Shown: positions 1 through 64,000 of the stretch, piece by piece
Position numbering within the stretch: position 1 is the first letter of the stretch
Layout of the letters: each line of letters begins with the position of its first letter
Assembly (NCBI RefSeq): GCF_013122565.1
Contig: NZ_CP053258.1
Length of the DNA stretch: 64,000 bases
Direction: 5' to 3' (one strand)
Source of the DNA: Escherichia coli
GTDB taxonomy: Bacteria; Pseudomonadota; Gammaproteobacteria; Enterobacterales; Enterobacteriaceae
Made by a program: the position numbers and the translations under genes
Notes under the pieces: generated by a model
What the model was told of the DNA's origin: nothing
What the model saw: the letters and a program-made list of their open reading frames with translations, nothing else
Database searches by the model: none

Positions 1-109
1 AATGAAAGCCGAAGCGCTGGCGATGGGCTTTACCCATGCTGCATGCGGTCCGTTTGTCCGCTCTTCTTACCACGCCGATTTGCAGGCGAAAGGGATGGAA
101 GTTAAGTAA
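1..109 (+). CDS. lipA: lipoyl synthase, C-terminal fragment (gene starts upstream of window)
   Basis: Frame beginning at nt 2 translates to [35 protein letters not shown] then stop at 107-109; recognised as the LipA C-terminus. Confidence 0.85.
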
Positions 110-136
110 TCCTGTAATAATTACTTACATCTGTCT

Positions 137-170
137 GATAAAAAACCCGCTTTTTGAAGCGGGTTTTTTG
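137..170. terminator. bidirectional intrinsic terminator between convergent lipA and tatE
   Basis: aaaaaacccgcttt-ttga-agcgggtttttt: GC stem flanked by an A-run and a T-run (coordinates approximate). Confidence 0.7.
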
Positions 171-209
171 TATCGAACAAGATATTGAGGGAGCGTCCTG
201 CTCGCCACG

Positions 210-413
210 TCACTCTTTATGAGAGAGCTTTTCAGCCTGAAGATCAACGTCTGCGCCTTTTTTCGCCGCAGCATCATCATCATTCATCGCCTTCTTGAAC
301 CCTTTAATGGCCGCTCCAAGGTCTCCGCCCAGCGTACGTAACTTCTTAGTCCCAAACAGCAGAACGACCAGCGCCGCAACTACCAGCAGTTTGGTAATAC
401 TAATCTCACCCAT
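210..413 (-). CDS. tatE: Sec-independent translocase component TatE (67 aa)
   Basis: Internal ATG of track ORF 210..449; [41 protein letters not shown] is a TatA/E-family sequence with one N-terminal TM helix. Confidence 0.9.
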
Positions 414-541
414 AGATACCTTCTTGACATATAACCGGCAACAGAACACGCCTTAAAAACCAGAGAATATTAACGGTCATTCGACGCGCGCACACAATAG
501 CAATCTGTAACAAGGTGAATCAAGCGCCGAGTAAAAAAACA

Positions 542-1330
542 TCATAATAATTGCGGCGGCGCAAAGCGACGGTTGTTTAAGACGGGCAGTTGCGCGCGCA
601 CCTGACGCACACGTTCGGGCGTCACTTCCGCCATAATGAGTGCAGGCATTTCTGACGCTGCCGCAATGGTGACGCCAAAGGGATCTATAATCCGGCTTTG
701 CCCGATATTTTTGTTCCCGCACTCCCCCGCCGCCACCATATAACAGGTGGTATCCAGCGCACGAGCGGCAAGCAACGTTGACCAGTGATGCTCTTTGAGC
801 GGCCCGCGAACCCAGGCGGCAGGAAGTACCAGGATTTCAGCTCCCTGTAATGCCTGTGCCAGCGCCAGCTCTGGAAAGCGTAAGTCATAACAGGTCATCA
901 GACCGACCTTCATCCCTTCCACCTCCAGTAATGGAGCTATTTCATTACCAGCATCAACATGGCGTGATTCCTGAATGGCAAATGCATCATAGAGATGAAG
1001 TTTGGCATAACGGGCAACGATGTTTCCTGCCTGTAGCGCCACCAGCATATTCCATGCGCGCCCCGGCGTTGAAGGAACATGAATCGTCAGAATTGTCGTC
1101 ATCATGTTACGTTTACTTTCTCGCCGTAAACGTCCGAGGAATTCGCCTTCCAGCAGCTGTGCTGATTTAACCGATAGATCTGCATCATGATCATCGCGCG
1201 CCAGCAATGCTTCCGGCAGGACAAACAGCGATACGTCGTTTTCCGCCGCCTGCGCCATCAACGAGGCACAAATCTCAGCGTTCTTTTCCCACACAGATGT
1301 AACAGCAAACTGTCCTGCAGCAACCAACAT
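542..1330 (-). CDS. ybeM: C-N hydrolase (nitrilase superfamily, Nit1-like amidase), apparently intact
   Basis: Track ORF 542..1336 (264 aa) with no internal stop; start placed at third codon to give 262 aa; position between tatE and crcB matches ybeM. Confidence 0.8.
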
Positions 1331-1422
1331 TGCCACCTCCTGTCAGAGTCGTAAAATTCGCCAACGACGATTATTCGGCGTTACACTTATCACTCATACA
1401 AATCAAATAGCAGGATTTTGCA

Positions 1423-1806
1423 GTGTTACAACTTCTTTTAGCAGTTTTTATTGGCGGTGGTACGGGAAGCGTGGCGAGATGGCTGTTAAGTATGCGATTT
1501 AACCCGCTGCATCAGGCGATTCCGTTGGGGACGCTGGCTGCAAACCTGATTGGGGCATTCATCATAGGAATGGGATTCGCCTGGTTCAGCAGGATGACAA
1601 ACATTGATCCCGTGTGGAAAGTATTAATCACCACCGGATTTTGTGGCGGTCTAACAACCTTCTCAACATTTTCGGCAGAAGTGGTGTTTTTGTTACAAGA
1701 GGGTCGCTTTGGCTGGGCATTACTGAACGTTTTCGTCAACCTTCTGGGGTCTTTTGCCATGACCGCACTGGCATTCTGGCTGTTTTCGGCCTCAACCGCA
1801 CACTAA
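1423..1806 (+). CDS. crcB: fluoride ion channel CrcB/FluC (127 aa)
   Basis: Track ORF 127 aa, hydrophobic four-helix pattern with GGxTTFSTF motif; start codon appears to be GTG. Confidence 0.92.
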
Positions 1807-1809
1807 AGA

Positions 1810-1845
1810 CCAAAAAAAACCCGCTGATTAAGCGGGTTTTGAATT
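1810..1845. terminator. bidirectional intrinsic terminator between convergent crcB and cspE
   Basis: aaaaaaaacccgct-gatta-agcgggtttt hairpin with flanking A and T runs. Confidence 0.7.
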
Positions 1846-1859
1846 CTTGCTGACGTATC

Positions 1860-2069
1860 TTACAGAGCGATTACGTTTGCAGCAGAAGGGCCTTTGGCAC
1901 CGTTAGTGATTTCGAACTCTACACGCTGACCTTCAGCAAGAGTTTTAAAACCATTAGTCTGGATTGCAGAGAAGTGTACGAACACGTCTTTGCTGCCGTC
2001 TTCCGGAGTAATGAAACCGAATCCTTTGGACTCATTAAACCACTTAACGTTACCTTTAATCTTAGACAT
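1860..2069 (-). CDS. cspE: cold-shock-domain protein CspE (69 aa)
   Basis: Internal start of track ORF 1860..2153; [37 protein letters not shown] contains the RNP1/RNP2 cold-shock motifs. Confidence 0.95.
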
Positions 2070-2243
2070 CAAAATTACCTTTACATGAAAAATAGACACA
2101 AATGCTGTGTCGGTTACCAGTACACCAATTGTGGTACGCTTTGTCCAGTGCAACTTTACTAAAAAGTGATAAAAGTCGCGTTATTTTTGATGTTAATTAT
2201 TTTACTCATTGATTTTAAAGAGTTTACTAAAATTTCATTTGTC

Positions 2244-2804
2244 TCAAAACTGAAAGCGCATCCAGGCAAAGTACACATTGCCATTGTTGTAGGTACCCGG
2301 AATGTAGGTCATCTGAAAAGTCACTGGACCATAACCCACGGAGGCCAATGGCAGTAGAACCGGGAGAGGGATGTAATTCCAGTTATCGCGCGCCGTTACG
2401 CCGGCGGTGAATCCCAGACCTAAATGAAAATTTTCATCCGCCAGCGGTCGCCAGGTACTTTCCCATCCGTATCCGGCAATCGGTTCCCATTTGTTCCACG
2501 AGTCCTTAAATGCCATGGCATACAGGCCATGCCAGTTTCCTTTTTCATCCCAACGCGACTGACCAAAACCGCCACCCCACGGTCGCTCGTTATAGCGATC
2601 GGTTTTTTCTTTGTCGTAAGCGAAACGTGCATGCCAGGTGATGGCAGGAATATATAAATCATAATGTTCAGGCTGTTGCCAGGTTTGTGCAATATTTTCT
2701 CTAAACGTTGTCATCCACTCATCTGCGTTAGCAAAAACTTTACCAACGCTGATTAACTGAATAAAAACAAAGGAAAATATAGCGACATATTTACTCACGT
2801 TCAT
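2244..2804 (-). CDS. pagP: lipid A palmitoyltransferase PagP (186 aa)
   Basis: Internal ATG of track ORF 2244..2828 ([25 protein letters not shown] signal peptide); outer-membrane beta-barrel pattern; plus-strand cat at 2802-2804 confirms the ATG. Confidence 0.92.
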
Positions 2805-3284
2805 TTGTGACCATAAAACATTTATCAAAAATCTACTACTAGCATAGCAAAGCTACAATTAACATAACCTTAATAGCTCCAACATAAAGAATAATCTGAA
2901 TAGCTGCTCTATTTATTTCCGCTTGTTTAAGTTAAATATTTCCGCGCATCGATTTAAAATGATACATCGTTTTCTGCGATGGGAATAGTCATAAAAGAAA
3001 AAGCAAGTTATTACTGATAACAAAATGCAATCAAGAAAAAAATGACTTATTTTTTAATAAGATACAAAAAATTATCTTAACAAAGAATATATTATATATC
3101 GTCAACCCACGCCCATTATAGATTATTTTTTGAGCACACAACCGCAGCTAACACCATTGCAATTAACAAATTTGCATCAATCTACCATCAATTTACACAC
3201 ATTATTATGTGATAATTGCCAACTGTTAAATATGCGTTTTGTTATCTATGTATAAAAACAGCAACTTCAATGTCTTAATGGCAG

Positions 3285-3310
3285 TTTTTCTTGATTTTAA
3301 TCAGCATTCA
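3285..3310 (+). promoter_or_regulatory. FNR-like site candidate upstream of dcuC
   Basis: ttgattttaatcag resembles TTGAT-N4-ATCAA with one mismatch, about 90-100 bp upstream of the dcuC ATG. Confidence 0.3.
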
Positions 3311-3393
3311 CCGCCAATTTATTGGGCATATTTTTTCCTTAAGTTTTAGGAATTTTTTATTATTTACTTTGGGGCCTGGAGACAGGAAAAATT

Positions 3394-4779
3394 ATGCTGA
3401 CATTCATTGAACTCCTTATTGGGGTTGTGGTTATTGTGGGTGTAGCTCGCTACATCATTAAAGGGTATTCCGCCACTGGTGTGTTATTTGTCGGTGGCCT
3501 GTTATTGCTGATTATCAGTGCCATTATGGGGCACAAAGTGTTACCGTCCAGCCAGGCTTCAACAGGCTACAGCGCCACGGATATCGTTGAATACGTTAAA
3601 ATATTGCTAATGAGCCGCGGCGGCGACCTCGGCATGATGATTATGATGCTGTGTGGCTTTGCCGCTTACATGACCCATATCGGCGCGAATGATATGGTGG
3701 TCAAGCTGGCGTCAAAACCATTGCAGTATATTAACTCCCCTTACCTGCTGATGATTGCCGCCTATTTTGTTGCCTGTCTGATGTCTTTGGCCGTCTCTTC
3801 CGCAACCGGTCTGGGCGTTTTGCTGATGGCTACTCTGTTTCCGGTGATGGTAAACGTTGGTATCAGTCGTGGCGCAGCAGCTGCCATTTGTGCCTCCCCG
3901 GCGGCGATTATTCTCGCACCGACTTCAGGGGATGTGGTGCTGGCGGCACAGGCTTCCGAAATGTCGCTGATTGACTTCGCCTTCAAAACGACGCTGCCTA
4001 TCTCAATTGCTGCAATTATCGGCATGGCGATCGCCCACTTCTTCTGGCAACGTTATCTGGATAAAAAAGAGCACATTTCTCATGAAATGTTAGATGTCAG
4101 TGAAATCACCACCACTGCTCCTGCGTTTTATGCCATTTTGCCGTTCACGCCGATCATCGGTGTACTGATTTTTGACGGTAAATGGGGTCCGCAATTACAC
4201 ATCATCACTATTCTGGTGATTTGTATGCTGATTGCCTCCATTCTGGAGTTTCTCCGCAGCTTTAATACCCAGAAAGTTTTCTCTGGTCTGGAAGTGGCTT
4301 ATCGCGGGATGGCAGATGCGTTTGCTAACGTGGTGATGCTGCTGGTTGCCGCTGGGGTATTCGCTCAGGGGCTTAGCACCATCGGCTTTATTCAAAGTCT
4401 GATTTCTATCGCTACCTCGTTTGGTTCGGCGAGTATCATCCTGATGCTGGTATTGGTGATTCTGACAATGCTGGCGGCAGTCACGACCGGTTCAGGCAAT
4501 GCGCCGTTTTATGCGTTTGTTGAGATGATCCCGAAACTGGCGCACTCTTCCGGCATTAACCCGGCGTATTTGACTATCCCGATGCTGCAGGCGTCAAACC
4601 TGGGCCGTACCCTTTCGCCCGTTTCTGGCGTAGTCGTTGCGGTTGCCGGGATGGCGAAAATCTCACCATTTGAAGTCGTAAAACGCACCTCGGTGCCGGT
4701 GCTTGTTGGGCTGGTGATTGTTATCGTTGCTACAGAGCTGATGGTGCCAGGAACGGCAGCAGCGGTCACAGGCAAGTAA
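3394..4779 (+). CDS. dcuC: anaerobic C4-dicarboxylate transporter DcuC (461 aa)
   Basis: Track ORF 461 aa, polytopic membrane protein; ATG at 3394 preceded by a ggagacagg SD-like sequence. Confidence 0.95.
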   Translation: MLTFIELLIGVVVIVGVARYIIKGYSATGVLFVGGLLLLIISAIMGHKVLPSSQASTGYSATDIVEYVKILLMSRGGDLGMMIMMLCGFAAYMTHIGANDMVVKLASKPLQYINSPYLLMIAAYFVACLMSLAVSSATGLGVLLMATLFPVMVNVGISRGAAAAICASPAAIILAPTSGDVVLAAQASEMSLIDFAFKTTLPISIAAIIGMAIAHFFWQRYLDKKEHISHEMLDVSEITTTAPAFYAILPFTPIIGVLIFDGKWGPQLHIITILVICMLIASILEFLRSFNTQKVFSGLEVAYRGMADAFANVVMLLVAAGVFAQGLSTIGFIQSLISIATSFGSASIILMLVLVILTMLAAVTTGSGNAPFYAFVEMIPKLAHSSGINPAYLTIPMLQASNLGRTLSPVSGVVVAVAGMAKISPFEVVKRTSVPVLVGLVIVIVATELMVPGTAAAVTGK

Positions 4780-4784
4780 ATAGT

Positions 4785-4816
4785 AATGCCGGAGGCAAGT
4801 TTCCTCCGGCTTTATC
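4785..4816. terminator. hairpin terminator in the 40-bp gap between convergent dcuC and dpiA
   Basis: gccggagg-caagttt-cctccggc followed by tttat. Confidence 0.65.
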
Positions 4817-4819
4817 ATG

Positions 4820-5500
4820 TCACCCACTGTGGTATATGCGTTGCGGTCTGCCAACTTTGCCGTGAACAATTTCAGCAATAATCAGATGGCGGCTGGCGCA
4901 ATATTCAAGATAACGCCTGGCAGTGGTGCGGCTGATGGTCAATGCCTGCGCCACCGTTTCTGCCGTATGTTGCACACCAGGCTCTTTGAACAATTTTCGC
5001 ACCGCGTTTAGCGTCAAGGGGTCAATGCCGGTCGGCAGTTCGTCTTTGGGTTCACCACGAGCATAGGCATTAAACATCTCATCAATTTGCTTCTGGCTGG
5101 CGCTATCAATACTTTCCAGCATATGTTTACGCTGGCGGAAACGGGTTAGCGTTTGCCCCAGCCGTTCATAGGCAATTGGCTTGATGAGATAATCAAATAC
5201 ACCACAACGTACGGCTTCAGACACCGTTTCCATATCGCTGGCTGCAGTGGTAAACACCACGTCGCCGGGATAATGCGCCTGCACCAGTTCATGCAGTAAA
5301 TTAATCCCTCTACCGTCAGGAAGATAGTTATCGAGCAAGATTAGCCCCGGCTTAAAACGCTCGATCATCATTCGGGCCTGCGCCAGGTTTCCCGCCAGTA
5401 ATATCTGACTGAATCCGGGAATGTGACGAATATATTCCGCATGCATCTCTGCCAGCGGCGTTTCGTCCTCAACGATCAATAGGGTTAATGGAGCTGTCAT
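4820..5500 (-). CDS. dpiA: two-component response regulator DpiA/CitB (226 aa)
   Basis: Track ORF 226 aa with receiver domain (LIVEDE...D) and C-terminal HTH; first 10 codons overlap the 3' end of dpiB. Confidence 0.93.
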   Translation of the reverse strand: MTAPLTLLIVEDETPLAEMHAEYIRHIPGFSQILLAGNLAQARMMIERFKPGLILLDNYLPDGRGINLLHELVQAHYPGDVVFTTAASDMETVSEAVRCGVFDYLIKPIAYERLGQTLTRFRQRKHMLESIDSASQKQIDEMFNAYARGEPKDELPTGIDPLTLNAVRKLFKEPGVQHTAETVAQALTISRTTARRYLEYCASRHLIIAEIVHGKVGRPQRIYHSG

Positions 5501-7127
5501 TAGGTTTCACTTTCGGAATATAGATTGAAAATAAGGTACCGCAGGGATCATTATCTTCGAGAGTGATAACACCACCGCAGCGCGTTACGTAGCTGGCAAT
5601 CAAGTACAACCCAATGCCATGTTCACCGGGCTCGTCAGCACGCGTACTGACCCCCTGCTCAAATATTTTGTCTCGTAGAGACTCTGGAACGCCGCAGCCC
5701 TGATCGGCGACTTCAATCACCACATCATCGCCTTCATCGCTGAGGAATAATTCAACGATCTTGTTTCCTTCATCGCTACGCAGGCTGGCTTCGAAGGCGT
5801 TATCAAGTAAATTGCCCACAATGGCGGCAAACTCGGTGCTATCCAGTCCTGGCGGCAGTTGCGAAAGCTGGCTACCGGGGACGATGATCATTTTTAGCCC
5901 CAGTTCCCGGGCGCGCTGCACTTTACCAAAAAGCAGCCCCGCCACCTGGCGATCGGCAAACGCCTCGCGCAGGCTGTCAATAAGCTGTTGCTGTGCCTGA
6001 GACTCCCCCTGCACCATCGCCAGCACGCGATCATACTCTTTCATCTGCAACAGACCATTGAGCGTCGACATCCAATTGAGATGCTCGTGTCGCAATGTAC
6101 GAAGGCTCTCGACGTATTGTTTTATTTGCGTCAGTTGCGCATTGAGGGTGGAAATTTCGTCTTTACTACGAAAGCTGATAATGGCCCCCAGCAAATCATC
6201 ACCTGAACGAATAGCTTCCCGATTGGCAATAACGCTCAGACCGTTAAAGTTAGCCACCACATCCTGACGTTTTTCATCAATCTGTTCGGTAAAGAAATCG
6301 GCGGGCCTGACCACTTCAGCAATGGGTTTACCCAACCATTGCCGTCCGGGGGAACTCAGCCCCAGCATCTTTCTTGCGTTACGATTGATGGCGGTAATGT
6401 AACCGTGCGGATCCACCGCAATCAGCCCTTCATAAACCGAACTAAATAGCGCCTCTTGCTGACGGACCACGCGTGCGATTTGCTTTGGCTCCATGCCCAT
6501 CATCTGCCGACGGATATGCGCGGCCAGGAACCACGACAGCAACATCAGAATCCCTAACAGCACGACAAACACACCTGCCATTGGTAATAAAAACTCAGCC
6601 CGCCAGCTATCGATTTTACTCACCAGGTAGCCAATCGACACCACGCCGATGACTTTTCCATCGTCATCAAAAATTGGCGTTTTGGCGCGCATCGCCATGC
6701 CCATTGACCCTTTCCCGGTAATGAAGTAGCTCTCCCCTTTCTCCAGCGCGCCCTGTTTGGTGAACTGCATAGGATGACCAATTTTCTCCGGATTAGGATG
6801 GTAAAGGCGGATCGAGTGCCGGTCGCCAATCACCACATAATCAAAATCGGTATCTCTTTGTAATTTGTTAGCGATGGTCGCCAGCCGTTTGTAGTCACGC
6901 GTTTTTACTGCGCTGATGATACTGTCATTAGAAGCAATAATTTTCGCCTGATTCATTGCCATGTCGCGTACATGAAGCGTTAAATAGTCCTCAAAACTGG
7001 CCGTAAAATATTGCGCCAGGGCTGCAATGACAAATATTGAGAACACCAGAATCAGCAAAAAGATACGCAGCGGAAATGCCAGTCTTTGGAAAAATGCAAA
7101 CTGTTTATTCTCGTTAAGCTGCAACAT
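5469..7127 (-). CDS. dpiB: sensor histidine kinase DpiB/CitA (552 aa)
   Basis: Track ORF 5469..7187 trimmed to internal Met (MLQLNENKQFAFFQRLAF...) to give 552 aa; periplasmic sensor plus HATPase_c motifs. Confidence 0.9.
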   Translation of the reverse strand: MLQLNENKQFAFFQRLAFPLRIFLLILVFSIFVIAALAQYFTASFEDYLTLHVRDMAMNQAKIIASNDSIISAVKTRDYKRLATIANKLQRDTDFDYVVIGDRHSIRLYHPNPEKIGHPMQFTKQGALEKGESYFITGKGSMGMAMRAKTPIFDDDGKVIGVVSIGYLVSKIDSWRAEFLLPMAGVFVVLLGILMLLSWFLAAHIRRQMMGMEPKQIARVVRQQEALFSSVYEGLIAVDPHGYITAINRNARKMLGLSSPGRQWLGKPIAEVVRPADFFTEQIDEKRQDVVANFNGLSVIANREAIRSGDDLLGAIISFRSKDEISTLNAQLTQIKQYVESLRTLRHEHLNWMSTLNGLLQMKEYDRVLAMVQGESQAQQQLIDSLREAFADRQVAGLLFGKVQRARELGLKMIIVPGSQLSQLPPGLDSTEFAAIVGNLLDNAFEASLRSDEGNKIVELFLSDEGDDVVIEVADQGCGVPESLRDKIFEQGVSTRADEPGEHGIGLYLIASYVTRCGGVITLEDNDPCGTLFSIYIPKVKPNDSSINPIDR

Positions 7128-7507
7128 TGTTTTCCTTGCGGGTTGTCCCGAACCTCTTTGACGGATGTAATTAAAATGTTGAATCAAAATACATAGATAT
7201 TAATTATGATCGTGGCAAATTTTATTCATTAAATCAATTAAATCACTTAAACCTGCGGGTCATTTCGCAATTACATTAATTAAAAAACTTAAAACCATTA
7301 AATAAATAAAAAACCACTAACTCTATGTGAAATAAATCAAAATTTCACGCCGAAATACTCCTTAGGATGTATAGCGAAAGGAGAAAAAGATATACCTCGA
7401 TCGCCCTCCCTTTCTCCCAAGTGAAAATAAAAGGTTATCAGTTTGCAACATTGAACAACATTCGTTGCAAATCGATAACAATATGCACCTTCAGGATACT
7501 ATTTATT

Positions 7508-8566
7508 ATGTTCGGCAATGATATTTTCACCCGCGTAAAACGTTCAGAAAATAAAAAAATGGCGGAAATCGCCCAATTCCTGCATGAAAATGATTTGAGC
7601 GTTGACACCACAGTCGAAGTATTTATTACCGTAACCCGCGATGAAAAGCTTATCGCGTGCGGTGGAATTGCCGGAAATATTATTAAATGCGTTGCTATCA
7701 GTGAATCCGTTCGCGGTGAAGGACTGGCGCTAACATTAGCCACTGAATTGATAAACCTCGCCTATGAGCGGCACAGCACGCATCTGTTTATTTATACCAA
7801 AACCGAATACGAGGCGCTGTTCCGCCAGTGCGGTTTTTCCACGCTGACCAGCGTACCTGGCGTGATGGTGCTGATGGAAAACAGCGCCACGCGACTGAAA
7901 CGCTATGCCGAATCGCTGAAAAAATTTCGTCATCCAGGGAACAAGATTGGCTGCATTGTGATGAACGCCAATCCCTTTACGAATGGTCACCGTTATCTGA
8001 TTCAACAGGCTGCGGCACAGTGCGACTGGTTGCATCTGTTTTTAGTCAAAGAAGATTCTTCACGCTTCCCCTATGAAGACCGGCTGGATCTGGTGTTAAA
8101 AGGCACCGCCGATATTCCACGTCTGACTGTGCATCGCGGCTCCGAATACATCATCTCCCGCGCTACGTTCCCTTGCTACTTCATTAAAGAACAGAGCGTC
8201 ATTAACCATTGTTACACCGAAATTGATCTGAAGATTTTCCGTCAGTACCTCGCTCCCGCGCTGGGTGTAACTCACCGCTTTGTCGGTACTGAACCCTTTT
8301 GTCGCGTTACCGCCCAGTACAACCAGGATATGCGCTACTGGCTGGAAACGCCGACTATCTCCGCACCGCCCATCGAACTGGTTGAAATTGAGCGGCTGCG
8401 TTACCAGGAGATGCCGATATCCGCTTCCCGGGTACGTCAACTGCTGGCGAAAAACGATCTCACGGCTATCGCGCCGCTGGTCCCTGCAGTCACGCTGCAT
8501 TATTTGCAGAACCTGCTTGAGCACTCCCGCCAGGACGCGGCAGCTCGTCAAAAGACCCCCGCATGA
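7508..8566 (+). CDS. citC: [citrate (pro-3S)-lyase] ligase CitC (352 aa)
   Basis: Internal ATG (MFGNDIFTRVKRSENKKMAEI...) of track ORF 7367..8566; heads the citCDEFXG operon. Confidence 0.9.
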   Translation: MFGNDIFTRVKRSENKKMAEIAQFLHENDLSVDTTVEVFITVTRDEKLIACGGIAGNIIKCVAISESVRGEGLALTLATELINLAYERHSTHLFIYTKTEYEALFRQCGFSTLTSVPGVMVLMENSATRLKRYAESLKKFRHPGNKIGCIVMNANPFTNGHRYLIQQAAAQCDWLHLFLVKEDSSRFPYEDRLDLVLKGTADIPRLTVHRGSEYIISRATFPCYFIKEQSVINHCYTEIDLKIFRQYLAPALGVTHRFVGTEPFCRVTAQYNQDMRYWLETPTISAPPIELVEIERLRYQEMPISASRVRQLLAKNDLTAIAPLVPAVTLHYLQNLLEHSRQDAAARQKTPA

Positions 8567-8580
8567 GAAACAGGTGAAAA

Positions 8581-8877
8581 ATGAAAATAAACCAGCCCGC
8601 CGTTGCAGGCACCCTTGAGTCTGGGGATGTGATGATACGCATCGCCCCACTCGATACGCAGGATATCGACCTGCAAATCAACAGCAGCGTTGAGAAACAG
8701 TTTGGCGATGCAATTCGCACCACCATTCTGGACGTTCTCGCCCGCTACAACGTGCGCGGCGTACAGCTGAATGTCGATGACAAAGGCGCACTGGACTGCA
8801 TTTTACGTGCACGACTGGAAGCCCTGCTGGCACGCGCCAGCGGTATCCCGGCTCTGCCATGGGAGGATTGCCAATGA
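8581..8877 (+). CDS. citD: citrate lyase acyl carrier protein, gamma subunit (98 aa)
   Basis: Track ORF 98 aa ([24 protein letters not shown]...). Confidence 0.93.
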
Positions 8878-9782
8878 TTTCCGCTTCGCTGCAACAACGT
8901 AAAACTCGCACCCGCCGCAGCATGTTGTTTGTGCCTGGTGCCAATGCCGCGATGGTCAGCAACTCCTTCATCTACCCGGCTGATGCCCTGATGTTTGACC
9001 TCGAAGACTCCGTGGCATTACGTGAAAAAGACACCGCCCGCCGCATGGTTTATCACGCGCTGCAACATCCGCTGTATCGCGATATTGAAACCATTGTGCG
9101 TGTCAACGCGCTGGATTCCGAATGGGGTGTTAACGACCTGGAAGCCGTCGTTCGCGGTGGTGCGGACGTTGTGCGTCTGCCGAAAACCGATACCGCTCAG
9201 GATGTTCTGGATATCGAAAAAGAGATCCTGCGTATCGAAAAAGCCTGTGGTCGTGAACCCGGCAGCACCGGCCTGCTGGCGGCGATTGAATCTCCGCTGG
9301 GCATTACCCGCGCAGTGGAAATCGCTCACGCTTCCGAGCGTTTGATCGGTATCGCCCTCGGTGCAGAAGACTATGTGCGCAACCTGCGTACAGAACGCTC
9401 CCCGGAAGGAACTGAACTGCTGTTCGCTCGCTGCTCCATTTTGCAGGCCGCGCGCTCTGCGGGTATTCAGGCGTTCGATACCGTCTATTCCGACGCTAAC
9501 AACGAAGCCGGATTCCTGCAAGAAGCCGCCCACATCAAACAGCTGGGATTTGACGGCAAATCGCTGATCAACCCGCGTCAGATTGATCTGCTGCACAACC
9601 TCTACGCACCAACCCAGAAAGAAGTGGATCACGCCCGCCGCGTCGTAGAAGCCGCTGAAGCCGCCGCTCGCGAAGGCCTCGGCGTGGTTTCCCTGAACGG
9701 CAAGATGGTGGACGGTCCGGTTATCGATCGCGCCCGTCTGGTGCTCTCCCGTGCAGAACTTTCCGGCATCCGCGAAGAATAA
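8874..9782 (+). CDS. citE: citrate lyase beta subunit / citryl-CoA lyase (302 aa)
   Basis: Internal Met ([27 protein letters not shown]) of track ORF 8859..9782; 4-nt overlap with citD. Confidence 0.92.
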
Positions 9783-9792
9783 GGCAATCAAA

Positions 9793-11325
9793 ATGACGCA
9801 GAAAATTGAACAATCTCAACGACAAGAACGGGTAGCGGCCTGGAATCGTCGCGCTGAATGCGATCTTGCCGCTTTCCAGAACTCGCCAAAGCAAACCTAC
9901 CAGGCTGAAAAAGCGCGCGATCGCAAACTGTGCGCCAACCTGGAAGAAGCGATTCGTCGCTCTGGTTTACAGGACGGCATGACGGTTTCCTTCCATCACG
10001 CTTTCCGTGGCGGTGACCTGACCGTCAATATGGTGATGGACGTCATCGCAAAGATGGGCTTTAAAAACCTGACCCTGGCGTCCAGCTCCCTGAGTGATTG
10101 CCATGCGCCGCTGGTAGAACACATTCGCCAGGGCGTGGTTACCCGCATTTATACCTCCGGCCTGCGTGGTCCACTGGCGGAAGAGATCTCCCGTGGTCTG
10201 CTGGCAGAACCGGTGCAAATCCACTCTCACGGCGGACGTGTGCATCTGGTACAGAGCGGCGAATTGAATATCGACGTGGCTTTCCTCGGCGTCCCGTCCT
10301 GTGATGAATTCGGTAATGCCAACGGCTACACCGGTAAAGCCTGCTGCGGCTCCCTCGGTTATGCAATGGTTGATGCCGACAACGCAAAACAGGTCGTGAT
10401 GCTTACCGAAGAACTGCTGCCTTATCCGCATAATCCGGCAAGCATTGAGCAAGATCAGGTTGATTTGATCGTCAAAGTTGACCGCGTTGGCGATGCCGCG
10501 AAAATCGGCGCTGGCGCGACCCGTATGACCACTAACCCACGCGAACTGCTTATTGCCCGTAGCGCTGCGGATGTGATTGTCAACTCTGGCTACTTCAAAG
10601 AAGGTTTCTCCATGCAAACCGGTACCGGTGGCGCGTCGCTTGCGGTAACCCGTTTCCTGGAAGACAAAATGCGTAGCCGCGATATTCGCGCCGACTTCGC
10701 CCTCGGCGGTATTACCGCGACGATGGTTGATCTGCACGAAAAAGGTCTGATCCGCAAACTGCTGGATGTGCAGAGCTTTGACAGCCATGCTGCGCAATCG
10801 CTGGCCCGTAACCCCAATCACATCGAAATCAGCGCCAACCAGTACGCTAATTGGGGTTCGAAAGGCGCATCGGTTGATCGTCTCGACGTGGTGGTACTGA
10901 GCGCGCTGGAAATTGACACCCAGTTCAACGTTAACGTACTGACCGGCTCTGACGGCGTACTGCGCGGCGCTTCCGGTGGTCACTGCGATACCGCGATTGC
11001 CTCTGCGCTTTCCATCATCGTCGCGCCGCTGGTACGCGGTCGTATTCCGACTCTGGTGGATAACGTGCTGACCTGCATCACCCCGGGCTCCAGTGTCGAT
11101 ATTCTGGTCACAGACCACGGTATCGCAGTTAACCCGGCACGTCCGGAACTAGCAGAACGTCTGCAGGAAGCGGGCATTAAAGTGGTTTCCATTGAGTGGC
11201 TGCGCGAACGTGCGCGTCTGCTGACCGGTGAACCACAGCCGATTGAATTCACCGACCGCGTCGTTGCCGTTGTGCGTTACCGCGATGGCTCGGTGATCGA
11301 TGTTGTGCATCAGGTGAAGGAATAA
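9793..11325 (+). CDS. citF: citrate lyase alpha subunit / citrate CoA-transferase (510 aa)
   Basis: Internal Met (MTQKIEQSQRQERVAAWNRRAE...) of track ORF 9751..11325. Confidence 0.92.
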   Translation: MTQKIEQSQRQERVAAWNRRAECDLAAFQNSPKQTYQAEKARDRKLCANLEEAIRRSGLQDGMTVSFHHAFRGGDLTVNMVMDVIAKMGFKNLTLASSSLSDCHAPLVEHIRQGVVTRIYTSGLRGPLAEEISRGLLAEPVQIHSHGGRVHLVQSGELNIDVAFLGVPSCDEFGNANGYTGKACCGSLGYAMVDADNAKQVVMLTEELLPYPHNPASIEQDQVDLIVKVDRVGDAAKIGAGATRMTTNPRELLIARSAADVIVNSGYFKEGFSMQTGTGGASLAVTRFLEDKMRSRDIRADFALGGITATMVDLHEKGLIRKLLDVQSFDSHAAQSLARNPNHIEISANQYANWGSKGASVDRLDVVVLSALEIDTQFNVNVLTGSDGVLRGASGGHCDTAIASALSIIVAPLVRGRIPTLVDNVLTCITPGSSVDILVTDHGIAVNPARPELAERLQEAGIKVVSIEWLRERARLLTGEPQPIEFTDRVVAVVRYRDGSVIDVVHQVKE

Positions 11326-11328
11326 GCC

Positions 11329-12733
<1,405 letters not shown>

Positions 12734-12783
12734 TTATTTAAGCACTTGATAAATTTGGAAATATTAATTTTCGGAGAACCCGT

Positions 12784-14247
12784 ATGTCTTTAGCAAAAGA
12801 TAATATATGGAAACTATTGGCCCCACTGGTGGTGATGGGTGTCATGTTTCTTATCCCTGTCCCCGACGGTATGCCGCCGCAGGCATGGCATTACTTCGCT
12901 GTGTTTGTGGCAATGATTGTCGGCATGATCCTCGAGCCAATTCCGGCAACAGCGATCAGTTTTATTGCGGTTACTATTTGCGTTATTGGCAGTAATTACC
13001 TGCTCTTTGATGCCAAAGAATTAGCTGACCCAGCGTTTAATGCGCAAAAACAGGCACTGAAATGGGGTCTGGCTGGTTTTTCCAGCACCACGGTATGGCT
13101 GGTATTTGGCGCATTTATTTTTGCATTAGGGTATGAAGTTTCCGGGTTAGGTCGTCGCATTGCCCTTTTCCTGGTGAAATTCATGGGCAAACGCACGCTG
13201 ACGTTGGGTTATGCGATTGTCATTATCGACATTCTGCTGGCACCGTTTACACCGTCCAACACCGCGCGTACCGGGGGTACGGTTTTTCCGGTCATTAAAA
13301 ACCTGCCGCCGCTGTTTAAATCATTCCCGAACGATCCGTCCGCGCGTCGTATTGGCGGCTATTTAATGTGGATGATGGTCATTAGTACCAGTCTGAGTTC
13401 GTCTATGTTTGTCACCGGTGCGGCACCAAACGTGCTGGGTCTGGAGTTCGTCAGCAAAATTGCCGGTATCCAGATTAGCTGGTTGCAGTGGTTCCTCTGC
13501 TTCCTGCCGGTTGGGGTTATCTTGCTTATCATTGCGCCGTGGCTTTCCTACGTGCTGTACAAACCGGAAATCACACACAGTGAAGAAGTGGCAACCTGGG
13601 CGGGTGATGAACTAAAAACCATGGGGGCGCTGACACGCAGAGAGTGGACGCTGATTGGCCTTGTATTGCTCAGCTTAGGTTTGTGGGTATTTGGCAGTGA
13701 AGTCATTAATGCTACTGCGGTTGGTCTGCTGGCAGTTTCGCTAATGCTGGCCCTGCACGTTGTGCCGTGGAAAGACATTACCCGTTATAACAGCGCATGG
13801 AACACGCTGGTCAACCTGGCAACTCTGGTTGTGATGGCTAACGGCCTGACTCGTTCTGGTTTTATTGACTGGTTCGCCGGTACCATGAGTACGCACCTGG
13901 AAGGATTCTCACCAAACGCAACGGTGATTGTACTGGTTCTGGTGTTCTACTTTGCACACTACCTGTTTGCCAGCCTGTCTGCGCACACCGCAACCATGCT
14001 GCCGGTTATTCTGGCCGTCGGTAAAGGTATTCCGGGCGTACCAATGGAACAACTGTGTATCCTGCTGGTGCTGTCTATCGGTATCATGGGCTGTCTGACG
14101 CCGTATGCAACCGGTCCTGGGGTGATTATTTATGGCTGTGGCTATGTGAAATCAAAAGATTACTGGCGTCTTGGCGCAATCTTCGGGGTGATTTACATCT
14201 CTATGTTGCTGTTGGTTGGCTGGCCGATTCTCGCCATGTGGAACTAA
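12784..14247 (+). CDS. citT: citrate:succinate antiporter CitT (487 aa)
   Basis: Track ORF 487 aa, polytopic DASS-family transporter pattern; stop TAA at 14245-14247. Confidence 0.93.
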   Translation: MSLAKDNIWKLLAPLVVMGVMFLIPVPDGMPPQAWHYFAVFVAMIVGMILEPIPATAISFIAVTICVIGSNYLLFDAKELADPAFNAQKQALKWGLAGFSSTTVWLVFGAFIFALGYEVSGLGRRIALFLVKFMGKRTLTLGYAIVIIDILLAPFTPSNTARTGGTVFPVIKNLPPLFKSFPNDPSARRIGGYLMWMMVISTSLSSSMFVTGAAPNVLGLEFVSKIAGIQISWLQWFLCFLPVGVILLIIAPWLSYVLYKPEITHSEEVATWAGDELKTMGALTRREWTLIGLVLLSLGLWVFGSEVINATAVGLLAVSLMLALHVVPWKDITRYNSAWNTLVNLATLVVMANGLTRSGFIDWFAGTMSTHLEGFSPNATVIVLVLVFYFAHYLFASLSAHTATMLPVILAVGKGIPGVPMEQLCILLVLSIGIMGCLTPYATGPGVIIYGCGYVKSKDYWRLGAIFGVIYISMLLLVGWPILAMWN

Positions 14248-14278
14248 TACGTTCGCCAAACGCTGAATAAATCATCAC

Positions 14279-14312
14279 GCCCGCCAGGTAAGCCCACCTG
14301 GCGGGCTTTTTT
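14279..14312 (+). terminator. intrinsic terminator of the cit operon after citT
   Basis: gcccgccaggt-aagccc-acctggcgggc followed by TTTTTT. Confidence 0.75.
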
Positions 14313-14360
14313 ATGATTTAATAGATAGTATTCAGTGTATGTATGAGTTCCACACCCATT

Positions 14361-15167
14361 ATGAAAGCATTCTGGCGTAACGCCGCGTTGCTCGCGGTTT
14401 CTCTGCTTCCCTTCTCTTCTGCCAACGCCGTGGCGTTGCAGGCAAAACAGTATGGCGATTTTGATCGCTATGTCCTTGCCCTCTCCTGGCAAACCGGATT
14501 TTGCCAGAGTCAACACGATCGAAATCGTAACGAACGAGATGAATGTCGCCTGCAAACCGAAACGACCAACAAAACTGATTTTCTGACCGTACATGGTCTG
14601 TGGCCAGGATTGCCTAAATCGGTTGCTGCCCGTGGTGTTGATGAACGCCGCTGGATGCGCTTCGGTTGCGCTACTCGCCCAATCCCAAATCTGCCAGAAG
14701 CGCGCGCCAGCCGGATGTGTTCATCGCCGGAAACCGGGTTATCACTGGAAACGGCAGCTAAACTAAGTGAAGTCATGCCAGGAGCTGGCGGACGTTCCTG
14801 CCTGGAACGCTACGAATATGCCAAACACGGTGCCTGCTTTGGTTTTGATCCGGACGCATACTTCGGTACGATGGTACGCCTGAATCAAGAAATTAAAGAG
14901 AGCGAAGCCGGAAAATTCCTTGCGGATAATTACGGTAAAACAGTGAGCCGCCGTGACTTTGACGCCGCCTTTGCCAAAAGCTGGGGAAAAGAGAACGTGA
15001 AAGCAGTTAAGCTAACGTGCCAGGGTAACCCTGCGTATTTGACTGAAATTCAGATCTCGATCAAAGCTGACGCCATCAACGCTCCGCTTTCTGCAAACTC
15101 ATTCTTGCCACAACCACACCCAGGCAACTGTGGCAAAACCTTTGTGATTGATAAAGTGGGTTATTAA
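14361..15167 (+). CDS. rna: periplasmic ribonuclease I (RNase T2 family, 268 aa)
   Basis: Internal Met (MKAFWRNAALLAVSLLPFSSANA signal peptide) of track ORF 14343..15167; HGLWP motif of RNase T2. Confidence 0.92.
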   Translation: MKAFWRNAALLAVSLLPFSSANAVALQAKQYGDFDRYVLALSWQTGFCQSQHDRNRNERDECRLQTETTNKTDFLTVHGLWPGLPKSVAARGVDERRWMRFGCATRPIPNLPEARASRMCSSPETGLSLETAAKLSEVMPGAGGRSCLERYEYAKHGACFGFDPDAYFGTMVRLNQEIKESEAGKFLADNYGKTVSRRDFDAAFAKSWGKENVKAVKLTCQGNPAYLTEIQISIKADAINAPLSANSFLPQPHPGNCGKTFVIDKVGY

Positions 15168-15313
15168 TCATCTGATTTACAAAACACGCTAATTCGTCTC
15201 CCATAAACCATGACGATTAAGATTTATACATAATGCGCTGCATTGAGGAATTCCCTGAATGTGACGCAAATCACTTCAAAGAGTGAGCAACAGTCAGTAT
15301 CATCATGTGAGTT

Positions 15314-15348
15314 AAACCCTCGCCGCCTGACGGTGAGGGTTTTCTTTT
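15314..15348 (+). terminator. intrinsic terminator downstream of rna
   Basis: aaaccctcgccg-cctga-cggtgagggtttt-cttttgg hairpin plus U-tract (coordinates approximate). Confidence 0.6.
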
Positions 15349-15396
15349 GGGTATGTTTATCTGCGACACTCGCAGTACCGACGACATGGAGTAAAA

Positions 15397-15807
15397 ATGT
15401 CCAGACCAACTATCATCATTAACGACCTGGATGCCGAACGCATCGATATTCTGCTGGAGCAACCCGCCTATGCTGGTTTGCCAATCGCCGACGCGTTAAA
15501 CGCAGAGTTGGATCGCGCCCAAATGTGTTCGCCAGAAGAGATGCCACACGACGTGGTGACAATGAACAGCCGGGTTAAATTCCGCAATCTTAGCGATGGC
15601 GAAGTGCGTGTGCGCACGCTGGTGTATCCGGCAAAAATGACCGATAGCAATACTCAGCTTTCCGTTATGGCTCCGGTAGGTGCCGCACTGCTGGGACTGC
15701 GCGTTGGCGATTCCATTCACTGGGAACTTCCGGGCGGCGTTGCAACCCACCTTGAAGTGCTGGAACTCGAATACCAGCCAGAAGCTGCTGGCGACTACCT
15801 GCTTTAA
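15397..15807 (+). CDS. rnk: regulator of nucleoside diphosphate kinase Rnk (GreA/GreB-like, 136 aa)
   Basis: Track ORF 136 aa ([22 protein letters not shown]...). Confidence 0.92.
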
Positions 15808-15840
15808 TCCCATCTGCACAAGCGATAACTCGCTTTGCCC

Positions 15841-15862
15841 AGAGGATGCACTCGCATCCTCT
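15841..15862 (+). terminator. hairpin downstream of rnk (weak terminator candidate, no strong U-tract)
   Basis: agaggatgc-actc-gcatcctct inverted repeat about 35 nt after the rnk stop. Confidence 0.35.
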
Positions 15863-16037
15863 TTACGCAAAATCAGCAATTTTTCCTGGTTCTCACTGTT
15901 CACTTTTGCTGCAAAATTATTCCGTTTCGTTTGTGGGAATAACCATGGCAGAAGCATTTTACATCCTGATAGGATTCCTGATTATGGCGGCGATTATCGT
16001 CATGGCTGTCCTTTACCTCGAAAACCACTCCTGACGA

Positions 16038-17276
16038 TCATATTGTTCCCCCCGGCATCGCATTCACCAGACCTGAAACTGCCTTCTGCGCTGCCTCTGC
16101 GCTTTGTGCACCGGGTACCAGAATCACCTTACGGCACTCCTCTTCACGTTTTTCGAAAATCTCATATCCCCGGGCGGCCTCTTCAAACGGCATATAGTGG
16201 GTAACAATTTCTTCTGGTTTCAGTAATCCTTTCTCAATTAACGGTAATAATTCTCCCAGCCATGCGTGAACGTGGGTCTGTCCCATTTTAAACGTCAACC
16301 CTTTATCAAAGGCGTCGCCAAACAGGAAACCGTGAATAAATCCAGCGTAGACGCCCGGCACGCTAACAATGCCGCCACGCCTGACCGCCGCAATACACTG
16401 GCGCAACGCTTTACCGCTGCTGCCCTCCAGTTTCAGGTTAGTCAGCACCGTTTCCGTGGTGCTGCCTTTCGCTTCAAAACCGACGGCGTCTATTACTGCA
16501 TCCACGCCCCGGTGACCTGCCGTTTGTTCAATAATTGACTGTGCCGGATCGCTATCTTCATCAAAATTAATCGGGATCGCGCCGTAGCGGTCAGCGGCGA
16601 AACGCAAGCGGTAGGGATGATGATCAACAACAAAAATCTGTTCCGCACCGAGCAACCGTGCACAGGCGATTGTCAACAATCCCACAGGACCGGCACCATA
16701 GACTGCAACGCTTGAACCTTGTTGGATCTGCGCATTTTTTGCTGCCTGCCATGCCGTTGGCAGAATATCAGAAAGGAAAAGGGCTTTATCATCTGAAAGC
16801 AAAGGCGGTACTTTAAACGGCCCCACATTCCCTTTAGGGACGCGGACATATTCCGCCTGCCCGCCAGGAACGCCACCATACAGGTGACTATAACCAAACA
16901 ATGCCGCGGGAGCTGGTATCTGTTTTTTATTGAGCGCAGCGCCTTTACCCGCATTGGTATTTTCGCAGGCGGCATATTGCTGCAATCGACAGAAAAAACA
17001 GTCGCCACAAGCAATGACGAACGGAATTACCACCCGGTCGCCTTTTTGCAAATTTTTTACGTCCTTTCCGGTTTCAACGACTTCCCCCATAAATTCATGA
17101 CCAAAAATATCGCCATGTTTAACCTGGGGTATTTTGCCTCGATAAAGGTGGAGGTCAGAGCCACAGATCGCCGTTGCCGTAATACGCAGAATTATATCAT
17201 CTGCCTGTTCAATGCCCGGATCGGGAACATTTTCTACCTGAACGTGATGTGGGCCGTGATAAGTCAATGCTTTCAT
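16038..17276 (-). CDS. ybdR: zinc-type alcohol dehydrogenase-like oxidoreductase (412 aa)
   Basis: Track ORF 412 aa with MDR zinc-ADH motifs ([21 protein letters not shown]). Confidence 0.9.
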
Positions 17277-17496
17277 GCAACCTCCAGAGACAGTTCAAAA
17301 AAGAGTCAGTCTTTAAGGGTAGCTATCACAGCGGGAAAACGGGCGGTACCGCAGGATTTGGGAGAATTCCTGGTGTTCAGTGAGAATATATTCATCACAG
17401 AAACAGTTCGTAAGGAAAAAGAACCAGACAAATATCAGGGATAAATATTATAATCATGGCGAATGATTTGTTCATGATTAACAGGGAGAAAGGGTT

Positions 17497-17925
17497 ATGT
17501 ATAAGACAATCATTATGCCAGTTGATGTATTTGAAATGGAATTGAGCGACAAAGCTGTTCGCCACGCTGAATTCCTCGCCCAGGATGACGGAGTTATTCA
17601 TCTACTTCACGTACTACCCGGGTCAGCCAGCCTGAGCCTGCACCGTTTTGCCGCTGATGTGCGTCGTTTTGAAGAGCATCTGCAACATGAAGCAGAAGAA
17701 CGTCTGCAAACGATGGTCAGCCACTTCACCATCGATCCTTCCCGCATTAAACAACATGTCCGTTTTGGTAGTGTGCGGGATGAAGTCAATGAGTTGGCAG
17801 AAGAACTGGGTGCTGATGTTGTTGTTATCGGTTCTCGCAACCCATCGATTTCGACCCATCTGTTAGGTTCTAACGCCTCGAGCGTGATCCGCCACGCCAA
17901 TCTGCCGGTGCTGGTTGTGCGTTAA
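17497..17925 (+). CDS. uspG: universal stress protein G (142 aa)
   Basis: Track ORF 142 aa with UspA-fold ending [30 protein letters not shown]. Confidence 0.92.
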
Positions 17926-17941
17926 TTGCCAGAATAAGTAT

Positions 17942-17978
17942 CCCGCCCTGCCCGGAGTCATCCCGGCAGGGCTTTTTA
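17942..17978 (+). terminator. intrinsic terminator of uspG
   Basis: cccgccctgcccgg-agtcat-cccggcagggc followed by TTTTT. Confidence 0.75.
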
Positions 17979-17984
17979 TTGCCA

Positions 17985-18016
17985 TAAAAAAGCCGCCAGG
18001 TTTGACCCCGGCGGCT
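17985..18016 (-). terminator. intrinsic terminator of ahpCF (minus strand)
   Basis: Plus strand aaaaaagccgccagg-tttgacc-ccggcggc; on the minus strand a GC hairpin followed by a U-tract, just after the ahpF stop. Confidence 0.7.
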
Positions 18017-18045
18017 AAACAATTGCAGGTGAATCTTACTTCTTC

Positions 18046-19611
18046 TTATGCAGTTTTGGTGCGAATCAGGTAGTCAAAAGCACTCAGAGAGGCTTTGGCA
18101 CCTTCGCCAGTAGCGATGATGATCTGCTTGTACGGAACCGTCGTACAGTCACCCGCTGCGAACACGCCTTTGACGTTGGTTTCACATTTCGCATCAATGA
18201 TAATCTCACCCATGCGGTTACGCTCGACTGCGCCTTCCAGCCAGTTAGTGTTCGGCAGCAGACCAATCTGGACGAAAATACCGGCCAGTTCGATGTTGTG
18301 AATATCGCCGCTGACACGATCACGATATTCCAGACCAACGACTTTGCTGCCGTCGCCTTTCACTTCCGTAGTTTGCGCATTCAGAATGATGTCGACGTTT
18401 TTCAGGCTGCGCAGTTTGTCCTGCAGAACCTGGTCGGCTTTCATTTCTGGCGCAAATTCCAGCAGAGTAACGTGTTCAACGATACCCGCCAGGTCGATTG
18501 CCGCTTCCACGCCGGAGTTACCGCCGCCGATAACCGCTACGCGTTTGCCTTTAAACAGCGGGCCGTCGCAGTGCGGGCAGTAGGTCACGCCCTTGGTGCG
18601 ATACTGATCTTCGCCAGGAACGTTCATGTTGCGCCATTTTGCACCAGTCGCCACGATAATGCTGCGTGCTTTCAGTACCGCGCCAGAAGCTGTTTCAATC
18701 TGATGCAGGCCACCTTCAACCGCTGCCGGGATCAGTTTGCTGGCGCTCTGGCTGTCGATCACATCAACGTCGTATTCATCAACGTGAACTTTCAGCGCAC
18801 CTGCCAGTTTCTGGCCTTCGGTCTTCGGTACAGAAATGTAGTTTTCGATATCAACGGTATCGAGGATCTGACCACCAAAACGTTCGCCCATCAAACCAGT
18901 ACGGATACCTTTACGTGCGGAGTAAATTGCTGCCGCTGCACCCGCCGGGCCGGAACCGACGATTAATACGTCATAAGCATCACGCTTGTTCAGCTCTTCT
19001 GCCGCACGTTTTTCCGCGCCAGTATCAATTTTGGCGACGATTTCAGTCAACGTCATGCGGCCCTGACCAAACTCTTTCCCGTTTACGAACACTGCCGGAA
19101 CGCCCATCACGTTGCGATCGGTGATTTCGTTCTGGAAGGTGCCGCCGTCAATTGCAGTGTGCTTGATGCGCGGATTCAGTACGCTCATCAGGTTCAGCGC
19201 CTGCACCACGTCCGGGCAATTGTGGCAAGAGAGCGAGTAATAGGTTTCGAATTCAAAATCACCGTCAATATGGCGAATCTGCTCCAGCAGAGACTGCGCT
19301 TCTTTCGACGGATGACCACCGGTCCACAGCAGCGCCAGTACCAGCGAGGTGAACTCGTGGCCCAGCGGGGAGCCTGCAAAACGTGGCCCCTGGTTGGAAC
19401 CTGGGTTGGTGATCAGGAAAGACGGCTTACGCACCGGCAAGCTGTTATCTTCTTTAAAGGTGACTTTGTCTGACAGTTCTGCGATTTCAGCCAACAGTTC
19501 CTTGATTTCTGCCGATTTAGCGCTGTCATCCAGCGTGGCAATTAACTCAACAGGCTTGGTCAATTTCTCAAGGTAAGCCTTGAGTTGAGTTTTCATATTT
19601 GTGTCGAGCAT
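18046..19611 (-). CDS. ahpF: alkyl hydroperoxide reductase subunit F (521 aa)
   Basis: Internal Met ([17 protein letters not shown]) of track ORF 18046..19641; CPHCDGP redox centre and FAD/NAD GxGxxG motifs. Confidence 0.93.
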
Positions 19612-19781
19612 GTTTATCTCCTGGGCTTTAAACATCATCATGCAAGCGGCCTCTGCGGCTACCTGGATGCAGCTTGCATCATGGTGCGGGGAAGAAAATC
19701 GGGTGCCGCAGCACCCGATTAATTAGGTGAATTTCCGAAGTATTTCGCGCCGGAGTTGGTAGCGCGAAAGACGAAGGAAAT

Positions 19782-20345
19782 TTAGATTTTACCAACCAGG
19801 TCCAGAGACGGAGCCAGAGTTGCTTCACCTTCTTTCCATTTAGCCGGGCAAACTTCACCTGGGTGAGAAGCAACGTACTGGGCTGCTTTGATTTTGCGCA
19901 GCAGGTCAGACGCGTCACGGCCAATGCCTTCAGCGGTAACTTCGATAGCCTGGATGATACCCTGCGGGTCAACTACGAAGGTCGCACGGTCAGCCAGACC
20001 TTCTTCTTCACGCATGTTTTCGAAGTTACGGGTCAGGGCGCCAGTCGGGTCGCCGATCATCGCATATTTGATTTTAGCGATGGTTTCAGAGCTGCTGTGC
20101 CATGCTTTGTGGGTGAAGTGAGTATCAGTAGATACTGCGTATACGTCTACGCCCAGTTTCTGCAGTTCTTCGTAGTGGTCAGCAACGTCACCCAGTTCGG
20201 TCGGGCATACGAAAGTAAAGTCAGCCGGGTAGAAGAAGAAGACGCTCCAGCGGCCTTCGGTATCTTTTTCGGTGATTTCGATGAATTCGCCGTTTTTGAA
20301 TGCCTGGTTTTTAAAAGGTTTGATTTTGGTGTTAATCAAGGACAT
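19782..20345 (-). CDS. ahpC: alkyl hydroperoxide reductase subunit C, peroxiredoxin (187 aa)
   Basis: Track ORF 187 aa with FTFVCPTEL peroxidatic cysteine motif. Confidence 0.95.
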
Positions 20346-20349
20346 CTAT

Positions 20350-20470
20350 ACTTCCTCCGTGTTTTCGATGGGATGTAAGGTAACGAATTTTTTTCGATTC
20401 CGCTAATGTGTTTCCATTATCGAATCGATAAGTTTTACCTTACAACCTTCGTAAGACAACTTTGTGAACT
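20350..20470. promoter_or_regulatory. ahpC promoter region (OxyR-regulated by knowledge of the family; exact site not resolved)
   Basis: Location inferred from gene context; A/T-rich region with repeated cgat/atcg elements; no confident motif match by eye. Confidence 0.3.
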
Positions 20471-20718
20471 TTGCACCGCCGGCGGCGATAAAAAGTAAAA
20501 TGGGCCCCCTTTCCAGGTGACCGTGTAATCTGAACTACCCTTTGGTATCTTCAGCGCCTGTTCAGCAGGCTGCGTTGTTGCCCTTACAAATGCAACAACG
20601 ATAAGGATTACAACACCCTCATAAACAAAGGGCAATCACCTGATCTAAGCTCTTACCTATGACAGTGATAGGTTATGCCTTTTGCCCCATTTTTGCACTG
20701 ACTGAAAAGGATAAATAA

Positions 20719-21465
20719 ATGCTAAAAAAGTCACTTTTAATGACAATGCTACCTGCCATTGCCTTCGCAGAGGAACTTCCTGCTCCAGTAAAAGCGATTG
20801 AAAAACAGGGCATTACAATCATCAAAACGTTCGATGCCCCCGGAGGAATGAAAGGTTATCTCGGAAAGTATCAGGATATGGGCGTCACCATCTACCTGAC
20901 TCCAGATGGTAAGCACGCTATCTCTGGTTACATGTACAACGAGAAAGGTGAAAACCTGAGTAACACACTTATCGAAAAAGAAATTTACGCACCAGCCGGA
21001 CGCGAAATGTGGCAACGGATGGAACAATCCCACTGGCTCCTCGACGGTAAAAAAGACGCGCCGGTCATTGTCTACGTCTTCGCCGATCCGTTCTGCCCAT
21101 ATTGTAAACAGTTCTGGCAGCAGGCGCGCCCGTGGGTAGATTCTGGCAAAGTGCAGTTGAGAACATTGTTGGTTGGGGTTATCAAACCAGAAAGTCCGGC
21201 GACAGCCGCGGCAATTCTTGCCTCCAAAGATCCCGCAAAAACCTGGCAAGAATATGAAGCCTCTGGTGGCAAGCTTAAGCTAAACGTGCCTGCAAACGTA
21301 AGTACAGAGCAAATGAAAGTGTTAAGCGATAACGAGCAACTCATGGACGATCTGGGGGCAAATGTCACACCCGCTATCTATTACATGAGTAAGGAAAATA
21401 CGTTGCAACAAGCCGTGGGGTTGCCCGATCAGAAAACGCTTAATATCATTATGGGAAATAAATAA
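20719..21465 (+). CDS. dsbG: periplasmic disulfide isomerase DsbG (248 aa)
   Basis: Track ORF 248 aa with signal peptide and CPYC thioredoxin-fold active site. Confidence 0.92.
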
Positions 21466-21477
21466 AAGATAATTCAT

Positions 21478-21513
21478 GGATGGTTGAAATATACCCCTGC
21501 TTTTCAACCATCC
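21478..21513 (+). terminator. hairpin after dsbG (terminator candidate, weak U-tract)
   Basis: ggatggttgaaa-tatacccctgc-tttcaaccatcc 12-bp inverted repeat 13 nt after the dsbG stop. Confidence 0.45.
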
Positions 21514-21672
21514 TTAAAACGCATGAATTGCTCGCTCTGTGCCAGATGGCTGTGCTATTTTAGAAAAACTTAATCCTGAGTTAAGCAAAAAAACATAATC
21601 AATAAAAATATATACGCAAAAACATTGATTAAGTGAATACTTCATGGAAGAAAAATATAACCGGAGTACTGT

Positions 21673-22575
21673 ATGGCCAATCTCTACGACCTGAAAAAGT
21701 TCGACTTAAATCTTCTTGTCATCTTTGAGTGCATTTATAAACACTTAAGCATAAGCAAGGCTGCTGAGTCATTATATATCACTCCATCAGCAGTGAGTCA
21801 GTCGTTACAACGCTTACGTGCGCAATTTAATGACCCTTTATTCATTCGCTCAGGAAAAGGTATCACGCCAACTACGACAGGGTTAAATTTACACAATCAC
21901 CTTGAGAAAAACCTCAGAGGTCTTGAGCAAACAATCAATCTTGTTAATAAATCGGAAGTAAAGAAAAATTTTATTATCTACGGTCCTCAGCTCATCTCCT
22001 GTTCTCATAACCGCATGCTGATCCGCTGCCTACGGCAAGATACCTCGGTCGAGATTGAGTGCCATGACACACTTATTTCAGCCGAGAATGCTGAAGAACT
22101 GTTGGTTCATCGCAAAGCCGATCTGGTGATCACTCAAATGCCAGTGATCAGTCGTTCCGTCATTTGTATGCCATTGCATACGATTCGTAATACCCTAATT
22201 TGTAGTAATAAACATCCCCGGATTACAGATACCAGTACTTACGAACAAATTATGGAAGAAGAGTTCACCCAATTAATTTCCAAATCATCGGGGCTTGATG
22301 ACATTCAAATGGAAATAGACGAGAGGTTTATAAATCGTAAAATTGCCTTTCGTGGCTCCTCTTTATTGGCGATCATAAATAGCATTGCGATTACAGATTT
22401 GCTAGGAATAGTTCCCTTTGAACTTTATGAATCCCACCAAGAATCTCTTAATTTAAAGGAAATAAAACTAGAGCACCCCCTACCCTTGGTTAAGCTTTAC
22501 ATTTGTTACAACAAGACTTCTCTAAACAACCTGGCATTCTCACGATTCATTGACAGATTGAATGATAATTCTTGA
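21673..22575 (+). CDS. ybdO: LysR-family transcriptional regulator (300 aa)
   Basis: Track ORF 300 aa with N-terminal LysR HTH (LSISKAAESLYITPSAVSQSLQRLR); strongly AT-rich coding sequence. Confidence 0.88.
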   Translation: MANLYDLKKFDLNLLVIFECIYKHLSISKAAESLYITPSAVSQSLQRLRAQFNDPLFIRSGKGITPTTTGLNLHNHLEKNLRGLEQTINLVNKSEVKKNFIIYGPQLISCSHNRMLIRCLRQDTSVEIECHDTLISAENAEELLVHRKADLVITQMPVISRSVICMPLHTIRNTLICSNKHPRITDTSTYEQIMEEEFTQLISKSSGLDDIQMEIDERFINRKIAFRGSSLLAIINSIAITDLLGIVPFELYESHQESLNLKEIKLEHPLPLVKLYICYNKTSLNNLAFSRFIDRLNDNS

Positions 22576-22720
22576 TATATAGATTCAGAGAGAGGCTACA
22601 TCCTTTCATTTCTATTCATTTCATCAATAAAAAATAAAATACTCTACCTTACAGGACTTACTTTATAATTAACGACCTTATCTCACTGATCACCCTGTAA
22701 CGTTCAGAGAGCGTATTTAG

Positions 22721-23941
22721 ATGTCTATTTATAAAATTCCTCTTCCACTCAATATTCTGGAAGCTGCACGAGAGCGTATTACCTGGACACTCAATACCCT
22801 ACCCCGCGTTTGTGTCTCATTTTCTGGCGGCAAAGACTCTGGTTTAATGCTGCATCTGACAGCCGACCTTGCCCGACAAATGGGCAAAAAAATCTGCGTT
22901 TTGTTTATCGACTGGGAAGCGCAGTTCTCATGCACTATCAACTATGTTCAGTCACTACGCGAGTTTTACGCCGATGTCATCGAAGAGTTTTACTGGGTTG
23001 CGCTCCCGCTTACGACGCAAAATTCCCTTTCACAATACCAACCCGAATGGCAGTGCTGGGAACCTGATGTCGAATGGGTGCGTCAGCCCCCGCAAGATGC
23101 GATAACCGATCCTGACTTTTTCTCCTTTTACCAGCCAGGCATGACCTTCGAACAATTTGTACGTGAGTTTGCCGAATGGTTTTCACAAAAACGTCCGGCG
23201 GCGATGATGATCGGCATCCGTGCGGATGAGTCCTACAATCGTTTTGTCGCCATCGCCAGTTTAAATAAACAACGTTTTGCCGACGATAAACCCTGGACTA
23301 CGGCCGCGCCAGGCGGTCATAGCTGGTACATATACCCCATCTACGACTGGAAAGTCGCCGATATCTGGACCTGGTATGCTAAAAACCAAAGCCTCTGTAA
23401 CCCACTGTATAATCTGATGTATCAGGCAGGTGTCCCTCTGCGTCATATGCGAATTTGCGAACCTTTTGGCCCGGAGCAACGGCAAGGATTATGGCTCTAT
23501 CACGTCATCGAACCGGATCGCTGGGCGGCCATGTGCGCACGAGTCAGCGGAGTAAAAAGTGGCGGCATTTACGCCGGACATGACAACCATTTTTATGGTC
23601 ATCGTAAAATCCTCAAGCCGGAACATTTAGACTGGCAGGAGTATGCATTATTGCTACTCAGCAGCATGCCGGTGAAAACAGCTGAACATTACCGTAATAA
23701 AATCGCCATTTATTTGCACTGGTATCAGAAAAAAGGCATCGAGGTTCCACAAACCCAACAAGGGGACATTGGCGCGAAAGATATCCCCTCCTGGCGGCGA
23801 ATATGCAAAGTTTTACTCAACAACGATTACTGGTGCCGGGCATTATCATTTAGCCCCACAAAAGCGAAGAATTATCAGCGTTATAACGAACGGATAAAAG
23901 GAAAACGTCAGGAATGGGGGATACTATGCAACAACGATTAA
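22721..23941 (+). CDS. ybdN: PAPS-reductase-like PP-loop ATP pyrophosphatase domain protein (IbrA-like, 406 aa)
   Basis: Track ORF 406 aa; PP-loop motif SFSGGKDS at residues 33-40 (about nt 22817-22840). Confidence 0.88.
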   Translation: MSIYKIPLPLNILEAARERITWTLNTLPRVCVSFSGGKDSGLMLHLTADLARQMGKKICVLFIDWEAQFSCTINYVQSLREFYADVIEEFYWVALPLTTQNSLSQYQPEWQCWEPDVEWVRQPPQDAITDPDFFSFYQPGMTFEQFVREFAEWFSQKRPAAMMIGIRADESYNRFVAIASLNKQRFADDKPWTTAAPGGHSWYIYPIYDWKVADIWTWYAKNQSLCNPLYNLMYQAGVPLRHMRICEPFGPEQRQGLWLYHVIEPDRWAAMCARVSGVKSGGIYAGHDNHFYGHRKILKPEHLDWQEYALLLLSSMPVKTAEHYRNKIAIYLHWYQKKGIEVPQTQQGDIGAKDIPSWRRICKVLLNNDYWCRALSFSPTKAKNYQRYNERIKGKRQEWGILCNND

Positions 23942-24543
23942 CGCAGGATTTAACGCAATTTCTCGCCAGCTTGCCGGAAGACGATCGCATCAAAGCGATT
24001 AATGAAATCCGCATGGCGATCCATCAGGTAAGTCCTTTTCGGGAAGAGCCGGTGGATTGTGTTTTGTGGGTCAAAAATGATCAGCTTGTGCCAAATGATT
24101 ACAACCCAAACAACGTGGCACCGCCCGAGAAAAAATTGCTGAAAAAATCCATTGAAACTGATGGTTTTACCCAACCCATTGTGGTGACCAACACGACAGC
24201 CAATTCACTTGAAATCGTTGATGGTTTTCACCGCCATGAAATCGGTAAAGGATCATCATCATTAAAACTACGCTTAAAAGGTTATTTACCGGTGACCTGC
24301 CTGGAGGGGACGCGTAATCAGCGCATCGCCGCGACTATTCGTCATAATCGCGCTCGTGGACGCCATCAAATCACCGCCATGTCGGAAATCGTCCGTGAAC
24401 TTAGCCTGTTGGGATGGGACGATAATAAAATTGGCAAAGAGCTGGGAATGGACAGCGACGAAGTGCTGCGCCTGAAGCAAATTAACGGCCTGCAAGAGTT
24501 GTTTGCCGACCGTCAATATTCCCGCGCCTGGACTGTCAAATAA
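23914..24543 (+). CDS. ybdM: ParB/Srx-like nuclease domain protein (IbrB-like, 209 aa)
   Basis: Track ORF 209 aa; DGFHRHE motif at residues 103-109 (about nt 24220-24240); 28-nt overlap with ybdN. Confidence 0.88.
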   Translation: MGDTMQQRLTQDLTQFLASLPEDDRIKAINEIRMAIHQVSPFREEPVDCVLWVKNDQLVPNDYNPNNVAPPEKKLLKKSIETDGFTQPIVVTNTTANSLEIVDGFHRHEIGKGSSSLKLRLKGYLPVTCLEGTRNQRIAATIRHNRARGRHQITAMSEIVRELSLLGWDDNKIGKELGMDSDEVLRLKQINGLQELFADRQYSRAWTVK

Positions 24544-25704
24544 CTACAGCTGGCGCAGGCGTTCAGCTGCTGCCAGCAACGTCGATTCCTTCTTGGCAAA
24601 ACAGAGACGAATCAGTTTATGTGGGAAGGGATCGGCGCAAAACACCGATAGCGGAATCGCCGCTACGCCGTGCTCCTGCGTCAGCCACTGGCAAAACTCA
24701 ACATCATCCAGGGTAGATACGGCGCTGTAATCCACCAGCAAAAAGTATGTGCCTTCGCACGGTAAAATCTCCAGCCGACTTTCATTTAAGGCGTTAACCA
24801 GAATATCGCGCTTCTGGCGATAAAAGTCCGGTAACGCAAGATAATGCTCAGGTTCTGCACGTAGCATATCGGCAAGCGCCAGCTGTGCCGGGGTATTTAC
24901 CGAAAAGGTCAGATACTGATGTACCTTGCGAATTTCGGCACTGATGGGCGCTGGCGCAACGCAATAACCCACTTTCCAGCCGGTCATATGATAGGTCTTG
25001 CCAAACGATGACACCGCCACCGCCCGCTCACGCAACTGCGGATGCGCCAGCACACTGGCATGGCCCTGTTGTGAAAAGTTGATGTGCTCGTAGACTTCAT
25101 CGCTAATGACAAAAATCTCGTGCCCGGCGATCGCCTGCCACAAAGCGGCGAAATCAGCCTGCTGCCAGACAGTTGCACTGGGGTTATGCGGAGTGTTGAG
25201 GATCACCAGTCGGGTGCGCTCGCTTAACAATGCGGCAAATTCCTGCCAGTCAACGCGAAAATGCGGTGGTTGCAGTGCCATACGCTTCACTATTCCCCCA
25301 GAAAGCGCGATGGCGGGGGCGTAACTGTCATAGCTGGGATCAAAACAAATCACTTCATCGCCATTGCGCACCAATGCGGTAATCGCCGCGTATAACGCCT
25401 CCGTCGCCCCTGCCGTTACGGTGATATCGCTGTCGGCATCCGGTTGATAGCCATACAGACGTTCCGTTTTCTGAGCAATCGCCTCGCGCAAGGCCTGCAC
25501 GCCGCTCATGGGCGCGTATTGGTTTGCCCCCTGGGCAACGTGGTACGCCAGTCGCTCTTGTAAATAGCGCGGACCATCAAAATCAGGAAAGCCTTGCGAA
25601 AGGTTAATCGCCTGGTGTTGCTGCGCCAGCGCGCTCATCTGGGTGAAAATAGTGGTGCCAAGTTGTGGAAGTTTGCTTTGTGGAATCAGAGGGTTATTTG
25701 TCAT
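24544..25704 (-). CDS. ybdL: PLP-dependent methionine aminotransferase (386 aa)
   Basis: Track ORF 386 aa, class I/II aminotransferase pattern (SFGKTY lysine region); stop abuts the ybdM stop. Confidence 0.9.
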   Translation of the reverse strand: MTNNPLIPQSKLPQLGTTIFTQMSALAQQHQAINLSQGFPDFDGPRYLQERLAYHVAQGANQYAPMSGVQALREAIAQKTERLYGYQPDADSDITVTAGATEALYAAITALVRNGDEVICFDPSYDSYAPAIALSGGIVKRMALQPPHFRVDWQEFAALLSERTRLVILNTPHNPSATVWQQADFAALWQAIAGHEIFVISDEVYEHINFSQQGHASVLAHPQLRERAVAVSSFGKTYHMTGWKVGYCVAPAPISAEIRKVHQYLTFSVNTPAQLALADMLRAEPEHYLALPDFYRQKRDILVNALNESRLEILPCEGTYFLLVDYSAVSTLDDVEFCQWLTQEHGVAAIPLSVFCADPFPHKLIRLCFAKKESTLLAAAERLRQL

Positions 25705-25812
25705 TTTTATTGTACCTGACGAAGTTGCGTGTTGAAGGCACTATAACACGATGCTAGTATTTGGCAATCAAGACGTTTAGATGTCTAAATAAAACAATAA
25801 GGACAACACAAC

Positions 25813-26901
25813 ATGCCTCACAATCCTATCCGCGTGGTCGTCGGCCCGGCTAACTACTTTTCACATCCAGGAAGTTTCAATCACCTGCACGATTTTTTCA
25901 CTGATGAACAGCTTTCTCGCGCGGTGTGGATCTACGGCGAACGCGCCATTGCTGCGGCGCAAACCAAACTTCCGCCAGCGTTTGAACTGCCAGGGGCAAA
26001 GCATATTTTGTTTCGCGGTCATTGCAGCGAAAGCGATGTACAACAACTGGCGGCTGAGTCCGGTGACGATCGCAGCGTGGTGATTGGCATCGGCGGCGGC
26101 GCACTGCTCGACACCGCGAAAGCCCTCGCCCGCCGTCTCGGTCTGCCGTTTGTTGCCGTTCCGACGATCGCCGCCACCTGCGCCGCCTGGACACCGCTCT
26201 CCGTCTGGTATAACGATGCCGGACAGGCGCTGCATTATGAGATTTTCGACGACGCCAATTTTATGGTGCTGGTGGAGCCAGAGATTATCCTCAATGCGCC
26301 GCAACGATATCTGCTGGCGGGGATCGGTGACACGCTGGCGAAATGGTATGAAGCGGTGGTGCTGGCCCCGCAACCAGAAACGTTGCCGCTAACCGTGCGG
26401 CTAGGGATCAATAATGCGCTGGCTATTCGCGACGTCTTGTTAAACAGTAGCGAACAGGCGCTTGCCGATCAGCAAAATCACCAGTTAACGCAATCATTTT
26501 GCGATGTGGTGGATGCCATTATTGCTGGTGGTGGGATGGTTGGTGGTCTGGGCGATCGTTTTACGCGTGTGGCGGCAGCTCATGCCGTGCATAACGGTCT
26601 GACCGTGCTGCCGCAAACCGAGAAGTTTCTCCACGGCACCAAAGTCGCCTACGGAATTCTGGTGCAAAGCGCCTTGCTGGGTCAGGATGATGTGCTGGCG
26701 CAATTAACTGGAGCGTATCAGCGTTTTCATCTGCCGACTACGCTGGCGGAGCTGGAAGTGGATATCAATAATCAGGCGGAGATCGACAAAGTGATTGCCC
26801 ACACCTTGCGCCCGGTGGAATCCATTCATTACCTGCCGGTCACGCTGACACCGGATACGTTGCGTGCAGCGTTCGAAAAAGTGGAATCGTTTAAAGCCTG
26901 A
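25813..26901 (+). CDS. ybdH: iron-containing alcohol dehydrogenase family hydroxycarboxylate dehydrogenase (362 aa)
   Basis: Track ORF 362 aa, glycerol-dehydrogenase-like fold (GGGALLDTAKA motif). Confidence 0.9.
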   Translation: MPHNPIRVVVGPANYFSHPGSFNHLHDFFTDEQLSRAVWIYGERAIAAAQTKLPPAFELPGAKHILFRGHCSESDVQQLAAESGDDRSVVIGIGGGALLDTAKALARRLGLPFVAVPTIAATCAAWTPLSVWYNDAGQALHYEIFDDANFMVLVEPEIILNAPQRYLLAGIGDTLAKWYEAVVLAPQPETLPLTVRLGINNALAIRDVLLNSSEQALADQQNHQLTQSFCDVVDAIIAGGGMVGGLGDRFTRVAAAHAVHNGLTVLPQTEKFLHGTKVAYGILVQSALLGQDDVLAQLTGAYQRFHLPTTLAELEVDINNQAEIDKVIAHTLRPVESIHYLPVTLTPDTLRAAFEKVESFKA

Positions 26902-26910
26902 CGTACACAT

Positions 26911-27108
26911 TTAGCAGCAGCGCGCGCCGCCTTTTCCACCGTAGCGCGCGTCCTGCCGCTCACGGAAAAACTCCTCGTAGGTCATCGGCGTCTGATCGGG
27001 ATGGTTAACCCGCATATGTTCGACATAGTTGTCGTAATCAGGCATACCAATCATCAGTTTCGCCGCCTGACCTAAATATTTTCCGGCTTTTGCCAGTGAA
27101 TCAAACAT
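26911..27108 (-). CDS. ybdD: small DUF466 protein encoded downstream of cstA (65 aa)
   Basis: Track ORF 65 aa ([48 protein letters not shown]...). Confidence 0.85.
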
Positions 27109-27141
27109 TAATACCTCCGGTAATCAGGTTGCCAGGAGAGT

Positions 27142-27176
27142 GCCGGATGCGGCGTGAACGCCTTATCCGGCCTACA
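27142..27176. repeat. REP (repetitive extragenic palindrome) between ybdD and cstA
   Basis: gccggatgcggcgtgaacgccttatccggcctaca, canonical REP-like sequence; the same 35-mer recurs at 49068-49102. Confidence 0.6.
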
Positions 27177-27184
27177 AATGCTAT

Positions 27185-27295
27185 CAACGTGCTCGGTCAG
27201 TCCCCTCGCCCCACCGGGGAGAGGGTTAGGGTGAGGGGAAACCCTCGGCGCCATGCCAACATTCGCCAACATTCCCCCTCACTCTGACTTTAGTG
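27185..27295. repeat. GC-rich imperfect palindromic element (GGGAGAGGG / CCCTCACCC cores) downstream of cstA
   Basis: cccctcgccccaccggggagagggttagggtgaggggaaaccctc...; shares about 20-nt cores with the element in the fepB leader (coordinates approximate to about 15 bp). Confidence 0.4.
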
Positions 27296-29395
27296 CGCGC
27301 CTTTTGCCTGCGCCACGATCTCCTCGACATTTTCCGGCATCGGCTCATACGGCGTTTCTTTCGCCGTTGGCTTCGGATCTTTCAATGCCGCAAGTGCCGT
27401 CTTAATCGAGAACAGTGCCAGAACCACCACGACCACCATAAAGAAGATGGTTAACCCGGCATCCAGACGGTTGTTGAACACCAGTTGCGCCAGCTGTGAC
27501 TCAGTATACTGCGACGGAATATTGCCGCTGTCGATCATTGCCTGGAACTTGTTAGCAATCGCCAGGAAGCCGACTTTCGCATCCGGGCTAAACGCTTTCT
27601 GCCAGCCTGCGGTCAGGGTACAAATCAGCAGCCAGGCCGTTGGTACCAGCGCCACCCAGGCGTAACGTTGACGTTTCATTTTGAACAGCACTACGGCACA
27701 GAGCATCAGCGCCATCCCTGCCAGCATCTGGTTGGCAATACCAAACAGCGGCCACAGAGTGTTAATACCGCCCAGCGGATCGACCACGCCCTGATGGAGG
27801 AAGTAGCCCCACGCCAGTACGCACAGCGCCGTTGCCAGCAGGTTAGCAGGCAGTGAATCGGTCCGTTTCAGACCCGGAGACACCACGCCCAGCAGATCCT
27901 GCAACATAAAGCGCGCAGCACGCGTACCTGCATCCACCGCCGTCAGAATAAACAGTGCTTCAAACAAAATGGCGAAGTGATACCAGAACGCCACATCCAT
28001 CATGCCGCCCAGCGCGCCGTGCAGAATGTAGGCCATCCCCACCGCCAGCGTCGGCGCACCGCCCGCACGGGAAATGATCGACTGTTCACCCACTTCGCTG
28101 GCAATCTGGTTTAGCGTATCCGGGGTAATCGCAAAGCCCCAGCTACTCACCACCTGCGCGGCAGAAGCGACCACATCCGCCGTCCCTGCCGGAGCCAGCA
28201 CCGCCATCGGGCTGTTCATGGCGAAGTACACACCCGGATCGATGATACAGGCGGAAACCAGCGCCATAATCGCTACGAAGGATTCCATCAACATCCCGCC
28301 GTAGCCGATAAAGCACGCCTGCCCTTCGTTCGCCAGCATCTTCGGCGTGGTGCCGGAAGAGATCAGCGCATGGAAGCCAGACACCGCGCCACAGGCGATG
28401 GTGATAAACAGGAACGGGAACAGGTTACCGGTCCATACCGGGCCAGTGCCATCGACAAATTTGGTCAGCGCAGGCATGGTCAGCGTCGGGCGCATAATCA
28501 AAATGCCTACCGCCAGACCGACGATAGTCCCGATTTTCAGGAAGGTAGAAAGGTAGTCACGCGGAGCCAGCAGCAACCACACCGGCAGCACCGCCGCCAC
28601 AAAACCGTAACCCACCAGCATCCAGGTCAGCTGCACGCCGGTAAAGTCAAAGTACGGTGCCCAGGTCGGGCTTTCTGCCACCCAGCCGCCAGAGATAATG
28701 GCGAAAATCAGGAATACCAGACCGATGACCGACACTTCACCAATACGCCCCGGACGCAGATAGCGCAGGTAGATCCCCATAAACAGCGCCAGCGGAATGG
28801 TGAACGCAACGGTATACGTTCCCCACGGGCTATGAGTCAGGGCTTTCACCACGATCATCGCCAGTACTGCAAGGATAATGACCATGATCATAAAGCAGGC
28901 CACCAGCGCTATCACCCCGGCGGTTGGCCCCATCTCTTCTTTGACCAGCTCACCCAGCGATCGACCGTCACGGCGCGTAGAAACAAACAGCACCATGAAA
29001 TCCTGCACCGCACCGGCGAGAACCACCCCGGCGAGCAGCCAGATCATCCCTGGCAGGTAACCCATTTGCGCCGCCAGTACCGGCCCAACCAACGGACCTG
29101 CTCCGGCAATGGCCGCAAAATGGTGACCGAACAGCACTTTCTTGTCCGTCGGCACATAGTCCAGCCCGTCGTTATGCCGCACCGCTGGCGTCATACGCGT
29201 CGGGTCAACCGCCAGCACATTTTTGGCGATATACAGACCATAAAAACGGTAAGCGATCAGATAGATACAGACCGACGCCACCACAATCCACAGTGCGTTG
29301 ATCTGTTCCCCACGATTTAAAGCAATGTATCCCAGAGCAAATGCTCCCATTACAGAGAGCACTGTCCAGACGAGGTATTTCCCTGATTTGTTCAT
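27290..29395 (-). CDS. cstA: carbon starvation protein A, CstA-family peptide/pyruvate transporter (701 aa)
   Basis: Track ORF 701 aa, large polytopic membrane protein. Confidence 0.93.
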   Translation of the reverse strand: MNKSGKYLVWTVLSVMGAFALGYIALNRGEQINALWIVVASVCIYLIAYRFYGLYIAKNVLAVDPTRMTPAVRHNDGLDYVPTDKKVLFGHHFAAIAGAGPLVGPVLAAQMGYLPGMIWLLAGVVLAGAVQDFMVLFVSTRRDGRSLGELVKEEMGPTAGVIALVACFMIMVIILAVLAMIVVKALTHSPWGTYTVAFTIPLALFMGIYLRYLRPGRIGEVSVIGLVFLIFAIISGGWVAESPTWAPYFDFTGVQLTWMLVGYGFVAAVLPVWLLLAPRDYLSTFLKIGTIVGLAVGILIMRPTLTMPALTKFVDGTGPVWTGNLFPFLFITIACGAVSGFHALISSGTTPKMLANEGQACFIGYGGMLMESFVAIMALVSACIIDPGVYFAMNSPMAVLAPAGTADVVASAAQVVSSWGFAITPDTLNQIASEVGEQSIISRAGGAPTLAVGMAYILHGALGGMMDVAFWYHFAILFEALFILTAVDAGTRAARFMLQDLLGVVSPGLKRTDSLPANLLATALCVLAWGYFLHQGVVDPLGGINTLWPLFGIANQMLAGMALMLCAVVLFKMKRQRYAWVALVPTAWLLICTLTAGWQKAFSPDAKVGFLAIANKFQAMIDSGNIPSQYTESQLAQLVFNNRLDAGLTIFFMVVVVVLALFSIKTALAALKDPKPTAKETPYEPMPENVEEIVAQAKGAH

Positions 29396-29575
29396 AGTTG
29401 TTATCCGTGTGCGTGTCCATAGAGATGTTACATTTTGTTTCTATAACATCTTTGTACGATTTAACAACACGGCAACCATGTAAATCGGAGTTGAAACCAA
29501 TATTTAACTTAACAATGTTAACTCGATCACTCCGTTAACCGAGTTTTCCTGCAATCTCATTTAATTCTGTCGGGC

Positions 29576-30737
<1,162 letters not shown>

Positions 30738-30738
<1 letters not shown>

Positions 30739-31595
30739 TATTTCACCTCGCGGGAGAGTAGCTTCCACCAGGCGTCGATGGTCGGGTTTTTCGCCAGCAT
30801 GACAAAGTCGATATCGCCATGCACTTTGCGCCAGCGCGCCGCCAGCGCCATCATGCGCACCGAATCCAGACCGTAGTCGATCAGGTTGTCGTCATCGAAC
30901 GGTTCATCGGACTCGTCCAGCAACGGCAGGATAACCTCACGCAGCGCCGCTTTGCTGGCGGGGACAGGTGCTGGCAGTAATTCTTCAGTCATCACCACCC
31001 GGCCAGACCGTCCGGCCACATATTTCAGCGACATCAAATGCTCGTCACGGCTGAAATCGGCCAGCGCATCCGCCACCATAAACGGTTTAATATCGCGCAT
31101 AAATGCGTCGGTTGCGGTAGTCATACAGCCAATGTGGGCATATACCCCGGTAATAATCAGCTGGTTACGTCCACTCTCTTTGAGCATTTGCTCCAGCGGA
31201 GAACGATGAAACGCGCTGTAGCGCCACTTCACCAGCACCGTGTCGTCGGCATCTGGCGTCAGGCGATCCACCACCTTTTGCTGTTCCGGCGAACGGGTCA
31301 GGCCCGGCCCCCACATATCATTCAACAGCGCCCGATCTTCATCGCTCTGCTCTTTCGGCTGGGCGGTGTAATAAACCGGAATATTGTGCTGTTTGCAGTA
31401 GTCGCGCAGCGCAGCAATATTCGCGATCACCTGCTCCATCATCGGGCAGTTCTCGCCCCAGAAGCTGACAAAATAGTCCTGCATATCATGGATTAACAAC
31501 GCGGCACGTTGCGGTTCAAAGGCCCAGTCGACTTTATTCTTAGGGATATCGTGAGACTCCGGCAGTGCGTAAGCCTGTAATTTTGGAATAGCCAT
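30738..31595 (-). CDS. entB: isochorismatase / aryl carrier protein EntB (285 aa)
   Basis: Track ORF 285 aa with isochorismatase domain and C-terminal carrier domain (GLDSVRMMAL). Confidence 0.94.
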
Positions 31596-31608
31596 CGTGT
31601 TCTCTCCT

Positions 31609-33219
31609 TCAGGCTGATGCGCGTGACGCCAGCCACTGACGTAATTGTTTTTTATCGACTTTCCCGACCGCCGTCAGCGGAAGTGAATCCACACACTCCA
31701 CGCGATCCGGTAATTTAAATTCGGCAATACCCTGTTCACGCAGGAAACGACGCACCTGCACCGCGCGCAGCGGCTCTTTTACCACCAGATAAGCACAGCT
31801 TTTTTCGCCCATCAGCTCATCTTCCATACTGACCAGTGCGGCGTAGATCACCGCCGGATGGCGCAGCAGCAGGTTTTCGATCTCTTCGGCAGCGATCTTC
31901 TCACCGCCACGGTTGATCTGATCTTTCTCGCGCCCCTGCACGGTGATGTACCCCTCTGGATCAATAGAGATCAGATCGCCGGAACAGTAAAAACCGTTGG
32001 CATCAAAGGCGCTGGCATTGTGCTGCGGGCTTTTGTAATAGCCACGGAAGGTGTACGGACCGCGGGTCATCAGGCGTCCAACTTCCCCTTGCGGCAGTGG
32101 TTTTCCTTCGGCATCGGCAACCCACACTTCATCGTCCGGACACATTGGGTAACCCTGGGTATGGATAATTTTCTCCGCGCTATCATCAAGTCGGGTGTAG
32201 TTCACCAGCCCTTCCGCCATGCCAAACACCTGCTGCAACTGGCAGCCAATCTCAGCGGGAATACGCGCCGCAAGGGTGGCAGAAAGACGTGCGCCGCCGA
32301 CCTGTAACAGTTTCAGCGAGGCAAGCTGCGCCCGGCTTTCGCCTTCAGCCAGCGCCTGCAACCACAGGCTGACTGCCGGCGGCACCAGCGCGGTAACGTT
32401 AACCTGATGTTTTGCAATCAACGGGAAGCAAAGCGTGGCGCTGGGATCGGCCGCCAGAACAACCGTTCCTCCGGCAAGAAAGACGCCCAGCGATCCCGGC
32501 GAACTCATGGCGTAGTTATGAGCCGCCGGGATCGCGCACAGGTAGCGTGTCTGTTGTGTGAACTGACAAATCTCGACGCTACGACGCACGCTGTAGTAGT
32601 AGTCGTTATGAGTGCGCGGGATCAGCTTCGGTGTACCGGTGGTGCCGCCGGAAAGCTGGAAATAGGCCACTTCATCAGCAGGTGACGGCATAGCAGTAAA
32701 ACCGTCTGCCGGATGGTTAATCGCATCCTGCAAGTTATGCTCACCGCAGTCGTTGTGCAGTTGCACCACGCGAATGGAGGAGTGCTCTGCAACAAATGTG
32801 TTGAGGAAATCATCCCCGCTAAATAGCGCATGTTGGCGATCGGCAATCAGTAACGCCGGTTCAATCTGGCTGGCATAGGCGTTCAGTTCACTACGCTGAT
32901 GGCTGAACAGCGCCAGCACCGGCGCAACGCCCAGTTTCAGCAGTGCGAAAAAGGTAATATACAATTCAGCGACGTTACCCAGTTGTACCAGCGCGGTTTC
33001 ACCAGGTTTAATGCCCTGACGGCGCAAACTACAGGCGAGGTTATCCGCCGCCTGATTCAGCTCCCGGTAACTCAACTGCCGCTCGCCGTCGATAACCGCG
33101 ATGCTGTCACTCGCAGCATGTCGTGTCAGAATGTCAGTCAATGGCAAATCCTGCCAGTAGCCTTTTTCCCGATAGCGACGGGCAAACTCTTCCGGCCAGC
33201 GGGTAAATGGAATGCTCAT
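31609..33219 (-). CDS. entE: 2,3-dihydroxybenzoate-AMP ligase (536 aa)
   Basis: Track ORF 536 aa with adenylation-domain motifs ([14 protein letters not shown]-like). Confidence 0.94.
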
Positions 33220-33228
33220 CCTCGCTCC

Positions 33229-34404
33229 TTAATGCAATCCAAAAACGTTCAACATGGTAGAAAGTTTGACGCCTGTTTCGCGCCACTCACCCAACGGTGA
33301 CGACGCAGGCACAATCCCCGCTCCGGCAAACAGACGCACCTGATTTTCCCGCAGCTTCGCGCAGCGGATGGTCACCACCCATTCGCCGTTACCTTCGCTG
33401 TCACACCAACCCACGATGCCGCCAAACAGTTCGCGGTCGAACGGCTCCAGTTCAGCAATAACCTGGGTCGCGGCCTGATGCGGGAAACCGCTCAGCGCGG
33501 GGGTCGGATGCAGCAGACAGGCCAGAGTCAGTGCGTTTTCTTGCGAATTCGCTTTACCTTCAAAGGGAGTTGCGAGATGCCACAGCGTCGGCGTGGTAAT
33601 CAGCTGTGGACAGGAGGGAACGTGTAACTCACTACTGCGTTCGCGCAGTACCTCTTTCATCGCCTGAGTCACCAGTTCATGTTCATGGCGATCTTTTTCT
33701 GACGCCAGCAGACGATTACCCGCTTCGCGATCGAGCACTTCATCCGGCTGACGACGCGCGGAACCGGCTAACGGAATGGAGCTAAAACGCTCGCCGTCTT
33801 TACGTAGCAGCAGTTCCGGGCTGGCCCCCAGCAGGACGCCACCATCTGCCAACGGCACATGGAAGTTGTAACTAACCGGGTTTTGCGCAATCAACCGTTC
33901 CAGCAATACGCCACTATCAATGGCGGCGTCAGTGGTGATATCAATCAACCGTGACAACACCACTTTGTCGACCTGCGGCGTGGCGGTAAGTGCGGCAGCG
34001 CGAGCAACCATCTGTTCAAACGTGGTTTGTTCCGGAATTGCCTGGCGTTCCACCACGTTCAGCGACTGGCTGCGGGTGAAACGGCGTGCGGAAGCTTGTT
34101 TTTCCTGACGGGAGAACGACTGCCAGGATTCAGGAATATACAGCGACGAAGGCTGACATGGATCGAAGGGAATCGCCCCGACCATCACCGGATTTTTGAT
34201 GCCCTGCGCTTTGGCGTCGGCAAACAGCGCGGCGAGTTTTTGCTGGAAGGGACTGTCGGGCGAATCCCCATTCACAGCCGGTTCATCGAAGCGGGCGAAA
34301 CATCCTGACGTCGTAAAACTGCGGTACGGCGACATAAAGAAAAAGCGATTGGGCGCAAGTGTTGCCATGGTCTGCTGTACTTCCTCAGCCAGTGACGTAT
34401 CCAT
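33229..34404 (-). CDS. entC: isochorismate synthase (391 aa)
   Basis: Internal ATG ([19 protein letters not shown]) of track ORF 33229..34416; the track start codon is GTG. Confidence 0.93.
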
Positions 34405-34419
34405 ATCATCCTCCACAAA

Positions 34420-34460
34420 ATGATAAAGGCTTTAATAATGATTATCATTTATATTTTCGG
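34420..34460. promoter_or_regulatory. Fur box in the divergent entC / fepB control region
   Basis: aataatgattatcattt, a near-perfect match to the GATAATGATAATCATTATC Fur consensus, about 30 bp upstream of the entC ATG (coordinates approximate). Confidence 0.6.
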
Positions 34461-34589
34461 TCGCTAACCTAAAAGCAAACGCGCACTATGTCAACTCTTG
34501 AGGTAACGCAATCTGCAACTCGGGGTTGCATCTGGTTGTGGTTACAATGAAAATGAGAAGCATTATTGATGGATTCGCATAAGCGCAAT

Positions 34590-34730
34590 GTGATGGCCTG
34601 CGCCGTTCTGCCCCCTCTCCCTTCCAGGGAGAGGGCTGGGGTGAGGGTTAATGCTCGCACCAGTGCTGGCTGTTCCCCTCACCCTCTCCCCAAAGGGGCG
34701 AGGGTACGGATTGTGCGCTTTGTCGAATTT
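34590..34730. repeat. GC-rich imperfect palindromic element in the fepB leader / entC-fepB intergenic region
   Basis: ccccctctccc-ttcc-agggagagggctggggtgaggg ... cccctcaccctctcccc-aaa-ggggcgaggg: nested inverted repeats (coordinates approximate to about 15 bp). Confidence 0.4.
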
Positions 34731-34772
34731 GTCATTACGCCCTTAACCTTATTAATAACAGGAAGCTGATTT

Positions 34773-35729
34773 GTGAGACTCGCCCCGCTCTACCGCAATG
34801 CCCTTCTATTAACAGGACTTTTGCTTTCAGGAATAGCCGTAGTTCAGGCCGCCGACTGGCCGCGTCAGATTACTGACAGCCGGGGCACTCATACCCTGGA
34901 AAGCCAGCCGCAGCGTATTGTTTCCACCAGCGTCACCCTGACTGGCTCACTGCTGGCGATTGATGCTCCTGTGATCGCCAGCGGCGCGACCACGCCGAAT
35001 AACCGCGTCGCGGATGACCAGGGTTTTTTACGCCAGTGGAGCAAGGTGGCGAAAGAACGCAAACTGCAACGGCTCTATATCGGCGAACCGAGCGCCGAAG
35101 CCGTTGCCGCGCAAATGCCGGATCTGATTTTAATTAGCGCAACCGGTGGTGATTCGGCGCTGGCGCTGTATGATCAGCTTTCCACCATCGCCCCGACATT
35201 AATCATCAATTACGACGACAAAAGCTGGCAGTCGCTGTTAACGCAGCTTGGCGAAATTACCGGGCATGAGAAACAAGCGGCAGAGCGGATTGCACAGTTT
35301 GATAAGCAACTGGCGGCGGCGAAAGAGCAAATCAAATTACCGCCGCAGCCGGTCACTGCCATTGTCTATACCGCCGCTGCACACAGTGCCAATCTCTGGA
35401 CGCCGGAATCAGCACAAGGGCAGATGCTGGAACAACTCGGCTTTACGTTGGCGAAATTGCCCGCAGGGTTAAACGCCAGCCAAAGCCAGGGCAAACGCCA
35501 TGACATCATTCAGCTTGGTGGAGAAAATCTGGCTGCAGGGTTAAATGGCGAGTCACTATTCCTGTTCGCCGGTGATCAGAAAGATGCCGATGCTATTTAT
35601 GCCAATCCACTGCTCGCGCACCTGCCCGCAGTACAAAACAAGCAGGTTTATGCGCTGGGAACCGAGACGTTCCGTCTGGATTACTACAGCGCCATGCAAG
35701 TGCTGGAACGACTTAAGGCGCTGTTTTAA
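34773..35729 (+). CDS. fepB: ferric enterobactin periplasmic binding protein (318 aa)
   Basis: Track ORF 318 aa with signal peptide; start codon appears to be GTG; long structured leader upstream. Confidence 0.93.
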
Positions 35730-35732
35730 GCA

Positions 35733-36983
35733 TTAACCGTCAGACGCTGTCACCTGCGGCGGCGTCTGGCGAAAACGTCGCAACTCCACCAGCACCAGCA
35801 ATAACAACACGCCGATAATCAACAAACCAAAACCGCTCGCGCTTGCGGAAGCAACCGGTGTCATCATCGCTCCCAAACCGCCCAGCAGCGCCGCGCCTAT
35901 GGCATCGCCCGTCACGTTTTGTGCCGTCCACAAACCATTAATCCGCCCTAACATCGCTTCCGGGGTTTGCGTTTGCAGCATTGTATATTGCAGCAACGAG
36001 CTGACCGCACTCAACCAGCCGAACAGCGCCAGACAAACCACGCCTAAAATCCACATCGGCATCAGGCCAAACAGACCAATGGCGAGGAACGATCCCAGCG
36101 TGGAGAGCAGCATCAATAACCCTGGTCGCGCGCTATGCGCCAACTTCCCGCTGGTTAACGCGCCAATAGCCGCGCCGAGCGGGATCGCCGCATAGAGAAA
36201 ACCAATCTGTGCCGCCGACATCTGCCAGTTGTCAGCCAGCGCCGGATACAGTACCCGCACCGCACTCGCCATCGTCAATAAACCACCCAGCAGCGCAATC
36301 CCTCCCACCAGCGGGCTGGCGAGCAGAAAACGAAATCCTGCCAGTAATGATTTCAACGGATGCTCACGCGGCTGCGGTGGTGGTGGCAGTGCCGGAAGGC
36401 TTAACAACGGTAGCAAGGTAATAAACGTGCCCGCCGCCGCCAGTCCGTAGTTCCAGGCCACACCGCCAGTCGCCAGCAATAAACCGCCAATCATGGGCGA
36501 AATCACCGACCCCAGACGCACGGTCAACATGGTGATCGCCCCGGCCTGCATTAAGTTTTCACGCCCTACCAGTGCAGGTGTCGCCGCCAGTAGCGCCGTA
36601 ACGCCAAGTGATGCGAAAAAACCATCCCATAAACCAAGTAAATAGATTGCCAGCAATGACGGTTCAGGCAGCAGTGCATTAAGGCACAGTCCAATGAAGC
36701 CAATGCCACAGGTGCCGCGCGCCAGCAAAATCACTTTTTTGCGTTCATAGCGATCCGCCAGCACACCGCCGACCATCAGGCCAACAAACATCGCGCCGCC
36801 GGTCAGCGTCACCGAAAGCCCCACCTGCCAGGTGGAATGTGTCATCATCTGGATCTGCACCGGCACCGCGACGCCGAGCAAACCCAGAGAAACAATAGAG
36901 ATGAAACGAGCGAGGAATACTGCGCGAAACGCCGGGTGCGTTTTCAACAGGCTGAGGTTAAGCAGCCAGGATTGTTTATTCAT
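35733..36983 (-). CDS. entS: enterobactin exporter, MFS family (416 aa)
   Basis: Track ORF 416 aa, 12-TM MFS pattern; convergent with fepB with a 3-bp gap. Confidence 0.92.
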
Positions 36984-37044
36984 TACAATGCCTTGCCATC
37001 AAATATTTTAAATACCTATTCTTAGGCTGCACATGCTAACATAT

Positions 37045-37085
37045 CCAAATAAGATCGATAACGATAATTAATTTCATTATCATGG
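37045..37085. promoter_or_regulatory. Fur-box-like sequence in the divergent entS / fepD control region
   Basis: gataacgataattaatttcattatc in the 98-110 bp entS-fepD intergenic region (coordinates approximate). Confidence 0.5.
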
Positions 37086-37093
37086 AAGTTCGT

Positions 37094-38098
37094 ATGTCTG
37101 GTTCTGTTGCCGTGACACGCGCCATTGCCGTGCCCGGATTGCTGTTATTACTGATTATCGCGACGGCATTAAGCCTGCTCATTGGGGCAAAATCACTCCC
37201 CGCTTCCGTAGTGCTGGAGGCCTTCTCCGGCACCTGCCAGAGCGCCGACTGCACCATCGTGCTTGACGCGCGACTGCCGCGCACCCTTGCCGGTTTACTG
37301 GCAGGCGGTGCGCTTGGCCTTGCCGGGGCGTTAATGCAAACCCTCACCCGAAACCCACTTGCCGACCCCGGCTTGCTTGGCGTGAACGCCGGAGCCAGCT
37401 TTGCCATTGTGCTGGGTGCGGCGCTGTTTGGTTACTCATCCGCGCAGGAACAACTGGCGATGGCCTTCGCCGGGGCGCTGGTGGCCTCGTTGATTGTTGC
37501 CTTTACCGGCAGCCAGGGCGGCGGGCAGTTAAGCCCGGTGCGTTTAACCCTGGCGGGCGTGGCACTGGCGGCAGTGCTGGAAGGGCTGACCAGCGGCATC
37601 GCCCTGCTCAACCCTGACGTCTACGATCAGTTGCGTTTCTGGCAAGCCGGTTCGCTGGATATTCGCAATCTTCACACCTTAAAAGTAGTACTGATCCCGG
37701 TATTGATTGCCGGAGCAACCGCGCTATTACTGAGCCGCGCGCTGAACAGTCTGAGTCTCGGCAGCGATACCGCAACGGCGCTGGGCAGTCGCGTGGCGCG
37801 CACACAGTTGATTGGTCTGCTGGCGATTACCGTGCTTTGTGGTAGTGCGACGGCGGTAGTTGGCCCGATTGCCTTTATCGGCCTGATGATGCCGCACATG
37901 GCGCGCTGGCTGGTAGGTGCCGATCATCGCTGGTCGCTGCCCGTCACGCTACTTGCTACCCCTGCCCTGCTGCTGTTTGCCGATATCATCGGGCGGGTGA
38001 TTGTGCCCGGTGAACTGCGCGTTTCTGTGGTCAGTGCGTTTATTGGTGCACCGGTGCTAATCTTCCTCGTGCGACGTAAAACGCGAGGTGGCGCATGA
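37094..38098 (+). CDS. fepD: ferric enterobactin ABC transporter permease FepD (334 aa)
   Basis: Internal Met (MSGSVAVTRAIAVPGLLLLL) of track ORF 37082..38098; FecCD-family permease. Confidence 0.9.
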   Translation: MSGSVAVTRAIAVPGLLLLLIIATALSLLIGAKSLPASVVLEAFSGTCQSADCTIVLDARLPRTLAGLLAGGALGLAGALMQTLTRNPLADPGLLGVNAGASFAIVLGAALFGYSSAQEQLAMAFAGALVASLIVAFTGSQGGGQLSPVRLTLAGVALAAVLEGLTSGIALLNPDVYDQLRFWQAGSLDIRNLHTLKVVLIPVLIAGATALLLSRALNSLSLGSDTATALGSRVARTQLIGLLAITVLCGSATAVVGPIAFIGLMMPHMARWLVGADHRWSLPVTLLATPALLLFADIIGRVIVPGELRVSVVSAFIGAPVLIFLVRRKTRGGA

Positions 38099-39087
38099 TT
38101 TACGTCTCTCGCCGATTAATCATCACCTGTTTGCTGTTGGTTTCCGCCTGTGTGGTTGCAGGTATCTGGGGATTACGCAGCGGTGCCGTCACGCTGGAAA
38201 CCTCGCAGGTATTCGCCGCGCTGATGGGCGATGCGCCGCGCAGTATGACGATGGTGGTCACCGAATGGCGTTTACCACGAGTGCTGATGGCGCTGTTGAT
38301 TGGCGCGGCGCTGAGCGTCAGCGGCGCGATTTTTCAGTCGCTGATGCGTAACCCGCTCGGCAGCCCTGACGTAATGGGCTTTAACACCGGGGCGTGGAGC
38401 GGCGTGCTGGTGGCGATGGTGCTGTTTGGTCAGGATCTGACGGCTATCGCGCTGGCAGCAATGGCGGGCGGCATTGTCACCTCGCTGTTGGTCTGGCTGC
38501 TCGCCTGGCGTAACGGTATCGACACCTTTCGGTTGATTATTATCGGCATCGGCGTTCGCGCCATGCTGGTGGCCTTTAATACCTGGCTGTTGCTGAAAGC
38601 GTCTTTAGAAACGGCGCTAACAGCGGGTTTGTGGAATGCAGGCTCGCTCAACGGCCTGACGTGGGCAAAAATCTCGCCTTCCGCCCCCATCATTATATTG
38701 ATGCTCATTGCCGCTGCCTTACTGGTACGCCGGATGCGCTTGCTGGAGATGGGCGATGATACCGCCTGCGCGCTGGGCGTCAGCGTCGAGCGTTCGCGTC
38801 TGTTAATGATGCTGGTTGCAGTGGTGCTTACCGCTGCGGCAACGGCGCTTGCCGGGCCGATTTCCTTTATTGCTTTAGTCGCGCCGCACATTGCCCGACG
38901 CATTAGCGGCACCGCTCGCTGGGGGCTGACCCAGGCGGCGCTGTGCGGAGCGCTGTTACTGCTGGCGGCCGATCTCTGCGCCCAACAACTGTTTATGCCG
39001 TATCAACTTCCGGTTGGCGTCGTTACCGTCAGCCTCGGCGGTATTTACCTTATCGTCTTGTTAATTCAGGAGTCTCGCAAAAAATGA
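38095..39087 (+). CDS. fepG: ferric enterobactin ABC transporter permease FepG (330 aa)
   Basis: Track ORF 330 aa; 4-nt overlap with fepD. Confidence 0.92.
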   Translation: MIYVSRRLIITCLLLVSACVVAGIWGLRSGAVTLETSQVFAALMGDAPRSMTMVVTEWRLPRVLMALLIGAALSVSGAIFQSLMRNPLGSPDVMGFNTGAWSGVLVAMVLFGQDLTAIALAAMAGGIVTSLLVWLLAWRNGIDTFRLIIIGIGVRAMLVAFNTWLLLKASLETALTAGLWNAGSLNGLTWAKISPSAPIIILMLIAAALLVRRMRLLEMGDDTACALGVSVERSRLLMMLVAVVLTAAATALAGPISFIALVAPHIARRISGTARWGLTQAALCGALLLLAADLCAQQLFMPYQLPVGVVTVSLGGIYLIVLLIQESRKK

Positions 39088-39899
39088 CCGAATCAGTAGC
39101 CCGTTTGCGCGGCGAACAGTTAACCCTGGGATATGGCAAATATACCGTTGCGGAAAATCTGACTGTAGAAATTCCTGATGGTCACTTCACGGCAATTATC
39201 GGACCAAATGGCTGTGGTAAATCCACGTTACTGCGTACCTTAAGCCGCCTGATGACGCCTGCTCACGGGCATGTCTGGCTGGATGGCGAGCACATTCAAC
39301 ATTACGCCAGTAAAGAAGTTGCACGCCGGATTGGTCTGTTGGCGCAAAATGCCACCACGCCGGGCGATATCACCGTGCAGGAGCTGGTGGCGCGTGGACG
39401 TTATCCGCATCAACCGCTGTTTACCCGCTGGCGCAAAGAGGATGAAGAAGCGGTAACGAAAGCGATGCAGGCCACGGGAATAACTCATCTGGCAGATCAA
39501 AGCGTGGATACCCTTTCTGGCGGACAACGCCAGCGAGCGTGGATCGCGATGGTGCTGGCCCAGGAAACGGCAATTATGCTGCTCGACGAACCCACGACCT
39601 GGCTGGATATCAGTCATCAGATTGATCTACTGGAACTGTTAAGCGAACTGAACCGCGAGAAAGGCTATACCCTGGCGGCGGTGCTGCACGATCTTAATCA
39701 GGCCTGTCGTTACGCCAGCCATTTGATTGCATTGCGGGAAGGGAAAATTGTTGCTCAGGGAGCGCCGAAGGAGATTGTCACTGCTGAACTGATTGAGCGC
39801 ATTTATGGTCTGCGATGCATGATCATTGACGATCCGGTAGCCGGAACGCCGCTTGTGGTGCCGCTCGGACGAACGGCACCTTCAACCGCAAATAGTTAA
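39084..39899 (+). CDS. fepC: ferric enterobactin ABC transporter ATPase FepC (271 aa)
   Basis: Internal ATG at 39084 (MTESVARLRGEQLTLGY) of track ORF 38943..39899; Walker A GPNGCGKST and LSGGQRQR signature. Confidence 0.93.
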   Translation: MTESVARLRGEQLTLGYGKYTVAENLTVEIPDGHFTAIIGPNGCGKSTLLRTLSRLMTPAHGHVWLDGEHIQHYASKEVARRIGLLAQNATTPGDITVQELVARGRYPHQPLFTRWRKEDEEAVTKAMQATGITHLADQSVDTLSGGQRQRAWIAMVLAQETAIMLLDEPTTWLDISHQIDLLELLSELNREKGYTLAAVLHDLNQACRYASHLIALREGKIVAQGAPKEIVTAELIERIYGLRCMIIDDPVAGTPLVVPLGRTAPSTANS

Positions 39900-41029
39900 A
39901 CTAAGTGGTCTGCCATCATGGCATCCTGTTTTCTGGATGCCATCGCATGGCGCAACAGCACACCACCACAAGCCACCATCCCGCCGATCAACGCGGAAAG
40001 GATCACAATAATCGCCTTACCCGGACCGTCTTTTTTCACTGGCAATGACGGGCTTAACTGATATTTAAACGGCGTAAAATTCACATCGTTGACATTTGCT
40101 TTTGTTAATTGCTCGACAAGATACTGACGATTACGTAATTCACCATTCAGTTCCGCAACGTCAGTAACCGCTTTTTCAATTTCCAGTTTGCGTTCAATAC
40201 CGTCTGCGCCGAGAGAAATAGAGAAATCGGGGTCATCTTTAACGGCCTGACCATTACTGTATACGGGCTTTTTAATTCCTGCCGCGTTGGCAATGTCGAG
40301 TGAATAATTGAGGCGCTGAATGTTTGCATCAAGTTGATTTTTCGTTTTAATGCGATCCTGAGCCAGTTTTTCTTTTTCAAACTGGGTTTTGATCTCCAGC
40401 TTATTACGGACGTTTTCTAGCGACTCTTTCACCACCAACGCAGAGATATAATCGATATACCCGCTCAAAACGGTCTGCGCCTCTTCACTGGTTGGCGCGG
40501 TAAAACTTAGCGTCCAGGAGGTATACAGTGACGGTTCATCTTTTTTCTTACTGGCATTGTCATCAACCGCTTTCATTTTTTCGCTCAATGCGACAATTGC
40601 GCGATGCAAATCCAGTTCGTCGATTTTCGCCTCTTTTAATTGGTCCATCACATAAGGTGATGAACGCAGGTACTCTTCCAGCAAGCTAATTGACTGAAAT
40701 TTCTTGATAAACAGATTAAATACACCGCCACGGTCGATATTAACATCGAGATCAAGAACGCGGAGTTTGGTAAAGGTTTTCTCCAGGTCCTGCCACTGAA
40801 TGGCTTCGGCGGGAGTAATGACGGCTGAGCTGGTCCATTTTTGCGGCAGGATGAAAGAGATCAGCAAGCCTGCGCAGGCAAATGCAAAAACGACTGCCAT
40901 GACCGTTTTTTTGGCCCGCCATAAAACTTCGATTAGATTAAGTAAATCAATTTCATTATTACTGGGCGATGCCAGAGGATACTCAGGAAAATGAGCGTCA
41001 CTTCCCTGTTTAATATTCAGTGATGACAT
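39896..41029 (-). CDS. fepE: polysaccharide co-polymerase (Wzz-like) FepE (377 aa)
   Basis: Internal Met (MSSLNIKQGSDAHFPEYPLASP) of track ORF 39896..41080; two TM helices flanking a coiled-coil periplasmic domain. Confidence 0.9.
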   Translation of the reverse strand: MSSLNIKQGSDAHFPEYPLASPSNNEIDLLNLIEVLWRAKKTVMAVVFAFACAGLLISFILPQKWTSSAVITPAEAIQWQDLEKTFTKLRVLDLDVNIDRGGVFNLFIKKFQSISLLEEYLRSSPYVMDQLKEAKIDELDLHRAIVALSEKMKAVDDNASKKKDEPSLYTSWTLSFTAPTSEEAQTVLSGYIDYISALVVKESLENVRNKLEIKTQFEKEKLAQDRIKTKNQLDANIQRLNYSLDIANAAGIKKPVYSNGQAVKDDPDFSISLGADGIERKLEIEKAVTDVAELNGELRNRQYLVEQLTKANVNDVNFTPFKYQLSPSLPVKKDGPGKAIIVILSALIGGMVACGGVLLRHAMASRKQDAMMADHLV

Positions 41030-41194
41030 GGGTATAACCTGAAAATGAGTCCAATAGGGGAAAATCTCCACGGCGCTCACTTTACCAGTTGGTGAGAATT
41101 ATCCGAAGCTGAAGTTTGTAAATTCCTTCCACTGAATGAAACATTCACTCTATTTAAGAGAAATGACCAACAAACATATAAATTAAATAAATGA

Positions 41195-41229
41195 TTAACC
41201 CATAATTATTTCCTGTAATTATGGGTTAA
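41195..41229. repeat. perfect 14-bp-arm inverted repeat 15 nt downstream of the entF stop
   Basis: ttaacccataatta-tttcctg-taattatgggttaa; followed on the minus strand by an AT-rich tract. Confidence 0.6.
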
Positions 41230-41243
41230 TAGATAATATTAAT

Positions 41244-44200
41244 TTACCTGTTTAGCGTTTCGCGAATAATCGGCCCAATTTTTTCAAACGCCCCTGGAGA
41301 GATAATATCCACATGCGCACAATCCTGACGATAGATATCCAGCCCGGCTATCCACGGCGACCAGGCGCGTTCGGGGCTCATACCTTCCTGAAGCGTACGT
41401 TCAGCAACAAACAGCGTCGCTCTACCATCAAACGGTACGCTATGAGCAGTCGTCAGCAGGCGCACAGCATCAGCGTAGTTGCCTTCAATGGTGGTAAACA
41501 ACTCCGTTGAAGTACTTCCCTGCTGTGCCGCCAGGAAGGCCTCGCGTTCGCGGTTAATCTCCGCCAGCACTTCCGGGTCCAGGCCATTAGCCTCTTTTTC
41601 CTGCCAGTTTTGCGTTTCTGGCGGCCAGGTATCCAGCAAGCCAAGAAATGCCACCTGTTCGCCACGGGCACGCAGTCGCGCCGCAATACCCTGCGCCAGC
41701 GTACCGCCCAGCGAATAACCCAGCAGGTAATAAGGGCCGTGCGGTTGTTGCTCAAGTAACGTTGCCAGATGCGCTTCGCAGACTTCATCCAGATTTGCCG
41801 CGGTCTGCATGGGGCCATTGGGGCGCGGCGACTGAATGCCGATAATCGACCATTGTGGATCGAGATAACGCGAGAGCACGCTGAACTGCCAGGCAAAACC
41901 GGACGCAGGATGGAAACAAAACAGCGTCGGGCCATTACCTTCACGCAACGGCAGAATGGTTTCGAATCCCATGCGCCGGGAGCTGTCCTCTTCACCATCA
42001 ATAATCGTTGCCAGTTTGGCGACGGTTGATGCGACCATCACCTGCCCCGGCGTCACCTGACGGGCAAACTGCCGACTTAACTGCGCTGCCAGTTTCATTG
42101 CCAGTAGCGAATGACCGCCTAGCGCGAAGAAATCAGCATCGGCATCCTGCACGTCACAACCCAGCAACGACGCGAATGCCGCGGCGATAATCGTTTCACT
42201 GCCCGCTTTCGGCGCACGCCCCGGCGCTTGTGCTTTCAGTTCAGGCAACGGTAAGGCTTTGCGATCCAGCTTGCCGTTGGCGCTAAGAGGTAACTGTGGA
42301 AGTTGCAGCAGAACCACGGGCACCATATGTGGTGGCAATGTTTCGCGAAGCTGCGCCTGTAATGCGCTGGTATCCAACGGCAGGCCCGATTGCGACACCA
42401 GATAGCCCACCAACTGACGCGCATCACCACCGGTGGCTGCCGCCTGGTTAATCACACAGGCGTGGGTAACGGCTTGTTCGACACCCGGCAGCGCCTGCAT
42501 CACGCGATCGATTTCGCCCAGTTCGATACGCTGCCCGCGAATTTTTAGCTGATCGTCACTGCGCCCGAGGTATTCCACCGCGCCGTTATCGAGCCAGCGG
42601 GCAACGTCTCCGGTACGGTACATCCGTTCACCTGGGGCAAAAGGATCGGCAATAAAGCGGCTGGCGGTCAGATCGGGTCGTCCAAGATACCCCTGCGCCA
42701 GTTGAATGCCGGTGAGATAGAGATCACCCGCCACACCCGGCGGCACCGGATGCATCATCGCATCGAGAATGCGCAGGCCCGTATTCCACACCGGATAACC
42801 AATCGGCACACTGCTGCCGCGTACCTGTGCCAGTTCCTCGCCAAAGGCCGGATACCAGCTCACATCTACCGCTGCTTCCGTCGGGCCATACAGATTATGC
42901 AACGGCGCGCCGGTTAACTGTTGCCATTCGCGGCATAAATCAGCCGGTAAGGCTTCACCACTACAGAAAACCTGTTTCAACGTCGCGCAACTCTGGCGAG
43001 CGGTTTGCGGCGTCAGCGATGCAACAAATGCCGCCAGCATCGACGGCACAAAGTGCGTGGTCGTTACGCCATATTCGGCAAAGAATTGCTGCATAGCGAG
43101 CGGGTCGCGGTGCGCTTCCGGTTCAGCCATCACCAGTTTCGCCCCGGCAATAAACGGCCAGAAAAACTCCCACACCGAGACATCAAAACTGCACGGCGTT
43201 TTTTGGGCAACGACATCTTCGCCTGTAAGCGGATAATGATTTTGCATCCACAACAGGCGGTTGACGATAGCCGTCTGCCCGACCATTACCCCTTTCGGCC
43301 TGCCGGTGGAGCCAGAGGTAAAGATGATATAAGCCGTGTGATGCGGTTGTGAAAGTTGCAGCGGCGCACTGCCCTGCGGTGTAAGCGGGGCGTTATAGCA
43401 AAGGCTGGTTAAATCTGGAACATCAACAAAGCGCGGCAGTTGATCGTCGGTGGTGATTAACAGCGACGGACGCGCATCTTCCAGCATCATTTTCAGGCGA
43501 TCGTCCGGATAGCCGGTATCCAGCGGTAGCCAGGCCGCACCAGCTTCAACAATCGCATGTAGCGCCAGGGTCAAAAAGACCGAGCGCGGTAATGCCACCG
43601 CCACGCTGTCCCCTGGTTTAACGCCGTGCTCACGCAGCAGATTCGCCAGCGCCACCACCTGCTCGCGCATTTCCCGATAGCTGAACTGGTAACGCGCATC
43701 TGCCAGCGCCGGAGCATCCGGTGTTTTTGCCGCTTGTTCTGCCACCAGCGCGCTAAGCGTGGTTTCTGGAATCTCAACCTGAGTGGCGTTGATCTGCGCC
43801 AGCTGCGCGTATTCACCTGGCAGCATAATATCGACATCGCCGCACAACAGCGCCGGATCCGCGGCGAATTGGGCGATCAGCATTTTCAGGCGTTCAGCAT
43901 GCTGGATTAACGTTGGCTCAGCGTAACGCTGTTTATTGGCGAGGATTTCAATACTCAAATCACCGTGTTCATCCGGGAACAGGGCCAGTTCAAGGTCATT
44001 AACCGGACCGGTTGCCAGGGTATGGGTTTGCGCCTGAACATCAGGAATATCCAGTTGGTAATCAAAGACCTTGATATTGAGTACCGGACCAAACAGGGGT
44101 TCATCACCTGCCGCTCGCCCGCTGTCACGGACAATTTGTTCGGCATCGTAACGTTGATGGCGACGCATTTTTTTCAGTTGAGCCGCCAGTCGGGTTGCCA

Positions 44201-45125
44201 GTTCCGGCAGCGTTTCTTGCGCCGCAATATGAATACCCAACGGCAAAACGTTGAGCACGGGTCCGGTAGCCGTCAGCGCCGCCGAGCCCAGTCGACGCAT
44301 AAAGATAAATCCGGCAGCGTAGTCCATGCGATTGCACAATCGCCCCAGCCACAAAGCCGCCAGCGCAAGGGCTAAATCGGTACGCTGCACACCTGAAAGT
44401 TGCGTAGCCAGCTGGCGGAATTCCCCGTCAGTAAATTCCAGTTTCAGGCGCAGAATATCTGCCGAAGCGCTGCGCCCCGGTAAAGGTGCCGGAGAAAGTG
44501 ACGCGGGCGGCGGCAATTGACGACGCTGTTCCGCCCAGAATGCCGCATCACGCTGCCAGGCTTCGCTTTCGCGATATTGCTGGTACTCTTCCACTACATC
44601 AGCGAAAGGCGTAAACGGCGAAGCAGGCGTTGGTTCGCCACGCAGCCATGCGCAGTAAATATTGGCGATCTGGCGGGTAATGGCCGGGAAACTGAAGCCA
44701 TCGACCAGCAAATGGTGATAACGCTGATACCAGTACCAGCGGTTATCCGCCACCTGTATCAACTGATGAAAGACCAGTGGTTTACCGCTATCGACGCGCA
44801 GATCTTGTTGCAAATCCGCCTGCATTAATGCCTGCGCAGTACCGTGCGGATCAATGTTGGTTCGCAGGTCGATAATTTCTGGCAGTTCGAACGTCAGCGC
44901 ATCATCGACCCACTGCCAGACTTCGCCGTTATCTTCCGTAAAACGCATCCGCAGCGTATCTGCTTGCGCTAATCCGGCAACCACCGCGCGGGCCAGTAAT
45001 GGCGCATCAACCTCTCCGGTTAACTCAACGTAATGCGCCACGCTCCAGGCGGAGGGTAAATCCGACAGTTTTTCTGCCATCCAGATGCCGGGCTGTGCGG
45101 CGACCAAAGGTAAATGCTGGCTCAT
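41244..45125 (-). CDS. entF: enterobactin non-ribosomal peptide synthetase EntF (C-A-PCP-TE, 1293 aa)
   Basis: Internal ATG (MSQHLPLVAAQPGIWMAEKL) of track ORF 41244..45263; cat at 45123-45125 on the plus strand; adenylation, carrier (GGHSLLAMKLAAQ) and thioesterase (GYSLGG) motifs. Confidence 0.95.
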   Translation of the reverse strand: MSQHLPLVAAQPGIWMAEKLSDLPSAWSVAHYVELTGEVDAPLLARAVVAGLAQADTLRMRFTEDNGEVWQWVDDALTFELPEIIDLRTNIDPHGTAQALMQADLQQDLRVDSGKPLVFHQLIQVADNRWYWYQRYHHLLVDGFSFPAITRQIANIYCAWLRGEPTPASPFTPFADVVEEYQQYRESEAWQRDAAFWAEQRRQLPPPASLSPAPLPGRSASADILRLKLEFTDGEFRQLATQLSGVQRTDLALALAALWLGRLCNRMDYAAGFIFMRRLGSAALTATGPVLNVLPLGIHIAAQETLPELATRLAAQLKKMRRHQRYDAEQIVRDSGRAAGDEPLFGPVLNIKVFDYQLDIPDVQAQTHTLATGPVNDLELALFPDEHGDLSIEILANKQRYAEPTLIQHAERLKMLIAQFAADPALLCGDVDIMLPGEYAQLAQINATQVEIPETTLSALVAEQAAKTPDAPALADARYQFSYREMREQVVALANLLREHGVKPGDSVAVALPRSVFLTLALHAIVEAGAAWLPLDTGYPDDRLKMMLEDARPSLLITTDDQLPRFVDVPDLTSLCYNAPLTPQGSAPLQLSQPHHTAYIIFTSGSTGRPKGVMVGQTAIVNRLLWMQNHYPLTGEDVVAQKTPCSFDVSVWEFFWPFIAGAKLVMAEPEAHRDPLAMQQFFAEYGVTTTHFVPSMLAAFVASLTPQTARQSCATLKQVFCSGEALPADLCREWQQLTGAPLHNLYGPTEAAVDVSWYPAFGEELAQVRGSSVPIGYPVWNTGLRILDAMMHPVPPGVAGDLYLTGIQLAQGYLGRPDLTASRFIADPFAPGERMYRTGDVARWLDNGAVEYLGRSDDQLKIRGQRIELGEIDRVMQALPGVEQAVTHACVINQAAATGGDARQLVGYLVSQSGLPLDTSALQAQLRETLPPHMVPVVLLQLPQLPLSANGKLDRKALPLPELKAQAPGRAPKAGSETIIAAAFASLLGCDVQDADADFFALGGHSLLAMKLAAQLSRQFARQVTPGQVMVASTVAKLATIIDGEEDSSRRMGFETILPLREGNGPTLFCFHPASGFAWQFSVLSRYLDPQWSIIGIQSPRPNGPMQTAANLDEVCEAHLATLLEQQPHGPYYLLGYSLGGTLAQGIAARLRARGEQVAFLGLLDTWPPETQNWQEKEANGLDPEVLAEINREREAFLAAQQGSTSTELFTTIEGNYADAVRLLTTAHSVPFDGRATLFVAERTLQEGMSPERAWSPWIAGLDIYRQDCAHVDIISPGAFEKIGPIIRETLNR

Positions 45126-45340
45126 TGTGCCTCCTGCAACTGGGTGAAATTCGACGGTGTCAGAGTACGCCAGTGGGTTTCCAGCCACTGCTGGCAGGAC
45201 GCCTGTGACTGCGGCTGACACACAACGTCCCAGCCTGCCGGTAAGGCGCATTGTTGCGGCCACAGACTGAATTGCCCCTGCGCATTGCGCAAAATGTAAA
45301 ACGCTCCCTGCGGATCATCGAAGGGATTACTGAATGCCAT
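45122..45340 (-). CDS. ybdZ: MbtH-like protein (72 aa)
   Basis: Internal Met (MAFSNPFDDPQGAFYILRNAQGQFSLWP) of track ORF 45122..45346; 4-nt overlap with entF start. Confidence 0.9.
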   Translation of the reverse strand: MAFSNPFDDPQGAFYILRNAQGQFSLWPQQCALPAGWDVVCQPQSQASCQQWLETHWRTLTPSNFTQLQEAQ

Positions 45341-45342
45341 AT

Positions 45343-46545
45343 TCAACTCCTGTCATGGAAAAGTGGTTGCCAGAGGTCGATTAGCCCCTGCATCAAGCCA
45401 CCGCGCCAACAAAGCGCATCATGTCCGCCGTCAACCTGACGCCAGAAAATGGATACTTTTATGGGGTGTAATTGCGCATATAGCGCCTGATTGGCCCGCA
45501 TGATCATCGGCTCGCGAATACCCGCTTCCAGCACAATGCGCAGACCTTCGGCGCTAACTTCACCAGCTTTAAGCTTTTCAAGTAACACGCCCTCTTGCTG
45601 CCCGCCCCGGTGCGGCCACCAGTACGATCCTGACTGGCTTAATACACAGCCAAAGCGTTCAGGCCAGTGCAGTCCGGCATACAGCGCGGAAAGCCCACCA
45701 AAACTCTGCCCGGCGACCACGGTGCGATCGGCGCGATCGCTAAAAGGGGCAATAGCTTTCACCAGGGGTAATAACTCTTGCTGTACTGCCAGCCAGAAAT
45801 CCGCATTACACGGCAGTTCGTGGGCGCGATGCGTGGTGTCGATAGCGTCGATCAACACATACACGGCGGGAGGAAGTTGCTGACGATGGGTCAACGAAGT
45901 CAGCGCAGGCCAGACGGGCATACTCTGCGCCCAAAATTCGCCATCAAGCAAAACTGCCAGCGGGCGTTCTTCTGCTGTTGCATCACCGGTGGTAAAAATC
46001 CATACACGGCGTGAATTTTTCAACCGTTCACTTTTCCAGATAATTTCTTTGGCTGGTATTTCTGGCGCTTGCGGACAATCCCATCCCGGTTGCAGAGGCG
46101 CTTGCGGCATTTCGAGTGCAGAAACAGCGTGCCCTCGCCCGCCTTTCCAGCTTTGTGGATTCAGCGGATCGGCTATTGCCTGGGGTAATAGTTTTCGCCA
46201 GCCTTCACGTAATTCGAGGCGATCGGGGGATGGTGCAGAAAAAATGTCATCGCGTTCGGTGGGAATAAAGCAGTAGCTGCCGCGCCAGTTGGCATTGAGT
46301 TGTGTCGTCCACTGCCAGACATCAGTACCTGCAATTCGCTGCATCGACTGGGGCTGGCTGTTCTGATGATGATCGGTCACACCAGTGATGTAGACCCATA
46401 CGCGCTTTATCGTCGAGTATTCTTCAGAACCTTGGGGATCACGCCACCAGAAAGTGACCTCAAACATTTCGTCATTCAGACGCTGCCATTCCGGGCCATG
46501 TTTCGACTGCCACCAGCTCTCACTTCCTACTTTTAACGCCGTCAC
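45343..46545 (-). CDS. fes: enterochelin esterase (400 aa)
   Basis: Track ORF 400 aa with GQSFGG serine-hydrolase motif; start codon is GTG. Confidence 0.92.
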   Translation of the reverse strand: MTALKVGSESWWQSKHGPEWQRLNDEMFEVTFWWRDPQGSEEYSTIKRVWVYITGVTDHHQNSQPQSMQRIAGTDVWQWTTQLNANWRGSYCFIPTERDDIFSAPSPDRLELREGWRKLLPQAIADPLNPQSWKGGRGHAVSALEMPQAPLQPGWDCPQAPEIPAKEIIWKSERLKNSRRVWIFTTGDATAEERPLAVLLDGEFWAQSMPVWPALTSLTHRQQLPPAVYVLIDAIDTTHRAHELPCNADFWLAVQQELLPLVKAIAPFSDRADRTVVAGQSFGGLSALYAGLHWPERFGCVLSQSGSYWWPHRGGQQEGVLLEKLKAGEVSAEGLRIVLEAGIREPMIMRANQALYAQLHPIKVSIFWRQVDGGHDALCWRGGLMQGLIDLWQPLFHDRS

Positions 46546-46589
46546 ACCATAACCCCATGTTTACTGTGCAATTTTTCATTGATTGCAGA

Positions 46590-46630
46590 AATATATTGAT
46601 AATATTATTGATAACTATTTGCATTTGCAA
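46590..46630. promoter_or_regulatory. Fur box(es) in the divergent fes / fepA control region
   Basis: ttgataatattattgataactatttgc, overlapping Fur-consensus hexamers, within the 242-bp fes-fepA intergenic region. Confidence 0.6.
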
Positions 46631-46787
46631 TAGCGTAATGGCGCGCCGTGGGAAGCGCGGACATTAATTAACCAACTGCACTGCGTGTCTTTCAGGATCA
46701 AAGGCTTTCGCGGTAGCGGGCTGCGTCATGCTGGTGACGCCCCTGCCCGACAGTTGCAATTCGTGGCAAAAATGCAGGAATAAAACA

Positions 46788-49028
46788 ATGAACAAGAAGA
46801 TTCATTCCCTGGCCTTGTTGGTCAATCTGGGGATTTATGGGGTAGCACAGGCACAAGAGCCAACCGATACTCCTGTTTCACATGACGATACCATTGTCGT
46901 TACCGCCGCCGAGCAGAACTTGCAGGCACCTGGCGTTTCGACCATCACCGCAGATGAAATCCGCAAAAACCCGGTTGCCCGCGATGTGTCGGAGATCATC
47001 CGTACCATGCCAGGCGTTAACCTGACCGGTAACTCCACCAGTGGTCAGCGTGGTAATAACCGCCAGATTGATATTCGCGGCATGGGTCCGGAAAACACGC
47101 TGATTTTGATTGACGGCAAGCCAGTAAGCAGCCGTAACTCGGTGCGTCAGGGCTGGCGTGGTGAGCGCGATACCCGTGGTGATACCTCCTGGGTGCCACC
47201 TGAAATGATTGAACGTATTGAAGTTCTGCGTGGTCCGGCAGCTGCGCGTTACGGCAACGGCGCGGCGGGCGGCGTGGTTAACATCATTACCAAAAAAGGC
47301 AGCGGTGAGTGGCACGGCTCCTGGGATGCTTATTTCAATGCGCCAGAACATAAAGAGGAAGGTGCCACCAAACGCACCAACTTCAGCCTGACCGGTCCGC
47401 TGGGCGACGAATTCAGCTTCCGCTTGTATGGCAACCTCGACAAAACCCAGGCTGACGCGTGGGATATCAACCAGGGCCATCAGTCCGCGCGTGCCGGAAC
47501 GTATGCCACGACGTTACCAGCCGGGCGCGAAGGGGTGATCAACAAAGATATTAATGGTGTCGTTCGTTGGGATTTCGCACCTCTGCAGTCACTCGAACTG
47601 GAAGCGGGCTACAGCCGCCAGGGTAACCTGTATGCGGGCGATACCCAGAACACCAACTCTGACGCTTACACTCGCTCGAAATATGGCGATGAAACCAACC
47701 GCCTGTATCGCCAGAACTACTCGCTGACCTGGAACGGTGGCTGGGATAACGGCGTGACCACCAGCAACTGGGTGCAGTACGAACACACCCGTAACTCGCG
47801 CATCCCGGAAGGTCTGGCGGGCGGCACAGAAGGGAAATTTAACGAAAAAGCGACACAGGATTTCGTCGATATCGATCTTGATGACGTGATGCTGCATAGC
47901 GAAGTTAACCTGCCGATTGATTTCCTCGTTAACCAGACGCTGACGCTGGGTACGGAGTGGAATCAGCAACGGATGAAGGACTTAAGTTCCAACACCCAGG
48001 CACTGACCGGAACGAATACCGGCGGCGCTATTGATGGTGTGAGTGCCACCGACCGTAGCCCGTATTCAAAAGCAGAAATTTTCTCGCTGTTTGCCGAAAA
48101 CAACATGGAGCTGACTGACAGCACCATCGTAACGCCGGGGCTGCGTTTCGATCATCACAGTATTGTCGGCAATAACTGGAGCCCGGCGCTGAACATATCG
48201 CAAGGTTTAGGCGATGACTTCACGCTGAAAATGGGCATTGCCCGCGCCTATAAAGCGCCGAGCCTGTACCAGACTAACCCGAACTACATTCTCTACAGTA
48301 AAGGTCAGGGCTGCTATGCCAGCGCGGGCGGCTGCTATCTGCAAGGTAACGATGACCTGAAAGCAGAAACCAGCATCAACAAAGAGATTGGTCTGGAGTT
48401 CAAACGCGACGGCTGGCTGGCGGGCGTCACCTGGTTCCGTAACGATTATCGCAATAAGATTGAAGCGGGCTATGTGGCTGTAGGGCAAAACGCAGTCGGC
48501 ACCGATCTCTATCAGTGGGATAACGTGCCGAAAGCGGTGGTTGAAGGTCTGGAAGGATCTTTAAACGTACCGGTTAGCGAAACGGTGATGTGGACCAATA
48601 ACATCACTTATATGCTGAAGAGTGAAAACAAAACCACGGGCGACCGTTTGTCGATCATCCCGGAGTATACGTTGAACTCAACGCTGAGCTGGCAGGCACG
48701 GGAAGATTTGTCGATGCAAACGACCTTCACCTGGTACGGCAAGCAGCAGCCGAAGAAGTACAACTATAAAGGTCAGCCAGCGGTTGGCCCGGAAACCAAA
48801 GAAATTAGTCCTTACAGCATTGTTGGCCTGAGCGCGACCTGGGATGTGACGAAGAATGTCAGTCTGACCGGCGGCGTGGACAACCTGTTCGACAAACGTT
48901 TGTGGCGTGCGGGTAATGCCCAGACCACGGGCGATCTGGCAGGGGCCAACTATATCGCCGGTGCCGGTGCGTATACCTATAACGAGCCGGGACGTACGTG
49001 GTACATGAGCGTTAATACTCACTTCTGA
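46788..49028 (+). CDS. fepA: TonB-dependent ferric enterobactin outer-membrane receptor (746 aa)
   Basis: Internal Met (MNKKIHSLALLVNLGIYGVAQA signal peptide) of track ORF 46728..49028; TonB box DTIVVTA and C-terminal aromatic residue. Confidence 0.95.
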   Translation: MNKKIHSLALLVNLGIYGVAQAQEPTDTPVSHDDTIVVTAAEQNLQAPGVSTITADEIRKNPVARDVSEIIRTMPGVNLTGNSTSGQRGNNRQIDIRGMGPENTLILIDGKPVSSRNSVRQGWRGERDTRGDTSWVPPEMIERIEVLRGPAAARYGNGAAGGVVNIITKKGSGEWHGSWDAYFNAPEHKEEGATKRTNFSLTGPLGDEFSFRLYGNLDKTQADAWDINQGHQSARAGTYATTLPAGREGVINKDINGVVRWDFAPLQSLELEAGYSRQGNLYAGDTQNTNSDAYTRSKYGDETNRLYRQNYSLTWNGGWDNGVTTSNWVQYEHTRNSRIPEGLAGGTEGKFNEKATQDFVDIDLDDVMLHSEVNLPIDFLVNQTLTLGTEWNQQRMKDLSSNTQALTGTNTGGAIDGVSATDRSPYSKAEIFSLFAENNMELTDSTIVTPGLRFDHHSIVGNNWSPALNISQGLGDDFTLKMGIARAYKAPSLYQTNPNYILYSKGQGCYASAGGCYLQGNDDLKAETSINKEIGLEFKRDGWLAGVTWFRNDYRNKIEAGYVAVGQNAVGTDLYQWDNVPKAVVEGLEGSLNVPVSETVMWTNNITYMLKSENKTTGDRLSIIPEYTLNSTLSWQAREDLSMQTTFTWYGKQQPKKYNYKGQPAVGPETKEISPYSIVGLSATWDVTKNVSLTGGVDNLFDKRLWRAGNAQTTGDLAGANYIAGAGAYTYNEPGRTWYMSVNTHF

Positions 49029-49067
49029 TGCTAACGTCAGATTGTTGACAAAGTGCGCGTCGTTCAT

Positions 49068-49164
49068 GCCGGATGCGGCGTGAACGCCTTATCCGGCCTA
49101 CAAAATCTTGCTAATTCAATATATTGCAGGACTACGTAGGCCTGATAAGCGTAGCGCATCAGGC
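49068..49164. repeat. BIME: two REP units in inverted orientation between fepA and entD
   Basis: gccggatgcggcgtgaacgccttatccggcctaca (49068-49102) and gtaggcctgataagcgtagcgcatcaggc (49136-49164). Confidence 0.6.
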
Positions 49165-49201
49165 AGTTTTGCGTTTGTCATCAGTCTCTAATACGGTCGA
49201 C

Positions 49202-49822
49202 ATGAAAACTACGCATACCTCCCTCCCCTTTGCCGGACATACGCTGCATTTTGTTGAGTTTGATCCGGCGAGTTTTCACGAGCAGGATTTACTCTGGCTG
49301 CCGCACTACGCGCAACTGCAACACGCTGGACGGAAGCGCAAAGCCGAACATTTAGCCGGACGGATCGCTGCAGTTTATGCGCTGCGGGAATATGGCTATA
49401 AATATGTGCCCGCAATCGGCGAGCTACGCCAACCTGTGTGGCCTGCGGGGGTATACGGCAGCATTAGTCACTGTGGGACTACGGCATTAGCCGTGGTATC
49501 TCGTCAACCGATTGGCATTGATATTGAAGAAATTTTTTCTGCGCAAACCGCAAGAGAATTGACAGACAACATTATTACGCCAGCGGAACACAAGCGACTC
49601 GCAGACTGCGGTTTAGCCTTTTCTCTGGCGCTGACACTGGCATTTTCCGCCAAAGAAAGCGCATTTAAGGCATCGAAGAGACAAACTGAAGCAGGTTTTA
49701 TGGACTATCAGATAATTAACTGGAATAAACAGCAGGTCATCATTCATCGTGAGAATAAGATGTTTGCTGTGCACTGGCAGATAAAAGAAAAAATAGTCAT
49801 AACTCTGTGCCAACACGATTAA
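49202..49822 (+). CDS. entD: 4'-phosphopantetheinyl transferase EntD (206 aa)
   Basis: Internal ATG at 49202 (MKTTHTSLPFAGHTLHF) of track ORF 49124..49822; stop TAA at 49820-49822. Confidence 0.9.
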   Translation: MKTTHTSLPFAGHTLHFVEFDPASFHEQDLLWLPHYAQLQHAGRKRKAEHLAGRIAAVYALREYGYKYVPAIGELRQPVWPAGVYGSISHCGTTALAVVSRQPIGIDIEEIFSAQTARELTDNIITPAEHKRLADCGLAFSLALTLAFSAKESAFKASKRQTEAGFMDYQIINWNKQQVIIHRENKMFAVHWQIKEKIVITLCQHD

Positions 49823-49843
49823 TTGACAACATCTGGTACGATT

Positions 49844-49871
49844 CGCCCGCAGCCATCACTGACCGCGGGCG
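49844..49871 (-). other. stem-loop in the hokE 3' region (candidate hok mRNA 3'-terminal structure)
   Basis: cgcccgc-agccatcactgac-cgcgggcg inverted repeat between the entD stop and the hokE stop; no adjacent U-tract. Confidence 0.4.
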
Positions 49872-49943
49872 AAAGTGTAAAGCAGGTGCCCTACCATCCT
49901 GACCTGACAACCGGATATGCGGGGATTGCTCCCCGCACAACGG

Positions 49944-50096
49944 CTACTTCTTCGGTTCGTAAGCGAGAACAGCCTTAAACTCAATATTACGTTCCTTCAC
50001 CGTAAACTCACACAGCGAGTCTCCGACCAGAAGCGTAAATCCCAGTACCGTCAAACACAGCACTATGACTGCCACAAGGGCATATTTCGTCAGCAT
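49944..50096 (-). CDS. hokE: Hok-family small membrane toxin HokE (50 aa)
   Basis: Internal Met of track ORF 49944..50180; [50 protein letters not shown] has the Hok single-TM plus conserved Cys/EVAAF-like tail; the track ORF N-terminus runs into IS150 and is an artefact. Confidence 0.8.
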
Positions 50097-50192
50097 GTTT
50101 ATATTGCCTCCATGCGAAGAAGGGACTACCATCCAAATTGCTAGGTTTGGGTAGGTAGCCCCAGGGTGTACTGACCCCAAAAAGTTGGACAG

Positions 50193-51044
50193 TTAAACAC
50201 GAGGCATATAGGTCTGATTCCGATATTCAATTGGAGTCAGACCTTTTAATTTCAGGCTAATTCTTCTGCTGTTGTAGTATTCAATATATTCCGTAACAGC
50301 ATCCTTCAGTTCGCTTATATTACTGAACTCATCAAGATAAAAACACTCCGACTTTAAGGTTCCAAAGAAACACTCCACCACAGCATTATCCAGACAATTG
50401 CCTTTTCTGGACATGCTTTGTTTAATACCATGTTCTTTAAGGATATTTTGATATCTTCTCATACGATACTGCCATCCCTGGTCAGAGTGCAGAACAGGAT
50501 GCTCGTGAGGATTAAGCTTTTTGAATGCCTGATCGAGCATATTCTCAACCATGTTCATCACTGGTCTTTCCGAAAGGCTGTAAGAAATAACTTCATTGTT
50601 GAAGAGATCTATTACTGGAGACAAATACAGCTTGCGCCCATTGACTGCAAATTCAGTAACATCGGTAACCCACTTCTCGTTTGGCCGCGTAGCCTTGAAA
50701 TCTCTTTGGAGAACATTGGGGGCGGTTTGCCCTACCTCTCCTCTGTAAGAGCGGTATCGCTTGACCTTAATCGCTGCCTTAAGTGAGAGGGTTCCCATCA
50801 GGCGCTGAACAGCTTTATGGTTAATCTGTTTCCCTTCTCGATGAAGAGACAGCGTTACCCTACGGTATCCGTATCGGCCTCTATTCTCATGATAAATCTC
50901 ACCAATACGCTTTTTAACGTCCGCATACTTGTCAGGCTTGCTGAGAGCCTTTAGATGGTAATAAAACGTACTGCGCGGTATCTCCGCAGCCCTGAGAAGC
51001 TCATCAAGAGGATAAAACTGCCTTAGCTCGTTGAGTACTTTCAC
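50193..51044 (-). CDS. insK: IS150 OrfB (InsK, DDE catalytic domain, 283 aa; expressed as OrfAB fusion by -1 frameshift)
   Basis: Track ORF 283 aa with integrase-core DDE region; overlaps orfA in the -1 frame. Confidence 0.93.
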
Positions 51045-51562
51045 TTTTTCGTGGGATGAGCTAAGGCTTTCAGCTTTTTTAGATACACAAGCCGCGTTTC
51101 AAGAAATCGAACTTGCCTTTCAAGATCCTCAATGCGTCGGTCTTTTGACAGCTCCAATGCTGATGCCGCTTTTTCTGGATCAACTGATATTGCAATGTTT
51201 CTTTTGGTGCCAATCTTGAGCGCGCGTAAACCAGCTTCTCCGCGCTCTTCATAAACCTTCAGCCACCTGGCTACAGAACCACTACCAGCAAGCATAAAGT
51301 GAGCAGCAGCCTGATTAAGGGACATGTGCTGCTCGATCACAGCTTTCACGACCTTAATACGCAACTCTGGATCAGCACTAACACCTTTAGGTTTGGGAAT
51401 TAAACCTTTTTCTCCATGTTTTTCATAGAGGGCAACCCATGTCCTGACCTGGGTTCGGGGGACACCAAAACGTGCCGAGATGATCCTGTAACCATCATCA
51501 GTAGTGAAGTAGTGATTCACGACTTCAAGGCGCTTTTCAAAAGGGTATTTTGGCTTTGACAT
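51041..51562 (-). CDS. insJ: IS150 OrfA (InsJ, HTH DNA-binding, 173 aa)
   Basis: Track ORF 173 aa (MSKPKYPFEKRLEVVNHYFTTDDGYRIISARFGVPRTQVRTW...), recognised as IS150 OrfA. Confidence 0.93.
   Translation of the reverse strand: MSKPKYPFEKRLEVVNHYFTTDDGYRIISARFGVPRTQVRTWVALYEKHGEKGLIPKPKGVSADPELRIKVVKAVIEQHMSLNQAAAHFMLAGSGSVARWLKVYEERGEAGLRALKIGTKRNIAISVDPEKAASALELSKDRRIEDLERQVRFLETRLVYLKKLKALAHPTKK
51074..51080 (-). other. IS150 programmed -1 ribosomal frameshift slippery heptamer A_AAA_AAG near the end of orfA
   Basis: orfA codons ...CTA AAA AAG CTG... (L-K-K-L) located 11-12 codons before the orfA stop, within the orfA/orfB overlap window. Confidence 0.7.
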
Positions 51563-51984
51563 ATCAGGGGCTATTCCATTTCATCGTCCAACAAAATGGG
51601 TGCAGTACAGGGTTGATAGAAATATCTCCTGGGGCTTCATCTTTCCAGACCTCAGAGTAAACCTGAAACCGGAAAGCTTCAGGCACCCGCCGTTATCTTA
51701 CCCTTCCTCAACAAAATAGCTGTTTATTTATACAGTGAGTCCTGTTTCGGACTTCTCACTCCCCATTTGATCAACTGAAGCTGAACCCGTTTTTTTCTGC
51801 ATGCCGCAATCGTCAAAATTCTTCGCCACCAGCCAGCCGTGCCATAACTTGTCACATTGCAAAAGTAGCCAAATTGCTTCAGGCACCATCAGTTCACCAT
51901 CACCAAAAAAAAGAAACATTCCAGAACTTCCGCATCTCGCCCAGCCGCTCCGACTTCTATACTGAATAGAAAACGCCAACATAA

Positions 51985-53112
<1,128 letters not shown>

Positions 53113-53177
53113 GCCTGGAATTGCCTTACAGAAGAATATCCCTGACAATGGTGTTTTAACTTACATTTAACAATGTT

Positions 53178-53426
53178 ATGAAACACCCTTTAGAAACCTT
53201 GACCACCGCAGCAGGCATTTTGCTGATGGCTTTCCTCTCTTGCCTGCTGCTGCCCGCCCCCGCACTGGGGCTTACGCTGGCACAAAAACTGGTGACCACG
53301 TTCCATCTGATGGATCTTAGTCAGCTTTACACTTTATTGTTTTGTCTGTGGTTTTTAGTGCTGGGCGCTATTGAGTATTTTGTTCTGCGCTTTATCTGGC
53401 GACGCTGGTTCTCGCTGGCGGATTAA
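53178..53426 (+). CDS. ybdJ: small inner-membrane protein (DUF1158, 82 aa)
   Basis: Track ORF 82 aa, two hydrophobic helices. Confidence 0.85.
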
Positions 53427-53490
53427 ACGTCGATTATCGCCGTACTTCGCGGCATACTTTGCTTATTCTCCTTCGCCTAAAGGAACGTTT

Positions 53491-53859
53491 ATGGATAAGC
53501 AATCACTGCACGAAACGGCGAAACGCCTGGCCCTTGAGTTACCCTTTGTCGAGCTTTGCTGGCCTTTTGGCCCGGAGTTCGATGTTTTTAAAATTGGCGG
53601 CAAGATTTTTATGCTGTCGTCGGAGCTACGCGGCGTCCCCTTTATCAATCTGAAGTCCGATCCACAAAAATCCCTGTTAAATCGGCAAATATACCCAAGC
53701 ATTAAGCCAGGGTATCACATGAATAAAAAGCACTGGATTTCGGTGTATCCCGGCGAGGAAATCTCCGAAGCGTTACTTCGCGATCTGATCAACGATTCGT
53801 GGAATCTGGTGGTTGATGGTCTGGCTAAACACGATCAAAAAAGAGTGCGTCCAGGCTAA
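53491..53859 (+). CDS. ybdF: MmcQ/YjbR-like DUF419 protein (122 aa)
   Basis: Internal Met ([22 protein letters not shown]) of track ORF 53371..53859. Confidence 0.85.
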
Positions 53860-53952
53860 AGCGGAAATCTATAGCGCATTTTTCTCGCTTACCATTTCTC
53901 GTTGAACCTTGTAATCTGCTGGCACGCAAAATTACTTTCACATGGAGTCTTT

Positions 53953-54606
53953 ATGGATATCATTTCTGTCGCCTTAAAGCGTCATTCCACTAAGGCATTT
54001 GATGCCAGCAAAAAACTTACCCCGGAACAGGCCGAGCAGATCAAAACTCTCCTGCAATACAGCCCATCCAGCACCAACTCCCAGCCGTGGCATTTTATTG
54101 TTGCCAGCACGGAAGAAGGTAAAGCGCGTGTTGCCAAATCCGCTGCCGGTAATTATGTGTTCAACGAACGTAAAATACTTGATGCCTCGCACGTCGTGGT
54201 GTTCTGTGCAAAAACCGCGATGGACGATGCCTGGCTGAAGCTGGTTGTTGACCAGGAAGATGCTGATGGCCGCTTTGCCACGCCGGAAGCGAAAGCCGCG
54301 AACGATAAAGGTCGCAAGTTCTTCGCCGATATGCACCGTAAAGATCTGCATGATGATGCAGAGTGGATGGCAAAACAGGTTTATCTCAACGTCGGTAACT
54401 TCCTGCTCGGCGTGGCGGCTCTGGGTCTGGACGCGGTACCCATCGAAGGTTTTGACGCCGCCATCCTCGATGCAGAATTTGGTCTGAAAGAGAAAGGCTA
54501 CACCAGTCTGGTGGTTGTTCCGGTAGGTCATCACAGCGTTGAAGATTTTAACGCTACGCTGCCGAAATCTCGTCTGCCGCAAAACATCACCTTAACCGAA
54601 GTGTAA
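53953..54606 (+). CDS. nfsB: oxygen-insensitive NAD(P)H nitroreductase NfsB (217 aa)
   Basis: Internal Met ([23 protein letters not shown]) of track ORF 53902..54606; nitroreductase fold. Confidence 0.93.
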
Positions 54607-54665
54607 TTCTCTCTTGCCGGGCATCTGCCCGGCTATTTCCCCTCAGATTCTCCTGATTTGCATAA

Positions 54666-55961
<1,296 letters not shown>

Positions 55962-55963
55962 TT

Positions 55964-56000
55964 AAAAAAACCGCTCTCATCGAATGGATGAGAGCGGACA
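55964..56000. terminator. bidirectional terminator between convergent ybdG and pheP
   Basis: aaaaaaa-ccgctctcatc-gaatg-gatgagagcgg: the A-run on plus gives a U-tract for pheP on minus. Confidence 0.6.
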
Positions 56001-56028
56001 TCGTTTTGTCGGATGTAGCGTGAATGCC

Positions 56029-57405
56029 TTATTTCCGACGCAGCGTTTTAAATGCCACAAACAGGAATACAATCCACACCGGCAGCAGGATCGCTGACAA
56101 GCGCATATCATCCATCGTGCACATCAGCAGCAAAATCATGCCGAGGAAGGCAATGCAGAGATAGTTTCCGAACGGATAGAGCAGCGCCTTAAACTGTGTT
56201 TCACGCCCCTGACGTCGCATCGCTGCACGAAAACGCAGATGCGCCAGACAGATCATAATCCAGTTCAACAGCAGCGTTGCTACCACCAGCGCCATCAGCA
56301 GACCAAACGCTTTTTGCGGCAGCAGATAGTTGATTAACACCACCAGCGAAGTGATCGCTCCGGAAAGCATCAGCGAGTTAATCGGCACGCCGCGACGGCT
56401 AACACGGGTAAGGAACTTCGGCGCATTACCCTGCACAGAAAGGCCAAACAGCATGCGGCTGTTAGAGTAAACCCCGCTGTTATACACCGACAGCGATGCT
56501 ACCAGAATGACGAAGTTCAGCGCAGAAGCTACCACGTTGCTGTCGAGATTATGGAAAATCATCACAAACGGGCTACTGTTGGATTTCACTTCCACCCACG
56601 GATAGAGCGCCAGTAAAACCACCAGTGAACCGATGTAAAACAGCAGGATGCGATACACCACCTGATTTACCGCTTTTGGAATGCTTTTTTCCGGATCGCG
56701 CGCTTCAGCGGCAGTAATCCCAATCAGCTCCAGACCGCCGAAGGAGAACATAATTACCGCCAGCGACAAAATCAGCCCATTCCAGCCGGTGGCGAAGAAA
56801 CCACCGTAGCGCCAGAGGTTGTCGATACTGGCTTTCTCGCCGCCGTGACCAGAAAACAGCAGCCACAGGCCAAAGCCGATCATACCGATGATCGCCAGCA
56901 CTTTAATCAGCGCAAACCAGAACTCGGTTTCGCCATATAAGCGCACGTTCACCAGGTTAACGGCGTTGATGATAATAAAGAAGGCGGCAGCCCAAATCCA
57001 CGTTGGAACATCCGGGAACCAGTACTGCATATAGATGCCCGCAGCGGTCAGCTCTGCCATTCCCACCAGCACGAACATCACCCAGTAATTCCAGCCAGAG
57101 AGGAAGCCCGCGAACGGTCCCCAGTATTTATAGGCAAAGTGGGCAAATGAACCGGATACCGGCTCCTCAACCACCATTTCGCCAAGCTGGCGCATAATCA
57201 GGAAAGCGATGATCCCGGCGACGCCGTAGCCCAGCAATACAGCCGGACCCGCCATCTGAATCGCCGGGCCAATGCCAAGAAACAGACCAGTACCAATTGC
57301 GCCACCCAGCGCAATCAGTTGAATATGACGGTTATGTAATCCGCGATGAAGCGTCGGCTCTTGATTCGACGCAGTATCTTCCGATACGGTTGACGCGTTT
57401 TTCAC
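56029..57405 (-). CDS. pheP: phenylalanine-specific permease, APC family (458 aa)
   Basis: Track ORF 56029..57441 trimmed to residue 13 (GTG start; VKNASTVSEDTASNQEP) to give 458 aa; start codon choice is from memory of PheP length. Confidence 0.88.
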   Translation of the reverse strand: MKNASTVSEDTASNQEPTLHRGLHNRHIQLIALGGAIGTGLFLGIGPAIQMAGPAVLLGYGVAGIIAFLIMRQLGEMVVEEPVSGSFAHFAYKYWGPFAGFLSGWNYWVMFVLVGMAELTAAGIYMQYWFPDVPTWIWAAAFFIIINAVNLVNVRLYGETEFWFALIKVLAIIGMIGFGLWLLFSGHGGEKASIDNLWRYGGFFATGWNGLILSLAVIMFSFGGLELIGITAAEARDPEKSIPKAVNQVVYRILLFYIGSLVVLLALYPWVEVKSNSSPFVMIFHNLDSNVVASALNFVILVASLSVYNSGVYSNSRMLFGLSVQGNAPKFLTRVSRRGVPINSLMLSGAITSLVVLINYLLPQKAFGLLMALVVATLLLNWIMICLAHLRFRAAMRRQGRETQFKALLYPFGNYLCIAFLGMILLLMCTMDDMRLSAILLPVWIVFLFVAFKTLRRK

Positions 57406-57506
57406 GCCTTTCCCCTGTGTGTCTTTTTTGTTGAGGGGCACCTTTTAACATTTAGTGCCCATCGTCGCAAGACACAATCCACACGGTCAAACGGGGTATC
57501 CTGCTT

Positions 57507-60500
57507 TTATTTCCGTACCCGATGTCGGTGCAGCCACATCAGCTTATACGCCGCCGGGATAATAAACAGCGACAGCAAAGGCGCGGTGATCATGCCGCCA
57601 ATCATCGGCGCGGCAATCCGGCTCATCACCTCTGATCCTGCCCCCGTTCCCCACAGAATCGGCAGCAGACCGGCGATAATCACCGCCACCGTCATCGCTT
57701 TCGGGCGCACGCGCAGGACCGCGCCGTGATATAACGCCTCATCCAGCTTCTGCTCGCTGAATGTTTGTGGATTATTCAACGACGGCTCGGCCTCTATGGC
57801 GTGACGTAAATACATCAGCATCACCACGCCAAATTCGGCGGCGACCCCGGCGAGGGCGATAAAGCCAGTGCCCGTCGCCACGGAAAGATGAAAGCCCATC
57901 CACCAAAGCAACCAGATGCCGCCCACCAGCGCAAACGGTACGCTGCTGATAATCAGCAACGCTTCGCCCACCCGACGGAATGCCAGATACAACAGCACGA
58001 AGATGATCATCAGTGTCATCGGCACCATGAGTTTCAGCTTATGGTTGGCGCGCTCCAGTAGCTCGAACTGCCCGGAGAATGCCACGCTGGTGCCCGGTTT
58101 TAACTGCACTTTTTCAGCTATCGCTTTTTGCAAATCGTGAACCACCGACACCATGTCACGATCGCGGGCATCGATATAAATCCAGCTCGTCGGGCGCGCA
58201 TTCTCGGTTTTCAGCATTGACGGTCCGGTAGAGACTTTAACGTCGGCCACGTCTGCCAGGGTGATTTGCTGCTTCATCGGCGTCAGGATCGGCAGCTGGC
58301 GCAGTGCCTGCGGACTATCGCGCCAGCTTTGCGGATAACGCAGATTAATTGGATAACGGGCAATTCCTTCCACCGTTTCGCCAACCATCGCCCCGCCCAC
58401 CGCAGAAGTCACAAACAACTGCACATCCGCCACCGTCATACCGTAACGTGCGGCTTTTTCACGGTTAATCTCAACGTTGATATAGCGCCCACCTTCCAGA
58501 CGCTCGGCAAGCGCAGAAGCTACGCCTGGCACCGTTCGCGCCACTTCTTCAATTTGCTCCGCCATCGCGTCGATATCCGCCAGCACAGTGCCGGAAACTT
58601 TAATGCCGATGGGGCTTTTAATGCCGGTCGAGAGCATATCGATACGGTTACGAATTGGCGGCACCCACAGATTCGCCAGCCCCGGCAGACGCACGGTGTT
58701 ATCCAGTTCCTCAATGATTTTGTCCATCGTCATGCCTGGCCGCCACTGATCCTGTGGCTTAAGCTGGATGGTCGTTTCCACCATCTCCAGCGGAGCAGAG
58801 TCGGTGGCGGTTTCCGCTTTTCCGGTTTTGCCAAATACCCGCGCCACTTCAGGTACGCTCATAATCAGCTTGTCGGTTTTTTGCAGCATACTCGCCGCCT
58901 CTGCTGCGGAAATCCCCGGCAGCGTCGATGGCATATACAACAAGTCGCCTTCATTGATCTGCGGTAAAAATTCCCCGCCAACTTTATTGAGCGGCCAGAG
59001 AACCGTCAGCACCGAAAGCGCTGCCACCAACAGCGTGGTTTTCGGCCAGTGCAGTACTTTCAGCAATAGCGGATGATAAACACGAATCAAAAAGCGATTG
59101 AGCGGGTTACTGCTTTCCGGCGGAATTTTGCCACGGATCCAGTAACCCATCAGGATAGGGATCACCACGATCGCCAGCAGCGCCGCGCCCGCCATCGCAT
59201 ACGTTTTGGTGAACGCCAGCGGGCCAAACAGACGCCCTTCCTGCCCTTCCAGGGTGAAGATCGGGATAAACGACAGTGTGATAATCAGCAGACTGATAAA
59301 CAGCGCCGGTCCCACTTCAACAGACGCATCGGTAATCACCTGCCAGCGCGTTTTATTATCCAGCGTGGCGTCAGGATGCTGGTGCTGCCACTCTTCCAGC
59401 CGTTTATGCGCATTCTCGATCATGACGATAGCGGCATCGACCATCGCCCCGACGGCAATCGCAATACCGCCCAGCGACATAATATTGGCATTCAGCCCCT
59501 GGAAGTGCATGACAATAAAAGCAATACACAACCCCAGCGGCAACGAAATAATCGCCACCAGCGCCGAGCGCACATGCCAGAGAAACAGCGCACAGACTAC
59601 CGCCACCACAATAAACTCTTCCAGCAACTTGCCGCTGAGGTTGTCGATGGCCCGGTCAATGAGCTGGCTGCGATCGTATGTTGTAACTATCTCCACGCCT
59701 TCCGGCAGACTACTTTTCAGCGTTTCCAGTTTGTCCTTCACGGCGGCGATCACTTCTCGGGCGTTTTTGCCGGAGCGCAGGATCACCACCCCGCCCGCAA
59801 CTTCGCCTTCGCCGTTCAGTTCGGCAATGCCCCGGCGCATCTCCGGGCCAACCTGGACCTTCGCAACATCACGCAGATAAACAGGCACGCCATTTTCACT
59901 GGCTTTTAAAACGATGTGATTAAAGTCGTCGAGCGTTTGCAGATAGCCGCTGGCGCGCACCATATATTCCGCTTCCGCCAGTTCGATCGACGAACCGCCC
60001 GCTTCCTGGTTTGAAGCATCTAGCGCGCTTTTTACTTCGGCGAGACTGATACCATATTGCGCCAGGCGCTGGGGATCGATAACCACCTGATACTCTTTCA
60101 CCACGCCGCCCACCGACGCCACTTCCGCAACGTCAGGGATGGTTTTTAGCTCATATTTGAGAAACCAGTCCTGCAATGAGCGTAAATCGGCCAGATCGTG
60201 CTTACCGCTGCGATCCACCAGTGCATATTCATAGATCCAGCCAACACCCGTGGCATCTGGCCCCAGCTCGGCGCTGACTCCCGCAGGCAGCTTACCCTGT
60301 ACCTGGTTGAGGTACTCCAGCACCCGCGTGCGCGCCCAGTACGGATCGGTGCCATCTTCGAAAATGACATACACATAAGAGTCGCCAAACTGCGAGAAAC
60401 CGCGCACAGTCTTCGCGCCAGGTACCGACAACATGGTGGTAGTTAGCGGATAAGTCACCTGATTTTCAACGATTTGCGGTGCCTGCCCGGGATAGCTGGT

Positions 60501-60650
60501 TTTAATAATCACCTGCACATCGGAGAGATCCGGCAGCGCATCCACTGGCGTGTTAATGATGGTCCAGGTACCCCAGATGCTCAGAAACAACGCACCCATC
60601 AGTACCAGAAAACGGTTCGCCACCGAGCGACGAATAATCCATTCAATCAT
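57507..60650 (-). CDS. cusA: RND copper/silver efflux pump inner-membrane subunit CusA (1047 aa)
   Basis: Track ORF 1047 aa, 12-TM RND architecture. Confidence 0.95.
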
Positions 60651-60661
60651 TGGTTATTCCC

Positions 60662-61885
60662 TCAATGCGCATGGGTAGCAGTTTCAGAGCGCATCCGCTC
60701 CAGTGCGCCAGAAATATTGGCTTCGGAATCAATCAGGAACAGGCCGCTGGAAACCACCTTTTCACCTTCCGCCAGACCAGAGCGTAACGCGGTGACACCT
60801 TGCGATGCCTGGAAAACGGCAACGCGTTTCGGTACAAAGCGCCCGTCGGCATCAACGGTAATCACCCGCTGTTCGTTGCCGGTATCAATCAGCGCTTGTG
60901 ACGGAATGAGCAGCATCGGTTCGCTGGCGGTATTGAGTTGCAACCAGGCGTTCATTCCCGGTTTTAGCGCCTCGTCGGCGTTGTCGACTTCCAGACGCAG
61001 CTGCAGCGTGCGGGTCGCGGCATCCACGCCAGGTAGTAGCGTCCATTTGCGGATGGTGAGTGTTTTATCAGGTCGCGCCGGAACGGTGAGCGTAAACTGC
61101 GAGGCATCTTTCACCAGCCAGGCGATGGACTCCGGGATCGCAGCAGTGACCCACACCGGGTCCATACCCTGAATTTTCGCTACCACGTTATCTTTGGCGA
61201 TATTCATTCCCGCGCGCAGATCAAACGCGGTGATCACGCCATCAATGGGTGCTTTGAGCGTAAAGCGAGTCTGGATTTTTTGCGTGGCGATCAGGCGGCG
61301 AATATCCGCCTCCGGCATTCCCGCCAGTCGCAGCCGCTCAAGAATGCCTTCAGTCTGGGTCGCCGTACCGCCGGTTTCGCGCAGCAGTAAATACTCACTC
61401 TGCGCTTCCACCCAGTCGGGAATGGTCAGGTCGAGAAGCGGTGTGCCCTTTTGCACTTTATCGCCCACGGTAAGCGGATACACCTTGTCGATAAACCCGG
61501 CGGCGCGAGCCTGCACAATGGCATACTGATACTCGTTGTAACTGACATTCGCCGGGAAACTCTGGGCAAAAGTCAGCGGCCCGCGCGTGACGGTAGCCGT
61601 TTTCACCCCCAGATTCTGCGTCTGAGTCGGGTCAATGCGCACACCAGACGCAGAACTCTCTTCATCGGCATATTTCGGCACCAGATCCATATCCATAAAC
61701 GGCGATTTACCTGGTTTATCGAACCGCGTATTGGGATACATCGGGTCGTACCAGAATAAGATTTTACGTTCTGCGGTCGACGTTTTTTCTGCGGGTGGTT
61801 CAGCCTTTGCAAACCAGGTAAAACCTGCCGCAGAAATAATACCGCCCGCGATCATGCTGCCGATAATAAGCGCGATTTTTTTCAT
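60662..61885 (-). CDS. cusB: periplasmic adaptor (membrane fusion) protein CusB (407 aa)
   Basis: Track ORF 407 aa. Confidence 0.94.
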   Translation of the reverse strand: MKKIALIIGSMIAGGIISAAGFTWFAKAEPPAEKTSTAERKILFWYDPMYPNTRFDKPGKSPFMDMDLVPKYADEESSASGVRIDPTQTQNLGVKTATVTRGPLTFAQSFPANVSYNEYQYAIVQARAAGFIDKVYPLTVGDKVQKGTPLLDLTIPDWVEAQSEYLLLRETGGTATQTEGILERLRLAGMPEADIRRLIATQKIQTRFTLKAPIDGVITAFDLRAGMNIAKDNVVAKIQGMDPVWVTAAIPESIAWLVKDASQFTLTVPARPDKTLTIRKWTLLPGVDAATRTLQLRLEVDNADEALKPGMNAWLQLNTASEPMLLIPSQALIDTGNEQRVITVDADGRFVPKRVAVFQASQGVTALRSGLAEGEKVVSSGLFLIDSEANISGALERMRSETATHAH

Positions 61886-61900
61886 CTCATTAAACCTGGG

Positions 61901-62233
61901 TTACTGGCTGACTTTAATATCCTGTAATAAAGAAAGGTTGCCCTGCTGGACAAAATTAAACGCCACTTTGTCGCCAGTTTTAATTTCACTCATTTTCGTC
62001 TGCGGAGTGATGGTAAAGCGCATGGTCATCTCCGGCCAGTTCACGGCAGCAATCGGATCGTGATGGATGGTGATTTTTTTGCTTTCCAGATCAACACCTT
62101 TTACCACGCCGGTAGCACTAATGACCTGTGGTTGTGCTTCGCTCATGGTTTCATGATGATGTTCGTTAGCCTGGGCATTAAAGCCAATAACGGTAAACAG
62201 ACTGAACATTGCGACTTGCAGTGCTTTTTTCAT
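61901..62233 (-). CDS. cusF: periplasmic copper/silver chaperone CusF (110 aa)
   Basis: Track ORF 110 aa with signal peptide and Met/His/Trp metal site region (HHHETMSE...MTMRF). Confidence 0.93.
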   Translation of the reverse strand: MKKALQVAMFSLFTVIGFNAQANEHHHETMSEAQPQVISATGVVKGVDLESKKITIHHDPIAAVNWPEMTMRFTITPQTKMSEIKTGDKVAFNFVQQGNLSLLQDIKVSQ

Positions 62234-62256
62234 TTATTCTCTCCTGGAGTTAAAAA

Positions 62257-63639
62257 TTATTGCTGCCAACCGCCACCAAGTGCGGTATATAAAGAAATTT
62301 CGTTGACCTGACGGGCATAATTCAGGTCAAGTAAGGTTTGTCGGGTTGCAAATAAAGAACGCTCGGCATCCAGCACTTCCAGATAACTTACCGCGCCGTG
62401 CTGATATAATGCCCGCGCCCGTTGCAAAGTAATTTGCAGCGACGCCAGATAACGCTGCTGGGCGCTAATTTGATCGTTCAGGCTTTGACGTAATGCCAGC
62501 GCATCTGCCACTTCTTTAAAGGCGTTCTGGATTTTCTGTTCATAATTCACCACCGACTGCTGCTGGCGAATTTCGGCGATATCCAGATTGGCCTGGTTGC
62601 GTCCGGCATTAAAAATGGGGATCTCAATTTTAGGAATAAAATTCCACATCCCGCTGCTGGCGTTAAATAATGACGACAGATCGCTGCTGGCGGTTGATAT
62701 TCCGCTGGTCAGGCTGATAGACGGGAAAAATGCTGCACGTGCAGCACCAATATTGGCATTAGCCGCCATTAACGCGTGTTCAGCTTCCATAATATCCGGG
62801 CGCTGCAATAAGATTTGCGACGACAAGCCCGCCGGTAATTTAACGCTTTGCAGGCTGTCGCTGTTTACTGTCTGCGCTTGCGGCAGTTTACCGTAGCTTC
62901 CCAGCAACAGTTGCAATGCATTATTCGCCTGCGCCAGTTCCCCCTGACGTTTAGCGATGTCGCTGCGGGTACTTTCAATAACCCCGCGAGCCTGTTCCAG
63001 CGCCAGAACATTGCTGCTACCTGTCAACAGTTGTTTTTCGACAAACGCATATGACTGCTGATAATTACGCAGCGTTTCTTCGGCTATTTGCAATTGCGCA
63101 TACGCCAGCTGCTGATTGAAATAGCTTTGCGCGACATTAGAAACCAGCAGAATATGCACCGCGCGCTGAGCTTCCTCAGTGGCTAAATAATTTTGTCGCT
63201 CGGCTTCGCTCATGTTCTTTAAGCGCCCGAAAAAATCGAGGTCAAAGCTGGCGTTAAGGCCAGTAGAAAACTCCCGCGTCGTGGCTGAATCGCCTTTAAG
63301 ATTGCCGCTCCAGCTGCCGCTGCCCTCACCATTGAGCTGTGGGTAGCGGTCGGCATCAGTCAGACGATATTGCGCCCGTGCCTCCTGCACTTTCAGCGTC
63401 GCCATGCGCAAATCCCGGTTATTCACCAGCGCCTCGCTAATCAGCGTCTTCACCTGATTATCAACAAAAAAGGTGCGCCAGCCCGCGTTCTGATAGTTAT
63501 CTGCTGCGTTAACCAGGCCGTTCTGGCTGAGTGAGAACTGCTGAGGAACGGGCATTGCCGGACGCTGATAATCCGGTGCCAGTGAACAACCGGTTAGCGC
63601 AAGGGCCACACAAAATGGCAGAAGTTTACAAGGAGACAT
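62257..63639 (-). CDS. cusC: outer-membrane efflux channel lipoprotein CusC (about 457-460 aa)
   Basis: Track ORF 460 aa with lipobox LTGCSLA. Confidence 0.94.
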   Translation of the reverse strand: MSPCKLLPFCVALALTGCSLAPDYQRPAMPVPQQFSLSQNGLVNAADNYQNAGWRTFFVDNQVKTLISEALVNNRDLRMATLKVQEARAQYRLTDADRYPQLNGEGSGSWSGNLKGDSATTREFSTGLNASFDLDFFGRLKNMSEAERQNYLATEEAQRAVHILLVSNVAQSYFNQQLAYAQLQIAEETLRNYQQSYAFVEKQLLTGSSNVLALEQARGVIESTRSDIAKRQGELAQANNALQLLLGSYGKLPQAQTVNSDSLQSVKLPAGLSSQILLQRPDIMEAEHALMAANANIGAARAAFFPSISLTSGISTASSDLSSLFNASSGMWNFIPKIEIPIFNAGRNQANLDIAEIRQQQSVVNYEQKIQNAFKEVADALALRQSLNDQISAQQRYLASLQITLQRARALYQHGAVSYLEVLDAERSLFATRQTLLDLNYARQVNEISLYTALGGGWQQ

Positions 63640-63699
63640 AGGCTCATAATTTCTGGTGATTTTATACCGCCAACTTTACTCGCCAGGCTCTGATTTTCC

Positions 63700-63740
63700 G
63701 GTGACAGGAAAATGACAAAATTGTCATTTTGCCAATAAGC
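63700..63740. promoter_or_regulatory. CusR-box palindrome between divergent cusC and cusR
   Basis: aaaatgacaaaattgtcatttt, a perfect palindrome ATGACAA-nn-TTGTCAT, in the 156-bp cusC-cusR intergenic region. Confidence 0.6.
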
Positions 63741-63795
63741 GATTGCCATCTGATCCCGCTACTCTAGAATTGCCCGGGCAACATGCGGAGGAAAT

Positions 63796-64000
63796 ATGAA
63801 ACTGTTGATTGTCGAAGATGAAAAGAAAACCGGAGAATACTTGACCAAAGGGTTAACCGAAGCCGGTTTTGTGGTCGATTTGGCCGACAACGGGCTGAAT
63901 GGCTACCATCTGGCGATGACCGGTGATTATGATCTGATAATCCTCGATATTATGCTGCCGGACGTGAACGGCTGGGATATCGTGCGCATGTTGCGCTCCG
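63796..64000 (+). CDS. cusR: two-component response regulator CusR, N-terminal fragment (continues past window end)
   Basis: ATG at 63796 then [68 protein letters not shown] receiver domain. Confidence 0.88.

Follow-up and report, generated by a model that had tools for sequence, protein, structure and literature searches.

The region described here is the spacer between the divergent genes pagP (crcA) and dcuC of Escherichia coli, positions 2805–3393 of the window, that is, of the whole 64,000-nucleotide stretch of DNA that was analysed (Table 1). The PagP protein is 99.5% identical to K-12 NP_415155 over residues 1–186. A first-pass annotation had reported a 565-bp AT-rich gap at this place; its existence, its A+T richness, its A/T runs and its rank by length in the window were borne out, while its left limit had to be moved. 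The pagP open reading frame as listed reaches a TTG at 2828, which is the origin of the earlier limit at 2829. In the K-12 annotation, PagP has 186 aa and starts with the ATG at 2804; the spacer accordingly begins at 2805 and measures 589 bp (588 bp for the K-12 counterpart). Its GC content is 29.4%, as compared with 51.9% in the window. When the window is ranked by GC in 500-bp segments, each of the five lowest overlaps the spacer and the neighbouring 5' end of pagP, and no longer stretch of the window is free of any open reading frame of at least 120 aa. Eleven A or T runs of at least five nucleotides were counted, compared to 4.0 ± 1.9 in mononucleotide shuffles, and this number was attained by 3 of 1000 shuffles. 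Five open reading frames of 36–41 aa lie fully within the spacer, each TTG-initiated; they were dismissed as genes because of strain indels and the absence of conservation. A repeat or mobile-element origin of the spacer centre was also ruled out, since the spacer, including its centre, is single copy in E. coli genomes. Among relatives, spacer length varies (281 bp in K. pneumoniae, ~460 bp in Citrobacter, 403 bp in S. arizonae).

Table 1. Features of the pagP–dcuC spacer and its flanks (window positions).
Feature	Position	Strand	Description
Whole pagP–dcuC spacer	2805..3393		589 bp, 29% GC, A/T runs; within published K-12 H-NS-bound regions
pagP (crcA) CDS, 186 aa	2244..2804	-	True start is the ATG at 2804
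dcuC CDS, 461 aa	3394..4779	+	100% protein identity to K-12 DcuC
Predicted pagP 5' leader	2805..2835	-	Predicted start ~2835, 6–7 nt downstream of the -10 hexamer
pagP -10 hexamer TATGCT	2841..2846	-	Aligns with Salmonella pagP -10 TATTAT
PhoP box TATTAAggttaTGTTAA	2859..2875	-	Direct repeat, differing at three positions from TGTTTA-N5-TGTTTA; -10 hexamer 12 nt downstream
Conserved block AATC(T/A)GAA and second copy of 15-nt direct repeat	2886..2905		Column conservation; repeat search
Hypervariable island	2955..3141		Unalignable beyond Escherichia; E. coli haplotypes 14–20% apart
Candidate Ssr31-like transcript (unsupported)	2955..3229	-	Promoter-like site 3229..3201; weak terminator-like hairpin 2981..2965
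Semi-conserved distal block ATTAACAA, then tandem 11-bp repeat CATCAATCTAC/CATCAATTTAC	3160..3196		Conservation; repeat D5
FNR box TTGATtttaATCAG	3291..3304	+	Pattern match, 9/10 consensus positions; 14 bp
dcuC -10 hexamer CATATT	3327..3332	+	CACATT in most genera; within invariant block
Predicted dcuC 5' leader	3339..3393	+	Start ~3339 predicted from -41.5 geometry

At the dcuC end, the FNR-like "half-palindrome" of the first-pass annotation proved to be a real FNR site and a complete 14-bp box, ttgattttaatcag, 90–103 bp upstream of the dcuC ATG in the window. The FNR consensus TTGAT-N4-ATCAA is matched at 9 of 10 positions by TTGATTTTAATCAG. FNR-like matches with at most one mismatch number 6 in the window vs 2.5 expected, so that the single match is not significant alone; the box gains its weight from where it lies, from its conservation and from ChIP data in the literature. 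Of the 45 enterobacterial spacers examined, 43 have it, 99–113 nt upstream of the dcuC ATG in 42 and at -341 in one more, and S. arizonae carries a variant matching at 8 of 10 positions. Downstream lies an invariant block, TTTATTnGGCA(C/T)ATT at 3318–3333, with conservation of at least 90%. The distance from the start of the box to the CA(C/T)ATT hexamer is exactly 36 nt in all 43 sequences that carry the box; the 12 nt between box and hexamer vary freely, the distance itself being fixed. If CA(C/T)ATT is the -10 hexamer, this fixed distance gives class II geometry with the box centred at -41.5. The predicted dcuC leader contains a conserved block, GACAGGGGAAA, and the Shine-Dalgarno sequence AGGAA at 3384–3388.

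Published K-12 occupancy data were compared with the window by converting U00096.2 coordinates to window positions, and the conversion was verified. In the study of Myers 2013 (PMC3688515), dcuC is among the operons directly activated by FNR, with an FNR ChIP-seq peak at 655298, and the predicted FNR site CTGATTAAAATCAA at 655281 carries a ChIP-seq peak. The box in the window is identical to this K-12 site. The only sigma70 peaks in the spacer are at 655235 and 655742 (Myers 2013), which map to ~3349 and ~2842, one at either end and none between, in agreement with the earlier proposal that both promoters lie within the spacer; the former is ~10 bp from the dcuC start predicted by the geometry above. 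The aerobic/anaerobic expression ratio was 0.05 for dcuC, a 20-fold anaerobic rise, and 0.29 for crcA (Myers 2013). The same study marked dcuC "TSS not in peak region", indicating that the start annotated at that time lay elsewhere.

These data are consistent with a mechanism in which anaerobically active FNR would bind TTGATtttaATCAG, centred 41.5 bp upstream of a start at ~3339, and recruit RNA polymerase to the weak -10 element CATATT, which has no usable -35, to yield a transcript with a leader of ~55 nt. The arrangement resembles that of class II FNR promoters of E. coli, and specifically the K-12 dcuC site, with the same 9/10 box and fixed spacing to a -10-like hexamer; the K-12 site, identical in sequence, has both the ChIP-seq peak and FNR-dependent anaerobic induction. 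The final base of the window box is G, not A, and with the start placed as predicted nothing else material differs. An inverted repeat, 3326–3339/3384–3397, would pair the -10/start region with the Shine-Dalgarno sequence and ATG. It was put down to a T-run and an A-run that happen to be complementary, because its 5' arm lies upstream of the predicted start and the complementarity is lost in Citrobacter (alignment by eye).

At the pagP end, the pattern (T/G)GTTTA-N5-(T/G)GTTTA is matched with 3 mismatches by TATTAAGGTTATGTTAA, read from 2875 to 2859. AT-rich DNA yields many matches of this type (80 in the window vs 47 expected), and the weight of the PhoP box rests for that reason on cross-genus conservation and on published descriptions. 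The repeat (T/C)GTTAAG-N4-(T/C)ATT(A/C)A(G/A) is conserved across genera. The crcA PhoP box has been described as having three differences from the consensus. It has also been placed 32 bp from the transcription start, one helical turn nearer to it than in Salmonella (Harari et al. 2010). For Salmonella pagP, the -10 element TATTAT has been assigned and the start site mapped by S1; the Citrobacter counterparts are TATAAT, TAAAAT and TACGAT. A pagP start at ~2835 fits the published 32-bp distance, and the pagP-end sigma70 peak of K-12 falls at the -10 hexamer. In the proposed mechanism, phospho-PhoP would bind the direct repeat TATTAAggttaTGTTAA, overlapping the -35 region 12 nt upstream of TATGCT, and activate a sigma70 promoter that would start at ~2835. 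E. coli crcA and Salmonella pagP (architecture IV, Zwir et al. 2012) have the same kind of direct-repeat PhoP box upstream of a weak -10 element, and the positions of box and hexamer are kept across genera. In E. coli, however, 12 nt separate the best box, which has three mismatches, from the -10 hexamer, vs 23 nt in Salmonella. Further upstream, columns 2893–2897 show 80–90% conservation among 44 sequences, and a direct repeat (D3) links 2864–2878 with 2891–2905. The block at 2886–2905 is a possible second PhoP half-site or RcsB-like box, which we regard as a lead only.

Very probably, then, this is a divergent pagP/dcuC regulatory region in which two compact promoters, one at either end, flank an AT-rich spacer that is H-NS-bound in K-12. 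The first-pass annotation had suggested that the surplus length serves as territory for nucleoid proteins, and the K-12 data bear this out. Anaerobic H-NS ChIP-chip regions at 654590–655558 and 655584–656283 (U00096.2; Myers 2013) cover the spacer apart from a 26-bp gap after conversion of the coordinates, and deletion of hns is published to raise pagP (pagP-lacZ) 18-fold in K-12. In Table S6 of Myers 2013, the final column reads "None" for the FNR site, although the site lies inside an H-NS region of Table S3. All occupancy data are from K-12, whose central 221 bp is only 86% identical to the window. Induction of pagP depends on SlyA, and RcsB and GadE have been reported as further inputs; the response to RcsB, GadE and SlyA is PhoP-independent. 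Three putative SlyA sites have been described (Chalabaev et al.). Even when up to 3 mismatches were allowed, no match to the SlyA consensus TTAGCAAGCTAA was found in the spacer. Similarly, the high-affinity H-NS motif TCGATAAATT was not enriched in the spacer; matches to it are at chance level across the window (58 vs 59.8 expected), and the spacer contains only two 2-mismatch matches, 2819–2828 and 3316–3325. The H-NS nucleation motif is not obligatory for H-NS binding.

The ~400 bp between the promoters (26–30% GC, with A/T runs) would be coated by H-NS together with the adjoining coding DNA, and this coating may keep pagP nearly silent. SlyA, RcsB and GadE, to judge from the published genetics, would relieve the silencing, and insertion sequences would be expected to act likewise. 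We infer that the spacer itself, beyond the promoter-proximal DNA, is needed for silencing. In natural strain 873.10 an IS1 and an IS3-family element are inserted in the spacer, and in kanamycin-evolved K-12 recurrent IS5 insertion in the spacer has been published. The locus resembles the H-NS-silenced, SlyA-countered regions of Salmonella (pagC, ugtL) and E. coli (hlyE, K5 capsule genes) in its low GC content and A/T runs and, from published K-12 data, in ChIP enrichment that extends into flanking genes, strong derepression when hns is mutated and induction that depends on SlyA. Unlike them, pagP is an ancestral core gene, not a horizontally acquired one, and neither an H-NS nucleation motif nor a SlyA consensus is detectable in the window allele.

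One other conserved element was found upstream of the FNR site. The distal block consists of ATTAACAA at ~3160–3169 and the tandem 11-bp repeat at 3175–3196, with 70–90% column conservation in 44 sequences. Park et al. predicted an ArcA site in the dcuC/crcA spacer, and the block is possibly this site. Two simple promoters with no other conserved blocks was the picture that the first-pass annotation had named as speaking against its reading of the surplus length; this is mostly what we found, the distal block being the exception. The block also bears on whether further promoters, or an alternative long 5' UTR of pagP or dcuC, lie in the centre, with starts governed by EvgA, RcsB, GadE, ArcA or sigma54. 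Such starts could account for the remark of Myers 2013 on the dcuC start, for the published binding of sigma54 holoenzyme and NtrC to the spacer in genomic SELEX, for the predicted ArcA site and for the PhoP-independent inputs to pagP. However, the sigma70 ChIP-seq peaks listed are confined to one at each spacer end, the SELEX peak (655760) maps pagP-proximally rather than centrally, and the sigma54 element GG-N10-GC was not found by eye in the conserved blocks. Cappable-seq shows no start on the pagP strand, though with little power, pagP being silent under those conditions. Taken together, we consider central promoters quite unlikely. The conserved GGCAC block and the pagP end of the spacer had each been considered as a sigma54 -24/-12 element; both were rejected, as neither shows the GG-N10-GC spacing when the sequence is read.

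The first-pass annotation had also suggested that the spacer may leave room for an unannotated small RNA, a suggestion that did not hold up. A specific form of it exists in the literature: Wang et al. 2016 predicted Ssr31 in S. flexneri 301 (pagP/dcuC, pagP strand, 295 nt) and found it RT-PCR-positive, and this "Yes" is the sole positive claim. In the window, such a transcript would run on the pagP strand from a promoter near 3229..3201 to the hairpin at 2981..2965. On the minus strand, a consensus scan did find a promoter-like TTAACA-17-AATAAT with a terminator-like hairpin correctly placed downstream of it, and sliding windows gave local fold z-scores of -2 to -3.7 around 2980–3100 on both strands. 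However, the 246-nt candidate as a whole folds no better than shuffles (z = -1.15), and the local scores stem from short AT-rich palindromes (folded as DNA, z = -1.4). The hairpin has only 5 bp and a poor T-tail, two positions of its 3' arm (2964 and 2966) are substituted in K-12, and promoter-like sites are rarer than chance (1 vs 4.3 expected). The stretch is moreover the least conserved of the spacer and the most diverse of the locus; strains differ in it by indels, and outside Escherichia it does not align. Rfam gave no hit with E < 1 in the spacer, and at a permissive threshold over 1800–3800 the spacer hits were at chance level only. No sigma70 ChIP-seq peak of K-12 lies between the two end promoters, and K-12 Cappable-seq, checked for this region on the plus strand of K-12 (the pagP strand), has no start there under conditions where pagP itself is silent. 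Neither pagP nor dcuC is mentioned in the SMRT-Cappable-seq supplements. RT-PCR does not distinguish a small RNA from pervasive or read-through transcription, and for Ssr31 neither Northern blotting nor RACE was reported. We regard a small RNA encoded by the centre as highly improbable. The one real Rfam hit in 1800–3800 was a cspA-type element on cspE.

The control of the spacer is already known in its main parts, FNR at dcuC and PhoP with H-NS/SlyA at pagP having been published, and the sequence of the window agrees. It is an ordinary regulatory region, and the present analysis adds little to it. Its use is as a worked example: for a long AT-rich enterobacterial gap, two compact promoters and a rapidly evolving spacer bound by H-NS are a better explanation than a concealed RNA gene. 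Only the haplotypes at the centre of the spacer seem to us worth following further.

The inner ~190 bp occurs in E. coli as discrete haplotypes that are uncoupled from the flanks. Across 5,375 genomes, the identity distributions of the island were multimodal, unlike those of the flank controls. Between O103 ML775 and O128:H27, 37 of the 47 differences fall within 2955–3141, and 0.6–0.9% of four-fold degenerate sites differ in the flanks. A mutational hot spot as the source of the central divergence was ruled out, because, in pairs that share a haplotype, the centre differs no more than four-fold sites do. No sequence-specific element of the inner segment is conserved between genera, and the segment evolves freely. 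An alternative is that the central ~400 bp is neutral AT-rich filler of the Escherichia lineage, with passive H-NS binding and all regulation in the ~100 bp beside each gene. Klebsiella and Raoultella manage with spacers of 281–307 bp in total, both promoter blocks kept; sequences of the centre cannot be aligned across genera and vary strongly among E. coli strains; IS insertions are tolerated in natural strains; and the H-NS and SlyA motifs are not enriched, all of which would suit filler. Against this, the 18-fold repression of pagP by H-NS in K-12 needs bound DNA near the promoter, and the enrichment spans the whole spacer. The repeated selection of IS5 insertions under kanamycin suggests that disruption of the spacer has a phenotype, the distal block is semi-conserved, and discrete deep haplotypes are not predicted by simple neutral drift. 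We therefore hold the filler explanation to be possible but doubtful, and prefer two compact promoters separated by an H-NS-bound silencing spacer.

A more ambitious reading takes the island as an old recombining regulatory cassette, its 3–4 haplotypes (14–20% apart) maintained by balancing or diversifying selection and each setting its own degree of silencing by H-NS, or of relief from it, at pagP and possibly also at dcuC. We rate this as improbable. Were it true, lineages would differ in lipid A palmitoylation and host-peptide resistance, and an Ssr31-type small transcript specific to a haplotype could take part. Should the haplotypes alter how pagP is expressed, they would represent natural regulatory variation in a trait that bears on immune evasion and on resistance to antimicrobial peptides. 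In the switched or mosaic intergenic regions of E. coli, regulatory DNA is replaced by recombination with the flanking genes serving as homology. Like these, the spacer has discrete alleles that have diverged deeply and are distributed independently of the genes on either side. It differs from them in that its alleles are still alignable (80–86% identity) rather than unrelated in sequence, and in that the tract is short (~190 bp) and leaves both core promoters untouched.

The window carries the E. coli gene order lipA-tatE-ybeM-crcB-cspE-pagP-dcuC-dpiA-dpiB within positions 1–8000. At the ybeM position (542–1336, minus strand) lies an intact 264-aa ORF, annotated in other strains as a deaminated glutathione amidase of 262 aa. 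The first-pass annotation had placed an ORF-free, AT-rich region between the divergent pagP and dcuC genes at 2829–3393. The right limit stands, but the left one does not: full-length similarity to K-12 PagP puts the pagP start at ATG 2804, not at TTG 2828 as in the ORF list used there, and the spacer is therefore 2805–3393 (589 bp; 588 bp in K-12, with no RefSeq annotation within). Its character was confirmed: no other stretch of the window without an ORF of at least 120 aa is as long, its GC content is 29.4% (window, 51.9%), and it holds 11 A or T runs of at least 5 nt (4.0 ± 1.9 expected). Still more AT-rich are two short non-coding gaps, 7188–7366 (25.7% GC), the divergent dpiB-citC spacer, and 41081–41243 (27.0% GC). 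The pagP-dcuC spacer is a known regulatory region: its two promoters, FNR site and H-NS coverage have all been published.

Features of the pagP-dcuC spacer and its flanking genes (window coordinates)
Feature	Position	Strand	Remarks
pagP	start ATG 2804	-	99.5% identity to K-12 PagP across all 186 residues
pagP -10-like hexamer TATGCT	2846..2841	-	12 nt after PhoP box
PhoP box TATTAAggttaTGTTAA	2875..2859	-	direct repeat, three differences from PhoP consensus
Distal block ATTAACAA	~3160-3169		semi-conserved across genera; ~130 bp upstream of FNR box
Tandem 11-bp direct repeat CATCAATCTAC/CATCAATTTAC	3175-3196		after distal block, in E. coli
FNR box TTGATtttaATCAG	3291-3304	+	9/10 consensus positions matched
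dcuC	3394-4779	+	protein identical to K-12 DcuC

What had been read as an FNR-like half-palindrome upstream of dcuC is an FNR site, though a complete box rather than a half. A lone consensus match is not significant (6 in the window, 2.5 expected); the five others, each with one mismatch, lie at 12509, 20326, 22295, 33935 and 56966. Conservation was examined in pagP loci from 80 enterobacterial species, 43 of which had divergent pagP-dcuC with a usable dcuC start; with the window and K-12 these gave 45 spacers. The box was found in 43 of the 45: in 42 it lies 99–113 nt before the dcuC ATG, and in one Citrobacter amalonaticus strain, whose spacer is longer, at -341. A CA(C/T)ATT hexamer begins exactly 36 nt after the box start in all 43 box-bearing sequences, and the 12 nt separating box and hexamer are freely variable. 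If CA(C/T)ATT is taken as the -10 element, the centre of the box falls at -41.5, as is characteristic of class II FNR-activated promoters, and dcuC transcription would start near 3339 with a 55-nt leader containing a conserved Shine-Dalgarno block. Results published for K-12 are in agreement. In that strain dcuC is counted among the direct targets of FNR activation and has a ChIP-seq peak at 655298, a predicted site, CTGATTAAAATCAA, at 655281 (Table S6, with peak), a sigma70 peak under anaerobic conditions at 655235 (Table S1) and ~20-fold higher anaerobic expression (Table S12); it also carries the flag 'TSS not in peak region' (Myers et al., 2013). Once reverse-complemented, the K-12 site equals the box in the window, and the sigma70 peak converts to ~3349, which is 10 bp away from the predicted start (U00096.2 to U00096.3 offset of 778, checked against the FNR site itself). 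Segments 3326–3339 and 3384–3397 form a 14-nt inverted repeat with 93% complementarity, through which the dcuC -10/start region could base-pair with the Shine-Dalgarno sequence and ATG. Its 5' arm is located upstream of the start proposed above, and an alignment judged by eye showed no conservation of the repeat in Citrobacter.

At the other end, the PhoP repeat is kept from Escherichia to Klebsiella in the form (T/C)GTTAAG-N4-(T/C)ATT(A/C)A(G/A), at a constant distance across genera from the -10-like hexamer downstream. In Salmonella the place of TATGCT is taken by TATTAT, which has been assigned as the -10 of a pagP promoter whose start was mapped by S1. In the window, pagP would start at ~2835. 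The published PhoP box of E. coli crcA (pagP) likewise has three differences from consensus and lies 32 bp from the start, compared with 44 bp in Salmonella. A second K-12 sigma70 peak (655742, window ~2842) rises ~10-fold anaerobically, and none is listed for the K-12 spacer beyond the two end peaks (Myers et al., 2013). With one sigma70 peak at each end, the presumption that the spacer holds both promoters is borne out.

Spacer length is 281 bp in K. pneumoniae, 403 bp in S. arizonae, ~460 bp in Citrobacter and 558–589 bp in Escherichia, and only the two ends align across genera, with the semi-conserved distal block as sole exception. We suggest that 3160–3196 may be the ArcA site predicted within the spacer by Park et al. 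The first-pass annotation saw in the excess length room for nucleoid-protein binding, and for K-12 such room has indeed been documented: anaerobic H-NS ChIP-chip regions (654590–655558 and 655584–656283; Myers et al., 2013) span the whole spacer and extend over the first 600 bp of dcuC and almost the entire pagP gene, and hns deletion raises pagP-lacZ 18-fold (Chalabaev et al.). We conclude that the length is explained by lineage-specific, H-NS-bound DNA. Neither the H-NS high-affinity motif nor the SlyA consensus was found in the window's spacer allele; pagP induction in biofilm is SlyA-dependent (Chalabaev et al.). Further inputs to pagP are RcsB and GadE (Szczesny et al.), published YeiE binding lies downstream of the dcuC promoter, and sigma54 holoenzyme bound in vitro at what maps to the pagP-proximal end. 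Recurrent IS5 insertions into the K-12 spacer arose during evolution under kanamycin (PMC6307192), and natural isolate O18ac:H14 strain 873.10 (locus L090, 1747–3966) carries IS1 and an IS3-family element inside its own spacer, which fits, without proving, a spacer whose disruption relieves silencing.

The suggestion that the spacer has room for an unannotated small RNA was followed up, and such an RNA was not supported. Ssr31 (295 nt, pagP strand of the S. flexneri pagP/dcuC gap) was RT-PCR-positive among 57 computationally predicted sRNAs, with neither a Northern blot nor RACE reported for it (Wang et al., 2016). Rfam gave no match in the spacer, the only real hit within 1800–3800 being RF01766 (cspA thermoregulator) on cspE and its leader (1812–2170, minus strand; 126 bits, gathering score 78). 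Consensus scans found one promoter-like site, on the minus strand (3229..3201), which is below chance, and a 5-bp hairpin with a poor T-tail (2981..2965), whose 3' arm carries substitutions in K-12. The 246-nt stretch between them folds at the level of shuffles (z = -1.15), local z-scores as low as -3.7 coming from short AT-rich palindromes. K-12 Cappable-seq showed no pagP-strand start in 653077–656393, with limited power because pagP itself was silent in that data set. An Ssr31-like RNA from the spacer centre is rated very improbable. In two strains the RefSeq locus-tag series misses one number between pagP and dcuC (RS18275 in EC1515, L002 3105–3694; RS03400 in O128:H27, L087 1766–2354), which suggests a gene call once made there and later withdrawn.

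The remainder of the region being of low interest, only the inner ~190 bp (2955–3141) might repay further work. The window and K-12 are 98% identical over 6.6 kb, yet differ at 19 positions per 100 bp at 3000–3100. Pairwise diversity in a set of ten E. coli alleles was 0.123 at 2950–3150, a figure possibly inflated since they were taken from a ranking by central identity, compared with 0.063 (dcuC) and 0.099 (pagP) at four-fold degenerate sites and 0.020 in the dcuC promoter. The centre falls into 3–4 discrete haplotypes, 14–20% apart, and some carriers are almost identical in the genes on either side: O103 ML775 and O128:H27 90-9281 show 47 differences over 2.7 kb, 37 of them within 2955–3141, and differ at <1% of flanking four-fold sites. 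A mutational hot spot is unlikely as the source, because divergence of the centre between alleles of one haplotype does not exceed the four-fold rate, and a repeat element is ruled out by its single copy in E. coli genomes. Recombinational exchange of short intergenic alleles independently of their flanks is a known kind of phenomenon, and the island looks like such an allele.

Genomes matching each central allele type, by identity (central ~220 bp against 5,375 complete E. coli genomes)
Allele type	>=99%	95-99%	90-95%	80-90%
Window	0	22	473	4,881
K-12/O128	2,290	987	553	1,546
ST131	630	399	47	4,300
O103	115	341	49	4,871

These population counts are free of the selection bias. At ≥95% identity the K-12/O128, ST131 and O103 types account for 3,277, 1,029 and 456 genomes, with few intermediates between types, and in a search of 5,426 complete RefSeq E. 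coli genomes the window's own allele reached at most 95.5% identity. Equal-length flank controls matched at ≥95% in 5,386 of 5,405 genomes on the dcuC-proximal side, and on the pagP-proximal side in 4,369, with 1,012 at 90–95%.

Follow-up and report, generated by a model that had tools for sequence, protein, structure and literature searches.

The 3′ end of a sensor kinase gene in Escherichia coli, dpiB, also contains the start of the gene for a response regulator, dpiA. Overlaps of a few nucleotides are common between such genes, but here 32 nt are read in two frames. The question raised by this locus is what determines the length of the overlap and whether the length says anything about how dpiA is translated. 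We analyzed the locus in a 64,000-nt stretch of E. coli DNA (hereafter, the window) and compared it with annotated genomes, related species, and published data on translation.

The dpiBA Locus

The gene pair and a neighboring element have the following positions in the window:

5469..7127, minus strand: dpiB (citA), sensor histidine kinase gene, 552 codons plus a TGA stop (from the list of open reading frames; RefSeq has the same length)
4820..5500, minus strand: dpiA (citB), response regulator gene, 226 codons, with its ATG at 5500..5498 (from the list of open reading frames)
4788..4810, no strand assigned: GC-rich hairpin between the convergent genes dpiA and dcuC (from a consensus scan only)

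The two overlapping genes are co-directional on the minus strand and are those of the citrate-responsive two-component system CitA/CitB (DpiB/DpiA) of E. coli; in the literature, the citA-citB unit is named the dpiBA operon. The 552-residue product of dpiB has the Pfam domains sCache_3_2, PAS, SPOB_a, and HATPase_c, the last of which ends at approximately residue 539–541. This is the layout of a CitA-type kinase, with a periplasmic Cache/PAS sensor, a PAS domain in the cytoplasm, and a SpoOB-type dimerization/phosphoacceptor helix ahead of HATPase_c. DpiA has the domains Response_reg (PF00072; residues 8–117) and HTH_64 (PF20714; residues 162–226) and is 100% identical to RefSeq DpiA. On the basis of near-identity to characterized E. 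coli proteins, DpiB is predicted to bind citrate and to engage in phosphotransfer to DpiA. The annotated start of dpiB is an ATG at 7127, and an upstream extension of its longest open reading frame reaches a TTG at 7187.

In the window, dpiBA is flanked upstream by the divergent gene citC (citrate lyase genes) and downstream by the convergent gene dcuC, a context also found in matching RefSeq loci, Salmonella, and Buttiauxella. No promoter-like site was found on the gene strand near the dpiB/dpiA junction, and the surrounding region has no more such sites than shuffled sequence; an internal dpiA promoter was rejected on account of the former. The hairpin between dpiA and dcuC looks like a bidirectional terminator that closes the dpiBA unit.

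The locus is nearly ubiquitous in the species. The dpiBA region was found in 5,420 of 5,426 complete E. coli genomes, and 5,099 of 5,416 genomes match the 141-nt junction at ≥99% identity. In the K-12 derivative JM109, the match is 100%. The best match of the 2.6-kb region has an identity of 99.2%. Across ∼6 kb around dpiBA, the window and K-12 differ at ∼2% of positions, none of them at the junction. This is ordinary strain-level divergence, and a divergent or odd source organism was rejected.

Geometry and Record of the Overlap

The overlap and the stop codon within it are located as follows:

5469..5500, minus strand: dpiB/dpiA overlap, 32 nt including the dpiB stop (read directly; both frames translated across species)
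5469..5471, minus strand: dpiB stop codon TGA, formed by the final T of the dpiA Val10 codon (GTT, 5473..5471) and the leading GA of the Glu11 codon (GAG, 5470..5468)

In the dpiA frame, the overlap consists of codons 1–10 and two nucleotides of codon 11 (MTAPLTLLIV-E). In the dpiB frame, it consists of the last ten codons (two-thirds of that for N543, then those for DSSINPIDR) and the stop. The dpiA frame is +1 relative to that of dpiB because 32 mod 3 is 2, and the dpiA start codon is 29 nt upstream of the dpiB stop codon.

The overlap is genuine, unusually long, and already documented. In the RefSeq/PGAP annotation of E. coli L001, dpiB (1674..3332) and dpiA (3301..3981) have identical overlap geometry, and the identical overlap is also annotated in JM109 and O157:H7. 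The K-12 genes b0619 (dpiB) and b0620 (dpiA) are tabulated at −32 (Huber et al. 2023, table S2, PMC10666635). A sequence-only reading of the window had described a 32-nt, out-of-frame overlap between the 3′ end of dpiB and the 5′ end of dpiA; its coordinates are exact by the list of open reading frames and by direct reading, its frame relationship follows from the length, and its gene identities agree with Pfam and RefSeq. It had also considered the overlap to be longer than the usual 1 or 4 nt, which is correct. In prokaryotes, >80% of the gene pairs that overlap do so by <30 bp (review, 2025, PMC12548453), and six other kinase/regulator pairs of E. coli K-12 are at −1, −4, −4, −4, −4, and −8 (Huber et al. 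2023, PMC10666635). Nevertheless, a random alternative frame has a chance of ∼0.65 of remaining free of stops for nine further codons, and the length of the overlap is therefore not improbable per se.

A Codon Logic for the Length of the Overlap

To place the overlap in a phylogenetic context, we compared the kinase stop and the regulator start in 80 loci with DpiA relatives and five further contigs, a comparison across species that the sequence-only reading had called for. The overlap is exactly 32 nt in ten Enterobacterales lineages (E. coli, E. albertii, Salmonella, Citrobacter youngae, C. werkmanii, Atlantibacter, Buttiauxella, Pluralibacter, Hafnia, and Erwinia), and 30 of its 32 bases are identical between E. 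coli and Salmonella. Elsewhere, orthologs overlap by 4 nt (one Enterobacter strain and some Vibrio), 8 nt (Edwardsiella and Providencia), or 14 nt (Moellerella, Budvicia, and some Vibrio), or have a small gap in place of an overlap (Yersinia and some Vibrio). Paralogous pairs mostly overlap by 8 or 11 nt. The 32-nt dpiB/dpiA overlap is evolutionarily old.

The relative frame is identical for overlaps of 8, 14, and 32 nt, and the positions at which the kinase gene can end are restricted by the codons of the regulator gene. The dpiB frame is −1 relative to that of dpiA, and a stop in it is possible only at a dpiA codon that ends in T and is followed by a codon that starts with AA, AG, or GA. A regulator with the N-terminus M-I-K (ATT AAG) or M-N-K (AAT AAA) leads to a kinase stop after 8 nt, and one with M-I-K-I-K leads to a stop after 14 nt. 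In the enterobacterial N-terminus, M-T-(A/E/Q)-P-L-T-L-L-I-V-E, the first possible dpiB stop in E. coli is at Val10-Glu11 (GTT GAG, yielding TGA). Thus, dpiB runs 32 nt into dpiA because MTAPLTLLIV-E offers no stop site before Val10-Glu11. By this logic, the length of the overlap is set by the N-terminal amino acids of DpiA, and the overlap itself is a by-product of reading-frame placement.

What the dpiB frame imposes on the overlap appears to be small. Val10 is encoded by GTT in ten of ten lineages with the 32-nt overlap versus eight of 21 other orthologs (Fisher one-sided p ≈ 0.001, ignoring phylogeny). Without this TGA, the dpiB frame of E. coli would end only 39 codons onward, and DpiB would be extended by as many codons. 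The only clear constraint from the dpiB frame is on the stop codon, held by keeping Val10 as GTT. The remainder of the DpiB portion is a ten-residue tail beyond the HATPase domain, with the variants NDSSINPIDR, DDRTINPIDR, NDGTINATDR, DGTISDHSDR, NDATYYDSDC, DGTTSDDFDC, YDTTNNDSNS, and YGTTSEHFDR. The tail, unconserved and outside the Pfam domain, looks like a passenger of dpiA codons. In the DpiA frame, the overlap is conserved and L8–E13 is invariant. Dual coding would entail protein-level purifying selection on both frames, and the high variability of the DpiB tail is at odds with this. The proposal that the first ten dpiA codons are constrained in two frames is thus formally true, but the constraint is lopsided: the tail of DpiB drifts freely and only the dpiB stop is held.

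Location of the DpiA Start

A longer N-terminus of DpiA is excluded because a TGA in the dpiA frame (5509..5507) is three codons upstream of the ATG in E. coli; in all eight analyzed sequences with the 32-nt overlap, a stop in this frame is located three to four codons upstream. The start could alternatively be misannotated in the other direction, with the true start at one of two downstream codons. The first is the following:

5477..5479, minus strand: TTG at dpiA codon 8, alternative start; the only other start before the invariant β1 motif LIVEDE and still within dpiB (11-nt overlap)

The second is Met19, the next ATG in dpiA, which is downstream of dpiB and would leave no overlap. Support for the annotated ATG comes from sequence, and codon 8 is TTG in E. 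coli, E. albertii, Salmonella, Pluralibacter, and Erwinia, both of which leave some room for a misannotation. However, Citrobacter, Atlantibacter, Buttiauxella, and Hafnia, which also have the 32-nt overlap, carry CTG, TTA, or CTA at codon 8, and no SD is found ahead of the TTG. A start at this codon would also shorten strand β1, whereas the closest solved receiver domains (best 5lwk, E = 2e-18; distant) align from DpiA residue 5–6. A start at Met19 would remove the invariant L8–E13 segment, with its acidic pocket, and the point at which the Pfam receiver domain begins (residue 8). Moreover, the ATG and its distance of seven codons to LIVED are kept across orthologs family-wide, and INRI-seq called no alternative start site for b0620 within the first 150 nt. 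A misannotated start is therefore highly improbable.

By these comparisons, the N-terminus of any functional DpiA has to lie within dpiB, since initiation beyond the end of dpiB would cost the protein strand β1 and the acidic pocket. The ATG at 5500 is well supported and much the best candidate. The sequence-only reading had made the same placement and had named initiation downstream, outside dpiB, as the finding that would overturn it. Conservation bears out the placement (the ATG, the upstream in-frame stop, and a receiver domain from ∼residue 6–8), and the downstream option, Met19, would delete L8–E13 and β1.

Direct data sets are silent on the start. A search for a solved structure of DpiA/CitB that would define the N-terminus returned none, with distant receiver domains as best matches, and the TRAINSPOTTER N-terminomics supplements have no entry for dpiA, dpiB, or citB. 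DpiA and DpiB were undetected (zero) in every condition of an absolute proteome (Mori et al. 2021). INRI-seq Table S2 relays in vivo Ribo-RET values, which are 0 for dpiA as well as dpiB, and zeros for both genes only mean that dpiBA was not expressed.

An Initiation Region Embedded in Coding Sequence

Features that bear on initiation of dpiA extend to both sides of the overlap:

5417..5561, minus strand: dpiA translation-initiation region inside coding sequence; A/U-rich, nearly unstructured, and of low synonymous divergence
5505..5516, minus strand: CCGAAAGTGAAA, the Pro-Lys-Val-Lys codons of dpiB at the end of the HATPase domain; holds the SD-like GUGA and the dpiA-frame TGA

The nucleotides of CCGAAAGTGAAA are invariant in eight of nine tabulated lineages with the 32-nt overlap, with Hafnia (CCT) as the exception. 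Within the invariant Lys-Val-Lys codons is the sole SD-like element for dpiA, GUGA (5510..5507), which is 6 nt before the AUG in E. coli and 6–9 nt before it across lineages. The predicted SD duplex is weak, with 4 bp and −3.9 kcal/mol (calculated with the anti-SD of an extended 16S 3′ end). Orthologs in Yersinia, in which the genes are separated by a spacer, have strong SDs of −7 to −8 kcal/mol, and the SD of the Edwardsiella ortholog, AAGGUGAAG, is at −8.5 kcal/mol.

The region around the start is among the least structured in the operon. The MFE of the 60 nt centered on the dpiA ATG is −2.7 kcal/mol versus an operon mean of −13.3, which is in the least-structured 0.3% of windows. The corresponding 60 nt are in the least-structured 0.3–2% of operon windows in eight of nine species; in Erwinia, the value is 5.7%. 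The 141-nt junction folds no better than shuffled sequence (z = −0.37). An RBS-sequestering hairpin at dpiA was rejected, given this fold score and the lack of structure at the start, and the junction has no Rfam match at E ≤ 1. The A/U content of the dpiA start region is 0.63 versus 0.49 for the operon in E. coli and 0.60–0.70 versus 0.43–0.53 across species.

Synonymous divergence is also low. Between E. coli and E. albertii, zero of 40 comparable codons are synonymously different (P = 3.4e-8 against a background of 0.349). The 45-codon window centered on the junction has the fewest synonymous changes in the operon in each of the three Escherichia pairs. When 30-codon windows were used in eight deeper pairs, the junction was lowest in five and second or third in two more, though the dip is absent in some pairs, such as E. 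coli and Buttiauxella. The low-divergence patch extends from approximately dpiB codon 523 to dpiA codon 28 (∼15 codons or more to either side of the ATG). Because the patch is far wider than the overlap, it points to constraint on an initiation region and not to dual coding. Dual-coding constraint was rejected as the main cause of conservation: the patch exceeds the width of the overlap by a factor of 3–5, and the tail of DpiB is variable. In our reading, the patch is a translation-initiation region of the ordinary kind that lies within coding sequence. In operons, initiation signals inside coding sequence make synonymous substitutions scarcer, both where a gene begins and at the 3′ end of the gene before it. 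The synonymous dip at an internal start, low RNA structure, and A/U richness of dpiBA match this general pattern, with no obvious difference.

Translational Coupling

The sequence-only reading had taken the greater length of the overlap to imply strong translational coupling, a step that published measurements contradict. The efficiency of coupling peaks at −4 to +3 nt, and added overlap lowers coupling more than equal spacing does (PMC12548453). In E. coli pairs, a distance of ∼20 nt nearly abolishes reinitiation (Huber et al. 2023, PMC10666635). At −32, dpiB and dpiA are outside the range of termination–reinitiation (−4 to +3, at most about −8 to +6). The other known route, in which translation of the upstream gene unfolds RNA that sequesters the downstream RBS, is unsupported because the dpiA start region is nearly unstructured and has nothing to unfold. 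The length of the overlap is no evidence of strong coupling.

Data on the start region itself are more informative. INRI-seq relies on purified components for translation, and in this assay the isolated dpiA region (−30 to +150) yielded 0 CPM in five of five replicates. The dpiA transcript was low in the INRI-seq pool (∼22 CPM vs. a median of 125), and the zero may partly reflect that, but similarly rare transcripts were detected (tatE, 16.8 CPM in the pool; lipA, 28.0; ybeF, 31.1; vs. 22.3 for dpiA). The isolated start region of kdpE was detected as well. This single negative result, for a low-abundance transcript, suggests an intrinsically weak start region for dpiA, one that may rely on ribosomes from dpiB translation. 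Partial, low-efficiency dependence of dpiA on dpiB translation is plausible and is our best estimate; the reasons are the weak SD and the zero INRI-seq signal, not the length of the overlap.

Cedecea lapagei provides a natural deletion of dpiB. Its dpiA has an unchanged ATG and upstream AAAGTGAAA, and Val10 is GTA. Retention of the start region after loss of dpiB suggests that a dpiA start can work without dpiB translation.

Weighing Explanations for the Junction

Taken together, we assign a probability of roughly 0.7 to the reading that the dpiB-dpiA junction is as annotated, that the overlap is a by-product of reading-frame placement, and that a weak, A/U-rich dpiA start is partly dependent on dpiB. 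Under this model, dpiA would be translated from the dpiBA mRNA at an A/U-rich, unstructured region with a 4-bp SD in the last codons of dpiB. The region would be intrinsically weak, and initiation probably depends in part on ribosomes that are translating dpiB or terminating 29 nt downstream, which would reinitiate locally or be repositioned backward. The process is likely of low efficiency, as would fit a tightly repressed, low-abundance system.

A stronger version is that the long overlap exists for, or implies, strong coupling: ribosomes finishing dpiB would back up ∼29 nt and reinitiate at the dpiA AUG, tying DpiA to DpiB. The weak SD (−3.9 kcal/mol) and the zero for the isolated start region in INRI-seq are consistent with this, as are the maintenance of the overlap in ten lineages and the precedent of the coat-lysis pair of phage fr, coupled by scanning at −38 nt (PMC12548453). 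We nonetheless consider it unlikely. Reporter studies favor −4 to +3 nt and find that overlap costs more than spacing (PMC12548453), ∼20 nt is nearly enough to abolish reinitiation (Huber et al. 2023, PMC10666635), and the scanning model favors the start nearest the stop, which in E. coli would be the TTG at codon 8 and not the ATG. Furthermore, the missing stop sites in the dpiB frame fully explain the length of the overlap, close relatives have overlaps of 4, 8, or 14 nt or gaps, and Cedecea keeps the start region without dpiB. At the other extreme, dpiA could be initiated wholly de novo by free 30S subunits (S1-type or standby route), independent of dpiB and with a neutral overlap. We view this as possible but tentative. 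Its appeal is that the start region is A/U-rich and among the least structured of the operon across nine species, with no RBS hairpin to unfold, that synonymous constraint surrounds the ATG as it would for an autonomous initiation region, and that Cedecea dpiA retains the region after loss of dpiB. Yet an autonomous region would have to be reconciled with 0 CPM in all five INRI-seq replicates when comparably rare transcripts were detected and with an SD of just 4 bp and a long spacer (6–9 nt).

A +1 frame combined with a UGA stop is the general geometry of prfB-type +1 frameshift sites. Since dpiB ends in UGA and dpiA is read in frame +1 with respect to it, a programmed +1 frameshift in the overlap could in principle yield a DpiB–DpiA fusion, that is, a hybrid kinase-regulator. 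Immediately ahead of the stop, E. coli has CGU, Buttiauxella and Pluralibacter have UGU, and Hafnia has AGU, so that no slippery codon is conserved; none of the three could re-pair on GUU, and the site lacks a strong SD 3 nt before it. The fusion was rejected by inspection for want of a conserved slippery codon, and its probability is negligible.

Comparison with Other Overlapping Genes

The closest known case is dpiB-dpiA of E. coli K-12 (b0619-b0620), which has the same genes, order, 32-nt overlap, and junction sequence as the window, with no difference at the junction. The pairs kdpD-kdpE, dcuS-dcuR, ompR-envZ, and cpxR-cpxA (all −4), phoP-phoQ (−1), and narX-narL (−8) are, like dpiBA, co-directional genes of two-component operons in which the second gene starts inside the end of the first. 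Kinase-regulator pairs with short overlaps (ATGA/TGATG) can couple by termination–reinitiation, whereas the dpiA start, 29 nt upstream of the stop, is outside the −4 to +3 range. Likewise, the isolated start region of kdpE initiates in vitro, whereas that of dpiA does not.

In spacing, dpiBA is more similar to the coat-lysis pairs of the RNA phages fr (−38 nt) and MS2 (−50 nt), in which the downstream start is also tens of nucleotides before the upstream stop and out of frame (PMC12548453). Coupling has been shown for these pairs and is attributed to scanning in fr and to RNA unfolding in MS2 (PMC12548453). Coupling in the phages depends on RNA structure or demonstrated scanning, whereas the dpiA start region is essentially unstructured. 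The phage overlaps also encode functional parts of both proteins, whereas one side of the dpiBA overlap is a dispensable-looking tail.

Implications

The dpiB/dpiA overlap is already known and mechanistically ordinary. Our analysis makes small additions: an explanation of its length in terms of codon logic, the fixed GTT, the finding of exactly 32 nt across several families of Enterobacterales, and the footprint of a start region inside dpiB. Importance beyond the quality of annotation is little. An overlap that could be mistaken for a misannotation is real, old, and accounted for by simple codon logic, and it requires neither correction nor status as a special signal.

It is conceivable, though doubtful, that translation of dpiA obligatorily needs dpiB-terminating ribosomes to move ∼29 nt back over an unstructured, A/U-rich tract to the AUG. 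If true, dpiBA would be a native chromosomal case of long-overlap reinitiation in E. coli, with a built-in means of holding the regulator at or below the level of the kinase. Were coupling strict across 29 nt, the pair would also be a useful native test case in the debate on ribosome scanning versus reinitiation.

More generally, dpiBA offers worked examples of how coding sequence shapes the junctions of genes. The N-terminal sequence of a downstream protein can dictate the length of an overlap, the stop of a kinase gene can be held by fixing a synonymous site in the regulator gene (Val10 as GTT), and an internal initiation region can leave a footprint of low structure and low synonymous change in the upstream gene.

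Conservation and flanks of the dpiB–dpiA junction

In codon comparisons, synonymous divergence falls strongly around the start of dpiA, across a patch far wider than the 32-nt overlap between dpiB and dpiA.

5417..5561, minus strand: patch of low synonymous divergence with the dpiA start at its center

Of all windows along the operon, the one here has the lowest divergence in each of the three Escherichia pairs and in five of eight deeper pairs. In the comparison with E. albertii, none of 40 codons is changed (P = 3e-8). The least structured and most A/U-rich stretch of the operon coincides with it.

At the other end of dpiA, a hairpin sits between the stops of the convergent genes dpiA and dcuC and is probably a bidirectional terminator common to both.

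4788..4810, both strands scored terminator-like: GC-rich hairpin with a perfect 8-bp stem (GCCGGAGG…CCTCCGGC)

At the strain level, most complete E. coli genomes are 95–99% identical to positions 4700..7300. In this region and its surroundings, mismatches to K-12 occur at dispersed positions, apart from 29 that cluster within 3000..3249, upstream of dcuC. No match to the 2.6 kb of 4700..7300 exceeds 99.2% among complete E. coli genomes in RefSeq; the E. coli lineage of the window is therefore without an identical complete genome in this collection.

Orphan and possibly rearranged dpiA loci

In Cedecea lapagei (LR134201.1; locus L086, 1694..2201), a deletion has removed all of dpiB but a few codons at its end (…RSKVK…), and ∼500 nt separates citC from an intact dpiA of 231 aa. 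This dpiA is a natural orphan regulator. Its ATG and the upstream AAAGTGAAA are retained, both the same as elsewhere, and its Val10 codon, which in E. coli is GTT and supplies part of the dpiB stop, is now GTA by drift.

Orthologs of DpiA with 64–65% identity are also found in Serratia marcescens, S. silvae, S. grimesii, and S. oryzae (loci L012, L013, L015, and L044). In these four loci, no long kinase ORF ends near the dpiA start; in L012, the closest long ORF of any kind terminates ∼316 nt upstream. These dpiA genes may also be orphans, or their loci may have been rearranged.

Kinase N-termini

The kinase upstream of dpiA in Erwinia sp. JUb26 (locus L087, 907..2232) is called at 441 aa versus ∼552 elsewhere and is without PAS hits, either of which could mean that the N-terminus is truncated or that the start was miscalled; the 32-nt overlap with dpiA is still present at its end. 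In the window, the dpiB ORF can be extended upstream.

7127..7187, minus strand: 20 extra open codons before the annotated dpiB ATG

The extension reaches a TTG at 7187 and reads MIQHFNYIRQRGSGQPARKT-MLQL…. RefSeq places the dpiB start at the ATG at 7127, and the annotated citA/dpiB start was detected by INRI-seq, an in vitro initiation assay on isolated E. coli start regions.

Overlaps in paralogous pairs

Kinase–regulator pairs paralogous to DpiB–DpiA, with ∼40% identity to DpiA, were compared at loci L052, L057, L061–L065, L067, L072, L076–L078, and L081. In this CitA/CitB-like family, an 11-nt overlap is strikingly uniform across Enterobacter, Pseudocitrobacter, Pantoea, Lelliottia, Kluyvera, Erwinia, and Aeromonas, with the receiver motif eight codons after the ATG, and a second group of pairs overlaps by 8 nt. 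Overlaps of medium length in the same relative frame appear to be typical of the family.

Follow-up and report, generated by a model that had tools for sequence, protein, structure and literature searches.

The 380-bp spacer between dpiB and citC, at positions 7128-7507 of the window (the whole 64-kb stretch of Escherichia coli DNA that was analysed), is very probably the divergent promoter and operator region of dpiBA (citAB) and citCDEFXG-citT and the orthologue of the K-12 spacer, with the 399-aa open reading frame that extends citC into it being an artefact. The evidence consists of the coordinates, composition and orthology of the spacer, the conservation of sequence blocks and of their spacing, the disruption of the extended frame in other genomes and the conservation of the citC start at 7508. 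The sequence-only reading had described a 380-bp spacer between the two divergent start codons, and its coordinates proved exact, since the spacer lies between the dpiB ATG (7125-7127, minus strand) and the citC ATG (7508-7510). The identities of the genes at the locus were obtained from the list of open reading frames and from matching E. coli records annotated in RefSeq, K-12 MG1655 among them. The genes and their ribosome-binding sites are arranged as follows.

3394-4779, plus strand: dcuC
4820-5500, minus strand: dpiA
5469-7127, minus strand: dpiB (citA), 552 aa, annotated and conserved start ATG at 7127
7128-7507: dpiB-citC spacer, 380 bp
7133-7137, minus strand: Shine-Dalgarno sequence AAGGA of dpiB, 5 nt ahead of the ATG, read directly from the sequence
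7493-7496, plus strand: Shine-Dalgarno sequence AGGA of citC, 11 nt ahead of ATG 7508, with cAGGa (or GGG) equally spaced in most related loci
7508-8566, plus strand: citC, 352 aa, start ATG at 7508
Downstream of citC: citD, citE, citF, citX, citG and citT (citT at 12784-14247)

When the N-terminus of dpiB was compared with other loci by tblastn, the matches began at residue 1, which is encoded by ATG in most related loci. The mechanical list of open reading frames over-extends dpiB as well, to a TTG at 7187 (572 aa; minus strand, 5469-7187), and this is the same type of artefact as the extension of citC.

The G+C content of the spacer was 0.318 compared to 0.519 for the window (68% vs 48% A+T), and only 0.75% of the 380-nt windows in the 64 kb were equally AT-rich. 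Within the core of the spacer (7217-7316) it fell to 0.21, and 'extremely' AT-rich, the earlier wording, is fair for Escherichia. The A/T string quoted in the sequence-only reading occurs once, at 7275. The pentamer TTAAA was found seven times in the spacer, on the plus strand only, and four of its pairs have a spacing of exactly 9 bp. So many pairs did not arise in any of 300 dinucleotide-preserving shuffles, indicating that the repeats are not an artefact of composition. The description of the spacer as dominated by A/T repeats was thereby borne out, both the TTAAA array and a pair of 19-bp repeats (below) being non-random. A second spacer in the window, on the pagP/dcuC side upstream of dcuC (about 2617-3471), is even AT-richer, with a minimum G+C content of 0.27, and a near-consensus FNR-type site, TTGATTTTAATCAG (one mismatch), is located there at 3291-3304, about 90 bp before the dcuC ATG.

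Orthology was established with an 851-nt query across the spacer, which found matches with 95-99% identity in 5,419 of the 5,426 complete E. coli genomes, every match being placed between genes annotated as dpiB and citC. Query coverage was at least 80% in 5,373 genomes, again at 95-99% identity. In a full-length alignment with K-12 the spacer showed about eight differences and one 2-nt indel, so that the proposed divergent control region could be identified as the orthologue of the K-12 dpiB/citC spacer, to which it is approximately 98% identical. Over a longer stretch (3000-15000 of the window), none of the 5,426 genomes exceeded 98.8% identity to the cit/dpi locus. A divergent dpiB/citC pair around an AT-rich spacer was likewise present in 51 related loci from Citrobacter, Salmonella, Enterobacter, Hafnia, Buttiauxella, Atlantibacter, Pluralibacter, Edwardsiella, Providencia, Pragia and other genera, with spacers of about 305-560 bp (most about 380-390 bp) and a G+C content of 0.21-0.42. 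The divergent dpiB/citC arrangement is much older than Escherichia. A mobile-element remnant or horizontal transfer as the cause of the AT-richness was ruled out, as synteny, spacer length and blocks are conserved across families. Two of the database matches look like contamination or mislabelling of public assemblies: a 484-nt contig of about 1x coverage (L080) in a Clostridia assembly labelled Terrisporobacter mayombei carries a CitC fragment 99% identical to that of the window, and a locus labelled Chryseobacterium sp. 18061 (L033) carries an enterobacterial-type citC (77%).

A phylogenetic footprint was constructed from 13 aligned spacers ranging from Escherichia to Edwardsiella. Conserved blocks were located at 7165-7181, 7208-7221, 7229-7251, 7275-7322, 7324-7346, 7354-7372 and 7421-7462, separated in part by segments that vary freely (7128-7164, 7184-7207 and 7376-7420). 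The identity of the blocks to the window was 0.8-0.96, compared to 0.34-0.52 at the 4-fold degenerate sites of citC in those of the species outside Escherichia. The two blocks closest to dpiB are the following.

7165-7181: block A, ATGTAATTAAAATGTTG, a direct repeat (TGTAA-N6-TGTTG) lying 38-54 bp ahead of dpiB and kept from Escherichia to Edwardsiella
7208-7221: block B, GATCGTGGCAAATT, conserved in the cross-genus alignment

The mean identity of block A was 0.83 against about 0.46 at 4-fold sites. It might, speculatively, be part of the dpiB promoter or an ArcA-like site; compared with the ArcA consensus TGTTAATTAAATGTTA, block A had more than three mismatches, and no match was found within three. 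Other searches of the region were negative. An Rfam 15 scan of 6500-8200 returned two chance-level hits only (E values of 1.7 and 6.9, far below gathering), and generic sigma-70 and terminator scans called no promoter or terminator in the spacer. The missing sigma-70 call is expected for an activator-dependent promoter and is no positive evidence for one. Two small minus-strand open reading frames in the spacer, of 27 and 39 aa, were set aside; that at 7337-7420 lies largely in the variable segment 7376-7420, and that at 7362-7481 also spans the conserved blocks F (7354-7372) and G (7421-7462).

Between block B and the citC promoter, the AT-rich core contains two copies of a 19-bp direct repeat.

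7236-7254, plus strand: box I, AATTAAATCACTTAAACCT, the upstream copy, with TTAAA array at 7229, 7238 and 7247; candidate operator for phosphorylated DpiA (DpiA~P)
7278-7296, plus strand: box II, AATTAAAAAACTTAAAACC, the downstream copy, with TTAAA array at 7280, 7289 and 7298; candidate operator for DpiA~P

The boxes are in direct orientation and 42 bp (four helical turns) apart, and the centre of box II falls at about -88 from the predicted citC start site. They were the only matches to the 19-bp pattern in the window, which shows uniqueness alone as the pattern was derived from them. Across the 51 related loci, including Serratia, Pragia and Edwardsiella, the core of the boxes, AATTAA..A.(A/T)TAAAAACCA, was found at a fixed distance from the TGTGA site described below, relative to which the TTAAA occurrences peaked at -97, -88 and -79 and at -46, -37 and -28. 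A biosensor built in E. coli from the Citrobacter rodentium orthologue bears on the function of this part of the spacer (PMC12405535). Its authors placed the DpiA-binding sites by aligning it with the K-12 sequence in EcoCyc. A fusion of the entire spacer to the reporter at the counterpart of ATG 7508 was citrate-responsive and nitrate-inhibited, while the 'delta dpiA operator sites' construct, which starts at CATCTAACTCTTTGTGAAATAAATCAAA (about 7315 in the window), had lost citrate induction. Since the construct beginning at about 7315 lost the citrate response, the DpiA operators should be located upstream of 7315, where both boxes sit, and we infer that boxes I and II may be these operators. 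The control of the cit operon by DpiAB, which the sequence-only reading had given as background on the family, is supported by the failure of citrate to induce the C. rodentium orthologue lacking the part upstream of about 7315. In Klebsiella, binding of CitB to A+T-rich targets in the citC/citS control region is indicated by the title of Meyer et al. 1997, as cited in PMC2735749.

Downstream of the boxes, the following elements were recognized in front of citC.

7326-7341: CRP/FNR-family site TGTGAAATAAATCAAA, TGTGA-N6-TCAAA, centre at 7333.5
7356-7371: NarL-like 7-2-7 site TACTCCT-TA-GGATGTA, overlapping the -10 hexamer, 12/14 to TACYYMT-NN-AKRRGTA, in a block conserved across genera
7363-7368, plus strand: predicted -10 hexamer TAGGAT, with ATG 7367 inside it, 22 nt downstream of TCAA
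7373-7377, plus strand: predicted citC transcription start (about 7375), from promoter geometry

The site at 7326-7341 matches the CRP core at 9 of 10 positions and, read as GTGAA-N4-ATCAA, the FNR core at 8 of 10. It was assigned to the CRP/FNR family because its half-sites are fixed across genera in the 51 loci while the six-base spacer between them varies. The site is a hybrid: its left half, TGTGA, is of the CRP type, and its right half is of the FNR type, being TCAA and never TCAC in the 51 loci, from Escherichia to Serratia and Pragia. In an alignment of 33 sequences, T7363, A7364 and T7368 were the only invariant columns upstream of block G, and the hexamer takes the forms TACGAT, TAAGAT, TATTAT, TACTAT, TACCAT and TAATCT elsewhere; with this TAnnnT signature, TAGGAT was read as a -10 element. 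Within the window there is a single match to the composite TGTGA-N6-TCAA-N22-TANNNT, against an expectation of 0.01, and in the 51 related loci the composite is found exactly once, upstream of citC and on the citC strand. The distance from the site centre (7333.5) to the first base of the -10 hexamer, 29.5 bp, is invariant across genera, while that from the -10 hexamer to the ATG ranges from about 57 to 258 nt in the related loci. If transcription starts near 7375, the CRP/FNR-type site would be centred at -41.5, the geometry of a class II promoter. For citC and dpiB, the supplementary data of Kim et al. 2012 and of Conway et al. 2014 yielded no start sites.

The NarL-like site is the sole match in the window, yet 2.4 matches are expected by chance in 64 kb, and its overlap with the -10 hexamer alone could explain its conservation. 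Over 64 kb, neither the CRP-like nor the NarL-like match taken by itself exceeds chance expectation, and both draw their weight from position and conservation. Nitrate is reported to inhibit the C. rodentium PcitC sensor and is said to do so in the E. coli system as well (PMC12405535), and the literature on E. coli and the C. rodentium orthologue describes anaerobic induction by citrate together with nitrate repression (PMC12405535; PMC4683798). The cit genes are unmentioned in the comparative regulon paper of Ravcheev 2007.

The predicted citC leader is about 133 nt long and contains three further features.

7399-7412: C-tract length polymorphism, a variable leader segment; GATCGCCCTCCC here, GATCACCCCC in K-12, GATCACCCCCC in O157 and most others
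7421-7462, plus strand: block G, TGAAAA.AAAA.GTTATCA..TTGCAAC....ACAACAT, beginning with GTG 7421
7434-7449/7464-7479: inverted repeat forming a minus-strand hairpin with 16-nt arms and a 14-nt loop, followed by CCUUUUAUUUU (7433-7424)

Block G is conserved in Escherichia, Citrobacter, Salmonella, Hafnia and Buttiauxella. RNAalifold predicted zero consensus pairs for the leader of 21 Escherichia, Citrobacter and Salmonella sequences, which rules out a conserved leader RNA structure, and the fold of the plus-strand leader was no better than that of shuffled sequences (z -1.3). Block G could be an undescribed operator or a single-stranded RNA element (CA/AAC-rich, of Hfq- or CsrA-type) controlling citC translation. 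The fuller proposal, in which block G is such an operator or RNA element and the hybrid site upstream is also read by both CRP and FNR, for carbon and oxygen signals, seems to us rather unlikely. In Atlantibacter and in one locus labelled C. freundii M-21 (L030, L032 and L081 taken together), a G+C-rich hairpin followed by a T-run, GCCTGCGTTGCGGGCTTTTTTATT, is present in the citC leader some 70-110 nt ahead of citC (between 2386 and 2500 in the numbering of each locus). It resembles a plus-strand terminator or attenuator, for which Escherichia has no counterpart at that place.

Three in-frame starts were considered for citC: ATG 7367 (399 aa), GTG 7421 (381 aa) and ATG 7508 (352 aa). The N-terminal pattern MFGN..F..VKRSEN, with an ATG and AGGA or GGG about 11 nt upstream of it, is conserved in about 55 loci, and CitC homology in other genera begins at M1 of the 352-aa form by tblastn. 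In the same 55 or so loci no conserved upstream start was detected, the upstream frame closing after 1-72 codons. The RefSeq/PGAP and K-12 annotations both give a CitC of 352 aa, and the working C. rodentium reporter was fused at the ATG equivalent to 7508 (PMC12405535). Initiation at ATG 7367 would add a 47-residue N-terminal extension and reduce the true spacer to 239 bp. The frame 7367-8566 is indeed open in this window and leads in register to ATG 7508, 47 codons further on, and ATG 7367 is conserved as DNA across Escherichia; however, it is conserved as part of the -10 hexamer and NarL-like block and not as a codon, it lies upstream of the predicted transcription start, and an AGG directly abuts it with no spacer. 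The extension has no conserved start in other genera. Its frame, moreover, depends on the C-tract, which reads CCCTCCC here, CCCCC in 1,244 genomes including K-12 and CCCCCC in 2,643 including O157. A difference of 1 or 2 nt breaks the frame, so that it is closed in K-12 and open here, and ATG 7367 and citC are in different frames in at least 3,887 of the 5,426 complete E. coli genomes, about 1,500 genomes being outside both counted classes. All 11 genomes of a spread sample were 1 or 2 nt shorter than the window across the aligned stretch, and the C-tract allele of the window, GATCGCCCTCCC, was found in none of the 5,426. Taken with the maximum identity of 98.8%, this places the source in an Escherichia/Shigella lineage that lacks near relatives among the complete E. 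coli genomes compared. ATG 7367 thus appears to be in frame merely through a C-tract variant private to this lineage, and initiation there is hardly credible. The older annotation with 381 aa, that of O157:H7 EDL933 (citC 733079..731934, per Fellner et al.) employed in PMC4683798, starts at GTG 7421, which is in frame in all E. coli examined because it is downstream of the indel. This start is very improbable too: the codon is CTG in five other Escherichia species, the CCCTTTCTCCCAA before it offers no purine-rich ribosome-binding site, the 29 additional codons show no protein-level conservation in other genera, and the current RefSeq start is ATG 7508. With ATG 7367 within the -10 hexamer, its frame broken in most genomes, and ATG 7508/MFGN and AGGA conserved, the 399-aa open reading frame is in all probability an artefact. 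The suspicion of the sequence-only reading was thus well founded, and the evidence, including the 352-aa annotation, the homology from M1 and the reporter fusion, points to initiation at 7508 and away from 7367.

Two further explanations concern the spacer itself, and both are compatible with the reading of 7128-7507 as a divergent control region. The AT-richness might mainly reflect not specific DpiA operators but binding of H-NS, Fis or IHF, or intrinsic curvature, silencing the locus with phased TTAAA tracts as bending elements, as the G+C content of 0.21 in the core and the phased A-tract-like repeats would allow. We consider this improbable. Even in genera in which neutral sites have reached saturation, the repeats have kept both their exact bases and their register with the promoter, which argues for sequence-specific recognition; their 9-bp phasing is off the helical repeat of about 10.5 bp expected for curvature; and the deletion in the C. 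rodentium orthologue led to loss of citrate induction, not to derepression (PMC12405535). The second explanation assigns the citC-proximal end of the spacer to an antisense gene.

7438-7743, minus strand: nog1 open reading frame, GTG start, 306 bp, 101 aa, antisense to the 5' end of citC

This open reading frame corresponds to the published nog1 by its size, antisense position and spacing to the old citC start. Given the 352-aa citC start, its last 70 nt and the stop codon fall inside the spacer, and 7438-7507 with the hairpin 7434-7479 would serve nog1 by encoding its C-terminus and stop codon and by supplying an intrinsic terminator that would also keep antisense read-through out of dpiBA. 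The frame is intact here and in all five other Escherichia species examined, and Fellner et al. 2015 (PMC4683798) reported a transcript, 5'-RACE and a competition phenotype for nog1 in O157:H7 but did not detect the native protein. The minus-strand hairpin (-18.9 kcal/mol, z -3.1; 16 pairs including one internal mismatch) is followed by a U-run, and Escherichia alone has the right arm of the repeat, matching the reported range of nog1. The hairpin is terminator-like, yet it was not called by the consensus terminator scan, its stem being A/U-rich and its loop 14 nt long, and the substitutions within Escherichia are not clearly compensatory. In addition, the left arm belongs to block G, which is conserved far beyond the range of nog1 and therefore must have another function. 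A role of this segment in nog1 expression is accordingly possible, if doubtful.

For the divergent control region, which remains the preferred reading, a working model can be proposed in which the assignment of proteins to blocks and the position of the transcription start are predictions. Citrate-activated DpiB would phosphorylate DpiA, and DpiA~P would bind the A/T-rich operators upstream of the citC promoter, tentatively placed at 7236-7254 and 7278-7296. A protein of the CRP/FNR family would bind TGTGA-N6-TCAAA (7326-7341), 29.5 bp upstream of TAGGAT, with transcription starting near 7375. Binding at the NarL-like site (7356-7371), over the -10 hexamer, could mediate nitrate repression by occlusion of the promoter. 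The leader of about 133 nt would then be transcribed, and translation would begin from ATG 7508 behind the AGGA at 7493-7496.

As the K-12 citC/dpiB control region this feature has been described before, and nothing in it is new in kind; regulation of that region by DpiAB, anaerobiosis and nitrate has been called 'well-characterised' (PMC12405535). At most, the analysis adds some detail in the form of a finer map, the hybrid nature of the CRP/FNR half-sites and the conserved leader block. For annotation, the 352-aa CitC start is right, and neither the 399-aa nor the older 381-aa open reading frame should be propagated. The cross-genus footprint also provides a compact, testable map of a promoter that is now employed as a gut citrate biosensor, comprising two candidate DpiA boxes, a putative class II CRP/FNR-type site, the predicted -10 hexamer with its NarL-like overlap and the conserved leader block.

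Compared with the K-12 MG1655 citC-dpiB (citA) region (NC_000913.3 651857-652234), which is regulated by DpiA/CitB, the spacer has the same genes, orientation, blocks, boxes, CRP/FNR-type site and -10 hexamer. It differs in length, 380 bp here against 378 bp in K-12, through the C-tract (CCCTCCC vs CCCCC), and in a handful of substitutions. The open reading frame 7743-7438 has the same length, GTG start and position relative to citC as nog1 of O157:H7. The description of nog1 as 'completely embedded' in citC was based on the 381-aa annotation (PMC4683798) and hinges on that outdated citC start, whereas here the last 70 nt are located in the spacer. With class II CRP/FNR sigma-70 promoters, in which the site is at -41.5, the predicted citC promoter shares the 16-bp core site, the TAnnnT spacing and the lack of a recognisable -35 element, but its half-sites are mixed, CRP-type GTGA and FNR-type TCAA. 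The citS-citC region of Klebsiella pneumoniae (Meyer, Dimroth & Bott 1997, 2001, as cited in PMC2735749) is, as described there, also divergent and has A+T-rich CitB targets and CRP sites. It represents a paralogous type of locus, in which citS-oadGAB-citAB faces citCDEFG and the sensor genes are at the end of an operon instead of directly divergent, and its likeness to the present spacer is one of description.

Follow-up and report, generated by a model that had tools for sequence, protein, structure and literature searches.

What is encoded by the short, hydrophobic open reading frame (ORF) that lies between rnk and ybdR on the Escherichia coli chromosome, and what might its product do? The frame is found in a 64,000-nucleotide stretch of E. 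coli DNA (contig NZ_CP053258.1), referred to here as the window, from which a sequence-only reading had proposed that an ATG at 15945 opens 29 codons for a translated, single-pass membrane protein, squeezed between two convergent genes and not recognised as a named gene. Its position, identity, conservation and relatives are described below, followed by the readings of its function that these results permit.

Identity and expression of the reading frame

The frame is read on the forward strand from an ATG at 15945-15947 to a TGA at 16032-16034 (Table 1), as had been suggested, and its surroundings are likewise arranged as described: rnk and ybdR converge, the stop codon of the frame and that of ybdR on the opposite strand (16038-16040) are only 3 nt apart (16035-16037), and the purine-rich gggaa placed about 9 nt upstream is present, with its first G 10 nt from the ATG. 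Such a block (GGGGA, GGAA or GGAG) occupies the equivalent position in most of 36 orthologous loci, being weak in a few, and lies 5-8 nt 5' of the ATG in nearly all orthologues. The encoded peptide is strongly hydrophobic, with a GRAVY of 1.69 and a best 19-residue Kyte-Doolittle window of 2.97. The ORF list of the window places many chance frames of 20-60 codons around it, and a six-frame scan with a hidden Markov model (HMM) of the peptide family detected no second copy in the window.

Table 1. Features in and around the rnk-uspG interval, in coordinates of the window
Feature	Coordinates	Strand	Remarks
rnk (nucleoside diphosphate kinase regulator)	15397..15807	+	upstream neighbour; synteny anchor for yldA in all species
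rnk intrinsic-terminator-like hairpin	15841..15862	+	AGAGGATGC-actc-GCATCCTCT, then only TT(T)
dimorphic segment of E. coli	15869..17479	.	1611-bp cassette comprising yldA allele A and ybdR
candidate weak sigma-70 promoter for yldA	15890..15918	+	identified by eye; only partly conserved between species
Shine-Dalgarno-like GGGAA	15935..15939	+	5-nt spacer to the yldA ATG; ATG 10 nt from the first G
yldA coding sequence	15945..16034	+	29 codons plus TGA; small membrane protein YldA, MAEAFYILIGFLIMAAIIVMAVLYLENHS
ybdR (zinc-dependent alcohol dehydrogenase, 412-aa ORF)	16038..17276	-	convergent with yldA
uspG (universal stress protein G)	17497..17925	+	same strand as yldA; next gene after yldA wherever ybdR is absent

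This ORF is yldA (b4734), a real and translated gene of E. coli. Its peptide is identical to that of MG1655 b4734 (643330-643419, between ybdR and rnk), and over 281 nt the only difference between the window and MG1655 is synonymous, TTC/TTT at Phe11. The NCBIfam model NF041476, 'small membrane protein YldA', is matched at 57.9 bits against an equivalog cut-off of 45, with residues 1-29 aligned to model positions 1-29, and the Pfam family PF23689, 'YldA-like', at 70.3 bits over model positions 1-29. When positions 15700-16300 were compared by megablast with 5,426 complete E. coli genomes, the RefSeq label beneath the match in the genomes listed, between rnk and ybdR, was 'yldA: small membrane protein YldA'.

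The identical 29-residue sequence is listed in Table 1 of VanOrsdel et al. 2018 (Proteomics 18:1700064, PMC6001520), in which YldA is one of 36 small proteins seen in LB cultures by immunoblotting of a chromosomal C-terminal SPA tag. A Ribo-seq study from 2023 places yldA among 'previously known sORFs' and found that acid stress did not change it significantly (PMC10746267, supplement). Discovery, naming and the demonstration of expression all date from 2018, and the gene is part of the standard annotation; it is already known, and its existence is not new. The sequence-only reading was thus mistaken in regarding the frame as nameless; its description of a translated, small single-pass membrane protein is supported by the annotation, by the NF041476 and PF23689 matches and by detection of the SPA-tagged protein. 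Within the searchable literature, no experimental work on the function of YldA turned up, and SamT, a newly named kinase-modulating peptide, was considered as a possible synonym of YldA and rejected, being YdgU.

Transcription signals and the upstream region

Lying 3' of a hairpin that resembles the intrinsic terminator of rnk, yldA needs either a promoter of its own or read-through from upstream. Both arms of the hairpin stem are conserved in 36/36 yldA-bearing loci, with a variable loop and a T tail of only 2-3 nt; the structure was not called by a consensus terminator scan, owing to its short T tract. The short tail suggests that termination is leaky, with transcripts continuing into yldA. 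A second small hairpin, AAGCGA-taac-TCGCTT, is present at 15820-15835. Further downstream, it is possible that yldA is driven by a weak sigma-70 promoter composed of a -35 hexamer TTCTCA (15890-15895), a 17-nt spacer and a -10 hexamer AAAATT (15913-15918), preceded by a TGc (15910-12) that would constitute an extended -10; the consensus promoter scan reported none upstream of yldA. Transcription of the gene would then probably arise by read-through of the weak rnk terminator, from its own weak promoter, or from both.

An Rfam scan of the yldA region gave no match, and hence no small RNA (sRNA) or antitoxin RNA, the only match being the rnk leader further upstream. This known cis-regulatory leader (rnk_leader, RF01771) was found upstream of rnk at about 15300-15351, where the end of the match was set by the search range, with 63.4 bits against a gathering score of 50; it coincides with a terminator-like hairpin at 15314-15342.

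A longer frame of 62 codons, running from an ATG at 15846 to 16034, was also considered. It was rejected on two grounds: this ATG is part of the stem of the rnk terminator, and in other species the frame is closed by stop codons 8-14 codons 5' of the conserved ATG. The 62-residue 'hypothetical protein' of some E. coli records is an over-extended call of yldA, and a protein-homologue search using the 62-residue in-frame extension returned only over-long, mis-annotated versions, from a collection that apparently has no 29-residue entries. A 43-residue 'small membrane protein YldA [Vibrio cholerae]' on a contig of 564 nt aligns with E. coli YldA at 100% identity across the matched part (47% of the 62-residue query), and probably represents contamination or a mislabelled assembly.

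Conservation and selection

The sequence-only reading had looked to conservation of the frame and to a substitution bias across the Enterobacteriaceae as a check, and both are found. The rnk neighbourhoods of 80 Enterobacteriaceae species, one genome per GTDB species, were searched in all stop-to-stop frames with an iterated HMM built from the E. coli alleles. An orthologue is present in 34 of the 80 species, giving 36 loci when two E. coli references are included, and is sharply separated from the background, first-pass scores being at least 28 bits for the orthologues and at most 11 bits for all other ORFs. Every orthologue starts with ATG, has exactly 29 codons and lies on the same strand as rnk, approximately 140 nt 3' of it.

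Pooled Nei-Gojobori estimates in the yldA frame are 0.21 for dN/dS and 0.37 for pN/pS, whereas dN/dS in the two alternative frames of the alignment is 1.32 and 1.44. With synonymous changes approaching saturation (pS 0.62), the dN/dS value is approximate, but the frame specificity is unambiguous. Variation is likewise concentrated at third codon positions, the entropy of which is 1.18 bits, compared with 0.66 at first and 0.48 at second positions. The invariant residues are M1, E3, A21, V22, L25 and E26, the last conserved in 36 of 36 sequences, and these are specified by several synonymous codons, A21, for instance, by GCC, GCA, GCG and GCT. These patterns indicate that the amino acid sequence is under purifying selection where the gene is kept. 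The family consensus can be written M-[SN]-E-I-L-x-I-T-L-[IV]-[FY]-L-I-x-x-A-I-I-V-x-A-V-L-Y-L-E-R-H-W, from which the K-12 allele is the least typical member, ending in ENHS where most members have ERHW.

Distribution, losses and dimorphism in E. coli

All four combinations of presence and absence of yldA and ybdR are seen between rnk and uspG. No yldA is present near rnk in 46 of the 80 species, among them Salmonella, the Citrobacter freundii group, Kluyvera and most Kosakonia, and ybdR is absent from about 20 of the 34 yldA-bearing species. Alignment of loci that lack an intact yldA revealed independent deletions in two Enterobacter loci: in E. cloacae DSM 26481 only the 3' end of the gene is left, amounting to approximately the ten last codons (…AAVLSLKRHR*; comparison locus L033, about 4480-4520), and in E. 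hormaechei the 5' untranslated region and Shine-Dalgarno block are left and the coding sequence is gone (L040, about 4480-4550). The gene is therefore dispensable, being absent from 46/80 species and having been independently deleted in Enterobacter.

E. coli itself is dimorphic at this site. Cassette A, carrying yldA allele A and ybdR in 1611 bp as in the window, is found in 3600 genomes, about two thirds, and cassette B, a 277 bp segment in which allele B of yldA (MSEALGITAFYIFIAAIIVAAVLYLEQRW) stands alone and is followed directly by uspG, in 1818, about one third (4170-4446 in comparison locus L002). In genomes without ybdR, uspG follows yldA on the same strand after approximately 124 nt. 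The two cassettes have no similarity detectable by blastn, whereas their flanks are 97-99% identical; the peptides encoded by alleles A and B are identical at 15 of 29 positions (52%) and both retain the core AAIIVxAVLYLE. Both types of cassette are also present within Citrobacter, and this distribution indicates either an old polymorphism or exchange between genera. In E. coli strain HS-02 (NZ_CP172818.1), where only uspG is annotated, 68% of the B-type cassette is matched at 92.9% identity; this strain may harbour a third cassette variant or have lost yldA.

Similarity between YldA and YoaI

YldA looks like a distant homologue of YoaI, judging from profile comparisons in both directions. The NCBIfam model for YoaI, NF041475, matches all six YldA sequences tested (that of K-12 and five variants) at 21-32 bits, with E values from 1e-7 to 2.5e-4, and always in the same register, YldA residues 3-29 aligning with YoaI residues 8-34. 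The peptide of the window scores 22.5 bits. As all YldA scores are below the 45-bit equivalog cut-off, YldA is not a YoaI orthologue but a member of a separate family, and its partner may differ. None of 20 shuffled YldA sequences matched the model, whether fully shuffled (10) or shuffled only within the transmembrane (TM) helix with the termini kept (10). In the opposite direction, E. coli YoaI obtains 18.9 bits against the YldA HMM, a value reached by 0/5000 full and 0/5000 TM-interior shuffles.

Comparison by hhalign of the YldA family alignment with an alignment of 23 YoaI representatives gave a probability of 96.8% (P 2.7e-10) and a score of 39.7 over 27 columns; among controls, 200 shuffles of the interior columns had a mean score of 13.5 (sd 3.1) and a maximum of 25.5, and 200 shuffles of all columns had a maximum of 17.8. 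In this register S26, V27 and E31 of YoaI fall on A21, V22 and E26 of YldA, which are invariant, and a shared motif, E-x-L-x-I-[TS]-x-x-F...[IL]-V-x-[AS]-V-L-x-L-E-[RK], can be drawn. The three YoaI residues are themselves invariant (Vellappan et al. 2025, PMC11429745), and according to the same study YoaI needs E31, a residue of its cytoplasmic tail, both to bind EnvZ and to activate EnvZ-OmpR targets; the C-terminus of YoaI is predicted to be cytoplasmic (PMC11429745).

The link between the two proteins is recorded neither in Pfam nor in NCBIfam, the latter having separate models for them, YoaI matched no Pfam family even at an E value of 10, and no paper making the connection was found. Whereas the conserved residues of YoaI fall on a single face of the helix (P = 0.011), those of YldA do not (conservation moment P = 0.72), and conservation at individual positions is only weakly correlated between the families (r = 0.23), which cautions against over-reading the homology.

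Proposed function and alternative explanations

The predicted layout of YldA is a 3-residue N-terminal stub with the invariant Glu3, one TM helix at about residues 4-25, and a 4-residue tail that opens with the invariant Glu26 and usually continues Arg-His-Trp. It is proposed tentatively, at somewhat short of an even chance, that YldA inserts into the inner membrane with its N-terminus outside and its C-terminus inside and acts by docking onto a larger inner-membrane protein, most likely a histidine kinase. This topology is suggested by the register common to YldA and YoaI and by the Arg/His tail of most orthologues, although the positive-inside argument is weak for the K-12 allele, as its ENHS tail has neither Arg nor Trp. 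Docking would involve the half of the helix that lies in the inner leaflet and is conserved (A16-I-I-V-x-A-V-L-Y-L25), along with the juxtamembrane Glu26; the partner, the activity of which YldA would tune in response to envelope stress or stress of an osmotic type, would most likely be a histidine kinase, EnvZ or another. The stress context has circumstantial support: uspG is the usual downstream neighbour, and both yldA and ybdR are among the genes raised by NaF in anaerobiosis, alongside psp, phoPQ/rstAB and osmotic-stress genes (PMC10100675). Although ybdR-yldA is listed as a convergent excludon, with overlapping transcripts, in MG1655 RNA-seq data (PMC12288877), this overlap cannot be the conserved function, as ybdR is absent from most yldA loci. 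In a more specific form, YldA and YoaI could be paralogues in one previously unlinked family of ~30-residue kinase-modulating peptides, in which Glu26 of YldA would bind and tune EnvZ or another histidine kinase; this is considered possible, if less probable than docking as such.

The main competitor to a kinase modulator is a reading in which YldA serves a transporter or respiratory complex, as an accessory subunit or as a stabiliser. AcrZ, KdpF, CydX and MgtS are small proteins with such roles, each having a single TM helix and fewer than 50 residues. YldA is alike in anatomy, having one helix in fewer than 50 residues with its conservation concentrated in that helix; its variable presence would suit a non-essential role, and its failure to reach the equivalog threshold for YoaI makes it plausible that the partner has changed. 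Against this, the only homologue detectable is a kinase activator, the glutamate critical to its function is invariant in YldA, and a transporter or oxidase operon adjoins yldA in 0/36 loci. An accessory role appears possible and on balance unlikely. Much less credible is that YldA is a type I toxin-like peptide, damaging membranes and held in check by antisense transcription from ybdR. In its favour, the peptide is short and very hydrophobic, one orthologue has a very weak match to the type I toxin YonT (NCBIfam, 10.7 bits, E 0.44), and the transcripts of yldA and ybdR do overlap in K-12 (PMC12288877); yet the supposed antisense partner is not conserved, being missing from about 20 of 34 yldA species and from one in three E. 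coli genomes, the Rfam scan shows neither an sRNA nor an antitoxin in the region, tagged YldA accumulates from its native locus in normal growth in LB (PMC6001520), and its homologue YoaI is a signalling modulator.

Two further explanations would deny the peptide a function altogether. One holds that the transcription or translation of yldA is itself a cis-regulatory element, of excludon or leader type, for ybdR or uspG. The arrangement of the genes makes this conceivable, given that the stops of yldA and ybdR are 3 nt apart in a documented convergent excludon (PMC12288877) and that uspG follows yldA at ~124 nt on the same strand in ybdR-less genomes. However, selection is evident on the amino acids, with a dN/dS of 0.21 and several synonymous codons at invariant residues; yldA is conserved whichever gene is downstream, and the two E. 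coli alleles keep the peptide core despite wholly different DNA, so that this explanation is considered highly improbable. The other, that yldA is a chance intergenic ORF rather than a gene, could appeal to the many frames of 20-60 codons that arise nearby by chance and to the absence of a strong promoter from the consensus scan, and has next to no likelihood: frame, length and start are kept in 34 species with frame-specific substitutions, curated family models exist (NF041476, PF23689), and detection by immunoblot is published (PMC6001520). The conservation pattern and the published tagging have in effect already refuted it.

Docking of YldA onto a larger inner-membrane protein, most likely a histidine kinase, remains the preferred reading of its function, and the new lead is the homology with YoaI, including retention of the critical glutamate, from which a specific and cheap hypothesis of kinase binding follows. 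Were it true, alleles A and B of E. coli, which are deeply divergent, the former accompanied by ybdR and the latter not, could confer different signalling set-points on different lineages, and the A/B dimorphism, together with the repeated losses in Enterobacter, offers natural variants for tests of kinase binding.

Comparison with known small membrane proteins

A number of small inner-membrane proteins bind histidine kinases, including MgrB and SafA, which bind PhoQ, SamT/YdgU, which binds RstB, and MzrA, which binds EnvZ (PMC13425233). Kinase modulators of this group are mostly shorter than 50 residues, MzrA, at 127, being longer. The NCBIfam scan detected no sequence similarity between YldA and MgrB, SafA, SamT or MzrA, the regulation and partners of which are known, where those of YldA are at most deduced.

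YoaI differs from YldA in its different locus, in a 5-residue N-terminal extension, MNDQM, and in a Ser-rich stretch, both of which YldA lacks. It binds and activates the sensor kinase EnvZ (PMC11429745), a connection that is proposed for YldA by homology. In MG1655, yeaK and yoaI are tail-to-tail with 0 nt between them (comparison locus L083, 5575-6183), and this pair is also listed as a convergent excludon, parallel to yldA/ybdR. The two systems are alike in anatomy and in gene arrangement: YoaI (b1788, 34 residues) consists, like YldA, of a single TM helix, and its gene, like yldA, is placed tail-to-tail with its neighbour, the stop codons being 0-3 nt apart.

Follow-up and report, generated by a model that had tools for sequence, protein, structure and literature searches.

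The 170-nt spacer between ahpC and ahpF in this E. coli genome is a composite of three independent modules, designated here H1, H2, and H3 in order from ahpC to ahpF, each with its own history, rather than one device. It is very likely that H1 is a remnant of an ERIC element, that H2 is a partial terminator, and that H3 is a site for RNase III, and together the three hairpins probably help the cell to make far more AhpC than AhpF. The window, by which we mean the whole 64,000-nt stretch of DNA that was analysed, has the E. coli gene order found in K-12 (uspG, ahpF, ahpC, dsbG), with both ahp genes on the minus strand, and positions 19612-19781 are the entire spacer, from the ahpC stop codon to the ahpF start codon. 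The features discussed below are as follows.

19782..20345, minus strand: ahpC coding sequence, 187 aa, stop codon TAA at 19784-19782 (open reading frame list and the ahpC annotation in matching E. coli genomes).
19730..19782, minus strand: H1, a short, core-less ERIC/IRU forming an imperfect hairpin (inverted repeat, fold, and alignment to ERIC arms).
19697..19720, minus strand: H2, terminator stem-loop AAUCGGGUGC-UGCG-GCACCCGAUU (inverted repeat, fold, and covariation).
19688..19698, minus strand: U-rich tail of H2, UUUUCUUCCCC (Term-seq 3' ends in K-12).
19632..19687, minus strand: H3, a long imperfect hairpin with an RNase III site (inverted repeat, fold, and a published cut that maps here).
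19632..19647, minus strand: nearly invariant block GCUUGCAUGAUGAUGU in the 3' arm of H3 (alignment of 14 taxa).
19618..19622, minus strand: ahpF Shine-Dalgarno sequence AGGAG, 6 nt 5' of the ATG (read from the sequence).
18046..19611, minus strand: ahpF coding sequence, beginning MLDTNMK, ATG at 19611-19609 (open reading frame list and RefSeq start).
17991..18016, minus strand: end-of-operon terminator after ahpF (terminator scan; 10-bp stem with 8 G-C pairs, tail UUUUUAU).

A preliminary description of the locus had presented it as a structured 170-bp spacer with several short inverted repeats, and its coordinates are exact. Three inverted repeats are present: the perfect palindrome aatcgggtgccgcagcacccgatt, which had been given as the example, at 19697-19720 (two 10-nt arms and a 4-nt loop), and two imperfect repeats with 21-nt arms at 19730-19750/19762-19782 and 19633-19653/19666-19686. 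Folding, which had been proposed as a check, confirms a stable structure, as the sense-strand spacer RNA has an energy of -61.2 kcal/mol compared to -43.3 +/- 4.2 kcal/mol for 200 dinucleotide shuffles of the spacer (z = -4.26); since none of the 200 folded as well, the structure is more than chance. It was found in 5,422 of the 5,426 complete E. coli genomes that, together with ahpC-ahpF spacers from other species, formed the comparison set, and the GGA core of the ahpF Shine-Dalgarno sequence is invariant in the cross-species alignment. A permissive Rfam scan of the spacer returned chance-level matches only and no family; a match to MicF (E = 6.5) was discounted, as it was driven by the terminator hairpin. 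In one DH5alpha assembly (NZ_CP045741.1), approximately 89 bases are absent at ~530-560 of the extracted locus and the junction is garbled. This gap, which could be either a real deletion or an assembly error, spans the 3' half of H2, H3, the ribosome-binding site, and the first ahpF codons, and ahpF is annotated 9 nt shorter in that assembly.

H2 is probably a leaky intrinsic terminator. Its perfect 10-bp stem contains six G-C pairs, closes on a 4-nt loop, has an energy of -17.8 kcal/mol, and is followed by UUUUCUUCC, with predicted pair probabilities of 0.95-1.0 over nine of the ten pairs. The U-tract itself (GAUUUUCUUCC) is interrupted, with four U, a C, and two U (UUUUCUU), and compared to the end-of-operon terminator after ahpF the tail of H2 is weaker. 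The motif CGGGUGC-loop-GCACCCG followed by a T-run recurs across Enterobacterales, and the T-run 3' of the stem is kept in 24 taxa. In an alignment of 24 Enterobacterales, 91.3% of cells are paired, versus 27-44% in slid controls, half of the pairs (5/10) have changed on both sides, and this level of covariation was reached by 0 of 500 shuffles. In the Term-seq data tabulated by Adams et al. (2021), K-12 RNA 3' ends appear at 639668 in two conditions and at 639670 in one; these map to window positions 19696 and 19694, inside the U-run of H2. The base of the stem differs between the two strains, and because the window has AA where K-12 has CU, its stem is two A-U pairs longer, with 10 pairs rather than 8. 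A simple terminator scan of the spacer missed H2, probably because, with all 10 stem pairs counted, no more than 4 T remain in the tail window, and a literature search returned no measured termination efficiency, read-through, or in vitro termination for the ahpC-ahpF spacer. The preliminary description had suggested that the repeats form a partial terminator, and this is largely borne out for H2 by the GC-rich stem, U-run, covariation, and Term-seq ends, but it does not extend to H1, an ERIC remnant, or to H3, an RNase III site. The Term-seq tables also contain an "orphan" 3' end on the minus strand in all three conditions, at K-12 638796 (approximately 20494 in the window); it falls between dsbG and ahpC, with the ahpC start 149 nt downstream.

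The main rival to termination at H2 is that the hairpin acts only as a 3' stabiliser, so that all transcripts would read through, RNase III would cut at H3, and exonuclease trimming back to H2 would produce the observed 3' ends. Term-seq does not separate termination from trimming, the interrupted U-tract is in keeping with this reading, and Gordon, Cameron & Pfleger (2017; mBio; PMC5371410) both report that RNase III cleavage stabilises the ahpC mRNA and suggest protective 3' hairpins. We nevertheless consider this explanation unlikely, as the 3' ends fall within the U-run directly after the stem, as they do at intrinsic terminators, and as the hairpin and T-run are kept across Enterobacterales and beyond, including in genera that have no H3. 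A terminator-like hairpin lies between ahpC and ahpF in most of the lineages examined. In Proteus, Providencia, Pantoea, Erwinia, Brenneria, Mangrovibacter, and Arsenophonus, all without H3, it ends 18-22 nt before the ahpF ATG, implying that ahpF would be expressed only by read-through in these genera. Pseudomonas-group and Comamonadaceae genomes also carry a hairpin and T-run in the ahpC-ahpF interval, with stems of unrelated sequence. Judging from these sequence comparisons, internal terminators appear to be widespread among ahpCF operons.

In E. coli, endogenous hydrogen peroxide is scavenged mainly by AhpCF, a system that requires AhpC in considerable excess over AhpF. The spacer has no reported transcription start and yielded no promoter-like site, and these results, the 18-22 nt gaps in other genera, and the excess of AhpC lead us to infer that termination at H2 is partial and that, together with processing, it sets the AhpC:AhpF ratio. 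This excess is large, with approximately 197,000 copies of AhpC and 1,250 copies of AhpF per cell by emPAI, a rough method. Such a difference in abundance, along with the length of the spacer (170 nt), might also be expected if ahpC and ahpF were separate transcription units, with H2 a full terminator and an ahpF promoter within the spacer. However, this alternative is largely refuted, and we consider it very improbable. A consensus scan of the sense strand of the spacer found no promoter-like site, and the tagRNA-seq data of Lacoux et al. (2020) class the 5' ends in the spacer as processed and report no transcription start there, the only starts described being upstream of ahpC. Furthermore, the RNA cut by RNase III extends across the spacer, and in several genera the terminator is followed by the ahpF ATG after only 18-22 nt. 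Conway et al. (2014) described three ahpC promoters and no internal terminator.

The preliminary description had also raised the possibility of an attenuator, and this is not supported. A regulated attenuator or riboswitch-like switch, in which read-through responds to a signal such as peroxide, would suit a highly structured region in a stress operon, and the 3' arm of H3 is conserved far above what pairing needs, yet a search for an antiterminator by folding found nothing stable and no structure that competes with H2, nine of whose ten pairs form at probabilities of 0.95-1.0. There is no Rfam match and no leader peptide, AUGAUGAUG gives no conserved small ORF, and the sequence upstream of H2 is either a variable repeat or absent. 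We therefore give a switch of this kind almost no credence. Several other candidate elements were likewise rejected. A longer ahpF open reading frame from 19641 (531 aa, 30 nt too early) is an artefact that occurs in Escherichia only and is absent from the RefSeq annotation; the mechanical call arises because AUGAUGAUG, a part of H3, shares the reading frame of ahpF (window 19609-19641). In other genera, the triplets at this position run into a stop or another frame. Small open reading frames, namely MMQAASR followed by a stop and the frame initiated at AUGAUGAUG, lack a Shine-Dalgarno sequence and vary among genera in frame and stop, while a 7-bp AUGUUUA/UAAACAU pairing around the ahpF start is, judged by eye, not conserved in other genera. 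A literature search returned nothing relevant on a small RNA derived from the spacer.

H3 folds into an imperfect hairpin of 56 nt (-23 kcal/mol), in which 20 pairs are interrupted by internal mismatches, and its stem provides the extended duplex of about two helical turns expected of an RNase III site. It occupies one place per genome, and was accordingly rejected as a dispersed repeat. Among the matches listed, which include no ahpC-ahpF spacer from Salmonella, Shigella, or Klebsiella, it occurs at 13 other Enterobacteriaceae loci, at a fixed distance of 19-21 nt from the ATG, and its sequence is identical in the window and K-12. According to Gordon et al. (PMC5371410), an rnc-dependent site at NC_000913.3:639695 was confirmed with purified RNase III and 5' RACE; this position maps to 19669 in the window, in the 5' arm of H3, with the cut between 19670 and 19669. 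The same study gives an ahpC mRNA half-life in K-12 of approximately 14 min in the wild type and 6 min in an rnc mutant, with ahpF unchanged. In addition, the tagRNA-seq data of Lacoux et al. (2020) place processed, monophosphate 5' ends at K-12 639731/639732, or 19633/19632 in window coordinates; these ends sit at the base of the 3' arm of H3, 21 nt upstream of the ahpF ATG. The 15 consensus pairs of H3 have 0 compensatory changes, as the sequence is too conserved to show any, and the structure consequently rests on energy, conservation, and the published cleavage. All of the published RNA data come from K-12, which carries a 244-nt allele of the spacer, whereas the window carries a 170-nt allele. 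The preliminary description had proposed that the spacer sets the ahpC:ahpF expression ratio. This fits the excess of AhpC and is, in our reading, probably correct in part, but some of the difference between ahpC and ahpF is post-transcriptional, given that RNase III cleavage more than doubles the half-life of the ahpC mRNA.

The 3' arm of H3 is conserved far beyond the needs of pairing. An alignment of 14 Enterobacteriaceae taxa shows no variation in 15 of the 16 columns of its block GCUUGCAUGAUGAUGU. For comparison, these taxa agree at just 19 of the 109 four-fold synonymous sites of ahpC and ahpF (17%; P about 6e-11), and of 13 positions in the 5' arm only 7 are invariant. The 2-nt overhang rule predicts a second RNase III cut at 19648|19647, which would make the block the exact stretch between two processing sites. 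An invariant block with a varying partner, lying exactly between a predicted cut and a processed 5' end, could have a function of its own. Modelling of the block with the 3' tail of ahpC predicts a duplex of -17.6 kcal/mol, and the block could stay annealed to this tail as a double-stranded cap after cleavage; if true, this would explain the stabilisation that depends on RNase III. Alternatively, the block could serve as a recognition element whose sequence is read by a nuclease or another protein.

H1 forms a hairpin of -19.1 kcal/mol that begins at the ahpC stop codon and lies within the 3' UTR of ahpC. Its two arms align with the outer arms of the full ERIC that occupies this site in K-12 and in other genera, and also with independent E. 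coli ERIC copies at rpsB-tsf, ybiT, ybhI-ybhJ, and ardC-mobH, four copies that share the core as well as the outer arms with the K-12 element; the ERIC copies that were fetched sit between or after genes. At approximately 53 nt, compared to 127 nt for ERIC, H1 is without the central 74 nt or so. The ERIC core, which spans the region of the ERIC1R and ERIC2 primers, is not present in the window but is present at the same site in the 244-nt allele, in which approximately 74 extra bases in the middle of H1 include matches to both ERIC-PCR primers, with one or two mismatches. As both arms align and the core is missing, H1 is a short, core-less ERIC. The ERIC of the full-length allele belongs to a dispersed repeat family that occupies a median of 8 places in each genome, and its other copies align over positions 5-121 of 126. 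The ERIC copy at this ahp site is presumably already catalogued.

Three alleles of the spacer segregate in E. coli: the 244-nt allele with the full ERIC in ~33% (about 1,764 genomes), the 170-nt allele with the short ERIC, as in the window, in ~47% (the remainder, ~2,550 genomes), and a 128-nt allele without H1 in ~20% (1,108 genomes). The particular short-ERIC variant of the window is matched at a minimum of 95% identity by 1,404 of the ~2,550 short-form genomes. Alignment of the 128-nt allele favours neither an empty site nor a deeper deletion of ERIC over the other. This allele occurs in O157:H7, and its filler, GTTCCGCAATCGCG, shows no clear relationship to either end of ERIC. Outside E. 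coli, Enterobacter, Citrobacter, Kluyvera, Siccibacter, and Superficieibacter carry the full ERIC at this position, and one soil MAG has an independent short form at the ahpC-ahpF site, while other genera have REP-like sequence or almost nothing there. The full ERIC copies at this site in K-12 and Superficieibacter electus are 95% identical (120/126), oddly more alike than their surroundings (78% for the rest of the spacer and 87% for ahpC).

The variability of H1 among strains and genera suggests a modulator at most, and its effect on expression is probably small at most. This variability also bears on whether the hairpins in general might be neutral repeat debris with no role in expression. 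For H1 such a reading is true or at least plausible, with three alleles at 20-47% in E. coli and REP-like or no sequence at its site in other genera. As an account of the whole spacer it is highly improbable, since H2 covaries, H3 is single-copy and strongly conserved, and molecular phenotypes have been published for both. Different AhpC:AhpF set-points among E. coli lineages could result from the three ERIC alleles. The suggestion that either the block of H3 has a function of its own, as an annealed cap or recognition element, or the ERIC alleles act as set-points is a tentative one, and we regard it as doubtful.

The composite reading, which we favour, would operate as follows. Transcripts would begin at the OxyR-controlled ahpC promoters, and at H2, with its interrupted U-tract, many would end just after ahpC while the rest would continue into ahpF, yielding more ahpC message. 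In the read-through transcripts, RNase III would cut H3 and separate the ahpC and ahpF halves, after which the ahpC half would retain its 3' hairpins and live longer, and the ahpF half would be trimmed to a leader of approximately 21 nt. H1, as a decayed ERIC miniature repeat, would be a polymorphic element of the ahpC 3' UTR. The structures, conservation, ERIC homology, and allele frequencies come from this analysis, while the 3' ends, RNase III cleavage, half-lives, and processed 5' ends were published in K-12. The structure is real and the biology ordinary, with all three hairpins of described kinds and essentially known already for K-12; as this is biology of a textbook type and the key experiments are published for that strain, the finding adds little. 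The spacer does illustrate a route to unequal output from an operon, in which a leaky terminator is followed by nuclease processing that uncouples the decay of the two halves. The three-allele polymorphism arising from ERIC decay also matters for ERIC-PCR typing and for comparisons of expression between strains, and the unusually conserved block of H3 is a second modestly useful point.

The rplL-rpoB spacer of E. coli combines a partial terminator with an RNase III site, the terminator being an intrinsic one internal to the operon. The ahpC-ahpF spacer resembles it in having a GC-rich hairpin and U-run between co-transcribed genes of unequal output, followed by an RNase III hairpin, and differs in that the tail of H2 is an interrupted U-run. 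The K-12 site of Gordon et al. 2017 (PMC5371410) is the same locus with the same H3 sequence, although K-12 has the 244-nt allele with the full ERIC upstream; the accessible portion of that paper makes no mention of a terminator, an ERIC element, or conservation across species. At the pflB-pflA RNase III site, described in the same study (PMC5371410), cleavage 3' of a highly expressed gene likewise stabilises the upstream message, but that site adjoins a downstream promoter, and none is evident for ahpF. Finally, ERIC/IRU repeats are 127-bp imperfect palindromes of enterobacteria (reviewed by Delihas 2008, PMC2229807). The copy in the window differs from these in lacking the ERIC-PCR primer sites along with the central core in which they lie, but H1 is homologous to both termini and is, like them, intergenic and transcribed, in this case directly after a stop codon.

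Follow-up and report, generated by a model that had tools for sequence, protein, structure and literature searches.

Does the AT-rich DNA around ybdO, the gene that current RefSeq annotation names citR, record the arrival of foreign DNA between core genes, or is it a lasting property of a native regulator gene? We addressed this question in a 64-kb stretch of an Escherichia coli genome (the window), in which the gene order is pagP, dcuC, dpiAB, citC-T, rna, rnk, ybdR, uspG, ahpFC, dsbG, ybdO, ybdN, ybdM, ybdL, hcxA, cstA, and then the ent/fep cluster. A first-pass annotation made from the sequence alone had proposed that ybdO-ybdN-ybdM is a horizontally acquired accessory island inserted between core genes, a preferred H-NS target, and probably silent in standard conditions. 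Its gene boundaries are right (dsbG 20719-21465, ybdO 21673-22575, ybdN from 22721). Our data point with good confidence to a different origin, namely, that ybdO is an ancient, vertically inherited, H-NS-silenced gene of the Enterobacteriaceae, and that its AT-richness is a maintained state rather than the fading trace of an import.

The features relevant to this question are listed below. Coordinates of the two H-NS regulatory elements and of the transcription start were transferred from those published for other strains (PMC4720273).

20719-21465, + strand: dsbG, the upstream neighbour (GC 0.470, already declining in the final ~150 bp).
21423-21497, + strand: counterpart of the upstream H-NS regulatory element (URE; published at -250 to -176 relative to the ybdO ATG), GC 0.333.
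21440-22759, no strand: AT-rich block, also a sequence-divergence hot spot (GC 0.368), from the change-point fit, the GC profile, and sliding identity to three E. coli references.
21466-21672: dsbG-ybdO spacer, GC 0.329.
21473-21518, + strand: inverted repeat just 3' of the dsbG stop codon, with 17-nt arms that are 88% complementary.
21550-21567, + strand: ybdO promoter core, CTGTGCTATTTTAG at 21550-21563, with an extended -10 element (TGcTATTTT) at 21553-21561.
~21566-21567, + strand: expected ybdO transcription start.
21673-22575, + strand: ybdO/citR, encoding a LysR-type regulator of 300 aa (GC 0.394; Pfam HTH_1 and LysR_substrate; NCBIfam CitR equivalog).
21699-21836, + strand: equivalent of the downstream H-NS regulatory element (DRE; +27 to +164), within the coding region, GC 0.399.
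22576-22720, + strand: ybdO-ybdN spacer (GC 0.324), the most divergent stretch (56-78% identity to the K-12 and B2 alleles).
22721-23941, + strand: ybdN, with PAPS-reductase and DUF3440 domains (GC 0.480), not in the compositional block.
23914-24543, + strand: ybdM, ParB_N-like (GC 0.476), overlapping ybdN by 28 bp.
24544-25704, - strand: ybdL, the downstream core neighbour, GC 0.543.

The compositional part of the first-pass claim stands. GC content is 0.376 in 21470-22720 versus 0.519 for the whole window, and only 0.56% of the windows of equal size (1251 bp) within the 64 kb are as low or lower. The 500-bp GC profile lies at 0.35-0.42 between 21250 and 22999, and a three-segment likelihood change-point fit over 20000-25000 placed the block at 21440-22759 (log-likelihood gain of 26.9), the GC content being 0.368 within it, against 0.466 on its left and 0.492 on its right. 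This fitted block nearly coincides with the 21470-22720 first proposed. The block consists of ybdO/citR and its two flanking spacers. Both ybdN and ybdM fall outside it, with a GC content no lower than that of dsbG (each of the three is ~1.3 sd below the window gene mean), which removes the compositional basis for a three-gene island.

Within the block, the densities of W6 tracts and TpA steps are 83 and 79 per kb, compared with 22 and 43 per kb across the window; the AT-rich composition, A/T tracts, and TpA steps expected of an H-NS-silenced locus are thus present. The two strings singled out earlier were found as well (aaaaataaaatactctacc at 22630-22648 and tttataatt at 22663-22671). The published H-NS high-affinity motif TCGATAAATT has just four matches with two mismatches in the block (3.0 per kb versus 0.9 per kb in the window), a weak signal to which we gave no weight. 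Comparably AT-rich stretches occur elsewhere in the window, at 1708-4176, 6438-8255, and 39990-41344; AT-rich blocks are therefore uncommon here, yet that of ybdO is not unique.

At the level of the gene, ybdO has the lowest GC content among the 45 window genes (z = -3.4). All three codon positions are low (GC1/GC2/GC3 of 0.442/0.326/0.415; z = -2.4 for GC3), and in the protein the amino acids with AT-rich codons (FYMINK) account for 32% versus 21%, and GARP for 15% versus 29%. Synonymous codon usage, measured by Karlin's B statistic against the pooled window genes with a resampling null, deviates for ybdO (z = 7.4) and is also atypical for ybdN (z = 6.3). The sole window gene with a stronger departure than ybdO is ahpC, for which the codon bias of a highly expressed gene is the probable cause.

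By its domains (HTH_1, 68 bits; LysR_substrate, 48 bits) and its score against the NCBIfam CitR equivalog NF047710 (456 bits versus a cut-off of 400), YbdO is assigned as a LysR-type regulator and CitR equivalog. The next NCBIfam models are YbeF (156 bits) and LeuO (103 bits), which place YbdO in the same LysR subgroup as LeuO, albeit far under the LeuO cut-off of 262 bits. LeuO is a core-genome regulator kept silent by H-NS. The likeness extends to ybdO, likewise an AT-rich, H-NS-silenced LysR-type regulator gene of the core genome.

We then consider whether the locus is accessory. Of the 5426 complete E. coli genomes, 5422 match the interval 20300-25000 (5328 of them along 80% or more of the query) and 5357 match the ybdO block itself, so the term "accessory" does not fit. 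In ET120, which is without the locus, an IS5-family element lies 80 bp into ybdO and is followed directly by entF; this absence is a secondary, IS5-linked deletion reaching entF. The window holds no tRNA gene, no integrase or IS ORFs lie between dsbG and ybdL, and the only direct repeats are short, at chance level, and absent from the borders.

Beyond E. coli, a scan of one genome per species, which selected loci by their YbdO peptides and reports presence rather than showing gene absence or dating an ancient acquisition, returned 75 YbdO loci in at least 16 genera of Enterobacteriaceae (Escherichia, Citrobacter, Salmonella, Enterobacter, Lelliottia, Leclercia, Pseudocitrobacter, Kluyvera, Klebsiella, Trabulsiella, Yokenella, Superficieibacter, Pluralibacter, Pseudenterobacter, Silvania, and Huaxiibacter). 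Every locus with sufficient flank has the order ahpF-ahpC-[dsbG]-ybdO-[ybdN-ybdM]-ybdL. The constant member of this syntenic locus is ybdO, as dsbG is absent in Enterobacter and its relatives and ybdNM in Leclercia, Silvania, and Klebsiella indica. The first-pass annotation had named universal conservation in related genera as an observation that would speak against it, and this is what we found. The same order in 75 species, together with the lack of mobility features, is incompatible with a recent insertion between core genes. Of the proposed horizontal acquisition, the AT-rich composition holds, whereas the marks of foreign DNA (patchy distribution, phylogenetic conflict, and mobility genes) were not found at the ybdO locus. 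Classical genomic islands, which are tRNA linked, integrase bearing, and strain variable, share with ybdO the atypical GC content and codon usage; the ybdO locus differs from them in its near-universal presence in E. coli and its synteny across the family, with none of the mobility features. An acquisition long ago, before the Enterobacteriaceae radiated, is compatible with these data.

The AT-richness is as constant as the gene order. Every one of the 71 species tested has a ybdO richer in AT than the core genes on either side, by a mean of 12.9 points, and the offset affects GC3 (-16.2), GC1 (-13.8), and GC2 (-8.6). Since the GC content of ybdO rises with that of the host (slope 1.4, r 0.68), the offset is kept as genomes shift. 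The 200 bp upstream of ybdO average 32% GC across species, and the deficit of ybdNM relative to the flanking core genes is only 4.6 points. Over an evolutionary depth of this order, a transient mark of foreign origin would be expected to fade, and we infer that the constant offset is an equilibrium, upheld either by selection that favours silencing or by a mutational regime local to the block. The shared synteny and the equal AT shift of ybdO in at least 16 genera thus show that a native regulator gene can be AT-rich as a stable, and probably functional, condition.

The block is also a hot spot of divergence from other E. coli strains. While flanking genes are 97-99% identical to those of K-12-like and B2 (EcN) genomes, ybdO is 85.3% identical to the K-12-like and 77.5% to the B2 (EcN) allele, and the corresponding values for the two spacers are 92/79% and 86/75%. 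The trough in sliding identity spans ~21400 to ~22750, matching the AT-rich block, and is deepest (0.56-0.67) at the 3' end of ybdO. Across the 5426 complete genomes, the block falls into three discrete allele classes with no intermediates. The class to which the window belongs is rare (11 genomes, ~99.8% identical to the window allele); the K-12 type (~86% identical) occurs in roughly 3557 genomes and the B2 type (~76-77.6%) in roughly 1776.

Synonymous differences per site in ybdO (Nei-Gojobori) are 0.49 between the window and K-12, 0.74 between the window and B2, and 0.73 between K-12 and B2, compared with 0.02-0.32 in ahpC, dsbG, ybdN, ybdM, and ybdL. Values between E. coli and Citrobacter or Salmonella are 0.75-0.91, so that the two comparisons with B2 are as saturated as those between genera. 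The protein, on the other hand, is under purifying selection, as dN/dS is 0.02-0.07, not above that of the flanks; the ORF is intact in the three aligned E. coli allele classes. Non-synonymous distances of ybdO are hierarchical along the species tree, dN being 0.05-0.09 among E. coli alleles and growing to 0.16-0.17 against Escherichia sp. E1V33, 0.31-0.37 against Citrobacter, 0.43-0.45 against Salmonella, and ~0.46-0.48 against Klebsiella, and they are 3-6 times those of ybdN. These distances fit vertical descent at a high, gene-specific rate. After normalising by the E. coli-Citrobacter dN of each gene, the within-species depth of ybdO is ~2 times that of its neighbours, which makes some allelic import or old polymorphism plausible. 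The three allele classes and the divergence hot spot extend the report of Higashi et al. (PMC4720273), in which ybdO ranked in the top 50 for substitution rate.

The alternative that survives best takes up this excess: ybdO would be an old gene whose allele classes, the rare one of the window above all, arrived by homologous recombination with diverged Escherichia lineages, or else represent a long-lived polymorphism. We regard this as possible but less likely than not. The absence of intermediates between classes speaks for it, as does the jump in synonymous differences from 0.02-0.25 in the flanks to 0.49-0.74 in ybdO, with K-12 and B2 as saturated as E. coli and Salmonella. The edges of the divergence trough are fairly sharp near 21400 and 22750, and the window allele sits within flanks that are 98-99% identical to K-12. 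Moreover, MB53 shares the window allele at 99.9%, despite differing from the window by 2-5% in its more distant flanks, and the allele is a mosaic, the 5' half of which is closer to the K-12 type and the 3' end of which is equidistant from both types. Against this, in protein and genome searches, no other Escherichia species yielded a donor allele that resembles the window allele more closely than the K-12 type does, the non-synonymous distances follow the species tree, and, the normalised depth being only about twice that of the neighbours, most of the excess is explained by the high gene-specific rate. Horizontal transfer in this form would be an exchange of alleles rather than the insertion of an island, and it is compatible with ancient vertical inheritance of the gene.

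A second alternative, which we consider improbable, holds that a poorly expressed gene under weak selection has come to low GC content through AT-biased mutation, as a neutral by-product, and that H-NS binds without a selected role. AT-biased mutation is general in bacteria, and a local bias of this kind, if neutral, would leave the same AT pattern as selection. In favour of this idea, ybdO evolves fast at all site classes, and its expression is reported to be low (PMC4720273). Other poorly expressed genes in the window, however, are less AT-rich, and the offset, which reaches codon positions one and two, holds steadily in all 71 species. Furthermore, the dN/dS values indicate effective selection on ybdO, the promoter core is conserved, and regulated relief of silencing with phenotypes has been published (PMC9141747, PMC9068703).

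The idea of a recent accessory island, with AT-richness as the unameliorated signature of a foreign donor, can draw on the atypical GC content and codon usage of ybdO, the codon usage of ybdN, the published label of ybdO as horizontally transferred, and the genera without ybdNM, but it is scarcely credible given a locus present in 98.7-99.9% of complete E. coli genomes whose single examined absence is an IS5-linked deletion, the GC match of ybdN and ybdM to dsbG, and the missing tRNA, integrase, IS, and border repeat, and it is rejected because of the syntenic gene order in at least 16 genera, dN along the species tree, and an AT offset too constant for a transient signature. The label comes from Higashi et al., who classed ybdO as a horizontally transferred gene and found its ortholog absent from 3 of 44 strains (PMC4720273), an absence that was presumably the basis of the classification. 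Family-wide synteny calls this label into question.

H-NS silencing of ybdO is already known. Conserved H-NS ChAP-seq peaks cover ybdO in K-12, SE11, and SE15; lac reporter fusions with the alleles of these three strains showed a more active promoter in hns mutants; both the URE and the DRE were required for repression; and the start site was mapped at -107/-106 in all three strains (Higashi et al. 2016, PMC4720273). In E. coli K1, H-NS shifted the ybdO promoter in EMSA, deletion of hns raised ybdO 2.2-2.4-fold by qRT-PCR, and acid pH lifted repression only when hns was present (Fan et al. 2022, PMC9141747). The first-pass claim of an H-NS target is therefore borne out by publication for K-12, SE11, SE15 (PMC4720273), and K1 (PMC9141747), and is extended by analogy to the window allele.

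With the loci of these four strains, the window shares the gene, its neighbours, the AT-rich promoter and 5' coding region, the conserved -10 block, the expected start site, and the substitution hot spot; it differs by belonging to the third allele class. Over the block, it differs by 14% and 23% from the H-NS-tested K-12 and B2 alleles. The promoter core CTGTGCTATTTTAG, which has no good -35 element, is retained across Escherichia, Citrobacter, and Salmonella. The rare window allele is likely to be silenced by H-NS in the same way as the tested alleles, and its URE and DRE equivalents may work as H-NS elements. Higashi et al. explicitly compared the URE and DRE, which flank the promoter, to those of bgl and proU (PMC4720273). 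This likeness is a functional analogy with no shared sequence family, and synergy, bridging, and spreading are putative for the window allele.

Under our preferred reading of an ancient, H-NS-silenced native gene, H-NS would nucleate on the AT-rich URE equivalent (21423-21497) and on the DRE equivalent (21699-21836, within the initial ~160 bp of ybdO coding sequence) and would bridge or spread over the promoter (-10 at 21553-21561, start at ~21566), holding transcription at a basal level. Early stationary phase and acid pH would ease repression. The little CitR made would keep the ybdNM operon repressed and influence the citrate lyase genes. The block itself evolves several-fold faster than its neighbours at synonymous and non-synonymous sites with the protein under purifying selection, and this fast evolution would have produced three deep E. 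coli allele classes, of which the window carries the rare one. For the composition, extent, conservation, synteny, divergence, purifying selection, and promoter-core conservation, this model draws on the present analysis; for H-NS binding, derepression, the start site, and CitR targets, it draws on papers on other strains.

How silent the gene is has a two-part answer. The prediction of silence in standard conditions agrees with a promoter at basal level under H-NS. However, Rodionova et al. 2022, who renamed YbdO as CitR, reported that deletion of citR in K-12 changed 86 genes and raised ybdN by log2 5.5 (~45-fold) and ybdM by log2 2.5, showing that CitR represses the adjacent ybdNM (PMC9068703). 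Given the size of the ybdN derepression and the number of genes changed, enough CitR is made to act. Antagonism of H-NS by CitR found no support in our analysis or in the H-NS and CitR papers on ybdO.

Taken alone, ybdO is a textbook-style H-NS target whose experimental dissection is already in the literature. What we add is modest: the constant family-wide AT offset, the synteny, the three allele classes with saturated synonymous divergence, and the rarity of the window allele. The locus nonetheless cautions against taking low GC content plus H-NS binding as horizontal acquisition, as the first-pass annotation did and as the literature has in part. With three deep alleles, saturated synonymous sites, and strong purifying selection, it also offers a compact test case of whether H-NS-covered DNA undergoes faster mutation, undergoes more recombination, or retains old polymorphism. 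More speculatively, the block might be both a family-wide, selectively maintained H-NS silencer and a long-lived allelic hot spot, the alleles of which are kept or reshuffled by recombination or balancing selection and set different regulatory thresholds; we think this rather unlikely. If it were true, a low GC content would not reliably mark an H-NS target as foreign, and some of the H-NS targets labelled "horizontally transferred" would in fact be native.

Several other signals in the block were assessed. A sigma-70 consensus scan of 21300-22900 gave 3 promoter-like sites versus 4.9 expected from shuffles; it missed the mapped promoter, for want of a good -35 element, and is thus uninformative. 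As candidate CitR boxes, an exact 11-mer present in both spacers (ATCAATAAAAA) and a dyad at 21593-21634 were set aside, since the B2 allele and the other species share neither; we put both down to chance in a stretch of AT-rich DNA. The FNR-like sites between ybdO and ybdN amounted to matches with three mismatches and were also discarded. Rfam gave no match in the block, the one hit being a sub-threshold STnc70 match in the ahpC-dsbG spacer. The inverted repeat at 21473-21518 is kept in the E. coli alleles and is probably the dsbG terminator hairpin. The ybdO-ybdN spacer, which presumably holds the ybdN promoter, has a weak terminator-like hairpin at 22590-22607. An IS1 element was seen inside ybdO in some strains.

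For the neighbouring ybdNM, a defence system was considered and rejected, as PADLOC returned weak partial matches only (YbdN to DndC and BrxP, and YbdM to a methyltransferase). With respect to an IbrA-like and IbrB-like pair, YbdN has the expected domains, scoring 56.5 bits for PAPS_reduct and 110.6 bits for DUF3440. YbdM scores 25.4 bits for ParB_N, slightly below the 26.3 cut-off, and is named "IbrB-like domain-containing protein" in RefSeq.

Our data show that the ybdO (citR) region of the window (positions 21466-22720) represents a third, rare allele class, alongside the K-12 and B2 types of E. coli. In a set of 5426 complete E. coli genomes, this allele was present at an identity of at least 99.7% in just 11, MB53, UTME-7, 6EVA, and PT62 among them, and beyond those 11 genomes the best match to the region is 86.3%. 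The sequences flanking the allele are 98-99% identical to those of K-12.

Two repeats were found in the ybdO spacers. The 11-mer ATCAATAAAAA occurs in exact form in both of them (21598-21608 and 22623-22633), and a dyad (an 11-nt inverted repeat, 21593-21634) is located between the ybdO start site and the ATG. Conservation of the 11-mer and the dyad was not found in the B2 allele or in other species; therefore, we set aside their reading as a box for CitR, the ybdO product, and consider that both probably arose by chance in AT-rich DNA.

Downstream of ybdO lies the following gene pair:

22721-24543, ybdN (PAPS-reductase and DUF3440 domains) and ybdM (ParB_N-like)

The two genes overlap by 28 bp. 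The ParB_N score of ybdM (25.4 bits) falls just under the cut-off of 26.3, and PADLOC returned only weak partial matches for the pair (DndC, BrxP, and a methyltransferase). In Leclercia, Silvania, and Klebsiella indica, this site has kept ybdO but lacks the ybdNM pair. In addition, we observed a patch within ybdM (24000-24250) that is specific to the window and MB53. Its identity to both K-12-like sequences and E. coli Nissle (EcN) is 81-86%, whereas these share 96-100% identity with each other across the patch, which, judged from sequence identity, looks like a separate recombination tract.

Each of the three E. coli references shares 85-94% identity with the ahpC-dsbG spacer (20300-20750). 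MB53 is one of these, although from 20750 onward it matches the window near-perfectly. On the minus strand of this spacer (20490-20585), a sub-threshold Rfam match to the STnc70 sRNA was identified (33.4 bits versus a gathering score of 40).

MB53 is the window's closest relative apart from its citC gene, which is interrupted by an ISEcp1/ISKpn26/blaCTX-M-32 module (L001 2611-8309), i.e., a chromosomal ESBL insertion ~12 kb upstream of ybdO. In E. coli ET120 (L081 10372-11957), ybdO is cut off after ~108 bp by an IS5-family (ISKpn26-like) element, right after which the sequence picks up at entF; this deletion of ~19 kb removed ybdNM, ybdL, cstA, and most ent/fep genes. Nissle, a B2 strain, has no ybdR between yldA and uspG (L003 16984-17626), and its uspG is 92.8% identical to that of the window, compared with 98.8-99.8% in the other references.

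Two short contigs (L004 and L005), labeled as Lachnospiraceae and Bacteroides MAGs, host an E. coli-type ybdO (89% protein identity) and are almost certainly mis-binned Escherichia DNA.

The window contains three more AT-rich stretches, which are possible additional targets of H-NS:

1708-4176, pagP-dcuC spacer, with the GC minimum of the window (0.367, at 2119-3369)
6438-8255, dpiB-citC divergent spacer
39990-41344, fepE (gene GC 0.447)
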